From assembly GCF_018350175.1 (NCBI RefSeq), contig NC_058370.1:90644001-90708000 (forward strand): DNA of 64,000 nt, given 5' to 3'. Both the position numbers and the translations under genes were made by a program. The first letter of the stretch is position 1, and every line of letters starts with the position of its first letter. The notes under the pieces were generated by a model that was not told the origin of the DNA, made no database searches, and worked only from the letters and a program-made list of their open reading frames with translations. This DNA comes from Felis catus (taxonomy: Eukaryota). Below, one piece after another: positions 1-64,000 of this stretch.

Positions 1-966
1 ATATTAAGCTCCTGTGGTTCAAACAGGGATTCCCAGCCTCCAAAGCCCAGAAACCACCCTGTAGAGCAGCAATGGAAAGGGCCACTGGTCACTCCCCATA
101 GAAAAGTGACTTGCAGATCAGACTTCATGGACCCAACCAGATCCTGGGACAGAAACCCCTGCCAGCTCAGGGACAAACCCTAAGGTCTGGGATATTCATT
201 CCTATTTTATTTGTGTCCTTTCTTTCTTTTCTCCCACACCTATTCCGGTCCTGGGCTCACACCTGAGTGAGCGCCCTACAGCTGTCCTTTGTAGGAAGAA
301 GGCAGCTCTGGAACAGTGGTTGCTCCACCAGTGGAGGCCCAACAAGGCAAGGGGATTCACAGCCCAGAGGCAGAGAAGCCCCACCACTCCTGAGGAGCTC
401 ACCATTCCTGAGGAACTTGCTTCTATGGGATTCTTCAAGTTTCTTCCCACAGTGCCAAGAAGTCCCTCCTGGGGTGTCCATTATGTCACCTTCTCTGTAG
501 ACCTCTGCACCTCCCACCATTTGTGCGAAGATCCTCTGTGCCTATTCTCTGGGGCAAGTGGAGCCTGCCATTGAGGTGCCCTAAACAGAGCTTGAGAGAC
601 CTAAGTTCCCTGGGCCAAAGATAATGGGGGTGAGGAACCCTCACCTGGCCGGAGGCACTAACCTGGCCTCCCAAAGATGGAGAAACACAGGGTCTTCTTG
701 GTAATGAGTTCCCTCCAGTGACCCCTCCCATCCCCCAGACACACACAGACACTTGCATAGTACCCTCATGGCAGCCTGAGCAACACAGCCCAATGGCCCA
801 CTGATTGGTCTAAGAACAGAGCTAGGCCACAGCAGAACACTGAGATGCCTCAGGATCTTGTTAATTGGTTATTAATGGTAGGAGGCGGAGGGAGGCCAAG
901 AGAGAACCTCATGGCTGGAGGCCCCAGTCCTCTGAACCATGCTGGTGGTTTGACTTAATCTGCCTT

Positions 967-1173
967 TATTTTTTTTATGTTTATTTATTTTTGAGAGACA
1001 GAGAGACAGACATGAAAAGGGGAGGGGCAGAGAGAGAGGGAGACACAGAATCCAAAGCAGGCTCCAGGCTCTGAGCTGTTAGCACAGAGCCTGACATGGG
1101 GCTCGAACTCACAAACTGTGAGATCATGACCTGAGCTGAAGTCTGACACTTAACTGAGCCACCCAGGTGCCCC
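967..1173 (-). mobile_element. Can-SINE (SINEC) tRNA-derived SINE
   Basis: Reverse-complement SINE body with (GA)n tract and T-rich tail; flanked by near-identical target-site duplication gacttaatctgc at ~952 and ~1175. Confidence 0.93.
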
Positions 1174-2379
1174 AGACTTAATCTGCTTTTAAAGAGGGTC
1201 CCAGGAAGCTGCAGGAACTGCCTAGCTCATGTCCCATGCCTGTCACCAAACAGACACTACAACCCTCCTCTGTGTAGCTTTTATGTCATCTCTTCCTCTG
1301 CTCTCAATTACTAGTATGTTTGTGAGGAGTGCCCTCTCTCCTGAAGGGCATTTGCCCTTTCTATCCCTCCCACCTATCTACCCCCCCCCCGCCCCTGCAA
1401 ACTGCAACCAGGCTCAGGTAATGGGGTTCGATGACAGAGGGGTTGAGAGGTCCCCATTTGGGGGATGAAAGAGAAGGCGAGACTAGTAAAGGGAGGAGGC
1501 CGCTGACAGCAGAGCCCTAAGGCTGTCCCAGCGGCCAGGGACTAGTCCAGACAAGGGGGGGGCCACAGGAGGGGACTTCTCCAGCAATGCCTCTGGAACC
1601 TGAGCTGGGGAGAAACCCGATCCCCATGTTGGGGGGAGGGTAGGAGGAGGGTGAATGATTAATGAGGGAGATTAAGAGATTAAACTTGGGTTCTGGGCTG
1701 GATGGGAAGGGGGTGCTGCATCAGTTGTCTTGTAGCCTTCACCCCCCATATACCCTCCACCCCCAAGGCCCAACCCTTCCTGTCCTGGACCTTCACAGAG
1801 TGATCCACAGACAGGCACCTTTCCGCAGCCCCCCTCCAACCCCCCCCCCCCCCCCCCGTTCTGATAGTCTTCCTTTCTCAGCATTCTCCAGCAACCCCTC
1901 CTGTCTCCCACCTCCACGGATTCCCCTTATTGTCCTTTCAGACATTTGGGGTCCTCTGCTCCTCCTCCTTGTAGAGATCCCCACATTCCGACTTTCACTC
2001 CCTGGGGAAGGAGCCTCCATTCTCCTTTAAGGATGCTTTCTCACACCTCTGCACATCATCTCTTTTCAGATTTCCCTTTCCTCGCCGTCCCTACCTTATC
2101 TTTCATTCCGTGACACTGCACCTCTCACCCACATTGCCCATCTCAGCCTCCCATCTAGCGGGTTCCTTTACCCAGCCCTCCACCCCCCAGATTGTTGCCT
2201 CTCTTGGCACAATCTTAGTTGTTCAGTAAACAACCTTTAGTATCCGAATTTCCCTCTCCACGCACTCCTTTGAATCCTGTGATTGGGGATCCTCCGAACA
2301 ACCCCCTCAGGGCAGTGGACAGATGAAGGCCGGTCTCGGAGAGGTGCCTGCCCACCCCTTTCCACCCTTAGGGAAGTCC

Positions 2380-3250
2380 GTTAGTGAGAGGGGGGTGGGC
2401 GTTGAGGGAGGAAACTCGCGGCCGAGGGGCGAGGGGCGGAGCGGCAGTCCGTCTCGCACACTTCAAGGGTTGTTTTCTCTTTCAGAAAACGTTGTTGAAT
2501 GAACCGACTCAGACACTTCCACTTTAGTTTCGTTTCTTCTAGGGCCTTGCTTGGATCCGTGAGCCCTTTCTGGCCCTTTCCGCCGGCTCATAAAGAGCTC
2601 TGGGGGCGTGCGAGCCGAGCTGGGGGAGCGGCGGGACACACACACAACACACACACGCACACCGAGACCCCCTGCTCCATTACCAGTGAAGTACCTTTTC
2701 CCTCCTTTCCCGCCCACCCCGGGCCGGGGACAGACTGCCCGGGCTAAGAGGGACCTGTTCTCTCCTGTGCCAAGGGCGGGCACAAATCTCGATGCTCCCT
2801 TCCCCCAGGTGAGAGTGGACCGCGGAAACGGAAGCGGCAGGGGCAATGGCCGGCTGGGCCCTGCCCGTGAGTACTGATGCCCCCGCTCCCTCCCACCACC
2901 GGTAGCACAGCGAGGTCAAGGGCGCCCGGGAGTGGGCCGGCTGCGCGCTGGGACTGCCCTGCGGCCGCCTCTTTGAAGACAAGGAGCGCGTTCTGGGTCG
3001 CGCAGCCCAAGAGAACCCTGGGCTTGATTCTGCACCCCCACCCCTCACCCCGTGGCGCAGATCGTGACCTGAGGGGCACAGGGTCTGTGTGGCGCAGAGC
3101 CCGCAGCTGGCCTGCATCAGCCACCTCGGGAGACTCACCACAGCTGCCTCTGCCACCACCGCTGACAGACAAAAAGAAGGTTCTGCTGGGCCCCTGGCGA
3201 GGCCGCCACTGGGCCGCCATCCCAGATCCTGTCCTGAGCACCTTCTACTG
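2380..3250. promoter_or_regulatory. CpG-rich island; by synteny the LBX2 upstream/alternative promoter or LBX2-AS1-like region
   Basis: High CpG density, GC box ggggcggag at ~2433; identity inferred only from gene order next to the PCGF1 3' end, no LBX2 homeobox is visible in the window. Confidence 0.5.
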
Positions 3251-3494
3251 CTCCTTGGCCTCAAACCATGCATGCCTTGTCAAAAGCCTCATCCTGAGGC
3301 TTGGTCCCTAAGTCAGCCTTATCTTCTGACTGGGCCTTTTTGACGCCAAGCTCCTGCGTCAAAAGCTCCCAAGCTACTCCCCAACTCCTCCTGCAGCCAC
3401 TTAGGACCTGAAAAGTCCCCAGGAATGTTTCTACCTCCTTCCCCCCAAGTCCAAACCTCTCCCTGGTGAGTCATTCCTTGAAAATGCCCTTTCA

Positions 3495-3693
3495 GGGGTG
3501 GCTCAGTTGGTTTAGCCTCGACTCTTGATTTAGGCTCGGGCCGTGATCCCATAGTCGGTGAGATGAAGCCCCACTTGTGGCTCCTCGCTGTCAGCCCAGA
3601 GCCTGCTTGGGATTCTCTCTACCTCTCTCTGCCCCTCTTCCTGTTTTGCAAGCATGCTCTGTCTCTCAAAATAAACATTAAAAAAAAGAAAAG
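3495..3693 (+). mobile_element. Can-SINE, older diverged copy
   Basis: gggtggctcagttggtt head, (CT)n, A-tail; TSD gaaaatgcccttt on both sides. Confidence 0.9.
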
Positions 3694-4838
3694 AAAATGC
3701 CCTTTCACCAACAAACTCTTTGAGAACAGCCTCAGTGTGGCTGCTTGAGTGGGCATGGAGTCCCCGGAAGAGACGGGGGGAGCCCTGAGATAGATATAAT
3801 GAATCCCAAATCCCTAGATATATGTTGGTGTAGAGGCTGATGCAAAGGAATGGAAAACCCCGGGTCCTGGCAGAGAGAGGGTTTTCTGGAGGAAGTGACA
3901 CTTGGACCTTGAAAAGACAGCTGAGAATGGGCATAGGGGGACAAGCATTCCAGGCATGCAGCTCGAAACATGGGAGGCATGGGGAACCTTGGAGATTCTG
4001 TCAGGGTGGTTGTTCTGCAATGTCACCACCCTCTTGCTTGTTGCCTGCCCCTCACACCTGACGGCTCTTGCTTTCTGCAGCCTCCCCACATTATGCTTTT
4101 CTCATGGTCTACAAGTTTCACCTGTGTGGAGGGAAGCCCAGGCCCACCGTGCACTGGTTGCTATGCCCAGTCCCTTTAACCCCCGCCCCAGTCTCAGGCT
4201 CTCTCAGCCAGTTCAGACCTCCTTCACTGTACACCTCCTCCCAAGTCTTCTGCCACCTCATCTCTATCCCTGGGAGCTCCGTGCCTTCAGCCCTCACCAG
4301 CTAGGCACAATGACCCCTTTGAACTCATGGGAGTCAGACTTAGGCCAGTGTAAGATTTAGGTTTCAACTTGAGTTCTGGCCACAATTTATGCTGCTTGCT
4401 CCCTCCCACTTGTCCCAGATTCAGCCACAGCCTGTTAGCTTCCTTCAGGAACTTGCTTTCTCCTCCATCTGTTATTGGCCCAGTCAGGCAAGTTTCTGAC
4501 TACCCCACTAAGAGGTCATAGAACAGGAAGACTAGCTAAGTTTGTTTCCAGAGCCTAAGGCTCATGGCTGGGCTCCTATAAAAAAGGGATGTTTGCTGAA
4601 TTAATCAAGGGAGTTAACAGCCTTGCTGCTTCCCTCTTGTTACTTGAAGCTGCCTTTGCTCTGCTGGACACTAGTTCCCTCTCCTCATCCTTACTTCACC
4701 TAGTCCGGGTACCTGAAGGACAACCATGTCTCCAACTCAACACCCTTGTTCTGTGTCCCACCCCGCAATTTTTTTTTTTTTCCGATTCCTTCCATAGTGC
4801 AATTCTTTGATTTTTTTTCCTTTAAAATAGCACTCTTC

Positions 4839-5063
4839 GGGGCGCCTGGGTGGCACAGTCGGTTAAGCGTCCGACTTCAGCCAGGTCATGATCTCGTGGT
4901 CCGTGAGTTCGAGCCCCGCGTCAGGCTCTGGGCTGATGGTTCAGAGCCTGGAGCCTGTTTCCGATTCTGTGTCTCCCTCTCTCTCTGCCCCTCCCCCGTT
5001 CATGCTCTGTCTCTCTCTGTCCCAAAAATAAATAAACGTTGAAAAAAAATTAAAAAAAATAAA
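4839..5063 (+). mobile_element. SINEC_Fc-type feline SINE, young copy
   Basis: ggggcgcctgggtggcacagtcggttaagcgtccgacttcagccagg head, (CT)n, A-tail; TSD aaaatagcactcttc. Confidence 0.95.
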
Positions 5064-5206
5064 ATAGCACTCTTCTTCAGTCCTTCAGTGGCCACTGTCC
5101 AACCCTAGCCCTACTCTTGAATCAAGACACCTCCACTCAAGTTTGTAGCATATGCTGCAACACTCAAGTAGAGTGACAGCTCCCCTCCAGAAAGCCTTCC
5201 CTACCT

Positions 5207-5250
5207 ACACACACACGCGCACACACACGCACACACACACACACACACAC
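5207..5250. repeat. (CA)n microsatellite, interrupted
   Basis: Directly visible. Confidence 0.95.
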
Positions 5251-5708
5251 CCCACACAAGAGCTGGTATGGGTAGCCTGGTTCCACTTAGCTCACCTTCT
5301 GAATTTTACATGTATAGAGTCCTCTACCCTTCTTCTTTGGCAATTCACTGAGGGGCAAGGGACAGAGAGAGGCCCTCTTTCATGATGAAACTCAGAGGAA
5401 TTCTAAGGGAAGCAGGACACAGAACAAAGCACGCATAGGTGGAAGGAAGAGAAAAGATGCTTTTTTAAAGTTTTTATTTCAAAAAATANNNNNNNNNNNN
5501 NNNNNNNNNNNNNNNNNNNNNNNNNNNNNNNNNNNNNNNNNNNNNNNNNNNNNNNNNNNNNNNNNNNNNNNNNNNNNNNNNNNNNNNNNNNNNNNNNNNN
5601 NNNNNNNNNNNNNNNNNNNNNNNNNNNNAGCAGTCGGTGGGAGCATTCTTACTCAAAAGGCCCCCTCAGCACATCCCTGCCCTGAGGACTGCCTCGGCCC
5701 TGGCTCAC

Positions 5709-7212
5709 CTTGCCGAACCAGCGGGAGAGCCATATCTGCTTCATGGTCATGTGATCTGGGAGAACTTCATTGTCAAAAAGGAGCTGTACCTAGGAGGGAG
5801 ATGGGGACAGTTTTAGAAACCCCTCTCTCATGCAGGTCAAGAACTGCCCTGGTCCACTACAGACTCTGTGAACTCCCTTTGAGCTCCTCCCTTTCCCCCA
5901 AACACTGGCTGTGGGAATACTCACATGCTGGGGATTTAGCATTAAGCGGTGACATAGGACCCTTCGGAGATGACGAACTTCAGCTCTAACAGAACATCGA
6001 ACATATTTGTTCTGGGGATAGGGAGGGCAGGCAAGAGGACAAGGTGTGTGAGGGAGGGGCAATGGGGAGGTGAGTCCTCAGAGAGGCCCTCCCCTCAGCC
6101 CCTCTCACCTGCAGGATGCTTTTATTCTTGTCCTTCCCAGAACTAGGAGGGAAACAGACACAGGTTAGGAGCCCTATCTTTCCCCCTGTCCCTCACCAAG
6201 AGCCATGGTATACTCTCTTCAAGGGAAGAGATACTCCCCCTCACTGCTCACCCTCTCACCAAGCCCCTCCCAGGTTTTGGGTCACTGACATTGTCACATC
6301 AGACAATTCAGGACCTGACCCTTACCTCAGGCGCTCCAGGCATAGACTCAGCTGCTCATCATATCGATAGTAGTGGGCTTTAGAGTGGTCGAAGCTGCTG
6401 AAAGGGAGGCCGAGGTTGCTCAGGGCTGGCTCTAAGAAAGAGAAGTGAGGAGAGTGGCACAGATTCCATACTCCTTTTTCCCCAGAGAGAAAAACTGGGC
6501 AGGAGAAATGCTCTGGGGGGGTTTACCTTACCCTCCTGCTGCCAAGGGACATACCTTCCCCACTGGGCTGGGTGACCCGGTCCAAGCCTCGGGACTGGTA
6601 GAATTCTCGAATCCGTTTCTCTTCACCTAGAAGGGAGGGGGGGTGTGGGAAGTAAATATTAGCCCTCCCTCATACTTTGTCCCTCTCCGGCTGTCAACCT
6701 CTTTACCTACATGATTCCCACCAAAGCCTTTGTCATCTCAAGCTGCCACCCAGCATCAGTCCTCCAGAGACCCCTCAAAGTGAGGTTGGTCACTCACTGT
6801 CTTGTAAGCCAGGCACTAGCTTGTACACGATGTCCTGCATGACCCGGTCCAGTTTGAGGTTGAGCAGTGGCTGTGTCTCGTGGATCTTGATGTTGCACAT
6901 GGGGCAGTACTTACTGGTTTGGAGATACTTCACAATACAACTCTTGCAGACTGCAGGAAGGAAAAAGCAGACTCTTAGTCTCTCTGGGAATGGGATTCAC
7001 GGGCTGGGTGGGGTGTCTGGGTGGTTGGGGCAGGCGGCCAAAAGCCTGGCAACTAGCTTGGTGGAGACTAGGGCCTGAAGGACCAGACAGAGTCCAGGGC
7101 ACTCACAAGTATGAAGACACTCTGTGATGGTGGTGGCATCCACGAAGTAGCCGGCGCACAGACAGCAGACGATGTGTTCATTCAGGTCTTTGATCTTTAC
7201 TCGGACCTCCTC
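5709..7212 (-). CDS. PCGF1: Polycomb group RING finger 1 (PRC1.1); exons 2-8 visible, exons 1 and 9 presumably in the N-runs 7626-7757 and 5489-5628
   Basis: Exons 7107-7212, 6798-6950, 6555-6626, 6326-6431, 6109-6142, 5925-6011, 5709-5789, all GT-AG. RING: [48 protein letters not shown]: [56 protein letters not shown]. Minus-strand AATAAA at 5473-5478. Confidence 0.97.
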
Positions 7213-7249
7213 CTGCGGACACACCGCCCGTCACCAACCATTCCCTCCA

Positions 7250-8560
7250 ACGCCAAATCATACGCCTTCCCAGCTGCGAAAATGCCTCTTTCATCACACT
7301 CCAAGGCCAAGCCTCGCACCCTGCACGATCCGCAAGGGATTAGCTCCCGGGAGCTGACACTCCCCCTCCGCCCAGCAGGGGGCTCCGCGCACAGCGGGGG
7401 CTCCCTTCCCGTGGACTCGCCCGACCTTCCTTTCCCAGGGGAGACTACACGACGTGGGCGGCACAATGCGCAAGCGTCCTAGCTCGGAGTTTGGCAACCC
7501 GATCGCAATCGCGCAGGCGCATTGGGCACCCTGTCTCTGCGCAGGCGCACTGGGCGCCGGGCCAGCCACCGCCCGTCCTCTAGCCGGCCCCAGTTCGCAC
7601 CGCTAGCCGACCACAGCAGTAACCCNNNNNNNNNNNNNNNNNNNNNNNNNNNNNNNNNNNNNNNNNNNNNNNNNNNNNNNNNNNNNNNNNNNNNNNNNNN
7701 NNNNNNNNNNNNNNNNNNNNNNNNNNNNNNNNNNNNNNNNNNNNNNNNNNNNNNNNNCTTCCGGTGCCGCCTGCGGGGCGGGACTTGTCGCCCAGCAACG
7801 AGGGCTTAGGTCTTTTCGGATTCGTTGACCCTCTGTAAGGCCCCGCCCATGTCCCTTTCTCCCCGTGTGCTCACCTGAGCCTCACTGGCCCCTCCCCCTC
7901 CTCAATCCGTAATTAGGGAGTGGGGGGGCGTGGGGAGGGGGTCCTATCTCATTGACCTCTTGTAGTAATCATCATAATAGACCCTACTCGACCGCGGGAC
8001 TAACTTTTGGAGCCTGAAAAGACTATCCCCTTCTACCCCAAAGGGCCCGGCGGTCTCTGCCAGCCGCCGCTTAGGGTCGTCTATCTCCTGTGACCACGAC
8101 CCCGCTAAAGAAGCCCCTCCAGGGTCATCTCCTCATAAAGTCGCCCTCGTCGGCTGACGCGTACGCGTTACGGAGCTTCATCTGGATGGCAGGCCTTCTC
8201 CCGGCTCCCGGCGGGATTTTCTCGGGGCTTTGCGGAGTCTCGGGGCTTTGCGGAGAGGGTGGCGGAGAGGGTGGCGGGGAGGGAGGGACCCCCAGGGACT
8301 TGGTAGTGATCTTATTCCGTCCCCCGCCCCCCCACCATCCTCCCCTGCCGCCGGGGCTTGTGGTGGCGGCGAGTGTGTGTGGGGGGGCAGACCCTGGTTA
8401 ATGATGATGATTCAATCATCGGCGCCTGCGGAGGCCTGGGACAGACTAATGCAGAGCAGATGCCGAAGGAGGAGGGGAGGAGGACTAGGACACTACCGCA
8501 CATAGACACGCTGAAGCAGCGAGCGCCTGCAGTAGCATAGGCCCAGTCCCGTACTTGGAG
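7250..8560. promoter_or_regulatory. PCGF1 CpG-island promoter
   Basis: CpG-rich; NRF1-like gcgcaggcgca at ~7511 and ~7539, ETS cttccggt at 7758, GC box ggggcggga at ~7775. Confidence 0.8.
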
Positions 8561-9039
8561 AGGACGCAGGAGCTCTAGACCGTGTGCACTGCCATCCTTA
8601 GGTACTTCCAGTGGGATTAAAAACAAAGGATAAGTTTACTGTGAAGTATTAGCGTCAAGTGCAGTTGGAGAATCAAGGGAGAGACCCCAATGGAGACCAC
8701 CAAAGGCTTTCTGGAAGAAGTGGGACTTTGGGTGGTCACAGTTCAGAGAATGGGGGTGGGGTGCCTGGATAAGAAGTGTGGTGGAAATAGAAAAGAAAGG
8801 CAGATTCGAAGGGATTGCCCAGGGAGAGGGATAGGAAAGAGGCAGAGGTGTGGATGTGGGAGTAGTGATAGAAACAGGGCCTAATGGAGCTGGGACTTTA
8901 GCCTGAGGGCAATAGGGAGCTAGCAGACCTTTTTTTTTGAAGGGAGGGAATTATTCTATGAAAGAAATATTTTGCTCATTTATCTTCTAGTAAATTGGAG
9001 TGGATAAAGCAGCAAAAAGTGATGAGATTAGTGATTTTT

Positions 9040-9820
9040 TTAATTAACCCCTTCTCACTACATCCACTGCTTACCTCCCTGGTCCAAGATACCATCATCT
9101 GTCCTCTGGATGATTGATTGCAGTGGCTTCTTGCCTGCTTTCCTTGCTTCCACGTTTCCATATGAATAAAAAAGGATATAAGTTAAGTTTTTGAGTTGAT
9201 GGATATGTTTATTATCTGTGGTGGTTTCATGTGTGTATACATACACTTTTGTACACTTTAAATATGTGCAGTTTATTGTATGTTAGTTTTACCCTAAGAA
9301 ACCTGTTAAAAATAAAACTAAAAAATCAGGTGTCTTTTCCTTAAAATTCCAATAGCTTTCTTTTTCAGAATAAAAGCCCAAGTCCTTACAATCCTTCAAG
9401 GCTTTGCATGGTCTCTCCAAATCACTCAGTCTCTCCAGCCATGCTGGACCCCTCACTGTTTGTTGCACAGATAACACCAAGATATACTTGGCATTATCCC
9501 CAACTTGAAATGCTCAGATGTCCAAATGGCTCCTTTCTTCCAGGTCTTTACTCTGTGAGGCCTTCTGTGATCACTTTAGATAAATCACAACCCCCACCCT
9601 TTCACTCCTCCCCTTTCTTTGCTTTTTTTCCTTCTTCTTCTTAGCATTTATTGTTATTCAATATATATCGTCTTTTGTTTTACCTGCCTCCCCCATTAGA
9701 ACATAAGCTTTGTTGTGGCAGGATTTTTTTTTTTTCCTGTTATGTCTGCAGCTATATCTCCAGTGTCTGGTGCATGGTAGGTGTTCACTCAAAAATTTCT
9801 AGATTAACAAATGAATGGAT
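9040..9820 (+). mobile_element. Ancient LINE-2 3' fragment(s)
   Basis: L2-like text (gccaccatcatct-like, aagtccttacaatccttcaaggc, 3' end ...tgcatggtaggtgttcactcaaaaattt...aatgaatgga); boundaries approximate. Confidence 0.6.
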
Positions 9821-10401
9821 ATAGGTGGTGCTGGTGATGGCCTAGATTAGGGTTTTATCAGTGGAAATGGAAAGGAAGGGCTGTATCTGAAATATTTCCA
9901 AAGAAAGCATTATAGGAGGGAGTGAGCGGGGAGCTTGCAAGGGGAGCATGTCCCCCAGCCTGGTGGACTTTAAGGTGGCTGCAGCAAAGGCAAGCAGAAC
10001 TGGCCAGAAGGTTAGGACAGAAAGGCTGGAACACAACAAGTGTCAGAGCCAAGGATGGAGATCTCTGAGTTTTCTGGGTGGATATAATAGGTGGGACTGT
10101 TAGAATGGGTGAAACCTGAGCAGATGTAGAGAGAGGGAAAGCTGAAGTCAGAGATCTGAGAATGCCCAGTCTTCAGTGGAAAAACCAAAGTCAGTGGAGA
10201 AAAAACATAAGCATTGATTATGAAAATCTAAAGAAGTAGACTAAGACAATATTACATAAACCAAAAGGGACATTTCAAGAAACAGTTGGTGAGCCAGAGA
10301 GTAAAACATGTCAGAGAAGTCCTCAATATGGACATGGGAGCTCTTTGAAAAAGAGTGTAGTGAAACCAGGTTGTGGTGAGTTAAAAGAATAAATGATGAG
10401 G

Positions 10402-10520
10402 AGGTGCCTGGCTGGGTCAGTTGATGGTAGAACATGTGACTCTTGATATTGGGGTTGTAAGTTCGGGCCCCACGTTGAGCACACAGATTAGTTTAAAAAT
10501 AAGTAAAAAAATTTTTAAAA
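10402..10520 (+). mobile_element. Short older Can-SINE
   Basis: ggtgcctggctgggtcagttg...gttcgggccccacgttgagc...A-tail. Confidence 0.75.
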
Positions 10521-10531
10521 AGAAATGGTGA

Positions 10532-10760
10532 GGGGGCGCCTGGGTGGCGCAGTCGGTTAAGCGTCCGACTTCAGCCAGGTCACGATCTCGCGGTCCGTGA
10601 GTTCGAGCCCCGCGTCAGGCTCTGGGCCGATGGCTCGGAGCCTGGAGCCTGTTTCCGACTCTGTGTCTCCCTCTCTCTCTCTGCCCCTCCCCCGTTCATG
10701 CTCTGTCTCTCTCTGTCCCAAAAATAAATAAAAAACGTTGAAGAAAAAAAAAAAAAGAAA
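10532..10760 (+). mobile_element. SINEC_Fc, young copy
   Basis: Near-consensus CpG-rich body; TSD aaaagaaatggtgagg. Confidence 0.95.
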
Positions 10761-12379
10761 TGGTGAGGAAGTGGAGGCAGTGGGTATGTGGTGGGGTGGA
10801 CAAGGAAAAAGAAAAACAGAATCTCTCTTGGAGATAAAAATCTCTCTTGTACAGATAAAAGAGACCTAAAACAGCAGGGGGTAGGAAGGACTAAGCTAAT
10901 GACAGAAATGATGATACAGGAGTGGGGACCATCTCCTGGGAAAGACACTGCACAAAAAGCAGAAAGGAAGAAAAGGCACAGGCTGAGAATGTGCCTCTTC
11001 CTGTGAAGCTGCAAGCTTAAAGGCTTGACAACTTGAAGAATTAGGGACCACCTGCATGCATGTAGGACATGGGGAGATGGATGCAAAGCAGTGTGTATGG
11101 GAGGTGGGAGTTCTGACCTCAGGGCCTCCATCCTAGATATAAACTCAAAGGAACCACTTTTCCCAGAGAATTGGGATCAGAGAGGTGGAGGCAAGCAGAG
11201 AAATTCCTAGGACTGTGGCTGACAGAATTGGATACCCATTGTTTCTGAAGTGAGGCAGTAATTTTTTTTTTTTGTAACTCCCCAGAAGATATGTATATAT
11301 TACTGGGTTGGTGACCATTCCCCTGCCCAAGAATCGTTTGGGCCATCTCTGGGAGGCAGTGCCATCCATCTGTGCTGACCTCAAAAGGCAGGATGAACAG
11401 TCAGCAGGTATACAGGTCTGCACGATGTTGCCTCTTCCTCTCTGACTGATTCATTCAAGAAGGATTTATTCAGCTTGATTGTAGACACATTAGTGCCCAC
11501 CCTTTCCTCAGAGGCCCACCCCCTAGAGTGGGTAAAGGGACTGCCAGATTCCTAACCTGCAGGCCAGTTCCTCTCAGAGTCTTTACTTTGCTGGCTCCCT
11601 AGGCTCTCTGTTTTCGTTCAGGGGATCCAGCCCAAGCTGTCTCGGTGGTTTTCCCTGGACAGCAGAACTTTCATGCTCCCTAGTTGCCCCATCTCTCTAC
11701 TGCTGACAAAGGGTGCTAGGGGAGGTGATAATGGCTGTCTTTTCCACTAAGATAACAACACAGCTGCCAAATTGGCAGGATCCTCTGCCCACCTTTCAGA
11801 AGGGGCTGTTGGCAGGGTGGGGAAAGGACTGAAGAAACTGCATAGTGGAAGTGGACAAGAAATTGGGGGAGGATGTTACATATTATTAATGCCAACTGCC
11901 TGCCTCCCGCCATGGTCCACTCCCTTCAGATTGAGGCTTCTGAGAACACCAGGGCCTGGTGGCTTTAGTGGGGGAAAATCCACTCCCTTTTTTCTCTTCT
12001 TTATCTTCCTGCCCAGATGCCCAAATATCATTCCTAATTCCCTGGAGAGAAAAGACCCCTCATCCTGCCTCAGGCACTGGGCTGCAGCCCATCTGCTGGG
12101 GAGAAAGGAGGGGCAGAGTCTTTTACCAGGAGATCCTGGAGAATCAACTGAAAGATCCGTGCTCTCAGGGAAGCCCGTTTACTAGACTTAGAAGGCATTT
12201 CGGCTTACACGGGTAACCGGCAGCCTGGAGCTTGGAGTGGAGCATCCAGAGTGGGCTGGAGTCTAGGGGCTAGGGCTGGCACAGCAGGGCGGGGTCCTTT
12301 GGCCACCACGTGTCCAAGGCAGACCAAGCGGCTCATCGGTGCCCACCCGCCGCAGAATGGTAGGAACACCCCCCTCCTT

Positions 12380-13932
12380 GCTCCCAGTCTCACCGGCTCG
12401 GAGGCGCCAGGGCCCCCCCGGGGCCGGGGCGGGCCGGGGAAGGTAATGTAATTCCGACCCAGCTAACCCGATTATGGCGGCCTGCACCGGGCCGGGCGGC
12501 GGCGGGGGCGGGTCTACGACGCGGGGGCCCGCCGGGCCCGGGTCCCATCCCGGGAAGGACGCAGAGTTCACACACTCCCAGCTCTTGGGTCCGCGGCCAG
12601 AGGTCATAAGGTCACCAAGCGGCTTCAGTTTTTCCCCACCTCCCTTCTCTGACACACTCCAGGCACAGTTTCTAGGGCTTGGGTGGGGTGTAGCGTCTGT
12701 GGGAAATGAGGCGGCTGATCCCCCCCGAAGGCTTCGGTGAGGACTCATGTGTCGCCTGTGGCGATTTTGTCCTCCTGACTTTGAGGAGGGAAGGGAGAAG
12801 TGTGTGAGAATAGACTTCCTAGGCGCGTAGTGGAGGGGCAGAGTCCCGCATGGGTGGTCCCCTGTCGGGGGCGGAACGCCAGCCCCAAGCTCTCACCGGC
12901 CGGAGTTGGCCCGGTTTGGGCCAATGGTCCGCTCTACACTGATTTCAGAAAATCGAAATTCTAAGAAACACAGGGCACCAATTGCTGGCGCTCCCGGAAG
13001 GAGGTAGGGGCCCTATGGGAGAGGCCGGGAGGTGCACCAGGATAGCTGGCCCAGAGTGGTTGTTGCCCGCCCTAGCCCCCCAGACGCACCCTGCCACTCC
13101 CTTCCCACACCTGTCCTCTTCCCGGGCCTCCAACTCGTCGGCGCTGTTCCCCAACGGCTTCCCATCGCAGCCAGGAAGCCACAACGAGATTTGGTCTTCG
13201 AGGGCACTTAGGCGGGGGCCACAACGAATCCGGGAGTTGGCAGGCAGGACCCATCGCGAGACGAAGAGTGGGGGCTGTGGGAGGAGGCACCTGCGAGGAA
13301 GCCGGTGAGGCCCAGGAGGCCCAAGGCGGAGGCCGGTGAGGATGGAGTTGCTGTGCGCATCTCGGCTGACTCAGCGGGCAGCGGCCCAAGCTCTGGCCCC
13401 TCCCGTGCTGAGCCTGGTTCCTAACACCCTTGCCACCTCCCCCCTTACCCCCACCATACCCGCCCGCCACTCTTCCCCGTGTTTCGCACAAACAGGCGTC
13501 TCTTTCCCTTTAACGGGTCCGGCCCCGCCCCTGCCCTACCCCCAGCCCCCACTGCCCACCCAGTGCTGATCTGTCAGTCACTGCCCCAGCCCCAGCCGGC
13601 CAACCCTCTCCACCCAGCACTCGGGCAGAGGCCCCGGCACCCTAGCGTCCATCTGAGCTTCAGAGACAGCAAGGGCACTCCTGGGGCCCCCGCCGGTCGC
13701 GCTCCCCCGGGATGCGAGTCCCTGCGCCGACGCCCGGCAGAGGCCGGCACGGGCGCGGCTACTCCCCGTGCACAGGCATGAAGATTTCCCGGGGGGCCCG
13801 GGGACCCGCCGCGGCCAGCTCCGCGGGCCCCTGAGGCCGTCGCCCCCAGCGCTCCGCGGCTGGGCTCCCAGAGTTGCCTGGGGCGCCCTCCCCAACCGCC
13901 AAACCTCCTGCGGTCCTCCTTGACCCCGACCC
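12380..13932 (+). promoter_or_regulatory. TLX2 upstream CpG island/promoter with homeodomain-site element
   Basis: GC-rich; TAATGTAATT...CCGATTA at ~12444-12474; CCAAT boxes at ~12921 and ~12978; AP-1-like tgactca at ~13367. Confidence 0.7.
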
Positions 13933-15326
13933 ATGGAGCCGGCGGTCCTGGCCTCGCACAACCTCCCGCACCACGAGCCAATCAGCTTTGGCATCGACCA
14001 GATCCTGAGCTGCCCGGAACCCCCCGGGAGCAGCCTAGGCCCCGGTCGGTCGGGCCAGGGCCATGGGGAGAGTGTGGCGTTCTCGGGTGGATTTCACGGA
14101 ACCTCAAGCTACGGCCCCGCGGGATCGCTGGCCCCTCTACCTGGCAGCTCCGGCATGGGCCCAGGTGGCGTGATCCGCGTCCCGGCGCATCGTCCGCTGC
14201 CAGTGCCGCCGCCTGCGGGAGGTGCCCCTGCGGTGCCTGGACCCTCTGGCTTGGGCGGAGCCGGGGGCCTAGCGGGACTCACCTTCCCTTGGATGGACAG
14301 CGGCCGCCGCTTTGCCAAGGACCGGCTCACGGGTGAGGTTGCCCGACCCTCCAGCGTCTTGCCCCACACTGACCCCCTTTCCTCATCTTTGATCGTCCTG
14401 CTCCAACTCAACTTCCCCGTACGCTCCCCGCCCGGATCAACCCAGGCGATCCTTCCCCAATTTGTGTCTCGTGGTCGCGCTGCTTAAGAGAGACGATGGG
14501 GTAGGAGCTGCCGTCGATGCCCGCGCCCTCCTTTGCAGGCCACAGTCCACACTGAGGGGAGGGAAGGATGAAGTTCCGGGGGCCGTCTCTTCCTTAGCAG
14601 AGGGGGAGGGCCATTTCTTCCGAGGCCCTTTCTTGTCTGGAGGCCTTTGCTGATGCGAGGCCGAGCCTGGGGCACCTGGAAGGGCTGCCCTGAAAACCTT
14701 GCCCTGTTCTTTCTTCCTCCCTGTAGCCGCACTCTCGCCCTTCTCCGGGACGCGCCGCATAGGCCACCCCTACCAAAACCGGACCCCTCCGAAGCGGAAG
14801 AAGCCGCGCACGTCCTTCTCCCGTTCGCAGGTGCTGGAGCTGGAGCGGCGCTTCCTGCGCCAGAAGTACTTGGCCTCGGCCGAGAGGGCAGCGCTGGCCA
14901 AGGCCCTGCGCATGACCGACGCACAGGTCAAGACTTGGTTCCAGAACCGGCGCACCAAGTGGCGGTGAGGCGCGGGGCGCCCGACGGCTGGCGGGTGGCG
15001 TCAAAGTGGCGGTGAGGCGCGGGGCGGGTGAGGCACCTCGGGCCCGGCGGTGACGATGAGGCGCGGGGTGGGCGAGGGCTGGCCTGACACCGCGCCTCGA
15101 CTTTCACAGGCGCCAGACGGCGGAGGAACGCGAGGCGGAGCGGCACCGCGCGGGCCGGCTGCTCCTGCACCTGCAGCAGGACGCCCTACCCCGGCCTCTG
15201 CGGCCGCCGCTGCCCCCCGACCCACTCTGCCTGCACAACTCGTCGCTCTTTGCGCTGCAGAACCTACAGCCCTGGGCCGAGGACAACAAGGTGGCTTCCG
15301 TGTCTGGGCTCGCCTCGGTGGTGTGA
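13933..15326 (+). CDS. TLX2: T-cell leukemia homeobox 2 (HOX11L1/NCX), 284 aa
   Basis: Exons 13933-14332, 14727-14964, 15110-15326 (855 nt). eh1 motif ISFGIDQIL, hexapeptide FPWMD, homeodomain [20 protein letters not shown]...[13 protein letters not shown] with the TLX-diagnostic Thr47, C-terminus [23 protein letters not shown]. Confidence 0.98.
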
Positions 15327-17328
15327 GCGACGCCTGCCCAACCCGCCGAGCGCTCTTTTCCGGACCGAGGCGCCGTGTGGAGCGCCGGGCTCAGGGCCAC
15401 GGAGCGCGCGGCTGACCATGCCGTGGCTCTGTGGTAGCGGAGCTTGTGAGGAAGGGCTGGCTTTGAGGCTATCGTCGAGGGCTCCTGGGCCACTGCCGGC
15501 TCCCAGGCTAGCGTTGCACGGTAGCACAGTGCTTAGACGTGGCCTTTCCCGCCATTTCCCAGTCAACTGTGGTTGCACCCCAGCTGGAATCCGAGGAGCC
15601 GAGAAGGCGGGACCTGCAGTATGGTAGCCAATGAGGTGAGGGGAGGGGGAGGGCTGGCCAATGGGAGCTGCTCTCCTGAGGACGACGGATTCTTCCGAGG
15701 GTGGGTTAGTGCTGGGGTTCTGGACCCACAGGGCAAGCTCAAGGTGGTGCTGGGATGGGACGGCGGCAGCTCGCACGCACTGCCTGGGCCTGTACCAAAG
15801 GTGTGATGGAAGGAAAGAAGACACCAATGACAGTGGTATCACGGAGGAGGTGCTGGAGGGTGAGAGTCTGACTGACTGTGACAGGAACCAGAGGGTTATC
15901 CACACTGGGCATCTCATTCTTCAACTGTAAAATAATCGCCAAGGATACCTTCCTGACTTTGAACCTCATGTTGTCGTGTGTGTTCAACCCGCTGACTCCG
16001 TCCTCCTGCTTGAGCCTCACAATGTGCCTGGGCGGCAGGCAAGACGGATGCTTATACACCCCATGAAAGACACAGTCACTAATCTGGCTCTGGTGTCCTA
16101 TGGGGACGGAGAGGGGAGAGGGGGGAGCAGTGGATAAAATTAATGGGCCCTGTGGAGTTAGGGTGAGCAGAATTTGGCAAATAAGTAGGGATATCTGAGA
16201 AGAATCAAAGATAATTCCAAGGTTGGAAATGTAGAGGACCAGGAGATCAATGGTGTTGTGGATAATAAAGAGGAATGAAAAGACTGGAGCAAGATAACTC
16301 TGCAGGCAAAACTAAATGCCAGACCTAAAGAGAATACATTCTGGAAAAGTGCTTTTGGGGGAGGTTGGTTGACATCTACGCAGACGTGGAGATAGAATGA
16401 TGAGAACAGATAGACTCTCCAAGGGGAGGACACTCTGAGGAGAAAAAAAGCAGAGTTGTAAGGATTAAATCTTTCTTTCTACCAATTTCTACAAACACAT
16501 TTACAATGTGCAAGCTGATGGAGGATATCAAAGTTAATAGTTCAAAGGAAGAAAAGGGAATGAGCACTCAGCTGGAAAGAAAGGAAAGCATGATGTCCCT
16601 GAAGTTGTTAGAAAGACTTTAGCTTGTGAGCGGGCCAGGGGCTGCTGGGAAGCTTATTGATGGAAAGTTAAGAGTTTGGGGATGGTTGCAACAGCCATGA
16701 GGTTTAAGAAGGAGCAGGATCTAAGTTGTATGTGGAAAAGGGAAGATTTTTGTCTGATTTCTTACAGCACTCTCATTCTTCCTCCCCTAGAGGCAGCAGT
16801 AAGACAGAGGGAAGTGAGCTTTGGGCAGGGTCAGAGACCAACTGTTGTCAAACTGCTCATGTTCTAGGGTAGTGACAGCTAGGTCAGTCACAGCACCAAG
16901 TCTTGACCACAGGAGGGAACCAGGCAAGAGGATATTGTGGGGGGAGTTGGATGATATTGTGTCATCTCTAACTCATGGATGTTGTGTATGCTGCTGCAGA
17001 ACAAAACTCAAACTTGACACATAGAAAAAGAACTTTTATAGGCCAAAATGAAGCACACAAAGATGGGTTTGGCATAAGTTGGGGGCTTGGCGGTGACATG
17101 TCAGTCACTCTCCAATAAATAGAAGAAGGCTAAGGAAAGGGTCCAACCTTATGTATACTGTGGCTTTCCCAATTCCCTCCACTCTTGGTCCACCACTTCT
17201 TGAGTCTCAGATTCCAGGATTTACGTTTGACCCTAATCTTTGGCCTTCTAAATCTGGCTGGCTGCTTAGTGCTAGCCTGAGGGGGATCTAATGCCTTGAG
17301 ATGAGCTCAGTTCCATTCCTTAGGCAAG

Positions 17329-20300
17329 TCACTGCAGGACACAGGCATCTCCAAACTCTTGGGTGGAAGGGGATTCACTTTCTATTGAAGAATCTGCCAT
17401 TTCTTCTCTCAGCTGGTTCAAGAGGTCTCTGCTCTCACTGGGAGGCAAGTTACTAAGGAAGTATGGAGGGGCCAATTCCACCAGCCTGACAGAGAGAGTC
17501 ACAATCAGAAGATGACTTCTGTATCCTCTCTTGTAATACAGATTTTTTTTTTTTTTGTAATACAGATTCTTAAACTTCCCATTCTGTCCACAAACCCTGC
17601 CTCTTCAAATCATATGTCATTACAAACCACTAAGATATCCTCCTCTCCTTAAGGCTCTCTAACTCCCCAGCCATAATTTTGGCCCCTAGAAGGGGAATGG
17701 GCAACGTAGGAGGGGTGTCAGGGAACTCACATCTGTGGTTGAATCTCAGAAACAATGGAAAGGCAGTTGTCTTTGGAAATGGAGAAATTGTGGTAAAGCA
17801 CCCACGGTGGAGGTCTGGCTGGAGCCCGGCGGCTTCGGTAGCAGCAGTATGGGGAGAGCTGGGCCACATGCTTATGTGTTAGGAGCAGGTAATTTCCAGT
17901 CCCATCTGTGTCTCGGGCCACCTCGTTGAAAAGCAAAGATAGTGAGGGAGTGAGTGGTGGGGGCAGGGGGAGAGGAAGACAATAGAAAAAAGAAAAGGGG
18001 GTTGAGAAAGAATTAGGAAGGGTGGCGAGAGTATTAAAAGTAAAGCATCATCTCTAGGTGTTAGAGTCCCTATCATATGGCATTTCCCATAGCCCCCTGT
18101 ACTCCAATGCCTCAAAAATTTCTTCTGGTTCTTAAAAATCCTTTGAATGATCATTTGGACTCCAGTTTCAGAGACGGCGTATCAATTTTTGATCCCTCTG
18201 CTTTCTGCTCCATTTATGACCTTCACCCCAACTCTTTCCCCTAACCTTAAGGAAGTATCCTGACACCAGTGCTTTCTGAAGGTTTCTGCGATTCTGCTCA
18301 GAGCCAAAGGCTGGCTGGGACAAGGGAAGTTCAATTCGTTGCATGAGTTCTAGGAGTTCACCTCGAAGTTTCCGGGCTTGGCACAATGCTGCCCAGTTTA
18401 GCCCCCGAGCCTGACACCAAGCTTTGTCTGCTCCACCTAAAAGAGGAAAGGGAACAGCTACAACTACAAAGAGAGCCCCAAGAGAACCCAGAGTTTGGTC
18501 AAAGGGCCACCTCCTCCTGGGCATAGAGATCTGCTAGCTGGTTGCATACTGCTTCCCCTCTTTGGAAAATCTGGGATTTTATAAGAAGATGCCAAGTGGG
18601 CTACTCACTCTGTATAAAGGCTTCATACACCTGGATCAAAGAACTGTGATCACCATCTGTGTGTTCCAGGGCTCGGCGCAAGGCAGCTTCTTCTGCACAG
18701 TGTGGAGGCTGGGTGAACCCAGGGGCAGCTGGAGGCAGAAACAAGGAAGGTCATTTTGGGGAATGAGAGAGGATAGCAGTATAGAAGGAAGGGTGAAAAG
18801 GTGTAAAATGCCATTTTGGGAAATGTATTCAAAAGACATCGATAACTTCTAGGTGCTATAAACTTTATTAGACAGTGAACATGAATAATGAAAGAGTCTC
18901 TGCCCTCAAGTAGTTTAGAGTCTAGTGGGAGACATAAGCAAGCTTGATCAGCACAACAGGTGTGTGGGCCAATGTTTGAAGTTTTGTTAGGAATTAGCTC
19001 AGTGGCAAAGGGGCAGAGAGTCTGAACTGTGGGCATGGCAAGGCACAGACGTTAGTAATGTGGCCTGTTTGGGGACCTGCAAGCACTTAGTAACCTTAGA
19101 GAGAATGGCATGTGTGGCACAGTGGCAGCAGATAAAGCTGGAGAGGCAGGTATGTGCCAGGTCATGAGAGGTTGGATGTGCTGTGCTGATGAGTTTATAT
19201 TCTATCTGGAAGGTAAAGAGTAGCTGTTGGAGAAGAGTTTTGAAGTAAGAGAGTCCACGTGTTTGAAGAAGTTTACTTGACAAGTTAGAAGGCTAAAGGA
19301 ATCCAGTCTCAGTGGGGATGAGGATCTAACACTGGCACCGATAGTGAGTTTGGAGACAAACAGATGAATTAAAAAAAACACACACACACATTTAGGAGAT
19401 AAAAATGAAAGAACCCGGAGAAATATTAGTCTCGAATGATGGCAGTAGAGCTGCAGAGGCGATGGCATGCTTTTGTGGTGGTGGTGAGGGAACAGTTTAA
19501 GCAAGTGCTTGAGTTCAGCTCTGGGCTGGGATACTGTGGACAATTGTGGTAGAAATGTCCATCAGGAGTTGGATATATAAATCTAAGATTCAGAAGAATG
19601 ATATTGGCAGGGAGATACAAGGTTTGGAAATTTTAAGTGTAAAGATGGCACTAAAGACCATGGGTGTGCATGAACTTGCTCGGAGAGTTCAAGGAATGAG
19701 AAGGCAAAAGGGGAAAGGATGGAACTCGGAGGTCTAATTTACCGTGGGTAAGCAGAGGACAAGGAGCCCAGGAAGAGATGAAGGGAATGACCAGAGAAGT
19801 AGGATGAACACCCAGAGAAGCAGGTCACAGAGGCTTAGGGAGCCGGCAGTTTCAAGGTGGGAGTGGTCGGCATTTTCAAGTGTCAGAAGGTCATAAGGAG
19901 CAAGGAAGGGCTCAGAAGTGTTTAGTGGATTCGGCCTGGGGGGTGGGGTGGGAGGTCACTGCTGAGCTGAGACTTGTCAGGGTTGCTACGGGCCTAAGGC
20001 TGGGATGCAGTGGGCAGGAACACACTAGGCAGACTGGGACAGAGGTTATTCTGTATAGCTGCTGGGGAGTAGAGTGTGGAGGGAGAGGGGTGTGAAGCTC
20101 TAGTAATAATAGGAGAGATTTAAGCATGTTGGAGGCAAGAACCAGCATTGGGAAAAGGCTAACGAGACAGGAGAAGGATAAGTGATTAAGGCTGTGATTT
20201 TGGGCACTGTAAGGGAAGCATAGGAGATGGGGCTGGCCTTTGGAGCACCAGAACATCAGAAAGGGCTGGGAAGGACTGAAGTGGTGTCAAGAGCCAGAGA

Positions 20301-23076
20301 CAGAAGTGATTTATACCAGTGAGCATGGCGGCCAGGGTGAGCATCTCATCCACACAGTCAAACTCGCAGGAGGCCAGCAGGGCTTTGGCCAGCTCAGGGG
20401 GCAGGGGGAACTCTGATAGGATGACTCCCAGGTCTGACAGGTTCCCATCATCATCCAGAGCTGCCAGATAGTCTAAGTCTTCTAGGGCCTGCATCAGTGC
20501 TTCTGGAGCTGGTGAGGAAACAGGGCTTATAGGGCAGGAAGTCTCAGAGCCTGGAGAGCCCGGAGAGGCTGGAGGTCAGGCAGCAGGACTTGGGCAGGAG
20601 GGGTGCTCACCAGGCCGGTCCAGGAAGTGACACTCCCCTGGCTCTGCAATCTGTCTCCTCTTTAGTAGTAACACCAGGGGGCTCAGATTCTCCTCACATA
20701 CCCTGGGTGAGGGCAGTAGGGGAGCCTCTAGTTCTAGGAAGGACTTAGGGTACAGGCAGAGGCAGGATCCTGAGGGGAGAAAAGATTTGGGACAGAAGGC
20801 CACCGTAGATTTCTCAGAGTTTGTGTGTGGTGACTTTTCATGTTTGATCTCAGAAGGGCAAAGGCTCTTACCTGGTAGGACCCCTCTTGCCCGGAGTCGT
20901 CTTGCCTCTGCCTGACATTTGCTGATTGGTCTCAACACTTGGGATTCTGCTCGGATCTGAGGATTGTACACCTGTCACCGCCCCCCAACCAAGGCCAAGA
21001 CAGATCAGAGCGGGCCACTTCTATCTTTAGCCCCCTCATCCCCCTCATCTCTCTCACTCACACTTCGAAGCTCCAGTCCTGAGTCAATGACATGTCGGAT
21101 GGAAGGGAGGGAGAAGGAGAAGTCAGCCAGCCAGTGAGTGACCACGACCTTTCTGGCACCCAAGTCTATGTCCTCATATGCAGCCTGAACAGCTGGGCCA
21201 TGTCCTGGGTGAAGGGGCAGCACTCGTGGTGGAGGCCCTCTGAGAGCCAAGGGCCCCACCTCCCTGGACAAGGATTCGCAGCACAGCAAAATTTCCTGAA
21301 GAGAAGGGTGGGGCATTAAGGCAGTTCTCACCTTTTTGGGTGACAAACCCTTTTGAAAAACTGATGAAAGCTATGGTCTTTCACTCTGAAAAAATGCACA
21401 TACTCATAAAGTTGGGCGTGTTATAATTTCAGGAATTTACTGAACCACAGTCTCTGCCTTAACATGGATTCAAGAAGGGGGTGGTAGACCTCTTTACCCT
21501 GAAGTCCTTGAGTTTTTCCTAAGGACCCCAACATAGTAAATACTGTAACTCCGATGTTCCTAACAAGCATTGCTCCCCCAGAAAGGAAGGCGGCATACAT
21601 GTGAATCTCCTTCTGCAGCCCATTTTTACCTCCTCACTGGGCAGGTATACTAGCACATCTCCTGGAGTCTCCTTCGTACACAATTCAATCACAGCTTGGC
21701 AGGCAGCTTCCACTCGATCAGTAGGGACAGTGTCCCTGTATACAGGAGTGGGACACGCACCAGGCCCTCTGGGTACACGCACAATAGGAGGATTGCCCCA
21801 GAAGGCTTGGAGCTTAGGTTCAAGGGCAGGGTCAGTAACCACAACCACTCTTGAGTCCCCTGGAAGGTTTCCCAGGCTGGCATTTCGCAGTAGCCCCTGG
21901 AGCAAATCCGAGGCCACTGACCGCTCCTGAGCCTCATCCAGCACCAGCACGCCCCAGGCTCCTGTGCCCCGGGTTGAGGCCACCTCCTGTAGAAGCAGCC
22001 TGTCCCAGCAAAACCTGTTGACATTGGCAGTGGGAGGAGTCAGTGTGGGCAGTGACCAGCTCCAGGAGTCCAGGGGAGTGACTTCCTGTTGGGGGAGGGG
22101 GCTAGGCTTTTGATTATAAGGTCAGAAAAAGACCGTGAACCTGTATTGAGACCCACAACCCCACTGATGACATTTTGTTCACAAGGTGTACTCCAGTTGG
22201 GAGAGTGGGACTCATGATGAGGGTGAGGTTGAGTGTCCGAGGTCCTTGGCTGGGGTTAAGGGCTTCATTCAGCATTGTGTCATGCATGATTTAAAGGGTG
22301 AACTGGCTGAGGGAGTTTATGGTGAGATGTCAGAGGACTGGGCTTGTTTCTAGTGGGTGAGGAGAATTAGATTTGGGTCAGGCCTGCAAGAGGCCTCACC
22401 TGAGCAGGGTGTCCGGCCCAGTGCAGTCTTCCTGGGGAATGCTGTATCCAACCTCATGACCCAGGGTTAGGTCCATCTCATCGGCAACCCGCAGGGCCAG
22501 GCTCAGGGCTGCCAGAGGGTGGGGCTGAGTGACAGTTACTTGGCCTTCCTGGAAACCCCTGGCCAATGCAAACTCTGCGCACCATTGAGGGATCTGGGGT
22601 AGGGACAGGAAGGACAACCAATCAGCAAGATGCAGGACTTCAGTCAGAAGTGCTGGGGCGCTGTGGCCACTTTCATTTGGGGAGTTCCCTGGTCTTTCAC
22701 CAGCCACCCTGGGGTCAGTCTAACTGGTCTCCCTTTGACCACCTCCCCAATAACCCCATGCAGCCCAACCCCCACTTCGCCTGTGGAAGGACCAGTTCTC
22801 TAGCCCCTCCCTTTTTCTACTCCCAGAATCTCCCCCAACCTGGGTGCTCTTGCCAGAGCCAGGCTCTCCAGACACCAACACCACTCCCGAGGGGCTACTC
22901 TCCAATTGCTCCATGAAGATAAAGCGAGCAGCCCAGATGGGTAAGGCCCGGCGCTGCTCAAGAAGCTCGTAGTAGCGGGAAGAGAATGGGAGCCCGTCAA
23001 AGGGGTTCACAGCCAATTCAGACTCCCTGGGGCTTGGGCCAGACTCTTCTGCCAGCCCAAGAAGCTGAGAGGCCAT
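17329..23076 (-). CDS. DQX1: DEAQ-box RNA-dependent ATPase 1
   Basis: Coding exons 22840-23076, 22400-22593, 21630-22014, 21062-21295, 20872-20971, 20611-20769, 20317-20508, 18609-18728, 18246-18436, 17731-17921, 17329-17485. Walker [10 protein letters not shown], motif II DEAQ, HA2 region [21 protein letters not shown], ends DACVLQ*. Confidence 0.97.
18880..19930 (-). mobile_element. LINE-2 fragments in DQX1 intron 8
   Basis: L2 antisense-type text (ctctgccctcaagtagtttagagtctagtgggaga; gttggatatataaatctaagattcagaag); approximate. Confidence 0.55.
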
Positions 23077-24120
23077 GTTGGCTGACTGGCAGTACCTACA
23101 GAAGGCAGGGCAGTGATTAAGGCTTCGTATGAAATGAGTTACACCATCTTCCCACCCTTGATCCCTAACCTGTACCCTCAGGTGATACTGCACTGGGGTC
23201 CATCCTTCCCAGCATTTCTTGCCTGCTACAAAACCGCGGAGACCAGAGTCTGAAAGTGAGGTACTATCACAAGCGGACTATTAACCTGTAGTCAGGTAGT
23301 AAAAATCCTGTGACTAACATAGGGGGCCTCCAGGGCAGCAGGAATTGTGGTATCCTGTGGGAAGGCTCCGAGAGGAAAAGGATAGAGAATAAGAAGAAGG
23401 GGACAAGAATTGGGGGGGGGGGGTGCGGCGACAGGGCCACAAGGATCCTGGATTCAAACCTGCTTGCAGCTCTGAGACGTGTCAGGATGGCAGCCAGTTC
23501 TGGACCCACCCAGCCAGTCACCACCAACCCAGACCAGAGTGAAGTACAAAGGTAAATTCCGGCTCCACCCTGGGGCTGGGCTTAAATGGGAACCCTAGAC
23601 TGGTTTTGGGGTGGGGCCATTTGCTCCACCTTATTTAACCTGTCAGAAGCCTATAAGGAAAACAGGTTCCAGACACCACACTGAGCATGTGTACTCTACA
23701 ATGTATATTGTACTTGTTAGTGAAAGGCATCTTGGGACTTGAAGTTTTGCAAGCTGTTTCTTCACAAAGCTGAGCTGAACACCCAAGCTAGGGTCCAGTG
23801 GCTGCTGGTCTTTTGTTCAGTTATACTTCCTTAATATCACTCATCTCTTGACACGAAGAGGTGATTTCAACCACCTCCCACAAACCCACAAGGAGGCTCT
23901 CATCCATGTTCTTCCCAAACCAAGGAAAAAGGAACCTGCTCAGTAGGTTTTTGAGACCCAGAGAGGCAACAGATATACCTTGAGTGAAAACCCTGAATTT
24001 AATGTGGTTTTGGGGGGAGCCCCATCCCTCCCTTTTTACCACCCACCCTTCCAGCCTGTTGTAAGTTGGGTGAGGGCTGCCCCCAGTCTCCGTCCTGCGG
24101 CTCTGGGTGCCATCCTGTGC

Positions 24121-26934
24121 TCAGTCAGCCTCCTGGGCCTGTCTCTCTGTGAATCTCCTGTGAGACATAGAAAGAAGACATTGTGTGGGCTTTGTCGTAT
24201 TGTCCCTATAATTACCACTTTTCTCCAACCTACCCCTTCCTGCCCACTGTCCTCTAAGCCCCTCACCTTCTCGCGTATTCATACAGTGCCTGCTTGCGCT
24301 CCTGTAGGCTCTCCTGCCGGGCCCAGGAGGACTTGGCAAATGTGAGGGCTGTGGGCTGAGGGGTCACCAGGCCAGNNNNNNNNNNNNNNNNNNNNNNNNN
24401 NNNNNNNNNNNNNNNNNNNNNNNNNNNNNNNNNNNNNNNNNNNNNNNNNNNNNNNNNNNNNNNNNNNNNNNNNNNNNNNNNNNNNNNNNNNNNNNNNNNN
24501 NNNNNNNAGGGAGTATGAAGACTGCCCCTACCCACCCAAGTCCTGTACCTAACCATTTCCTGGGTCCCACCTTGGGAGCGGAGGCTGTGGAAAGGGACTG
24601 GGTCCCTTCAGTGATATCTTCAGGCATGAACGCTACAGCTCCCTCAAGCAGATTAGTGATGGTCAAGTCTACACAGCCAGTCCTGGCTGGGGAGAGAGGA
24701 AGAAAGAAGGGAGTCTGTTTCCCTGCTGTACTTCTCCCCTCACCACCCACTTTTTCTCTCTGTGCCTGTCTCCTGTGTGAGGCTACCCTTTCCCATACCC
24801 AGGTCTCTCTGGATGACGCCCAGTGGCACATGGGGTAAAACCTCCTTGACTCTCTGAGCCAGAGTTGCCAGCTGCACATCAGGAGAAGGGCCAGGGGAGG
24901 GAGGGAAAGAAGACTGGGCTGCAAAAAAGAAATCCGAAACATGGTGAGTGGAGAACTGGGAGGAAGGAGAGGCTGACTAGCAAGGAATAGGAAGGAAATC
25001 ACAATAGGCTGTAAAACCCCAAAAAACTTTGTGTACAGAGACCATATACCTGACTGAGGGCGCAATCTGGGGTGTCTTTGTCGTTTCATGTGTTCTGCTT
25101 TGTCTGCTGGAGTGAGCCGTGTCCCTGTCTGGCCCAATTCTTTGGCCAACAGCTAGGGAGAATTGGAAGGTTGAAAGTGTTAAGGTTGCAAGACTTCCTC
25201 CTTCTAGTCTTAAGGAAAAACTCCACCTCCACCCTGCCTGTGTACCCTACCACCTGTTGTACACGGAGGGCAAACTCCTCATTCCCCTCCCCTAGCTGGC
25301 GATGAACAGGACGGAGCCATCTGCAAAAAATAAAAAAATAAAAAAATCCAGGACTATGTTGAGTGCACCTGGGGTACAGTGTGTCACCCTCTCCCCATTT
25401 TGATATTTCGTTTCATGGAACAGTTGTGATTAGGGTGGGGAGACAGTAAACACTTTGCATTGCCTCTGTGATAGAATCTTGATACTAAAAGATCTGCAAA
25501 AGGACAAGAAGAGGCAGCCTCTTCAAGGAAGAGGTGAGCTTCTCCCAGCACCAAAAAAGAAGACAGTTAATACCTTATTTGATACACGGTGAAAGGGACG
25601 AAAAGTGACCACAGCAGTTCTGAGACCCAGGAGGCATCGGACACGGTCTGAAGGAAGGGCATGAAGGGAGGTCTAAGCCTCGGCCAGGAATGGGAAATTT
25701 GCCCTCCAAGCCCCAGAGATTCCCTGTCCAACACACACTCACCACAGAGACTAGGGGTCTCTGGACTCTCAGGGTAAGAGGTTGTACCACATCCTGAATA
25801 GAAAATGGCCAGGAACTAGAAGAGGGAAGAGAAAGTAGGATGGGATTCTAGCCAGCCTTACTTAGAACAGAAAACTGTCAAACTGTACAAGTAGATAAAT
25901 GAGGAATAAAGAGATAGAGGGGGAAAGAACTAAAAGTGAACAGAAAGGAAATCAACTAGGATGGACAGGGCAGGGCTGAAAACTGTGAAAACTCAAGGGC
26001 CCCCAAGCCTGACCACCTACCCAGCTGGAGACCCATACCTGTGCTCACCCACCTGAAGCGCAGCAGCCCCTNNNNNNNNNNNNNNNNNNNNNNNNNNNNN
26101 NNNNNNNNNNNNNNNNNNNNNNNNNNNNNNNNNNNNNNNNNNNNNNNNNNNNNNNNNNNNNNNNNNNNNNNNNNNNNNNNNNNNNNNNNNNNNNNNNNNN
26201 NNNNNNNNNNNNNNNNNNNGGGACTATTGAGTAGAGGCTAGAAACGGAAAAAAGAGAAAGCAAAAAAGGAATATTGAGAAGTGAGAAAAATTGACATATG
26301 GGGTAGAGAAGCCGGATTAGGGGTAAGATTCAGTATTTCGTGGTCCCCAAGGGAAACCTGGGAGGGCAAAGGGGAGCCTTGGGCTGGGCCCCAGGGAACC
26401 GCCCCGTGGCACTCTCGGCTTCGCCCCCCACTCACGGTGCTACAGCTGGTGAGCAGATTGACTATGTTGTGGTCGAAAGGTGTCACGTGGTTGGAAATGA
26501 GGACCCTGACGCGGTGATCCCGGAGTCCCGAGTCCTCCTGCCGGGCCACGAGCCCCAGCACCGCACACATGGTCCGCACCACGAACCTGGGGACGCAGGC
26601 AGTGGTGACTTCACGGCCTCGGGCCGGGCCCAGCCCTGACCCTCCCGGAATCCCTGGGTTGTTACCTGCGAAGGACGCTGTCTGGCAGAGCGCAGCTGAC
26701 CAGGAAGACGTGGATCCCAAGAAAGAGCCGCAGGACGAGGAGGCAGAACCCGACGGGAGCGTAGAGCAGCAGCGCGAGGAGCAGGAAGCCGTCACCCGGG
26801 AGCCTGGGGGCGAGAGGCGGGGTGATCGGGCGCCGAAGGCCGTAGTGGATGCGGGAGCCGACCTCTTCCCGCCAGGGCTCTTACCGGTGCGAGTCAAAGA
26901 GCCGCTCCGGCCCCAGCGCTTGGGAAGGCTCCAT
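24121..26934 (-). CDS. AUP1: Ancient ubiquitous protein 1, lipid-droplet/ERAD factor (acyltransferase-like, CUE, G2BR)
   Basis: Exons 26885-26934, 26666-26803, 26436-26586, 26053-26237 (mostly N), 25743-25815, 25574-25647, 25254-25320, 25050-25152, 24799-24918, 24571-24686, 24267-~24385 (5' end in N), 24121-24157. Motifs SNHVTPFD, CUE VKEVLPHVPLGVIQRDL, G2BR WARQESLQERKQALYEYARRRF. Confidence 0.97.
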
Positions 26935-27306
26935 CGCTGCTGCTTTAGGGCTGTCCGACCACGGCCGCCATCTTCGCGCCCCGCCGCAGGGGCTCCTGGG
27001 AAGGTGGAGTCTTCGGGCATCCGCCCAGGGTGCCGGCACCCGAAATCTTGAGGCGCCCCGGAAGGGCTAGCGGTCCCAGCATGCCTCGCGGGCCCTTGGG
27101 CCACCTCAGAACTCGCGTCCCGCGGGGACCACAATTCCCAGCATTCACGGGGCGGAGGCGGAGTCGGCCTCCCGGAATCCTGGGTCCCGGCGTGCACTTC
27201 TGAAGGACTTCAGGTACCGGCGTGCTCCGCGTCCCGCTGTCCGCCGCTCGCGTCCAGGGCACCGCCTCTGTGTAGGGCGGGCGAAGAGGCAGCCGAGGCG
27301 GAGCTG
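26935..27306. promoter_or_regulatory. Bidirectional CpG-island promoter AUP1/HTRA2
   Basis: Divergent ATGs only 372 bp apart; YY1-like cgccatctt at ~26966; ZNF143-like accacaattcccagcattc at ~27128; GC boxes. Confidence 0.85.
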
Positions 27307-30313
<3,007 letters not shown>

Positions 30314-30941
30314 GTGGGTCAGCAGGACTCTGAGGTTCCTGCTCTGATTTCCACCTGGCTTTCCTGGCCTAGGCTCTGAGGGTACCTGGACAGAGGATTA
30401 AATGAACCAGTGGGGGGCAGGTCCCTCCAACCACCAGCACCAATCCCTGGGCTCTGAGGAATCACACAAATGCTTTTTATATAAAATAAAATTATACCTA
30501 GCATCATGTTATAGTCAAAAATAAGGGCGGGGCGGGGGGTACTGATCTTTTTCCCCATGAAGAGGCTAGAGGTAAAGCTGTATTCCCCCTGAACGGAGGG
30601 GAGATACTGGAGCTGACCATTCTGACCTCCCTATTTGAGAAAATGAGCTCCTGCTGTCTGTTGTTCTGGGCAGTCAATCAGGTGCTGCTCTTTGTAGTGT
30701 GCTTCACTCAGTGCTGGGCCTGGGAGCAAAAATTCCCCATGCTTGGCCACAGATCCGGCAGCTGGCATAGGAAGGAGGGCAATAACTTCATTTTGATGTT
30801 TCCACATCCATAGCACACACTGGATGAGCATGGCTGGCCTGCTGACATCAGGGGTTTCTTGGTAAGCTCCTGAGGTAATGGCAGCCTCAGACCCCTGCCA
30901 TTAGGGGCCAGTGGTGGTTTTCAGAGGAGGGTGGCAGCACC

Positions 30942-33900
30942 TTAGATGACCTGGTTGCTGGTCTGGCCAGGGTAGCGCTCAAACTTCCTGTTGGCCTCTT
31001 CACTGAAGGCATCACCTGCAAGGTGAATGGGCAGTTTAGGCAGGGAAACGGACCCATTGTGGGGAAGGGTGAGTAGAAGTGGAGAGGCTGGGAGATCCAG
31101 AGGAGGGTGGGAAGATATAGAACCGACTTGGGGAGAAGAGAATGAAGGCCTTTCCTTCCCATCCCCCAGTCTCTTTGGGCTGCTCTTCCCATCAAATACC
31201 AATGTGGCAGTTGTGCACCCAGATGCGATGTCCATCATATTTGCAGTTACACTTCATTGCGTTGTTGGTGAAGTCACTTTCTGCTACTTCAAAATTGGGG
31301 TTGATGACCACCTGTGAGTGGGAGAAAGTCAATTTGACCAAATCTTCAAATCTTTAACAAACACTCCTCCCACTTGCCAGCTGGATCTCAGGCCCCAGGC
31401 ACCTGCAGAATGTAGTTTCCTGGCTTCACATCTGTGATGTCAATCCACTGGCAGTCGATGTCATGCCGGTAAAGATCCCAGCAACCCACGGTAATGCCCT
31501 GCTCTCCAAAGTTAGCACACTCATACCTCTTGGAGACATCTGAGAGGGATTGGCATATGTCAGTGTGAGGCAAGGCTGTGGGATGGAGATACCGGAGTCT
31601 GGTCTAGGCCCAACTCACCCTCCTGACATTCGGTGTCTTCTAGACAGAAACTAGCTTTGTGGCCCTCAGCCACCTTGGTGCCATTGGGGGTCAGGATATC
31701 ATAGTGAGTGAAGATGTCCATACTGTGGTAATGCCTGTGGGGACAAGGGAACCCCTGTTTTCGTCCCTGCCCCCAGCAGGCTTGCCCCATCTCCAGTGAC
31801 CTTGCCCTTCTACTTGACCCTCTCACCCATGACACTCGTGCCACACCCAGGAGTGGCGCCCGGCCTTGGGCCTGAAGTCAGCTCGTCCCAGGTTGTGGAT
31901 CTGGGAGGAGAATCGGAGCAGACGCCTGTGGCCATAAGGCCAGTTGGCTGAGCGGGCTGAGCGGGCCAGGCAGTTCTCTTCTGCAGCACAGTACAGCATG
32001 TGTAGGGGCCGGTCCTCGATGTAGGCGGTCTCCTGCACCAGTGCTGAGTGCAGCAGCAGGTCTGATGCAGCTGCACATGGAAGGGAGCAGAGTGTTGGAA
32101 GTCACTGCTGAGGGGTGGAGACAGATGGGGGTGCTTCTGCTCCCCCTGTAGAGTGTGAGAGGCTGCTTCTTCACAGGGAAGGAGCACCCCTCCAGATTAT
32201 GGCTCTCTTTTTCCCTCAAAGGGGGTGGCCCAGAGCTTCCCTTCCCTGGCTTGCATCACCTTATCCTTCACTCACTCTCGGAACAGATGACTCCAGCAGT
32301 GAAGCGGGTTCCTGTTCTCTTGCAGGCAATGTGGGTGCCATGATGAGCACACTGGTCCAGGGACAGCTCAGACCCTGTGCAGCGCACTCCACTCATCACC
32401 ACCTCTGTTATATTCCCTGAGTCCCAGTACCAGGTCTCCTGGGGACATATGTTGGTGTTTCTGTGAGACCCCCACCATCCAGCCTCTTGGTCCAAGGGAC
32501 TCATTTCCATAGTCCTCTGCCCCAAACACAGGCTTTGGAGGCAATCGTGTTGGTTTCCCTTTCCTTCCCACTCACCTGCAGGCCATGGTTGGCATAGCCC
32601 AGTCCAAGTTGCCTACAGGCCACCATGGCCTCCAGTGTCCCCCAGTCATCCCCACAGATGAGCCCCCAGCGAAGGGACCCAGGTCCCCCTATTTGCACCT
32701 CCACTCGCCCCTCGTGTTGGCTGCGGCCCCCACTGAGTCGGATCTGTAGTGACACAATGGAAGTTCCGGGTAAGCTTTTGGGGAGGGGTAGTGGGAGCCT
32801 ATAACAGGTATGTGGCTGAACGGTGATTCAGAGGCACATAAAGGCTAGCAAGTGGGGGCATCAGGTGGGAGTTGTAGGATGGCAGGGGCCTGGGACAGTG
32901 GGCTGGGAAGCTGTCAGGCTGCAGATCATGACCAGGACTGGATAGGATGCGAGATTTCTGGACTAAATCGGGAAGATAACTGACCTTGGTCTCTACCCCA
33001 GTGTAGGGCAGGTTGCATCGGACTCCAGCATCTTGGCTATGGGAACAGTCTTCGGCTGTGATGTTCTTGTGGGGGCACCTCCAGAGGGAGGGTTCCTGTC
33101 CAGAGCATCGAACCTCACTTAAGTGGATGGCACCCATGCCTAGGGTCAGAGGTCAAAGATCAGGAGGTTATAACTGGACCTTCATTGTCTGCCCAGGGGT
33201 CTCCTTCCCAAGGACCATACACCACCCCCCGGGAGAGTGTGTACCTCCTCCTTCCCTCTTCCTCCCATTTTCATCCCCCTCACCCTGCCCCATGCGGGCA
33301 CCACTCAGAGCCTCTCGAGCACTCCCGAAGCCCAGCTCCCGACACACCACGCTGGCTGCCTGCAGGTCCCACTTGCGGTCACAGATTGTGCCCCATGTGC
33401 TGGCCTTCAGGACTTCTACCCGGCCCTCTCCAGGGTGGGCCCCACCCTTTAGACGCACTCGGGTCTATAGAGGAGAGAGATGTGCCCAAAGCAGTGAATG
33501 GAAACATCAGCACAGAGAGGGCTAAGTAGACCTGGGTGATAAAGGAGATTCTGGTGGGAGGGAGGGGGTGGTCTCAGGTCTGTGGCCCACCCCCTGAGAG
33601 GTTCCTCTCTGTCCTCAAAGGTCAGGGCTGTGCTAAGTCAGGGGCTGGCTAGGCTAAGGGGTTCTCCACCTGGGGTGGGGAAGGTTATAGTCACTGTCTC
33701 ACACACCTCCCCCTGAGGCTTCGACTGTTGTTGCTTCCTCTGGCCACTGGATGCTGCGTAGAGAGGGCCTGGCACACAGCTCACCACCGCAGGGGCCCCC
33801 CCAGGGCACCTGGTGGTGTCATTGGCACGATAGAACTCCAAGGAGCAGAGGGAGAGGTGGGCCTCCGTGCCCACGCACGCCACCCCATGCAGACCAAAGG

Positions 33901-36236
33901 AGTGTTGCTGCCGCTGGGCCAGCAGCCTGGGGGGACAGGAGTGGGGTGCAGTAGGGTAAAACAATGCTCCTGCCTCTTTGCCGACAACCCTCCTCCCCTC
34001 CATGCCTCCACCATCCCCCAACCTTTCATGACCATTTTATCCCTCTTCTTCCCTTCTTTTCTGCTGTTTCCCTCCTTAGAGACAAAGGGAATGGCAAGTT
34101 TCCAGGCTGAAAGAGCCCAGATTACCCAGATAGGAGGGTCCTTGGGGACCTGCAGCCAAAGACCACTATGGGTAGACAGCTAGTCTTGACTTGCCTGACA
34201 GAAACCTTGCTCCAAATGGCTTCAGGCTGCTGGCCCTAACGAAGGCTGAGGCTGAGGCTGCTGTGCAAAGAGAGTGAGAAGCCAGGACTGCCCAGCTGGA
34301 AGAGATGGGCAGGAGGGAGTAGCTGACACAAACAGGAAGCCTGAAGAACCAGCGTGAGCACATCCTTCTGTTATGCTGAGGCTGAAATAACTGAATGAGT
34401 CAGGATGCAAAGCACTGAGTAAGTCTTGGGTCTAAATGGCTTCTCAGAGGCTAGAGGGTCTTCCAGGCCAGAATATGATGGGTAGTTATGAGAAGATTAT
34501 ACCAGAAGGTGGACATAGGGAAGGACTGGGGCTGGCACATGTGGGAATGAAGATGTACAAATGCAAGACAGACAAAAGTTAGTCCACGTGACCAGAGAAG
34601 GAGAGAATATGCACAACAGAATGGTAGCGGTCTCTCCAGACCTGAGCTGGACTTTAATGAGGTAGTCCATGCTTCTGCAATTTAAACATAACAGAAAGAA
34701 TGTTCTGTAGCCACCCAAGCATGGAAATGGGACTAAACTAGAGATGTTAAACCTTGGAAACCCTTCAGAGAGATGCCTTGAGAGAAGGAGGGGCCTGGTG
34801 TAGGTGTATTGACACCAACGGAGTAAGAGATGGCAGTGAGGCGCGTGGTGAGAGCAGTGCCCAGAGAGGAGGGTTGCTATTGGTGGTATGGGCCTGTGAG
34901 GCTGGCCTGGCAATGAACTATTTCAGTAATGTGCCCATCACTTGAAGTCAGAGGGAGGAAGGTTATGACGACTCAAAGTCATTGCCTAGGAAGATGCAGA
35001 GAGGAGGAAACATAAGCACAACAGACAAGCCTGGAGACTTTACAGAATACCTTTGGAAGCTCAGGATCAGTGGATTCTGAAGCTCAAATAGATCAGGTAC
35101 TCTCCCAAAGTCCTGTTTTGCTGAAAATAAAAGTCAAAGAGGCCACCACAGGAAAAAGATCTTGCTCTTCTAAACTCCCTCCTCCCATTTCCCCACAAGG
35201 AACACAGTAAAAACAGCAGTGTGCCCTTGAATTTGGCGTTCAGGGAAGGCCAGAGCATGGCTATGTTGGGCACAGATGACCCTTAGCTAGAAGGTACTAC
35301 AAGAGTACTCTCAAATTCCAAGCTCCTCTGAAGCCACCACAAGGAGGAGCTGGAGAAGGAGGGCCACCAGGGAACCACTGGGTGATCCCAGAATGTGCAG
35401 AAGAGAGGAGGGGACAGAAGAAAGGGATGAATTCTCTGTGTCTCAGCCACTGCTTAAGAAGTTATCAGGGAGAATTCTCATGTGCAAATGGCCTTTGGAA
35501 GCCTAGTGAGAGGTAATCAGTGGCGTTGGAAGCTTTCCACTCCCTTCGGTTCTGAAGGACCCCACAAGGAAAATCATGGAACTGGGAGCCTAATTGTGTC
35601 AACTGGGCCAGAGACACAGGGGTTATAATCTGAACCCATCCCTGGCAAAGTTTCCAGAGGGGATCCTGAGTCTTACCTCCAAGCTGGTAGCACCTATTTT
35701 TAAAAAATAAAGTTAAGATGGGAACATTGATCCCTTAGGCAAACTTAACTTCTTGGGGGAGAGGCAAGGATGGCATCTGAAGGAGAAAGTGCTAGAGTAT
35801 CTGCTAGAATTCACTGGGAGAAGATAAACAAGCCTGTGGAACAGGAGTTCAGTGGATGAACTTCTATCAAGACTTTCAAAAATCCTGTGATAAGCATAAT
35901 TCCCCAGAAACGAGGATAAGGCCCAGCATCACTTTATGTTTCAGTGACTCATCTGGAAGGTGGTTTCTAATAGCTACTGCCACCTCTCCACCTCTAGGTG
36001 GGGGCCTCTTAGACCCCTTCCTGACCACAGCTCAATTGCCCTGACTCATCATCACTCTGCACTCTCCCTCTCCTCACACCCAGCCTGAACTTCATTTACC
36101 TCTTGATTGATCCCCTGCCCACTCGGGGTTTGGGTTTGACTTTAAGCTTGGTGATTGGTCTGAAAAAAGGAGAAAGAAGTTAGTGGAGGTAGTGGTTAGG
36201 TACGTGGCCCAGGAAAGGTAGAGGGTTTTGTTTTCT

Positions 36237-36267
<31 letters not shown>

Positions 36268-38441
36268 CCTGTTTCCGGGAAGGACACTTTATGCAGAGCG
36301 TGGGAAGGAGTAAAGTGAAGGGGGCCAGGTATTCCACACACTGACGGCTGCACACCACTGAACTCTACTTTAGGAACTCCTGTTGCACTCTGAATTCAAC
36401 CACAGTGATGAAAAATCTAGTCAGTCCAGGGGGTGACGGGAGAAGGGGATACAAGGTAAAAGGAGGAGAGAGAATGGGAATGTGGGTGAACTGAATTAAG
36501 GGGGGTAGGAAGCATGCAGGTGGTTGAGGCTGGAGTCCAAGCTATTTGGGGGAAGCATAAAGATGCGAAGGCTTCTCCTCAGCCATTCCTACATTATTTC
36601 CTCTTTGTACACCCTAAGGTCAAAGCTTGCCCATCCCCATGCCTGCCTCCCCTTCCCTTCCCTACCTCCCCTGGAATGGCCATTGTGCAGTTACATCCCT
36701 AATTCATCAGCTTGGGTTCCGGGATGGACATGGATAGGCTGCCTTCCATCCATCCACCTCCTGGGGCCTCGGGGGCGAGCAGGAGGTCCCGGGGCTCTTG
36801 CCCCATTACCTTCCAAGGGGCTTGGGGCGTCGGGCCGAGGCTTTGGCCGCTCGCTTCCTCAACTTTCTGTGAGGATAAGACAATAGCAGAGTCAAAATCA
36901 GTCTAGAACCAAGTGGGAAAGGCTGGTGCAGCCAGGGGCAAACTTCTTTTCCAACAGGAAAATTGGAAAGTCAACAAGATGTTATAACATCAGATACTCC
37001 CGAGGCTTTACCCTTCACAGCTGTCTGGCCTCACGCGCACATAACCACACTGATGAACAGTAGTGAAATTCGTGGACTCAGGCTGATAGAGCCCCTGTAC
37101 CAGCACGCACAGAAATTACACTAGGGTAGTGAGTGATGGGGACTAGGGGCAATATCAGGGTTGATCTAAACCTCAGGGGAGGTCTATGGGGAAGTGTATA
37201 AGTAGAAGGATGTTAGGATTGTTAAGATCGCCAGACTGACCCAGCAAGGAGAGAGAACTGGTCTGGTCATAGGGAGGCTGACTGTCTTTTATTCTTGGAT
37301 GCTCTTTGACTTCTGGCATTTCCATGTCTGAGGCCAGTGAATTGGGACCAAGCACCAAGGCTGGATGTCCAAGGACAGTAACTTGATTTGACTGGGGAGC
37401 ATGAAGCCAGGCGGCTTAGGATGACAGCATCCTTCCTGCCCAAATTAAATCCCATATGCTTTAGTCATTTACAAACCAAGCTCAGCTCCCAAACTTACGT
37501 CCAGAGAAATAAGTTCTAAAACTTTATTTCTTTTTAATTGGCCTAAATATTTGACCTATTTTATTTTTCAAGAGGTTGGCTTAAGTCTAAGGTCTGGAAA
37601 CTAGGTCTGTTTCTCCTCTCATTCTCCTTTTGATTTCAAAGACTTTTTTTGCCCCTCTTCGTTCTGTCCAACTATGTATAGATGAATGCAGGTTTTGTCT
37701 GTCTGTTCTTCTAAGTTTATGAGACTCCCTGTTATCATCTTAGTTATTCTTTCTTTAAACACGTTCTTACTCTTGTTTCTCCTGAGGAGTCATATCTGGA
37801 CATAGTATACTGTGTGCAGATGCACTGGATGTTAATAAACAGATCTGAAACAGCTCTGAAGTTGCTTGGTATTTCCTGCCCTGGCTTCTTCCTGAGGATG
37901 GATTTAGTTGGTCTTTTTGCCAAAATATCCACTGTGTCCAACATTCCTTGGAAAGAGTGCACAATAAGTCTCAGGTCCCTTTCCTGAGACATTACTAAGA
38001 GTTTAGAACCTTTCATCATGTAAGTATAGGGTGAAACTTTTTCTCCAAATGTCTTTTTCTCAGATATGTCTAAAATGAAATGTATTTTATGTTTTCTTTC
38101 AAGATTACCTTGATCCTCCAACTAGTACTCAGAAAAATGTAGTATTATCTAGGGATGCCTGGGTGGCTCAGTTAAGTGTCAAACTCCTGATTTTGGATTA
38201 GGTTATGATCCCATGGTTCGTGGGATCAAGTCCCATGCTGTCAGCATGGAGTCTGCTTGAGATTTTCTCTCTCCCAATCTCTCTCTCTCTGCCCCTCCTC
38301 CCCTTGCATACATGCTTTCATGCTCTCCCTCTTTCTCTCTCTTAAAATACATAAGCATAAAAAATGTAGTATTATCTAGATCTTGGAGGTACCTCTTCTC
38401 TATTTATAAGGTTTTATATTATACATCATATGGTACATATG

Positions 38442-38487
<46 letters not shown>

Positions 38488-41400
38488 ATAAAGTACAATA
38501 TAGATTATATTAAGGATCTGGTACTTATTTAATACTAGTACTGATACTTGTTTTGATTTACACTTGCACATTCACAAATGTGCTTGTTTCCCCTTACAAT
38601 TTGTTCCTTCAGCCATCAAACATAAAAACCTCCCTGCGTCAGCATCACCTTTTCTTATCCACCCATCTCTCTCCTCCAAGACCACTCCCCCAAAAGGTTT
38701 CTGAATTCCATCCTTTAGGATCTTTTTTCTCCTAAATTGAGAGGTCGAATACAATCTCTTCTCAACTGAATCGTTTTAAACCTGTTCCGATTTCTCCGAC
38801 ACACATGCACATATACACACCCTCCACCCCAATCTCCCTTCCTCTTCATAGAAAAAATTGTCAAGAGTTGTCCGTGCTCCACTTCTATATCTTATCTCTT
38901 ACCACTCATTCCTTAACCCACTCCTTTCTGGTTTTCCCCATCACTCTGCGAGAATAGATCCAGTAGACAGCTTCAGTTTTCATCATGTTCCCCTTTTGGT
39001 AGCATCTCACACTGCTGTTTTGTCCTTCTCTTCCTCCTTGGCTGTCCTAACACTATGAGTCTGGTTTGATTCCTCATTCCAGTTGCTCTCTCTTGGTCTT
39101 CTTTGCATGTTCCTCCTCTAGCTAGTCACTTACATTTTTGGAGCCCTAAGGCATTCTTCTCACTCCACATCCTCTCTTTATATGTTCCCATTTACACCTA
39201 ACCTGGTATAGTCCATTGCCTTTTTTTTTTTTTAATTTTAAAGTTTATTTTGAGAGAAAGAGAGAGTGTCAGCAGGGTAGGGGCAGAGAGAGAGGGGAGA
39301 GAGTATCCCAAGCAGGCTCCATGCTGTCAGCACAGAGCCCAATGGGCGGCTCCAACTCACAAACCACAAGATCATGACCTGAGCTGAAACCAAGAGTCAG
39401 ATGCTCAACCCACTGAGCCTCCCGGGCGCCCCTGCCTTCTTAATGTTTCTAAAACGTAATATAGGTGCAAAAAATAAACCTGTAATTCTTTCAGCAAAAT
39501 CCACCCTAGAAACCTAGGAGTCAACTTGATACTTCTCGTCTTTGGTTCCCAAAGTCAGTCCAGAACCAAGTCATGTCAGTATTACTTCCTAAACATCTCT
39601 TCAATCCACTCACTCTTGTTCTTCTCCACACCATTCTCAGAAATGCAGAGTGGTTTTTTGGGGGCCACAAACCTGATCATGTCCTCTTACAGCCCTGCTC
39701 ATGAAAACACTTCAGTCGCTTCCCATTGCTTTTAGCATAAAGACCCAAATCCTTAGTGTAGTCTGTGAGGTCTTCCATGATCTCTCAGCACCTCTGTGTT
39801 CTCAGCACCTTGCACAGTGCTTTGCAAATAGCAGGAGTTCAGTAAATAGCTTTCAGCACTTAAGCTCTTAGAACCTCAATTTCTTTGCCTGCAAAAGGGC
39901 AGTAAATGGTTCAATTATCTCTACATTCTTTTCCTCTTCTAAAATTCTACAGCTTTCACGTGTTGTAGGGAAGAACTATAAAACCAAATTGAAAAATGAT
40001 AAACACACCTCATTCTGATTTTCTCATTCCTTAAATCTTACTGGCTTCCTCTAAAAGCCAGCAGATGTATCTTCTTTCTCTATGGAAGGTGGAGTTCTTT
40101 ATAAATGATCTTATCTATCCTTTATGATTGTACCACCCATGAGAATGCTCCCTCTGTGTGATTTGGCCGTGAAAGGAAGCCTATCTCATATCTCCATCAT
40201 AGAACTCTCAGGACTCTTGCAACCTCTCTCCTCACTAAGAATGGTCTCTGTTCTTAGTATGTGTCCTTCTCCAGCCTTCATATCCCAGACTCAGTAGCAG
40301 ATTCCAAGATGTACACAAATATTCCTGATCTCTGAAAATTACTTCAGGCCATGCATACCTATAGGTAATTCCTGGGTCTCAAACATCCCAAGGATGGCTG
40401 ACTTCTAAAGCTAGTTCATATTAACTTGAAGCCCAGAGATGCCTGTTGGCTTGCACCATCCTTCTCTCAAGCAGCTTCAGGATCATTTCAGGTGTCTCTC
40501 CCTTTTCTATTATCAGTCATCCTTCAGCTATTCATCCTCTCTCTCTTTGTTGTCACCCTCCTAATCAGCTTCGTTTTTATAACAAGCTTCTAACTGGCCT
40601 TATGACATCTAGAACCTCCTCCTCCAATTCACTACTATCAGGTAAACTTTAAAAATTTTTTTTTCAACGTTTTTATTTATTTTTGGGACAGAGAGAGACA
40701 GAGCATGAACGGGGGAGGGGCAGAGAGAGAGGGAGACACAGAATCGGAAACAGGCTCCAGGGTCCGAGCCATCAGCCCAGAGCCCGACCCGGGGCTCGAA
40801 CTCACGGACCGCGAGATCGTGACCTGGCTGAAGTCGGACGCTTAACCGACTGTGCCACCCAGGCACCCCATCAGGTAAACTTTAAAAACACTGGTCTTAT
40901 TTTATCATTGTCCCATACAAATACTTTCATTTTTAATTTTTCCATAAGACAAAGATCAAACTCTCCAATCTGGCATCAAAAAGTTCCATTTTCTGGCTTT
41001 TATGCATTCAGATCTTCCTTCCATTATTTCTCAGCACAATTTTCTACTCTAGTCAACTGTCTTTTGAAAAATATCATAGTCACTGTCAAATTTGTCAGGG
41101 TCAGCAATAACTCTGTTTTGCTAAATCCAGCATTTGTGTCTCAGTCCTTGTGCTTTTAGACCCACCAGCAGCACCAACTCAGGTGATGGTGCTCTTCGTC
41201 TCCTCCTTGAAGCGCTTTATTTGGCTTATAGGCTGCCTTGCTCGCCTGGTCTTCTTTCTACCTCACCTTGCTGTTTGCATTTCACTTTACCTTCCTGACA
41301 TAACATTTAAGCTCTCTGTTCAGTCCTTGGACCTCTTTTTTCCTGTTTACATTCACTCCCTTGGTGATGTCCAGTTTTAGGACTTAAAATATGTTTATTC

Positions 41401-41775
41401 AGCAACTCTAGAGTCATATATCCAAAAATTAAACAGGTCCAAAACCAAGTTCTTGGTATACAACACCCCTCCCCCCAATCCTCACACAACACATGCTCCA
41501 CCCATTGTCTTCCTTATCAAGTAAGGCCATCTCCATACTTAGCTCAGGCTCAAAACCTTGGGGTGAACCTTAATCGCTCTCCTCTCCCACTACATTAAAT
41601 CCATCAGCAAATCCTGTCGCCTCTACCTCAACCATACACAGAATTTTATAATTTTTCATCTCTTTCACTGGTCACCATCACCCTCACTTTCTGTACTTGG
41701 CTTTCAGGAGACAATAACCTCCTAACTAATTTCTCTGCCTCCTTGATTCTACTGTATCCCTCACAGTCTATTCTT

Positions 41776-41819
<44 letters not shown>

Positions 41820-44800
41820 GTTAATGTTTATTATTTTTGAAAGAGAGAGAGAATGAACAGGGGAGGAGCAGAGAGACAGGGAGACAGAATCAGAAGCAGG
41901 CTCCAGGCTCTGAGCTGTCAGCACAGAGCCCAACACAGGGCTCGAACTCACAGACGGTGAGATCATGACCTGAGCTGAGGTCAGACGCTTAACCGACTGA
42001 GCCACCCAGGTGCCCTCCTCACAGTCTATTCTTAAAGCAGCCAAAATAATACCTTAAAAATGGAAGTCAGATGTCACGCCTCTGTTCAAAGCCTCATCTC
42101 CCACAGAGTATACACCAGTCCTCCCAAATGGCCCTATGCAATCAGGCTTCCTATTCTTTCCCTATCCCCTCTTATATCACCTTTCCTATCATTTTCTCTC
42201 TTGTTCTCTCAGCTGCAGCCCCAGTGGCCTCCAGGAGCATGACTCTTCTCCCCTCCCTCCTCCTGCCCCCTAGGATCTTTTCATTTATCATTCCTCTTCC
42301 TGTCAACACTTGTCTAGATTTCTACAGATTGTGCCCTCACCTCCCTTAAATCTTTTCCGAAATGATGCCTTTTCAAAGAGGCCTTCTCTGATGGCTCTTT
42401 TTAAAATTGCAATCTCACTTTTACTTCCTAACTCCTTCCCTGCTTTATTTTTATTCATTACACTCTTTGCCATCCTTGCATTTTAAAATTTTACTATTTT
42501 CTGATTCTTCCCTAGTCCATGAGATCAGGGATTTTTGTCTGTTTTGTTTACTGTCGAATCCCTAGTGTCTACAACAGTAGACAATATATAAATACTGACC
42601 AAATGAATCTCTTCACCTTTGTTCATGCTATCCTCTTCACTTGAAATCCCTGCTTTTTAAATTGTATAAATCTTTCAGAACCTGATGTTGGGGTCAGGCA
42701 AAGTAAAGAAAAAGCACAGAGAAAGAAGTATAGCTCCAAGACAGATAATAGCAAAGGAGCACAGCACACAGCTGTTTTAAAACAGTTTGAGTCTCCAGAC
42801 CAGATAAAGTATATTCCTTGGGGCTGAAAGAACTTTCAGGTGTGTCTGAGAGCCAAGGCAACGAAAATCTGAGCAAGTATGGAAAAGACTAGAGGTTGGA
42901 CAATGTATTTACTTTCAAAAAGAAGAAAAAGGATTCCTTAATCTAAAGAATAATATTTAAAAATAAGTTATTAAATGGAAAGTTTGTGAACAGTGGGGAA
43001 AAAATATGGAGATGCTTAGAGACCCAGAAGGATTTCAGTAAAAGTTAGCTCAAACCACCATGATTTCCTTTTTTGATAAGCTTTCTAAATTGGGAGGCTG
43101 GAAAATGGCCATGAACATAATATATCTAGATTTTAAGGAAGACTAACAAAATCTCCCACGATTTCATTATAGATAAAATGGTGAAATGCTGGCTACATCA
43201 TTGTAGTGTTCAGTTTGTTCCCAATTAGTGGGAAAAAAACATTTCACAAGTAATGAGTAAAGACTTGATGAGTAAGGAAGGGTTAGACTTTGGTTTTGAA
43301 CATTTCAATAGTTTTAAGTCACTCTGATGAAGCCAGAAGACCTAGCTATCCTGTATATCTTCCAGAGGAGGCTGGGAGGGATGATAAATGGAAAATAATG
43401 TCAAGATTCAAGATAATCTCATGGGTTCACTGTGGCTTTTAAGTGGTTTTTAAATGATGTATCAAACTAACTTAATAGAATAAACTCAACATAGATTTAG
43501 GTTCAAATAGGCTTTTCTATTAGTATCAAGGATAAAGGAAGATCTGAATTGGTTTTAGATGATTACTAGTTCAATATGAACAGTGGGATGTTTCCTCAAC
43601 AGAAAGGCATACAAAATCTGGGCATGCTCTACTCAAAGTTGAGCATTTCTACTGTACCCTGCTCTAATCAGACGATATCTGACGTTGTGTGCCCAGTGGA
43701 AGCTGACCTAGATGTCAAGAGGTCTTTCTGCAAAACTCAACTTAGGAAGAGCTGAGAGGGAAAAAAAAAAAGTATTTCAGCCTGCAAAATAGAGTGACTG
43801 TAAAGATTTCCAAATTCCTCTAAACGACCACATACGATGCTCCAGGGTTGCGAGGCACGGTAAGCACAGAGCAGTTTACCAGTGTGATTCGTTACCCTGG
43901 TAGCCAGTGCGTACCCCAGGGCTCCAGGGCAGTTGGAGAGGGTCGGGCGCCTCGGCCAAAGGATATTCTGGAAGACTTGCCTAGGAGTGCCAGGGGCTCC
44001 CGCGCTCGCAGACGCGCCTAGAGGATGGCCGCGACCGAGGGGCAGGCCTCACCTCTCCAGGAGCCCCCCCCAACCCTCAAGGTTCGGCCCTCTGGCGGGG
44101 ACTCCCGCGCCCAGCCCGGCGCTGGACACACCCAAGCGCCGCCTCCGCAGGGCGCGGCCGCGCGCTCCTTGAACTCGGACGTCGGGCCCCGGAGCCGCGC
44201 CCGCGCCGTAACCTTACCCGCCCGCGACACAGCCGGCCGCTGGGCGTGGCCTCGCCAGGCTCGGCGCGCGCCCCGGGGAGCCGGGACTCTGCCTGCCAAC
44301 CGAGGGCGTCACGGGTGCGGACGCGCGGCCGGCCGCCACTCGCCCCGCCCCGGTTGCGGACCTCAGAGAGCCGGAGCCTCGCTTGCCCCACTTCGGACCC
44401 GCCCTGAGGAGCCCTTCATAGTTCCACAAGGTTTCTCAACTCTCCAGTTTCGAAAGGGCCTCCATAGTTCCCCACTGTTCCTGAGCCCCGGACCCTCTCA
44501 AAGGTCAAGACACCGCTTCCTAGCGAGCACCCCTCCATCCCAGTCTGTTTCCCCCAGCGCCCACGCCCCTTCACCTGTAGAAGGCCGTGTTAACCCTCTT
44601 TTCGCTAGGGAAGCCCAGCATCCCGCAGACCACGTGGCTGTTATGGGCGCTCCAGCCTTTGTCACACACTTGCGACCAGCCGTCGGGAAGCCTGACTTCG
44701 ACCAGTCCCTCGGTCACTGGCAGAGGCCGCCTGCCCCTCCCCACGGCGGGCCGAAGTCGCACTTCTTCCACTTGCAGGTGCTGTTCTACCTGGGGAGGGG

Positions 44801-45391
44801 ACCACAGGCAGAGGACGGAGTCTCAGTAGCGACTTTTATTTGTCCTGCCACCCTTAAGGAACCCTGATCAGCGCGCTTGCCATGAAGACAGTGGCGAGCA
44901 GGGGCTGACACAGGGCTGAGAGGCACTCCTGCTCTCTGTGGCGAGCTGACTTTCCTGCAACCACGGGAGTGGAAGGACATGTCCTGCTCTGAGAGGCGAT
45001 TAAGGGTGCGGAGCAAACTGAGGAAGGAGCAGCCAAGGCGGCCCGGAGCACGAGGGAGAAGTTCACAGAGGAAGTGGCACTGAAGGAAGAAGTAGGAGAG
45101 AGTAAGAAGGGAAATGTTCCAGGAGAGCAGGAACCTCTGAGGAGAGGGAGAGCAAGGGATGTCCTGGGGACCAGGGATGAAGTTGGAGAGGCGCCTGCCA
45201 GGTTTAGTGACGTGAATGCTAATGTGAAAACAACCCTGGGCTTTAATATGCCTAGGAGCATTATCATTTGTCCCCCACCCCCTCAGCCTCACACCGACCC
45301 AAATGATCCCATGGGGCATATAGGATCCCCTACATTTTAGCATCCCCTCTAACCACATATAACCACCCCACAGCCCTCTCTGGCCATCCTG

Positions 45392-45444
<53 letters not shown>

Positions 45445-47753
45445 TACGAACTGCAGACCTCAATGACATTAGAATCCGAGAAGCCGGGGAGGCGCTGGTC
45501 CTTGCAGATGACTCCAGCATCCTCATCATGGGTACAGTCACTGTTCCCCCAGCCCCGGGAGGCACACTCGGTCACACTCTGCTCAGTCCCACTGCAGCTC
45601 AGGTTGTCCAGCCAGATGCGGCCTGTGGAGGGAGAGATGAGGGAATAGACAGGCTTGTGGAGGCAGGATGGAGGAGAAGGGTAAGTGGTGAGGATTTGGG
45701 GGAGAGTGACCATGAAGGCCTCACACCTGGCCTGATGATCCCGTTTTTCTGGTTAGATAATGGGATGTGAAAGAGGAGACCCTGGAAGGGAATAGGAAAG
45801 GGAGCACAGGATTGATGGAGGGTCAGTTGTGATGGGGGGGGGGGATACTCAAGAATTTGGTAGGGTGAATAAAAAACCAAGAGTCAACACTGAAATTCTC
45901 ATCAGTCCTGACCTATTCAATGATAGCTACAATTAATCAAGTATGTGTTGTGTGTTAGGCACTCTGCCATGTATGTATATACATGATTATCCTTAGAACA
46001 GAGCTGCCAGAGGTGTTATCACCATTTTACATAAAGAAATTGGGGTGACCACACAGCCAATACATGGGGGCTTAAGGGTTTGAGCCATTTGTGAGACTTG
46101 GAAATCTAAGATCCTTTCCTCTTAGCTTCACTTTCTCCCATGCGTCTTCCCGGTCTGTGTTACTGCATTGCCCCCTTGTTTTCCTCTCTGCCTGGACCAT
46201 CCTGAAATGAGTATTGCTGACTTCTCAGAGTTGGGATGGATTCAATTCCCCCCAGAGGCCATGGGATTCCACCCAATGTGACTGTCTGTCCCAACCAATG
46301 GCAGGGACCTATCATGCATACCCTGACAGGACTTTCCCAGCTTCTGCTGGGATACCTACTTCCTGCCCCACCAGGCCACTGAACCATCACAAAGTCCTTG
46401 TGACTCTCTGTGACTATCCCCCAAGATCTGATTCAGTCCTTCGATGCCATCCAGGCAGCTAAATGACTGTCAGATAAATGACTGTCCTCATATTTGGATA
46501 CAACCTTCATGCAATTGCTACCCAAAGCTTTTAGTTTTCATACCAAACATCCCTGGTTTCTTCAGCTATTCCCTCTTGAAACTTGGCTTCCAGTCTTTCA
46601 CATCTGGGCAGCTCTCCTCTGAAAGTATATCCATTTTCTACTCTCTCTTTTTTTTAAAAGTAGGCTCCATGCCCAGCATGGAGCCCAACACAGGGCTTGA
46701 ACTCACGACCCTGAGAGCAAGACCTGAGCTGAGATTAAGAGTTGGGCACTTGACCAACTGAGCCACCCAAGAGCCCCTCTACTGTCACTCTTTAAATGTG
46801 GCAACTACAAGTGATGCTTTATTCCAGAAGTGGTCCAGCCAGTAGGAAGTGGAGGATTAGCTGCAGACTGCACCAGCTTCTGTCCATCAGTCCCATTGTG
46901 GGCTCCTACAATGTAAGCATCCTCAGGTCTCAGAATTCCTCCTAAGCGCCTACTAGCCACACTCATTCTTGTCTTAGAGTTTATACTTGTTCTTAGTTCC
47001 AGCTTGTTGGTTTCAGCTCTTGCCTATAATCTGATTTGGTCAGCTGCGGTATCTGTGATCCTTTCTGGCTTTGGGATATCCAGACATCATTTATCTGTTC
47101 TCAGCTTTCCATCAAACCAACTGTACTTTAACTGTACAGGGCTCACCTGTATCAGGGCTGTCCTTGCATGTAGCAAGGTAGAATCATACTTCTGCAGAAA
47201 AAAAGGAACTTAGAGATCATGTAGTCATTTTGCACCTAGGGCCTCTGAAGTTCAGAGAAGGCACTGACCAGCTTAAGGTCACACAGTTCTGGGAAGCAAC
47301 TGTGTTAATTGGTTTGTCAGCCATGGGTTTACTTGACACTGGCTGTTTTTGGTGTCCTGGGTCCCTGTGCCTGTGCCATCCTGGTGTTTCCTCTCCCTGC
47401 ATTTAGACAATACCTAGGCCATGCATGGAGCATTGCTTACCTGTTCCAGGGCCATATTTGGCACTGTGGGTCCAGCCCGTGGCCTCTGTGAAGCCCAGCT
47501 CTCGGCAGAGGACGTGGGCAGCCTGAAGCGTGAAGTCGTCATCGCAGATGGTGCCCCACTCGCCAGCTCTCTGTATCTCCACTCGGCCCTCAAAGGGCTT
47601 CCTGGGGAAGCCGGCCAGCCGGAACCGCAGCCCCTGGCTCCCAGCCCTCTTCTCGGGGGCCGTGGATGGGGATGGAGATCCCAGGCATGAGCTGCACAGC
47701 AGACAGAGCAGCAGCCCCCATGGGCTCCGCTGCCAGATACTGACAGGTCGCAT
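30942..47753 (-). CDS. LOXL3: Lysyl oxidase-like 3 (4 SRCR + LOX domain), 753 aa
   Basis: Coding exons 47441-47753, 45459-45622, 44575-44789, 33707-33926, 33284-33464, 32985-33139, 32576-32743, 32276-32438, 31827-32070, 31619-31734, 31403-31539, 31200-31311, 30942-31015 (2262 nt). Copper motif [14 protein letters not shown] Lys in [11 protein letters not shown], Tyr in [12 protein letters not shown]. Confidence 0.98.
36100..36159 (-). CDS. LOXL3: Candidate LOXL3 cassette exon B (60 nt, [21 protein letters not shown])
   Basis: Branch point cactaac + ttctttctccttttttcag acceptor, donor GAG|gtaaat, phase 2-2, open frame. Confidence 0.65.
36810..36866 (-). CDS. LOXL3: Candidate LOXL3 cassette exon A (57 nt, [20 protein letters not shown])
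   Basis: Acceptor tcttatcctcacag, donor AAG|gtaatg, phase 2-2 matching flanking exons, open frame, locally CpG-retaining. Confidence 0.75.
38151..38362 (+). mobile_element. Can-SINE, diverged
   Basis: gggatgcctgggtggctcagtt head; TSD aaaaatgtagtattatctag. Confidence 0.9.
38447..38488. repeat. (CA)n(TA)n microsatellite
   Basis: Directly visible. Confidence 0.95.
39221..39432 (-). mobile_element. Can-SINE
   Basis: T-tail, (GA)n, ends ...cccgggcgcccc. Confidence 0.9.
40650..40869 (-). mobile_element. SINEC_Fc, young copy
   Basis: Near-consensus body; TSD atcaggtaaactttaaaaa. Confidence 0.95.
41000..42620 (+). mobile_element. LINE-2 remnant interrupted by a SINE
   Basis: L2-type text (caaaaccttggggtgaaccttaatc, ccatcagcaaatcctgtcgcctctacct, cctcctaactaatttctctgcc); approximate. 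Confidence 0.6.
41777..42016 (-). mobile_element. Can-SINE with (TA)n-expanded tail
   Basis: TSD ctcacagtctattctt; (TA)n at 41778-41816. Confidence 0.92.
42800..43770 (+). mobile_element. CR1/L3 LINE remnant
   Basis: CR1 RT-like text ttccttttttgataag...aacataatatatctagattttaagg (IYLDF) and ctgtaccctgctctaatcagac; highly decayed. Confidence 0.55.
43900..44420. promoter_or_regulatory. Intragenic CpG island just 3' of LOXL3 coding exon 3
   Basis: Dense CpG/GC boxes inside an otherwise CpG-poor intron; minus-strand donor CGG|gtaagg at 44218/44217. Confidence 0.7.
45393..45445. repeat. (GT)n microsatellite next to LOXL3 splice donor
   Basis: Directly visible, ~13 nt from the donor at 45458. Confidence 0.95.
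46646..46776 (-). mobile_element. Short Can-SINE
   Basis: taggctccatgcccagcatggagcccaacacagggcttgaactc...gagccacccaagagcccc. Confidence 0.8.
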
Positions 47754-49379
47754 GGCAGGGAAGGCCTGGGTGCCCCAGAGAGAGAGTGTGTAAGAGAAAT
47801 CACAGATGAAGTCAGGCCTGGGTTCCAGAGAGAGGTCGTGAGAGGAAGAGAGACACTGAATAAGGACAGAGACAGAGATGGTGGGAGAGAAAGACAGGGA
47901 CCCATGGACTAAGTGAGAAAGAAACAAACTAAACAAGAGCAGAAACATGGTGAGAGAGGTGCAGACTAGGGAGGGAGGTGAGAGACAGAGACCCAGAGAT
48001 AGGCTCTCCCTCCCTTTTGTAAAGAGTAAAACTGTCCCCATCAGTTGTTCTGTCTCACAACGTCCTTTCCTAGTTCTGTCATTGGCACCTCCATCACCCC
48101 CACCCATTGGTCTAAGAGACCCAGAGATCAAAAGATAGTGATTAGAGACCAAGGGCAGAGAATGGTCCAGAGACAGAGATAAGACTGAGCAAGAGGGAGA
48201 CCCAGACAGGATGTAAGAGGAAGGAAGCTGTGGGAACAAAGCGGGAGCAAACAGAAAGAGACAGCAGAGAGAGACAATGTGGAAGATGGATAGAAGGTGA
48301 TTGTGAGAGAGCCAAGTACACAGAGCAATGGACAGACATGGGCAACAGGTGAGGAGAGGGACTGGCAGGAGCCAACGAGGGGCAAGGGGCGGCGGGAAGG
48401 ACCCAGATGATTCCATTCAGCCATTCGGACAGAGGACAGACAGCTACTGATTGTGGAGAGAAGCAGGCAAGGGGGGTTAGGAGACCCTCAGATCTTAGTT
48501 AGGTTTCTGAATGGGAGCCAAGCCCAGAGTCCTGTCTGGGCAGATCCCAAGGCAGAGAGGGCAGAGACCAGAACACATGGAGAACCCCCTGCACAGCCTA
48601 CCCAGCACACAGGCTCTCACATGCCCTGCAGGTTCAAGGGGCCCAGGAGGGCCAGGCCTCAAGCTGGGAGGGGTGTGGGGTGGGGTTGTCCAGACCTCCT
48701 GCCAACACTGCCATGGCTGTCACTGGGCAACGGGAGCCCAGGGCGCCAATCGGCTCCTCAGCCAAGGCCTTTCCTCTGTCTGGGGCTGAGAACAGCCCCT
48801 CTCCAGCAAGAGGCCCCCCGAACATGCTTTCCCCCCACTCAGACAAACAACACAACAGGAAAGCTTTGTTCTGGGGACATTCTGGCTTGGGGGCCCAGGG
48901 GTAGGGCCTCACAGAGGAGCCCCCAGCCTTAGGGCCCTCGCGGCTGCCCTATTTGGAACATCCTGCAGCCCCCCACCCGCCAAATATCTGCCTCCTCTCT
49001 CCACTCTCCTTGTGTCTCACTCTTCTTTAACAGTGATAAAACCCTCAGTGGGTTGGGTTCCCCTCGACCCTAACCCGCATCACCCCTTTTCGTGGTCCCT
49101 CCACCATCCTCCCATCCGAAACGCTCCTTCCTCCCGCGGCGGCGTGACTCCCCCTACCTTGGCTGAGCGGGGACCTAGGGGCTGGGAGAAGAGTCCAGGT
49201 CCTGGAGATCAGTCCTAGGACTTCCCCAAAAAAGTGCTCGGCCAGGGGAGACTGGACCCCCCCCTCTTTCCCCCCTCTCCTTTCGTCCCTCCCATGTCCC
49301 CTTGAGCCCTCCCACATTCCGCCCTCTCCCTCGATTCCTCCCAGGCCAGTTCCCTCCTCTTCTCCTTTTGGTCCTCCCC

Positions 49380-50098
49380 TCCCCCGTGGAGCTGGCCGCA
49401 GCCGCTCCACCTCCCTCCGCCCCCCACCGCCGACCCTCCCGGCCTGCTCAATGAAGCTTTCTTTTCCCGCGGGTTGGAGGCCGGGCAGCTGCGGTCAGTG
49501 AGCTAGACACGCAAAAGGCCATGGGGCCGCGGACCGGCCCGAACGGCGGCCCCTGGGGCGGCGGGAGTCCGCGGCTCAGCTCCGGGCTCTGGGAAGCCTT
49601 CCAGTCCCCAGCCCCCATCCTTCCCCCAACTCCCGGGCTCCGCGGAGTGTAAACAGCCCGACTCCAGCCGGGCTGGGGGCGGGTCCGGTCAGGGGAACCG
49701 AGGCTATGAAAGCCCACATAGTCCCTCCGGTGCCCCAGAACGCCCACTGGCGTTTTCGGAGTGACGTCACGGCCTTCACTCTGACGTCACGTTGAGCATA
49801 CGACGTCGTACACAACCCCTAAGCCCAGGCGCGCCAGAGCCCTCTGGTCGAAACTGCGAGCTTTCTTTTGGTGAAGCCACTTGTGCGCGTCCCAGGACTG
49901 TGGGCAGGGGCCTAAGAATGGTGCACCGCCAACTTATCTGGGGACCCCCTCCCTTTTCTTCCTGCTCCTCTCCTGGCTCCCCCTGAGCGGTCCGCGAAGG
50001 CCGGGGGAGGGGCGGGAACGCCTCCGGAGGCCCGGCCCCGCCCCCGCCCCGCCTCTAGCCCGCAGGGCCAGGAAGCGCGGAAGGAACCGCCGGGGGCC
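49380..50098. promoter_or_regulatory. LOXL3/DOK1 divergent CpG-island promoter with CRE sites
   Basis: TGACGTCA at 49762-49769 and 49782-49789, GC boxes at ~50035-50052, ETS-like ggaag motifs. Confidence 0.85.
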
Positions 50099-52541
50099 AT
50101 GGACGGGGCTGTGATGGAAGGGCCGCTCTTTTTGCAAAGTCAGCGTTTCGGTACCAAGGTAGTCGGGGCAGGGGTTGCCGAGCCCCATCATACCTAGGGG
50201 TGGGCTGGAGACCCCAGAGAGAGAGAGAGAGAGGGAGGGGGCGGCAGCGGGTTGGATGGAGCGCCGGCCGGGAGTTGTAGAGCCCTATGACGTTCCCGCG
50301 AAGTTGATTTCACACTGCGGAGAAGCGGTGGCCGGCCTCGGGGTTCGCGCTTTCTGGTCCTGGGGAGACGGAGGGGCATCCTTCTCGGGAAACTTCGCCG
50401 TTCGTAGGGAAGATTTGGAGCCGAAATCGGCCCGCGCCGGTTCTCTCCTTTCCCGTCGGGGCGCAGACAGCCGGTGCTCGCCCGCTCCCTCCCCAGCGTC
50501 TCTCGCTCTCTCTCCCCAGAGATGGAGGAAGACCTGGGCCGTGCTCTATCCTGCCAGTCCCCACGGCGTAGCGCGGCTCGAGTTCTTTGACCACAAGGGG
50601 TCGGGCGCTGGAGGGGGCCGAGGGGGCTCGCGCCGCCTGGACTGCAAGGTGATCCGTCTGGCAGAGTGTGTGAGCGTGGCCCCCGTGGCTGTGGAGAGCC
50701 CCCCTGAGCCCGGCGCTTCAGCTTTCCGCCTGGACACTGCGCAGCGCTCCCACCTGCTGGCGGCCGACGCGCCGTCCAGCGCCGCCTGGGTGCAAACGCT
50801 GTGCCGAAACGCCTTTCCGGTGAGGGGGCCGGGGCGAAATGCACCGGGGCCAAGAAGCGACGCGGGGTGGGGGCAGTTACAGCAGTAAAGGGCCTGAGCT
50901 GGCTCAGACCCTGGGAACAGCGTGGAGGGAATTGCGGGGTCCTCCATACTGTTCTTCTCTTTACTCCAGAAAGGCAGTTGGGCTCTGGCGCCTGCTGAGA
51001 ACCCACCCAAGCTTTCTGCCTTGGAGATGCTGGAGAACTCGCTGTATAGCCCCACCTGGGAAGGTAGACGGCTGAGAGGCCCTGGCAGGGATGGGGGGGT
51101 GGGGTGGGGAAGGAAGGGTGTCCTTGGGAAGGGAGTGATTAAATGGTCAGGGGGCCATGGGGAAGTAGGAAGCTCCTGAAACTGGTTTCCAAGTGAGTGC
51201 TTGGGCAACCTGTTCCTGCTTCCCCAGCCCCCTCACTCACCTGTGCGGCCAGGTGCCAGTCTAATTGTGTATTCCTTCCAGGATCCCAGTTCTGGGTAAC
51301 TGTACAGAGGACTGAAGCCGCTGAGCGCTGTGGCCTGCATGGCTCCTATGTGCTGAGGGTGGAGGCTGAGAAGCTGACTCTCCTGACCATAGGGGCCCAG
51401 GGTCAGATACTGGAGCCACTCCTTTCCTGGCCTTATACTCTGTTGCGCCGCTATGGCCGGGACAAGGTGCGGGGTCTGTTGTGGCGCACTGACTTCCTAG
51501 GTGGGGCTAGCTGTGGGGTTGGTGGGGTGGGGCAGGACAGGAAGGTGGGAAGCCCTGTCCTCAGGATAAACCTTCCTTGCCTAGCCCATGACCCTCCCTT
51601 CCTCCCCAGGTAGTCTTTTCTTTGTGGATCCCCTAACTAGGTTGGGCCCTGTGACTCATCTCTCATGGCTCCTGGTAATGTGTTTCCCTCTACACTTTCT
51701 TCAGGTCATGTTCTCTTTTGAGGCTGGCCGCCGCTGCCCTTCAGGCCCTGGAACCTTCACCTTCCAGACAGCACAGGGGAATGATATCTTTCAGGCGGTT
51801 GAAACTGCTATTCACCGGCAGAAGGTCCAGGGAAAGGATGGTCAAGGGCAGGACAGTCTCAGAGCCGATTCCCATGAAGGAGAAGCGGCAGAAGGGAAGT
51901 TGGTGTCCCTCCCTGGCGCTCAGGAACTCCCGGGCACTCCTCCGGCCCTGTATGCTGAACCCTTAGACTCACTGCGCATTCCTTCAGGCCCTTCCCAGGA
52001 TTCCCTATACTCAGACCCCCTGGACAGCACCCCTGCTCGGGCAGGGGAGGCGGCACAGTTAAAGAAACCTCTTTACTGGGACTTGTACCAGCATGTGCAG
52101 CAGCAGTTGCTGAAGGCCAAGCTGACGGACCCCAAAGAGGACCCCATCTATGATGAACCTGAGGGCCTGGCCCCAGCTGCTCTCCGGGGCCTTTATGATT
52201 TGCCTCAGGAGCCCAAGGATGCATGGTGGTGCCAGGCTCGAGTGAAGGAGGAGGGCTACGAGCTCCCCTATAACCCTGCCACTGATGACTATGAAGTGCC
52301 ACCGCCTCCTCGGAGCACAAAGCCCCTCCTGGCTCCCAAGCCCCGGGGCCGGCCCTTCCCTGAGCCTGGAGTTGCAGCTGGTGGCGGTGGCAGTGGCGGT
52401 GGCGGTGGCAGAGGCCACAGTTCAGACACTGTCCTGTACAGCCAGGTCCAAAAGAGCGGTGGTACCCCAGGGAGCTGGGACTGTGGGCTGTCCAGGGCAG
52501 GGGCTGAAGGGACCAAGGCCAAGGCAGAGAGCTCCACATGA
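50099..52541 (+). CDS. DOK1: Docking protein 1 (p62dok), 491 aa
   Basis: Exons 50099-50158, 50520-50819, 50970-51063, 51282-51466, 51705-52541 (1476 nt). PH domain (MDGAVMEGPLFLQSQRFGTKRWRKTWAVLY), PTB ([24 protein letters not shown]), YAEP/YSDP/YDEP/YDLP/YELP/YSQV sites; ATTAAA at 52954-52959. Confidence 0.98.
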
Positions 52542-53089
52542 GAGGGCGAAACTGGGGACACTGTGGGAGGACCACGGGAAGGTGGCACTGGGGATCAAAG
52601 ATACTTGTTAGGACCTGCAGGAACCACAGGGCCGGAAGGTCCTGTGTGAGCCAGTCCAGGGCACCAGGGGGACCAGGGGAGTCAAGGGGAGGATGATCAA
52701 TCTCAAGAAGTCCTGAAAGTGGGACAGGTGGCAGGGGTGAGGGATAGGACTTGGGAGAGACCGGCACCCCTAAGTCATCCTCCCCAAAGGAATGGACAGC
52801 GCTGGACCAGGTCTATGAAGAGGGGTGCTTGCTCTGAGTTGGTGCAGTCAAAGGGGCCTACATGGAGGCTACAGGGAGCTGCTGAACTGTGCCTGGATCC
52901 TGACCCCTGCCTTGTTCTTTGCCAGAGACATAGATTTTAAAAAGTTTATTCTCATTAAAGTCAGTTTGGGTTTAAGAGGTCTATGTGTGTGAATAGTCAC
53001 AGAGATGCCATGGTGGCAGGGGTGCTGGGTGGGTGTGGAGGGGGTCAGGAGAATCCACAGAAGGAGGATGGGGTCGCAGGTGAGTGGAG

Positions 53090-53335
53090 CAGTGTGGTGG
53101 TTGAGAGCCTGGGTGGTCCAGTTGGGCCCACGTGGGCTTGAGCCTGTCTCTGTGATACTGAGCAAGTCATATAACATCTATAACCCTCAGTTTTCCTCAG
53201 TGACCCCCTGTAAAATGGGAAAACCCAATAACAGACTCTACTTCACAGGGTTGTTTGTGTGAAAGGAGTTAAATTTCTCAAGTACTTAGTGTGACCTGAA
53301 TCACAGATTAATCATTTTATAAATGGTAGTTATTC
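53090..53335 (+). mobile_element. MIR
   Basis: MIR core ctcagttttcctc...tgtaaaatggga...ctacttcacagggttgtttgtg. Confidence 0.7.
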
Positions 53336-53368
53336 TGTAGGTGGAAAAGGCCAACGGAAAGGTGGACA

Positions 53369-53670
53369 GGAGTGCCTGGGTGCCTCAGTCAGTTAGGCGT
53401 CCGACTCTTGGTTTCAGCTCAGGTCATGATCTCACATTAACGAGATCAAATCCTACGTTGGGCTCTGCGCTGACAGTGCTGACCCTGCTTGGGATTCNNN
53501 NNNNNNNNNNNNNNNNNNNNNNNNNNNNNNNNNNNNNNNNNNNNNNNNNNNNNNNNNNNNNNNNNNNNNNNNNNNNNNNNNNNNNNNNNNNNNNNNNNNN
53601 NNNNNNNNNNNNNNNNNNNNNNNNNNNNNNNNNNNNNNNNNNNNNNNNNNNNNNNNNNNNNNAGAGAGAA
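53369..53670 (+). mobile_element. Can-SINE, 3' half masked by N
   Basis: gagtgcctgggtgcctcagtcagttaggcgtccgactc head. Confidence 0.85.
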
Positions 53671-54279
53671 ATAGGAAGGAAACAGGCCTTTTCCACACCG
53701 TTTTCCCCTTCTCTTCTCAGCTATAGGACACCTCCTGCCCCCCCACCCCCCACTCTGCCTGTAGGTATCAGCACCAACCGCTTTTCTGTCTGAGGGCTGA
53801 AGGAAACCACAGTGTGGTGGGTGTAGCGGGAAGAATGCAGCCTTTGGAATGAGGCTTCGATTTCAATCCTACTTCTTTTCATGAGCTCTAAAAACCTTGT
53901 ACTTGTCTCCTGATGTCCAGTTTCCCGAAGGTGACCTGACCTTGTCTACCTGTTTACCAGGAACTACAAGGAGAAATTTGGGCTGGGAATGCTCCTAACA
54001 ATGGTAGAGACTTACTGGGTATTTAATCTGATACTGTGCTAACAGTATCAAATAATCCAAAAGAAAATGAGTTCCTGCTTGGAGAAGGAAAAAGTTCAGG
54101 TGTGTCTCTTCCAGGACTAAGCAGTGGGGCGGCAGCAGTTCTGAAGACTCAGGAGGGAAAGGCTCTGTTTCCCAGTCGCCTGGAGCTCACAGAGGCTCAG
54201 GTGGAGCAAAGGCCATTCACTGTATGAGCCTTAGTGTGGATGTGGTTGAACAGGGCCGCCAGGCTCTGGTGCTGGTGAC

Positions 54280-56913
54280 TTAGGGCCCAGAGGGATACTC
54301 CTCCCCTTTCTGCTCCTCCACTTCTTCCTCCTTGGAAGGCCAGAAGAAAACTTCTGAGGAAGGCTTGCTGGCTGCTGGCATCTTGGGGGCTCTGCCAGGG
54401 GTTGGAGTCATAGGCAGGGGGGCCACTGTGGCTCGAACTCGGTTTGTCTGCAACTGCCCAGCCTACAAAGAAAGCAGAGAGTTCTCTGAGGCCCAGACAT
54501 GGCTCCCCATCTCCTGTCCTGTTCCTTGTTGGGCCTCCTATCCTAACTCCTTCACGTGTCCCATCCCTTAAGTGACAGCCTCAAAGTCGAGGGCGGTGGA
54601 GTCCCCTGGGCTTGTCTCCACAGTGCCGGTCTCCTGGCTGAGTGTTCCTTCTCTGTTAGCTTGTCCATCAGCTAACTTGTGGTGGGCTCAGCTCCCATCT
54701 TTAGATTGACTGTAGTTTGGAAAGATCTTTCTTTTGTAACTTCAGCTAAGGCAAAGCAGGAGTTCCTAAAGGTTCTGTTACTAAGAAATTAGGAAAAGAT
54801 TAAGAATTTATATTCTATACAAACACTGTAGAATATAAATTTCATAAAAAATAACTCCACCCTCAATTACTCTTCTCTCTGTAACCCTTGTTGAGAAAGC
54901 CTGGACTCCAATGTACTAAGCTTGGTCAGCCTCCTTTTCCTCATCTGTACAGTGAACATAACACTTACCTTGCAGGGATGCTGTAGGGATTAAACGAGAA
55001 AGATATTTGTGAGAGCACTGGTCACAAAACCTGGCAAATGGCTGGTGTTCAGTACATGCTAATTTCCTTTCCTTTGGATATTTCTTTTTCCACCTTCAAT
55101 TCAGCCTTTTCTTTAAACAGAACCTGTGCTCTCAGTACTGCCAATTTGCTTAGTGGGACAATGGTCTGCTACATGACTAATGGATTATCACAAGTGCACA
55201 GTGAAGATGCCTAAACATCACCATATGTAAGTGCCCAGGCAGAAAACCCTCCCTACCGGACAGGGGTTGTAATTTCCTTGGTCTAGGGCAAAGGGCTGTT
55301 CTTTTTCTCCTTCCCTGGTTGGCCTGGTTTTCCCCTCCACCAGGGGAGGGGGCTGCTCCCTGGGATGGGGGGAGCCAGGGACAGGGGAGGAGGTCTCTCT
55401 TGGATTCTGGGCATAAAGGAGGGAGTAGGGAGGGAGCTGTACCTTTCTCAGGGCCCGGCTTTCCAAGCTTGGCTGGATCCGGCCCTGAAGCTTGGTCAAG
55501 GTGTTGCTCAGGTGTGAGTACAGGTGGCTCCAAGCCTGCAAGGGGTTGTAGGTGGGCTCTAGCTCCAGGCTGTCCAGCACCCTCTGTGGAAGAGAGAACA
55601 GAAGACTCACCCAGGGAGCTTGAGGTCACAGAACACAGTAAGAGACCTTGGACTGTGAGAGACTGGAGGATGTGTGAAGACCCGGGGCTTGGCTCAAGAC
55701 TGAAGTAGATGAGGGTCTCTGCTGGGTGTTCCGGCCCCCAGGTCTGAGTGTCTGTGATGTAAGTGTCAGGTAAGAGTGCAACAAGTAGGTATAGCCGTGA
55801 GTGGCTAGGGACACCAAATACTCTGGCTCTGAGAAGCGTGTCATGGGATTCTGAGAGGGGCTGAAGTGCTGGAAGGGTCACAAGGGATCCAGTGTGCGGG
55901 CTGTGAGAGAGGGTGTGACTGAGGCCTGGGGCTGCTCACAGTCTGCAGGGGCAGTACATGGAGTTCTTCGCCTGCTAGGTGAGCAGAGCCGGAGCCGGAG
56001 GGCACACAAGCACAGCATTCCTGAGCAGTCAGGTTTTCCGGCCACAACATCCTGTGCCAGGAACCACTGGCTCTGAAGTGAGACACTGAGCGAGCCACAG
56101 CCACTCGTGCCCACCTCTTTTTGCATCCCGGTGGCCGCCAAGGCAAGAACACAATCCCAAGCTCTGTCCTCTCTGCACGTAAGCCAGTGATCCAGCAGCA
56201 ATGTGGCTCCAGTTCTCCCTGCCCAGAGCCCTTCCTCCTGCCCCCAGCCAGAGGAGGCTGGCAGAGGAAATCCAGAATCCAGATCCAAGGAAGACAGGAG
56301 AAGGGGGGAGAAGGGGGGGAAAGGGAAAGATGGGGGAGGGGAGGAGGGGGAAAACGGTGGCAGTGCAGTTCTCTCCATTGCATGGGAGTCTCATTTTGAA
56401 GCCCTTCCTATCCTGAATGCCTGCATTGACTGCCTTTTCCCCTTTTCCTCAACAAACAGATACACACGCACAAAGCAGAGAAAGACACCACCACACAGAC
56501 ACACATCACATTACCTCCTTCCACCTGGCCTCAGTTCCTACCTTCGCTTTCTTCTCTCACCCTCCACCACCTTCTTGGAACAACCACTCCTCCCTCTGCT
56601 CCCCAGTCCTTTCTCCCACAGGCTAATTCCTCTCCCGTATCCTTTTCTCCAGCTCCCAACTCTTCTCTCCCTTCTGTCTGCCCCATGAGATCTGAGCTTC
56701 ACTTGCCTCCACAGTCTTAAGGCTGACGTCAGTTGGGTCCTCAGGCAGTGGGGGGAAGGGGCTGGGCAGCAACAGTTCCCTAGTGGCCACTGCCTTCACC
56801 AGCAGAGTGGGGGAGCGTGATGGCACAATCACATAGAAAGTGCTGGCAGGCGTTCTCAGGCTGTGTCCTCCACTCAGGGGCTCCCCTTTGGCCAACAGCA
56901 GCCATTCTCTTTT
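54280..56913 (-). CDS. M1AP: Meiosis 1 associated protein, last four coding exons (5' part lies beyond the window)
   Basis: Exons 56707-56913 (KREWLLLAKGEP...LLVKAVATRELLLP; GC donor), 55443-55583 (LDSLELEPTYNPL), 54969-54980 (HPCK), 54280-54462 (GQLQTNRVRATVAPLPMTP...*); minus-strand ATTAAA at ~54022-54027. Confidence 0.93.
54895..55065 (+). mobile_element. MIR containing the M1AP microexon
   Basis: ttttcctcatctgtacagtg...cttaccttgcagggatgctgtagggattaaacgaga...cctggca matches MIR core as recalled. Confidence 0.8.
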
Positions 56914-57154
56914 CTGAAACAAGAGCATATATAAATGCTGGTTCACCTTCAGTCTTTGGCATGTTTTGAAGATCTATCTCAATCAAGGCTTCCCCAAGTT
57001 TCTCTGGGGGTGTCAGGGAGGACTGAACCATTTTTCTTTGGTCCTGGGAGACAGGGACTTCCTAACTGAGTTGCCCCAAGGGAGTGCTCTTCCTCCCTGG
57101 TTGGAGTTGTACACAGAACGGTTCACAATGCAGAGACAAGACAGGCCCTTTCTT

Positions 57155-57181
57155 GTTATTTTTTAAATGTTTACTTATTTT

Positions 57182-57225
<44 letters not shown>

Positions 57226-57373
57226 GCAGGGGGAGGGGCAGAGCAAGAGGGAGAGAGAGTCCCAAGCAGGCTCTGTGCCGACACTGGGCTCAAACCCATA
57301 AACCCACAAACTGTGAGATCATGAACTGAAATCAAGAGTTAGGCGCTAAACCAACTGAGCCACCCAGGCGCCC
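57155..57373 (-). mobile_element. Can-SINE with (GA)n expansion
   Basis: T-tail, (GA)n 57187-57222, ends cccaggcgcccc. Confidence 0.9.
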
Positions 57374-57469
57374 CAAGAGATGCCCTTTAACCTGAAGTAG
57401 GTGTTCACCCTGGAGATGGCTAATGTATTACTCAATGGTAAATGTAGAATTTTAAGAATTACAATTCTT

Positions 57470-58154
57470 TTTTTAGGGGCGCCTGGGTGGCTTAGTTGGT
57501 TGAGTGTCCGACTTTGGGTCAGGTCATGATCTCATGGTTCGTGAGTTCGAGCTCCGCATCAGGCTCTGTGTTGACAGCTTGGAGCCTGCTTCGGATTCTG
57601 TGTCTCCCTCTCTCTCTGCCCCTCCCCTGCTAGTGCTCTGTCTTCCTGACTCTCAAAAATAAAATAAACATTAAAAAAAACTTTTTAAAAAAAAAATTTT
57701 TTTTTCAATGTTTATTTATTTTTGGGACAGAGAGAGACACAGCATGAACGGGGGAGGGGCAGAGAGAGAGGGAGACACAGAATCGGGAACAGGTTCCAGG
57801 CTCTGGGCCATCAGCCCAGAGCCTGACGCGGGGCTCGAACTCACGGACCGCGAGATCGTGACCTGGCTGAAGTCGGACGCTTAACCGACTGCGCCACCCA
57901 GGCGCCCCTAAAAAAAAACTTAAAAAAAAATATTTCTGAGAGGGAGAGGGAGAAAGAGAGAGAGAAAGAGAGAGCGAGAGAGAGTGAGAGAGAGAATGAC
58001 CAGTGGAGGGGCAGAGAGAGGGGGACAGAGGATCCAAAGCGGGACTCTGCACTGACAGCAGCCAGCCCAATGCAGGGCTCAAACCCATGAACCCACGAGA
58101 GCATAACCTGAGCTGAAGTTGGATACTCAACCAACGGAGCCACTTGGGCGCGCC
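57470..58154. mobile_element. Nested cluster of three SINEs (+57476-57690, -57695-57908, -57915-58154)
   Basis: Whole cluster bounded by TSD aagaattacaattctt (57454-57469 and 58155-58170). Confidence 0.9.
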
Positions 58155-59101
58155 AAGAATTACAATTCTTAAAAACAGTCTTGAAATACCGACTTGTGTG
58201 GGCTGTTGTGAAAATTCAGGTCTTGTTTAGAGGGTGACAAAATGTGCTTGTGCTGCATGACTGAGATCAGAGTGGGCTGGTTAGGGAATATCTGTAGAAT
58301 ACCCAGAAAGGGTTTAAGAAGGTGATCAAAGTCACCTGCCAAAGCAAGAGGAGGAGGAGACAGCAGGGAGAGAAAAGTTTCGGTACAAAGAGGCCAGTGG
58401 GTGCAGGATCCTTGAGATCAACACAGCTAGTCACAGGACAAAAAGAAGGGTCAGAATTCCAGGGGCAGTGACTCTGAGTGAAAGGTTCTGCAGAACAGAG
58501 GGGGTGACACTTTGCTGTGTGCCATGGGTCAGGAGAAGAGACACACAGACCTATTAGCAGATTTTCTAGGTGTGCCCTTTTAAATCAGGCATGGGAATAA
58601 GGCAATTTTCTTTGGTAGTTTTTCAAGGAAAACCACAAAACTCTTAAGAAATGTGGAGTCAGACTGTTACGATCATCTGCAAATTGTGCCCTCTTGCTTG
58701 AGGTGATCAGCACTTCCACCTGGCACAAACATAACAGCCTCTCTGCTACAGAAGATGAAAGCAAGCACATTAGCTCCACCCACTCTAACTGATACAAAAA
58801 GTTGGAAGAATATGAGAGGAAAGGCAAACAGCGGGGAAAGATTTTAAGGGGATTGAGGAGTATCAGTGTCTTGTGGAAGACAAGTGGAAAGTGACACAGT
58901 GAAGCACAAAAAACCCTGCTGTAGCATTAGAGTTACACCCTAGGGGGAATGTGCTGGGGTGGAGGTGGTGCAGAAGTTTCCAGACACTTAAAAGCAGTGT
59001 CATCATTTTGTGCACCACAGAACTGTGAGGAGATCTGGTAGGCTGGGAAGGTGGTAGGTACCTTTAGAAGTTTATGCTTTCATAACATTTTGCTCATATC
59101 T

Positions 59102-59256
59102 GGGGTGTCTGGGTGGCTCAGTCAGTTAAGCGTCCAACTTCAGCTCAGGTCATGATCTCAACGGTTTGTGAGTTTGAGCCTCAAGTTGGGCTCTGTGCTG
59201 ACACTCAGAGCCTGGAATCCTCTTCAGATTCTGTGTCTCCCTCTCCCTCTGCTCCT
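59102..59256 (+). mobile_element. 3'-truncated Can-SINE
   Basis: Head and body present, no A-tail. Confidence 0.85.
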
Positions 59257-59452
59257 ATTATTTTAGTCTATTTTTTATGCTGGTTCATGCATTTGTGAAC
59301 TAGTTTGTTTATTTATTAAGAATGCGTTGGGTGGCTGTTACGTCCGAAGCACTAGGCATGAATATGTAGAAATTCATTAGACATGTTTCTTGCCCTTTGA
59401 GAGTTTATATATAGTAAAGGGAAGGTTTGTAAATTAACGTTTGTCCAGTACT

Positions 59453-59551
59453 TAGGATGACCACCTGTTCTGGTTTGCCCATTTAGCAATGAAAGCCCTA
59501 CATCTCAGAAAACCCCCCAATGCTGGGCAAACTGGTGTGGTTGGTCACCCT
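59453..59551. mobile_element. Small non-autonomous DNA transposon (MER94/hAT-like)
   Basis: Imperfect terminal inverted repeats aggatgacca...ggtttgccca / tgggcaaactgg...tggtcaccct. Confidence 0.6.
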
Positions 59552-59749
59552 TCCACGATTCCACAGACAGTAGAGTATCTTTCCACTGTGGCAAGTCACT
59601 GGGGGCTAAAACTATGGCATTGTAACATGTAACATTTCTTGAACTTTTTTTTTTTTTTTTTTTTTTTAGGCAATGTGACATTTCTTACACCTCAGTGTTA
59701 TGGGACAAATTCATGACTGCTACACTGTGGGATTACTGGGAAACCCCGA

Positions 59750-60188
59750 GGGGCACCTGTGTGGCTCAGTTGGTTGAGCATCCAACTTTGGCTCAGGTCA
59801 TGATCTCATGGCTCTTGAGTTCAAGTCCCACATCGGGCTCTGTGCTGACAGCTCAGAACCTGGAGCCTGCTTCGGATTCTGTGTCTCTCTCTTTCTCTGT
59901 CCCTCCCCTGCTCATACTTTGTCTTTCAAAAATAAATAAACATTAAGAAATTAAACAAAAAAGGAACTTAAAAAATTTTTTTAAATGTTTTTATTTATTT
60001 TTCACAGAGAGAGAGACAAAGCATGAGTGGGGGAGGGACAGAGAGAGAGGGAGACACAGAATCCCAAGCAGGCTCCAGGCTCTGAGCTGTCAGCACAGAG
60101 CCCAACATGGGGCTCGAACTCACAGACCGCGAGATCATTACCTGAGCCAAAGTCAGACGCTCAACCGACTGAGCCACCCAGGCACTCC
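59750..60188. mobile_element. Tail-to-tail SINE pair (+59750-59955, -59975-60188)
   Basis: Second SINE flanked by TSD caaaaaaggaactt, inserted at the first SINE's tail. Confidence 0.9.
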
Positions 60189-60324
60189 CAAAAAAGGAAC
60201 TTTGAATGCTGCACACAAAAAATTATGATCCTTAAAATTTGAGCCTATTGATTTTGAGACAACAGCTAAGATTCTATTATAGAACTGGTATACAGAATTG
60301 ACTGAGGTCTCTCAAAAGTAACTC

Positions 60325-60527
60325 CTTTTTTAAAAAGTTATTTATTTTTGAGAGATAGAGCACAAGCATGAGAGTGTCAGAGAGACAGGGAGACAGAGAA
60401 TCCCAACCAGGCTCCACGCTGTCAGTTCAGAGCCTCACATGGGGCTCAAACTCATGAACGATGAGATTATGATCTGAGCTGAAATCAAGAGTAGGACCCT
60501 TAACCAACTGAGCCGCCCAAGTACCCC
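60325..60527 (-). mobile_element. Can-SINE
   Basis: TSD ctcaaaagtaactcct. Confidence 0.88.
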
Positions 60528-61034
60528 TCAAAAGTAACTCCTGATGTGTGGGCTTTCAGAGGACTAGGAAGAGATTGAGTTGAAAGGATTTTGCAGACTG
60601 CTTTAAAACTTCTGGGCTGATTTAAAGAGAGGTTAGAGTAAGGCTCTGGAAGGAAGAGAAGCAAATGCACTTACTAGAGTTTGATAAAGATATTACTTCA
60701 TCTGTAATTCTCAGGAGCATTTGGGGGTAAAGTGAGAGATAGGAAAGTTGAACTTTAAGATCCTTATTTTGGACTCTGAATTTCTAACCTCTTCCTGGAC
60801 AGTAGTTAATGGCAGTGGAGATCTAAAGTCTAGGACCCAAGCTTGAACATGTTACCCAGGTAATGGGTTGACTTGTAGGTACAGGCAGCTGTACCTGTGA
60901 TGGAAATGGTTAACTGCCATGGCAGGTAGGCAAAGTTGAGAAAAGACAAGAGCATGTCCCAGAAGAGTAGTTTTTGGGGTCCTCAAATTGAACAATGCTT
61001 AATGACTACAGATGACAATAGGCTTTTTCTAATT

Positions 61035-61149
61035 CTATTTTTTTAAGATTTTATTTTTTAAGTAATCTCTATACCCAACATGGGGCTCAAATTTACAACC
61101 CCAAGACCAAGAATCTCATGCTCTACCGACTGAGCCAGCCCAGTGCCCC
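61035..61149 (-). mobile_element. Short Can-SINE
   Basis: taagattttattttttaagtaatctctatacccaacatggggctc...gagccagcccagtgcccc. Confidence 0.8.
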
Positions 61150-61469
61150 TTTGCAAATTTCCAAAGAAAGGAGAATGAGTTAGATGGTGAATTTATCAGA
61201 AGACAGGTAAAAATGTATCTGCATTTATGATACGTTTGCTACAGAAGGTGCTAGGGAGCTTAGATTTTAGGAGGTGGGGACTGATTCTGTTTAGAACAGG
61301 TATGGACGGGGCAGAGTGGAAGGGCATGCCATGCTCCAAACTCATTCTTCCCCACCTCTGCCCTAACTTCTAATTTCTAAGGCTGTGAAGGAAAGCATAG
61401 CCACTGCTGGTTGACTGGCCACTACTCCCTCATCCCACTCCCTTCTCCCTACACATTTTTCAGTCTTTC

Positions 61470-61855
61470 AGTGATTGGTCTGGGGTGACATGTGACCTTG
61501 ATTTAAATAATGAGACAAGCAGAAGTTGCTGTGTGGGTCTTCTGGGAAAGCTTCCTAATATGTTGGCAGGCTTTTGCCTCTTTACCCTATTCCTTCTTTC
61601 TCCCTGGAATAGGATTGGTCTTAAGGTGTAATAGCCACATGAGGAATAGGCATAAGGATGAAGTACATTTGCCATGGATGCTGCAGTGGAAAAATGCAAA
61701 GATCCTGGTCCATGATGGTATCATTGATTAACTGTATTGGTTTCAGAATTGTCTGTCTCCATTACTTCTTGTTATATCAGAAAAATAAACTCTTAATTAC
61801 CCAAGTTAGAGTTGGATTCGATTTCTGTTAGCTGCAGCCAAAGGGATCCTTTACA
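61470..61855 (+). mobile_element. MaLR LTR fragment (MLT1-like)
   Basis: gattggtc...catgtgacc, acttcttgttat...aataaac, ttctgttagctgcagccaaa 3' end typical of MLT1. Confidence 0.55.
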
Positions 61856-62232
61856 GATAGCAAAGGAAAGGAAGAGGATGTGGCTAACGAGGAGACAGAA
61901 GTAGAAGGGACAAGTTTAATGACACGGTTGTAGGCCTTGCCAGAAGGGCAGATGGGGATTTATTATAGCAGGTAAAAGCTTTAATTCTGCTAAACTAGCA
62001 TTTCCTTGGTCTGCCATCAATATGATGTCCTGGGACCAAATTAAGCAATTAAAGTTTTTGGGAAGTCCAATGTTATACATGGATTTTTGACTGCAAGGGA
62101 NNNNNNNNNNNNNNNNNNNNNNNNNNNNNNNNNNNNNNNNNNNNNNNNNNNNNNNNNNNNNNNNNNNNNNNNNNNNNNNNNNNNNNNNNNNNNNNNNNNN
62201 NNNNNNNNNNNNNNNNNNNNNNNNNNNNNNNN

Positions 62233-62465
62233 GGATAAAAACTACACAATCATCTCAAAAGATGCAGAAAAAGCATTTGATAAAATCCAAAACCCTTTCA
62301 GGAACAAATTAGAAACAGAGTAGAACTTAACCTGGCAAACGGCTCTACAAAAATCCCACAACTAACATCATAAGTAGTGCTGAAAGACTGGATGCTTTGT
62401 CCCTAAGGTCAGGAACAAGACAAAGGTATCTGCTCTTGCCACTTCTATTCAACATTGTATTGGAG
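62233..62465 (+). mobile_element. LINE-1 ORF2 (RT) fragment
   Basis: DKNYTIISKDAEKAFDKIQNPF and cctaaggtcaggaacaagacaaagg...ccacttctattcaacattgtattgga. Confidence 0.9.
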
Positions 62466-63529
62466 ATATATTGAAGACCAGAGGGCCATTTCCCACATTT
62501 TCCAGACTATTAGGGCTCTGGGATTCTGAGTATAAATGAGGGAGAGGCTCATAAAGACACTAGGTGTGTCAACATCCTAGTTCTTAGGGATTAGTATTTT
62601 CTAAATTTGGTTTAGAAAAATACAATAATATGACATTTCTCACATCAGAATGCTAAGGTACAACTTCATCCCCCTTATCACTGCTGTGAAGGTCAAGATA
62701 GATGTGACAACAGGTACATGGGTGGGTAGGGGACAAAAAAGATGAGTGAGGGCAGGCTGTGGTGGGGGGCAGAAATAGCTTCCTAGTGAAGGTATTTAAG
62801 CAGAATCTGGAAAAAATGGGTAGATATTTGTCAGGTGGATAGAGGCAAAAGGAGAGAGCAGCATGAAAAAGGGTATGGGAAGTGTGGAACAGTTTAGCAT
62901 ATTTGGGGGAACACTTAGTAATTTATTAGTGTGGCTGGAGTAAAGGATGGAAGGGGCATGGTGAAACATGAAGCAAAAAAAAAATTAGACAAGGCTGGGT
63001 CATGAGAAGCCCACTGATCCCATGCTAGCTGCTGTCTGTTCTATCATCTGTTTCCCCTGTCTGTGTCCCCTCTCTAACTTCATTCTGATTTTTTTTTTAA
63101 ATGGTTGCTGACCTGCTATCACCCCACTCTCAGCTTGGATTCTTGTTCTTGACTCTTTGCCTAATGTAACCAAGGACTTTCCATATCCCCACCCATTTAC
63201 AGCCCAACCAGGTCATTGCCTGTGTACTTAGACTCCTGCTAGACACATCCTGGNNNNNNNNNNNNNNNNNNNNNNNNNNNNNNNNNNNNNNNNNNNNNNN
63301 NNNNNNNNNNNNNNNNNNNNNNNNNNNNNNNNNNNNNNNNNNNNNNNNNNNNNNNNNNNNNNNNNNNNNNNNNNNNNNNNNNNNNNNNNNNNNNNNNNNN
63401 NCTTTGTAAGAGAAATGAGGATGTGGAAAGTGAGTCATTAGCTACATAACTGGGACTACATAGTAGGATTTGGTAACTGAAATTATGTTTTCCTGGGGAT
63501 GGATAGATTCATCTCATAAATATTTGGAA

Positions 63530-63534
<5 letters not shown>

Positions 63535-63579
<45 letters not shown>
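63535..63579. repeat. (TA)n microsatellite
   Basis: Directly visible. Confidence 0.95.
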
Positions 63580-63857
63580 TCCCTACCATATTCCACAAAG
63601 CAGTTATGCCAGTTTAGAAACATGCAACAGTACAAAAATATAAATAAGGGATTGGGCAAAGGAAAAATAAGGGTAGGGCAATTACAGAGCCAAGATTAGG
63701 TAAGCTCAGAGAAATGCAAACCACCCACTTTTGCTAGAAGGGAGGCCCACAGCTTTTCCTGATAAAAGTGTTCGAGAAGCTATCTTAAGGATCCTTATTG
63801 AATGAGTGTATTTGACAGAACTCCTGCAGTTAATATGATAATGAATTTCATATGGCT

Positions 63858-64000
63858 ATAGAGTGGTTAAGAGTTTGGGTCCTGGAGTCAACCTTTCTGG
63901 ATTTCATCCTGGCTCTACCATTTACTAGTTGTGTAATCTTGGAAAACTACTTTAACCTCTGTGGGCCTCAATTTCTTCATTTGTAAAATACAGATTATAA
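63858..64000 (+). mobile_element. MIR
   Basis: gtggttaagagt...cctggctctaccatttactagttgtgtaatcttgg...cctcaatttcttcatttgtaaaat. Confidence 0.85.

Follow-up and report, generated by a model that had tools for sequence, protein, structure and literature searches.

The window, i.e., the whole stretch of 64,000 nt of Felis catus DNA analyzed here (contig NC_058370.1, positions 90,644,001 to 90,708,000), carries on its reverse strand the LOXL3 exons for the second SRCR domain (SRCR2), which is split by a phase-2 intron of 10,648 nt (44574-33927). Within this intron lie two cassette exons, A and B, that preserve the reading frame (Table 1). The peptide encoded by exon A contains nine Lys/Arg and no Asp/Glu residues, with an LRKRAA motif at its start, and that of exon B contains eight Lys/Arg, again without Asp/Glu, in a K-x-K-x-K pattern. 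The two exons are not recognizable as DNA duplicates of one another. Thirteen of the 14 residues read across the upstream extension of exon A match between the cat sequence and the models that use it (P0039, P0040, P0082).

Table 1. Features of the SRCR2-splitting region of LOXL3, in window coordinates.
Feature	Position	Strand	Remark
LOXL3 exon 4, first half of SRCR2; phase-2 donor at 44575	44575..44789	-	aligned by ferret isoform P0057 residues 159-231
Alternative acceptor upstream of exon A, would lengthen A by 36 nt	36867..36902	-	used in dog and Phyllostomus models
Cassette exon A, 57 nt, phase 2-2, 19 residues	36810..36866	-	AG..GT, open frame
30-nt A-run between exons A and B	36238..36267	-	
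Cassette exon B, 60 nt, phase 2-2, 20 residues	36100..36159	-	AG..GT, open frame
Cryptic exon region, no conserved cassette	35051..35120	-	deer and porpoise models use different frames
Cryptic-exon zone surrounding C	34126..34295	-	parts spliced in porpoise/whale models P0016, P0441, P0053, P0055
Candidate exon C, 66 nt, GC donor	34195..34260	-	chance-level, not supported as member
Acceptor of LOXL3 exon 5 (starts 33926; second half of SRCR2)	33900..33951	-	

Symmetric exons in the intron were taken as candidates and their acceptors and donors scored in bits with an approximate splice-site matrix. Exon A (acceptor 10.1, donor 7.3 bits) and exon B (12.8 and 8.2 bits) are the two strongest candidates and the only two above 7.5/6.5 bits. 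Shuffled introns contained on average 0.02 open candidates at the level of A, and two such candidates in none of 100 shuffles, whereas at least one candidate at the level of C (9.4/6.1 bits) was found in 45 of 100. Thus, A and B exceed chance and C does not. The homologous LOXL2 intron, of 6.5 kb, holds two unremarkable candidates above 7.5/5.5 bits, neither of them A/B-like. Enrichment of splicing-factor motifs around A and B was not convincing. As leads only, we note a hexamer at 36513..36518 (-), between A and B, which we take to be of the RBFOX type and which occurs three times in the entire intron, and one at 36179..36184 (-), about 20 nt upstream of the B acceptor, which is presumably a consensus-like branch point or a QKI-type site.

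A preliminary description of this locus had combined A, B and C into a three-exon array with a stop-codon off-switch. Its coordinates and phases for the three segments are correct, all three lengths are multiples of three, and no SINE was recognizable in the stretch: three upstream-intron SINE copies match nothing in 34195-36866, a comparison not covering old MIR/L2 elements, and 34101-37000 matches the rest of the window solely through the A-run at 36238-36267. Of the good acceptors and donors claimed for each segment, those of A and B read AG..GT, the donor of C is GC instead of GT, and the proposed combinatorial insert of up to 39 basic residues is provided by A and B (19 + 20) but not by C, which carries an in-frame TAG (34238-34236) well upstream of the last junction. 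The array as such could not be upheld, as C is at chance level and other mammals splice the region with different sites and frames. In the porpoise and whale models, the acceptors, donor and frames used in this zone differ from those of C, and the cat stretch 34295-34126, 170 nt long, contains a stop when read in the porpoise frame. C could still be a third regulated member that acts as a poison exon and sends the mRNA to nonsense-mediated decay. Its good acceptor, its consensus-like GC donor and a stop far 5' of the last junction would suit this role, and porpoise and whale models show splicing within the surrounding zone; moreover, rodent LOXL3 models starting at exon 5 exist (P0399, P0400), and a poison exon would give no protein record. 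However, its splice scores are at chance level, the sites and frames used nearby differ between species (as judged from protein-level traces), and its frame gave no convincing match among 520 proteins (best E = 2.2). We consider a poison exon unlikely, and membership of C in the A/B module is not supported.

Among the public mammalian LOXL3 records, 92 span the junction, and these fall into four isoform states: none (62), A (7), B (9) and A+B (14). The 30 records with A and/or B come from carnivores, bats, pangolin, whales, ruminants, rodents, afrotherians and marsupials, and are mostly predicted isoform models, e.g., XP_012906630.1 (ferret X1), XP_036986717.2 (bat X1) and XP_074130331.1 (dunnart X1). 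The suggestion in the preliminary description that exon A may be annotated was correct, and B is annotated as well among the database isoform models; the predicted isoform records with the insert carry no functional annotation. The exon A peptide is identical in dog, ferret, elephant, a bat and hamster models, and ten of its residues are invariant in the seven mammalian versions, marsupials included. The exon B peptide is identical in dog model P0039, with further versions in bats, whales, ruminants, afrotherians and marsupials. Lengths are constant across the mammalian versions, at 19 residues for A and 20 for B.

All eight Logan-only mammalian proteins across the junction skip both exons. 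No insert occurs in the 18 primate records or in the ten sauropsid, frog and sturgeon records, leaving a gap in the phylogeny; a marsupial-seeded search revealed no sauropsid insert among 44 candidates. Most hits among 50% representatives were multi-SRCR proteins, and the LOXL3-like ones examined lack the insert. Twenty sequencing runs contain the A-B stretch nearly whole and hence with the intron, and four raw-read RNA runs were identified by species label; neither set is evidence of splicing. In a scan of metagenome contigs, none of 597 pattern matches encodes a relative of part of exon 5, and a scan of fish contigs yielded four loci, of which the one examined (L008) stops short of the junction. 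The supplementary tables of three splicing atlases, as far as available, list no LOXL3 row (PMC12644568, PMC8187152, PMC13534637).

A basic insert of two parts, arranged in the order of A and B, also occupies this junction in teleost loxl3b. It is present in 162 of 193 loxl3b records, a count that is not a frequency because the query carried the insert, and comes in steps of 0, 22-23 and 38-45 residues; a public model with it is tilapia isoform XP_013128362.1 (X1). Three JGI/Logan proteins (P0126, P0129, P0134) of 793-799 aa, on contigs of 3.65-3.68 kb, contain both fish parts and probably derive from spliced transcripts, given the lengths of protein and contig. An alternative donor within a single fish exon was rejected, as the post-junction Lys of Archocentrus (P0136/P0137 vs. 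P0202) cannot begin GT/GC. Tested against composition-preserving shuffles, A matches the first fish part (p = 0.0025) and B the second (p = 0.013), the latter a weak likeness, whereas neither crossed pair does (p = 0.38 and 0.22). Judged from these sequences, its presence in teleost loxl3b indicates that the module is older than the preliminary description had supposed.

One could instead regard the mammalian exons as rarely included leftovers with little present function, or the fish and mammalian inserts as separate origins in an insertion-tolerant loop. The uniform skipping in the Logan-only proteins and the primate, sauropsid, frog and sturgeon records without an insert are compatible with this, the corresponding intron of LOXL4 holds a 39-nt exon of its own that looks unrelated, and basic low-complexity peptides easily look alike. 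Nevertheless, we find this improbable, as the ten invariant A residues extend from marsupials to eutherians at fixed lengths of both exons, the A/B splice sites are strong, and the likeness to the fish parts is order-specific and persists against composition-preserving shuffles.

Inclusion of both exons adds 17 Lys/Arg and no Asp/Glu within 39 residues and shifts SRCR2 from a net charge of +5 to +22 and from a pI of 9.15 to 11.23 (mink P0060 vs. ferret P0057). All seven mammalian versions of A contain an exact X-B-B-B-X-X-B-X heparin-binding (Cardin-Weintraub) pattern, as defined in the available text of PMC4561558; most teleost inserts match it inexactly, with an acidic residue at the seventh place. 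Structure models, with a mean pLDDT of only 64-66, place a helix at 227-235 without the insert and at 227-242 with A+B, followed in the latter by a low-confidence region (241-275) between flanking strands that stay the same. The insert is predicted to interrupt the short helix on the surface of SRCR2; about ten residues at its start would prolong this helix, the remainder would form a flexible loop, and the models keep the domain fold. None of the solved LOXL structures covers SRCR2; 5ZE3 begins at query residue 343. Both models have a hydrophobic helix at the N-terminus (11-21), and the full-length isoforms retain the signal peptide; secretion of LOXL3 is described in the available part of PMC6678131.

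An intracellular role, in which A/B would target LOXL3 to the nucleus or nucleolus or serve a nuclear LOXL3 pool as a nucleic-acid-binding tail, deserves little credence. Read by eye, eutherian A fits the bipartite NLS pattern of two basic residues, ten spacers and three of five basic residues. Nuclear LOXL3 has been reported (PMC6678131, PMC12619944), and a 2025 review, in its accessible portion, treats the NLS as unsettled (PMC12619944). However, only eutherian A shows the pattern, which fails in the marsupial and teleost versions (two of five basic), the signal peptide is kept, and another bipartite NLS has already been proposed at residues 293-311 (excerpt of PMC6678131).

It is possible, although unlikely, that exon A installs a proprotein-convertase site, with a cut after its KR pair within SRCR2. 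The motif L-[RK]-K-R-small is near-invariant in A, and 118 of 119 fish inserts, as well as all 21 mammalian A records, show a dibasic pair with two small residues behind it. P6 is basic in 101 of the 118 fish motifs, and the distance from motif to junction ranges from 3 to 6 residues (5 in 101 cases, 6 in 14), which is the behavior of a linear motif rather than a packing helix. With disulfides paired as in type-A SRCR domains, the two halves would remain linked because two cysteines (201, 214) precede the cut and four (287, 297, 310, 320) follow it; cleavage would then give a nicked enzyme of two chains whose SRCR2 surface is altered, and no released fragment, and B would act as a basic tail aiding surface capture. 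The canonical furin site, R-X-K/R-R, is not formed, however, as P4 is Leu in 115 and Arg in two of the 118 fish motifs and Leu in mammals. In addition, the motif is predicted with moderate confidence to be helical (227-242), adjoining a disordered loop, and the nine B-only records lack it. In favor of a convertase site, LOXL2 is cleaved by PACE4 just behind SRCR2 (passages of PMC8699698 and PMC9180022). LRKRAA is more strictly invariant than a plain charge patch would require, which counts against a role in retention.

Matrix or heparan sulfate binding appears the best-fitting of the proposed functions, a convertase site plausible, and an NLS the least likely. We see about an even chance that A and B are frame-preserving cassettes common to therians and teleosts whose inclusion likely turns SRCR2 into a strong polyanion-binding patch that would retain secreted LOXL3. 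The basic insert would hold the enzyme on heparan sulfate or acidic matrix; skipping would be the mammalian default, and inclusion may be limited by tissue or stage. The stepwise states none, A, B and A+B would set how tightly LOXL3 stays at its secretion site, and tether strength might thereby place the cross-linking of collagen, elastin or fibronectin. For LOXL2, the already basic SRCR2 is the proposed source of matrix and cell-surface affinity (PMC8699698, available text). A later convertase cut behind the KR pair of A could loosen the tether. Only tentatively, and as a rather improbable extension, the module may be a tether-and-release device from the bony-vertebrate ancestor, in which the insert docks LOXL3 on heparan sulfate and the KR cut nicks the disulfide-clamped SRCR2, freeing the enzyme or changing its partners. 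If so, splicing would set the sites of cross-linking in the matrix, A and B would be intronic targets as yet unscreened in the Stickler syndrome, myopia and cleft palate linked to LOXL3, and, together with the LOXL4 mini-exon, the junction would be a tuning site across the LOXL family.

Our literature search found no description of A/B; the available parts of two LOXL3 reviews list sv1 and sv2 only and no insertion (PMC6678131, PMC12619944). The standard cDNA has 753 residues and 14 exons according to the same texts, so that studies based on it would miss A and B, and exon panels from the 14-exon model would probably leave them uncovered. The role of the SRCR domains in LOXL enzymes has been called largely elusive (PMC8699698, in part), and LOXL3 has been reported in matrix, cytoplasm, nucleus and mitochondria without a settled targeting signal (PMC12619944, in part). 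As A/B quadruple the net charge of SRCR2, they provide four natural isoforms for probing the role of this domain.

Comparable systems include the heparin-binding exons of VEGF-A and the y exon of agrin. The long isoform of PDGF-A likewise contains a splice-added optional Lys/Arg-rich segment in a secreted protein, which there is a matrix retention motif (PMC3072383, available part). In contrast to this growth-factor C-terminus, LOXL3 has two independent cassettes inside a disulfide-bonded SRCR domain of a cross-linking enzyme, and retention here is putative. In collagen XI alpha-1, the variable region is also an alternatively spliced, highly basic, heparan-sulfate-binding matrix segment (PMC4561558, in part), although its host is a structural collagen propeptide and no sequence relation is claimed; both COL11A1 and LOXL3 are causes of Stickler-type disease (PMC6678131, in part). 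LOXL2 shares family and domain with LOXL3, with a basic SRCR2 and a convertase cut, but there the cleavage is constitutive and falls between SRCR2 and SRCR3, as far as the available texts describe it (PMC8699698, PMC9180022). LOXL3-sv1 and -sv2 remodel SRCR2 as well, but by exon deletion (PMC6678131, PMC12619944, both in part). The LOXL4 mini-exon (L007 7118-7080), 39 nt long and of phase 2-2, sits at the same SRCR2 junction, with five basic residues in the 14 read across; unlike A and B, it is single and shorter, it is missing from the one sturgeon LOXL4-like record (P0271), and its likeness to them is one of position.

Exons A and B, in the intron that splits SRCR2 of cat LOXL3, are real and old, and they are probably functional. 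Together they encode a strongly basic insert of 39 residues (19 and 20) between exons 4 and 5, and both match the dog LOXL3 model P0039 letter for letter. The source assembly comprises 2.43 Gb in 71 contigs.

Features of the LOXL3 locus and of the homologous LOXL4 intron (window coordinates unless stated)
Feature	Position	Strand	Remarks
DOK1-like gene	from about 50140	plus	head to head with LOXL3
LOXL3 start codon	47753	minus	
SRCR2-splitting LOXL3 intron (intron 4)	44574-33927	minus	phase 2
CpG island	44000-44500		within intron 4, right after exon 4
Alternative acceptor of A	36867-36902	minus	36 nt upstream of A; would add a hydrophobic stretch of 12 residues
Exon A	36866-36810	minus	57 nt, AG and GT ends, open frame
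Exon B	36159-36100	minus	60 nt, AG and GT ends, open frame
Segment used in deer models	near 35120-35051		
Exon C	34260-34195	minus	candidate only; GC donor, in-frame stop
Protease-like gene	30000-30420	plus	3′ end directly abuts LOXL3 3′ UTR
LOXL4 mini-exon	7118-7080 of LOXL4 locus L007	minus	39 nt, phase 2-2

The CpG island lies about 5.7 kb upstream of the start codon of the DOK1-like neighbour on the plus strand, and is possibly an internal or alternative promoter. The protease-like gene is presumably HTRA2. The alternative acceptor of A is used in dog and Phyllostomus models, and the fallow deer model P0440 carries a stretch similar to the hydrophobic extension.

When splice sites were scored in bits with an approximate matrix, A and B were the only two symmetric candidates in the intron above 7.5 (acceptor) and 6.5 (donor), and six passed a looser cut of 7.5 and 3.0. 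Block-shuffled introns held on average 0.02 open candidates at the level of A, and 45 of 100 held at least one at the level of C, figures that are optimistic for all three exons as the cut-offs were derived from these exons themselves. Thus, of the three-exon array proposed in the preliminary description, A and B stand, whereas C scores at chance level and its surroundings look like a zone of cryptic sites. The C-frame peptide had no convincing match among 520 proteins, and models from other mammals show patchy exonisation across the final 1.2 kb of this intron: in porpoise the exon begins about 35 nt upstream of C, in another frame, and ends about 70 nt downstream, in whales 45 nt immediately after C are included, and deer models use a separate segment. 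The porpoise-type exon measures 170 nt in this genome and contains a stop. C may still act as a poison exon, which would yield no protein record.

Among the matches and cluster members listed, 92 mammalian LOXL3 records were readable across the junction: 62 have no insert, 7 have A, 9 have B and 14 have both, counted as records and not as species or expression levels. The set was pattern-read from protein searches and cluster listings (15 of 401 and 15 of 510 members for the two largest clusters), records without either anchor being left out. Carriers include dog, ferret, five bat genera, pangolin, whales, deer, sheep and two rodents as well as elephants, elephant shrew, dunnart, wallaby, opossum, koala and Tasmanian devil; most are predicted models, a type guided by RNA-seq. 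Ten consecutive residues of A are invariant across seven versions, marsupials among them, as are three alternating lysines and a glycine of B across 12 versions. Both exons are skipped in all eight Logan-only mammalian proteins that span the junction, and the insert is absent from all 18 primate records examined, so that skipping is probably the default in mammals. In elephant models (P0018, P0044, P0086) A is unchanged, whereas three acidic residues have appeared in B and several of its basic ones are gone, a pattern that hints at relaxed or otherwise altered selection on this second exon. Several rodent models or ORFs (P0399, P0400, P0019, P0089, P0445, P0447) place the start methionine at the beginning of exon 5, which points to transcripts with an out-of-frame element, or to an internal start, upstream of that exon.

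A sockeye loxl3b model from the first protein search likewise carries a basic insert at this junction. A search with this insert-bearing region (best 120 of 339 matches) followed, and 193 teleost records were read among the matches listed: 31 lack an insert, 26 carry 22-23 residues, 132 carry 38-45 and four carry 57, while none has the second of the two successive basic parts alone. Tilapia and yellowtail each show all three states (0, 22 and 41 residues). The 57-residue form is Atlantic salmon loxl3b (P0106, P0451, P0453, P0458), with the second part twice in tandem; in this lineage the insert is thus a three-part array. Three JGI/Logan fish proteins have both parts, and the length of their contigs, about 3.7 kb, points to spliced transcripts. 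Compared with 28 distinct fish first parts, cat A scored above its shuffled versions for 15 (p = 0.0025); B did so for 15 of 28 second parts (p = 0.013), whereas the crossed comparisons were not significant. The loxl3a records examined have a shorter loop and no A/B-like insert. None of 10 sauropsid, frog and sturgeon records has an insert, a sample too small to show absence. Despite this real phylogenetic gap, a common origin of the mammalian and teleost inserts, about 430 million years ago, appears more likely than convergence, because site, order and motif all match.

LOXL2 and LOXL4 of this genome have an intron at the matching position. A splice-candidate scan of the 6.5-kb LOXL2 intron found no basic candidate. 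The LOXL4 intron contains a mini-exon whose 13 residues are missing from one sturgeon LOXL4-like record (P0271), and which may be optional or lineage-specific.

Our search of the open full-text literature found no paper on A or B, which may nevertheless be catalogued in subscription papers or in databases such as VastDB. In their passages on variants, two reviews (PMC6678131, PMC12619944) give LOXL3 14 exons and only the deletion variants sv1 and sv2; PMC5704677 bears on the LOXL3 promoter only. A and B are known to annotation pipelines but apparently undescribed in searchable papers.

Solved LOXL structures do not cover SRCR2. In models of moderate overall quality (mean pLDDT 64-66), the skipped form has a short helix (227-235) that immediately precedes the strand running to the third cysteine; with A and B the helix extends to 227-242, residues 241-275 have low confidence and the other domain elements are unchanged. 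Net charge of mustelid SRCR2 rises from +5 to +22 with both exons, and fish SRCR2 has +5 in the skipped salmon form, +14 in tuna with one part and +20 with both. What A and B most simply have in common, in mammals as in fish, is a high density of positive charge in a loop exposed on a secreted matrix enzyme. The motif L-[RK]-K-R-small-small in A, at a varying distance from the junction, is conserved more strictly than charge requires, and this suggests that it serves for recognition. The obvious possibility, albeit a doubtful one, is cleavage by a convertase, with leucine at P4 unlike the canonical furin pattern; given the usual SRCR cysteine pairing, a cut would leave two halves held together by disulfides. 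A nuclear localization signal is improbable, and less likely than either convertase cleavage or retention. For comparison, a LOXL2 cut site is given in PMC9180022.

We rank first a graded retention patch on LOXL3, which by analogy has about an even chance of being correct and is compatible with a convertase site, so that both can be true. This ranking is based on the shared charge and on three precedents: the SRCR2 of LOXL2 is basic (pI about 9) and has been put forward as the reason why the enzyme binds matrix with higher affinity in its full-length form (PMC8699698), and in PDGF-A (PMC3072383) and collagen XI (PMC4561558) optional basic segments function as modules for retention or heparan binding. 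A and B are an example of a splice-controlled basic module, a class already known.
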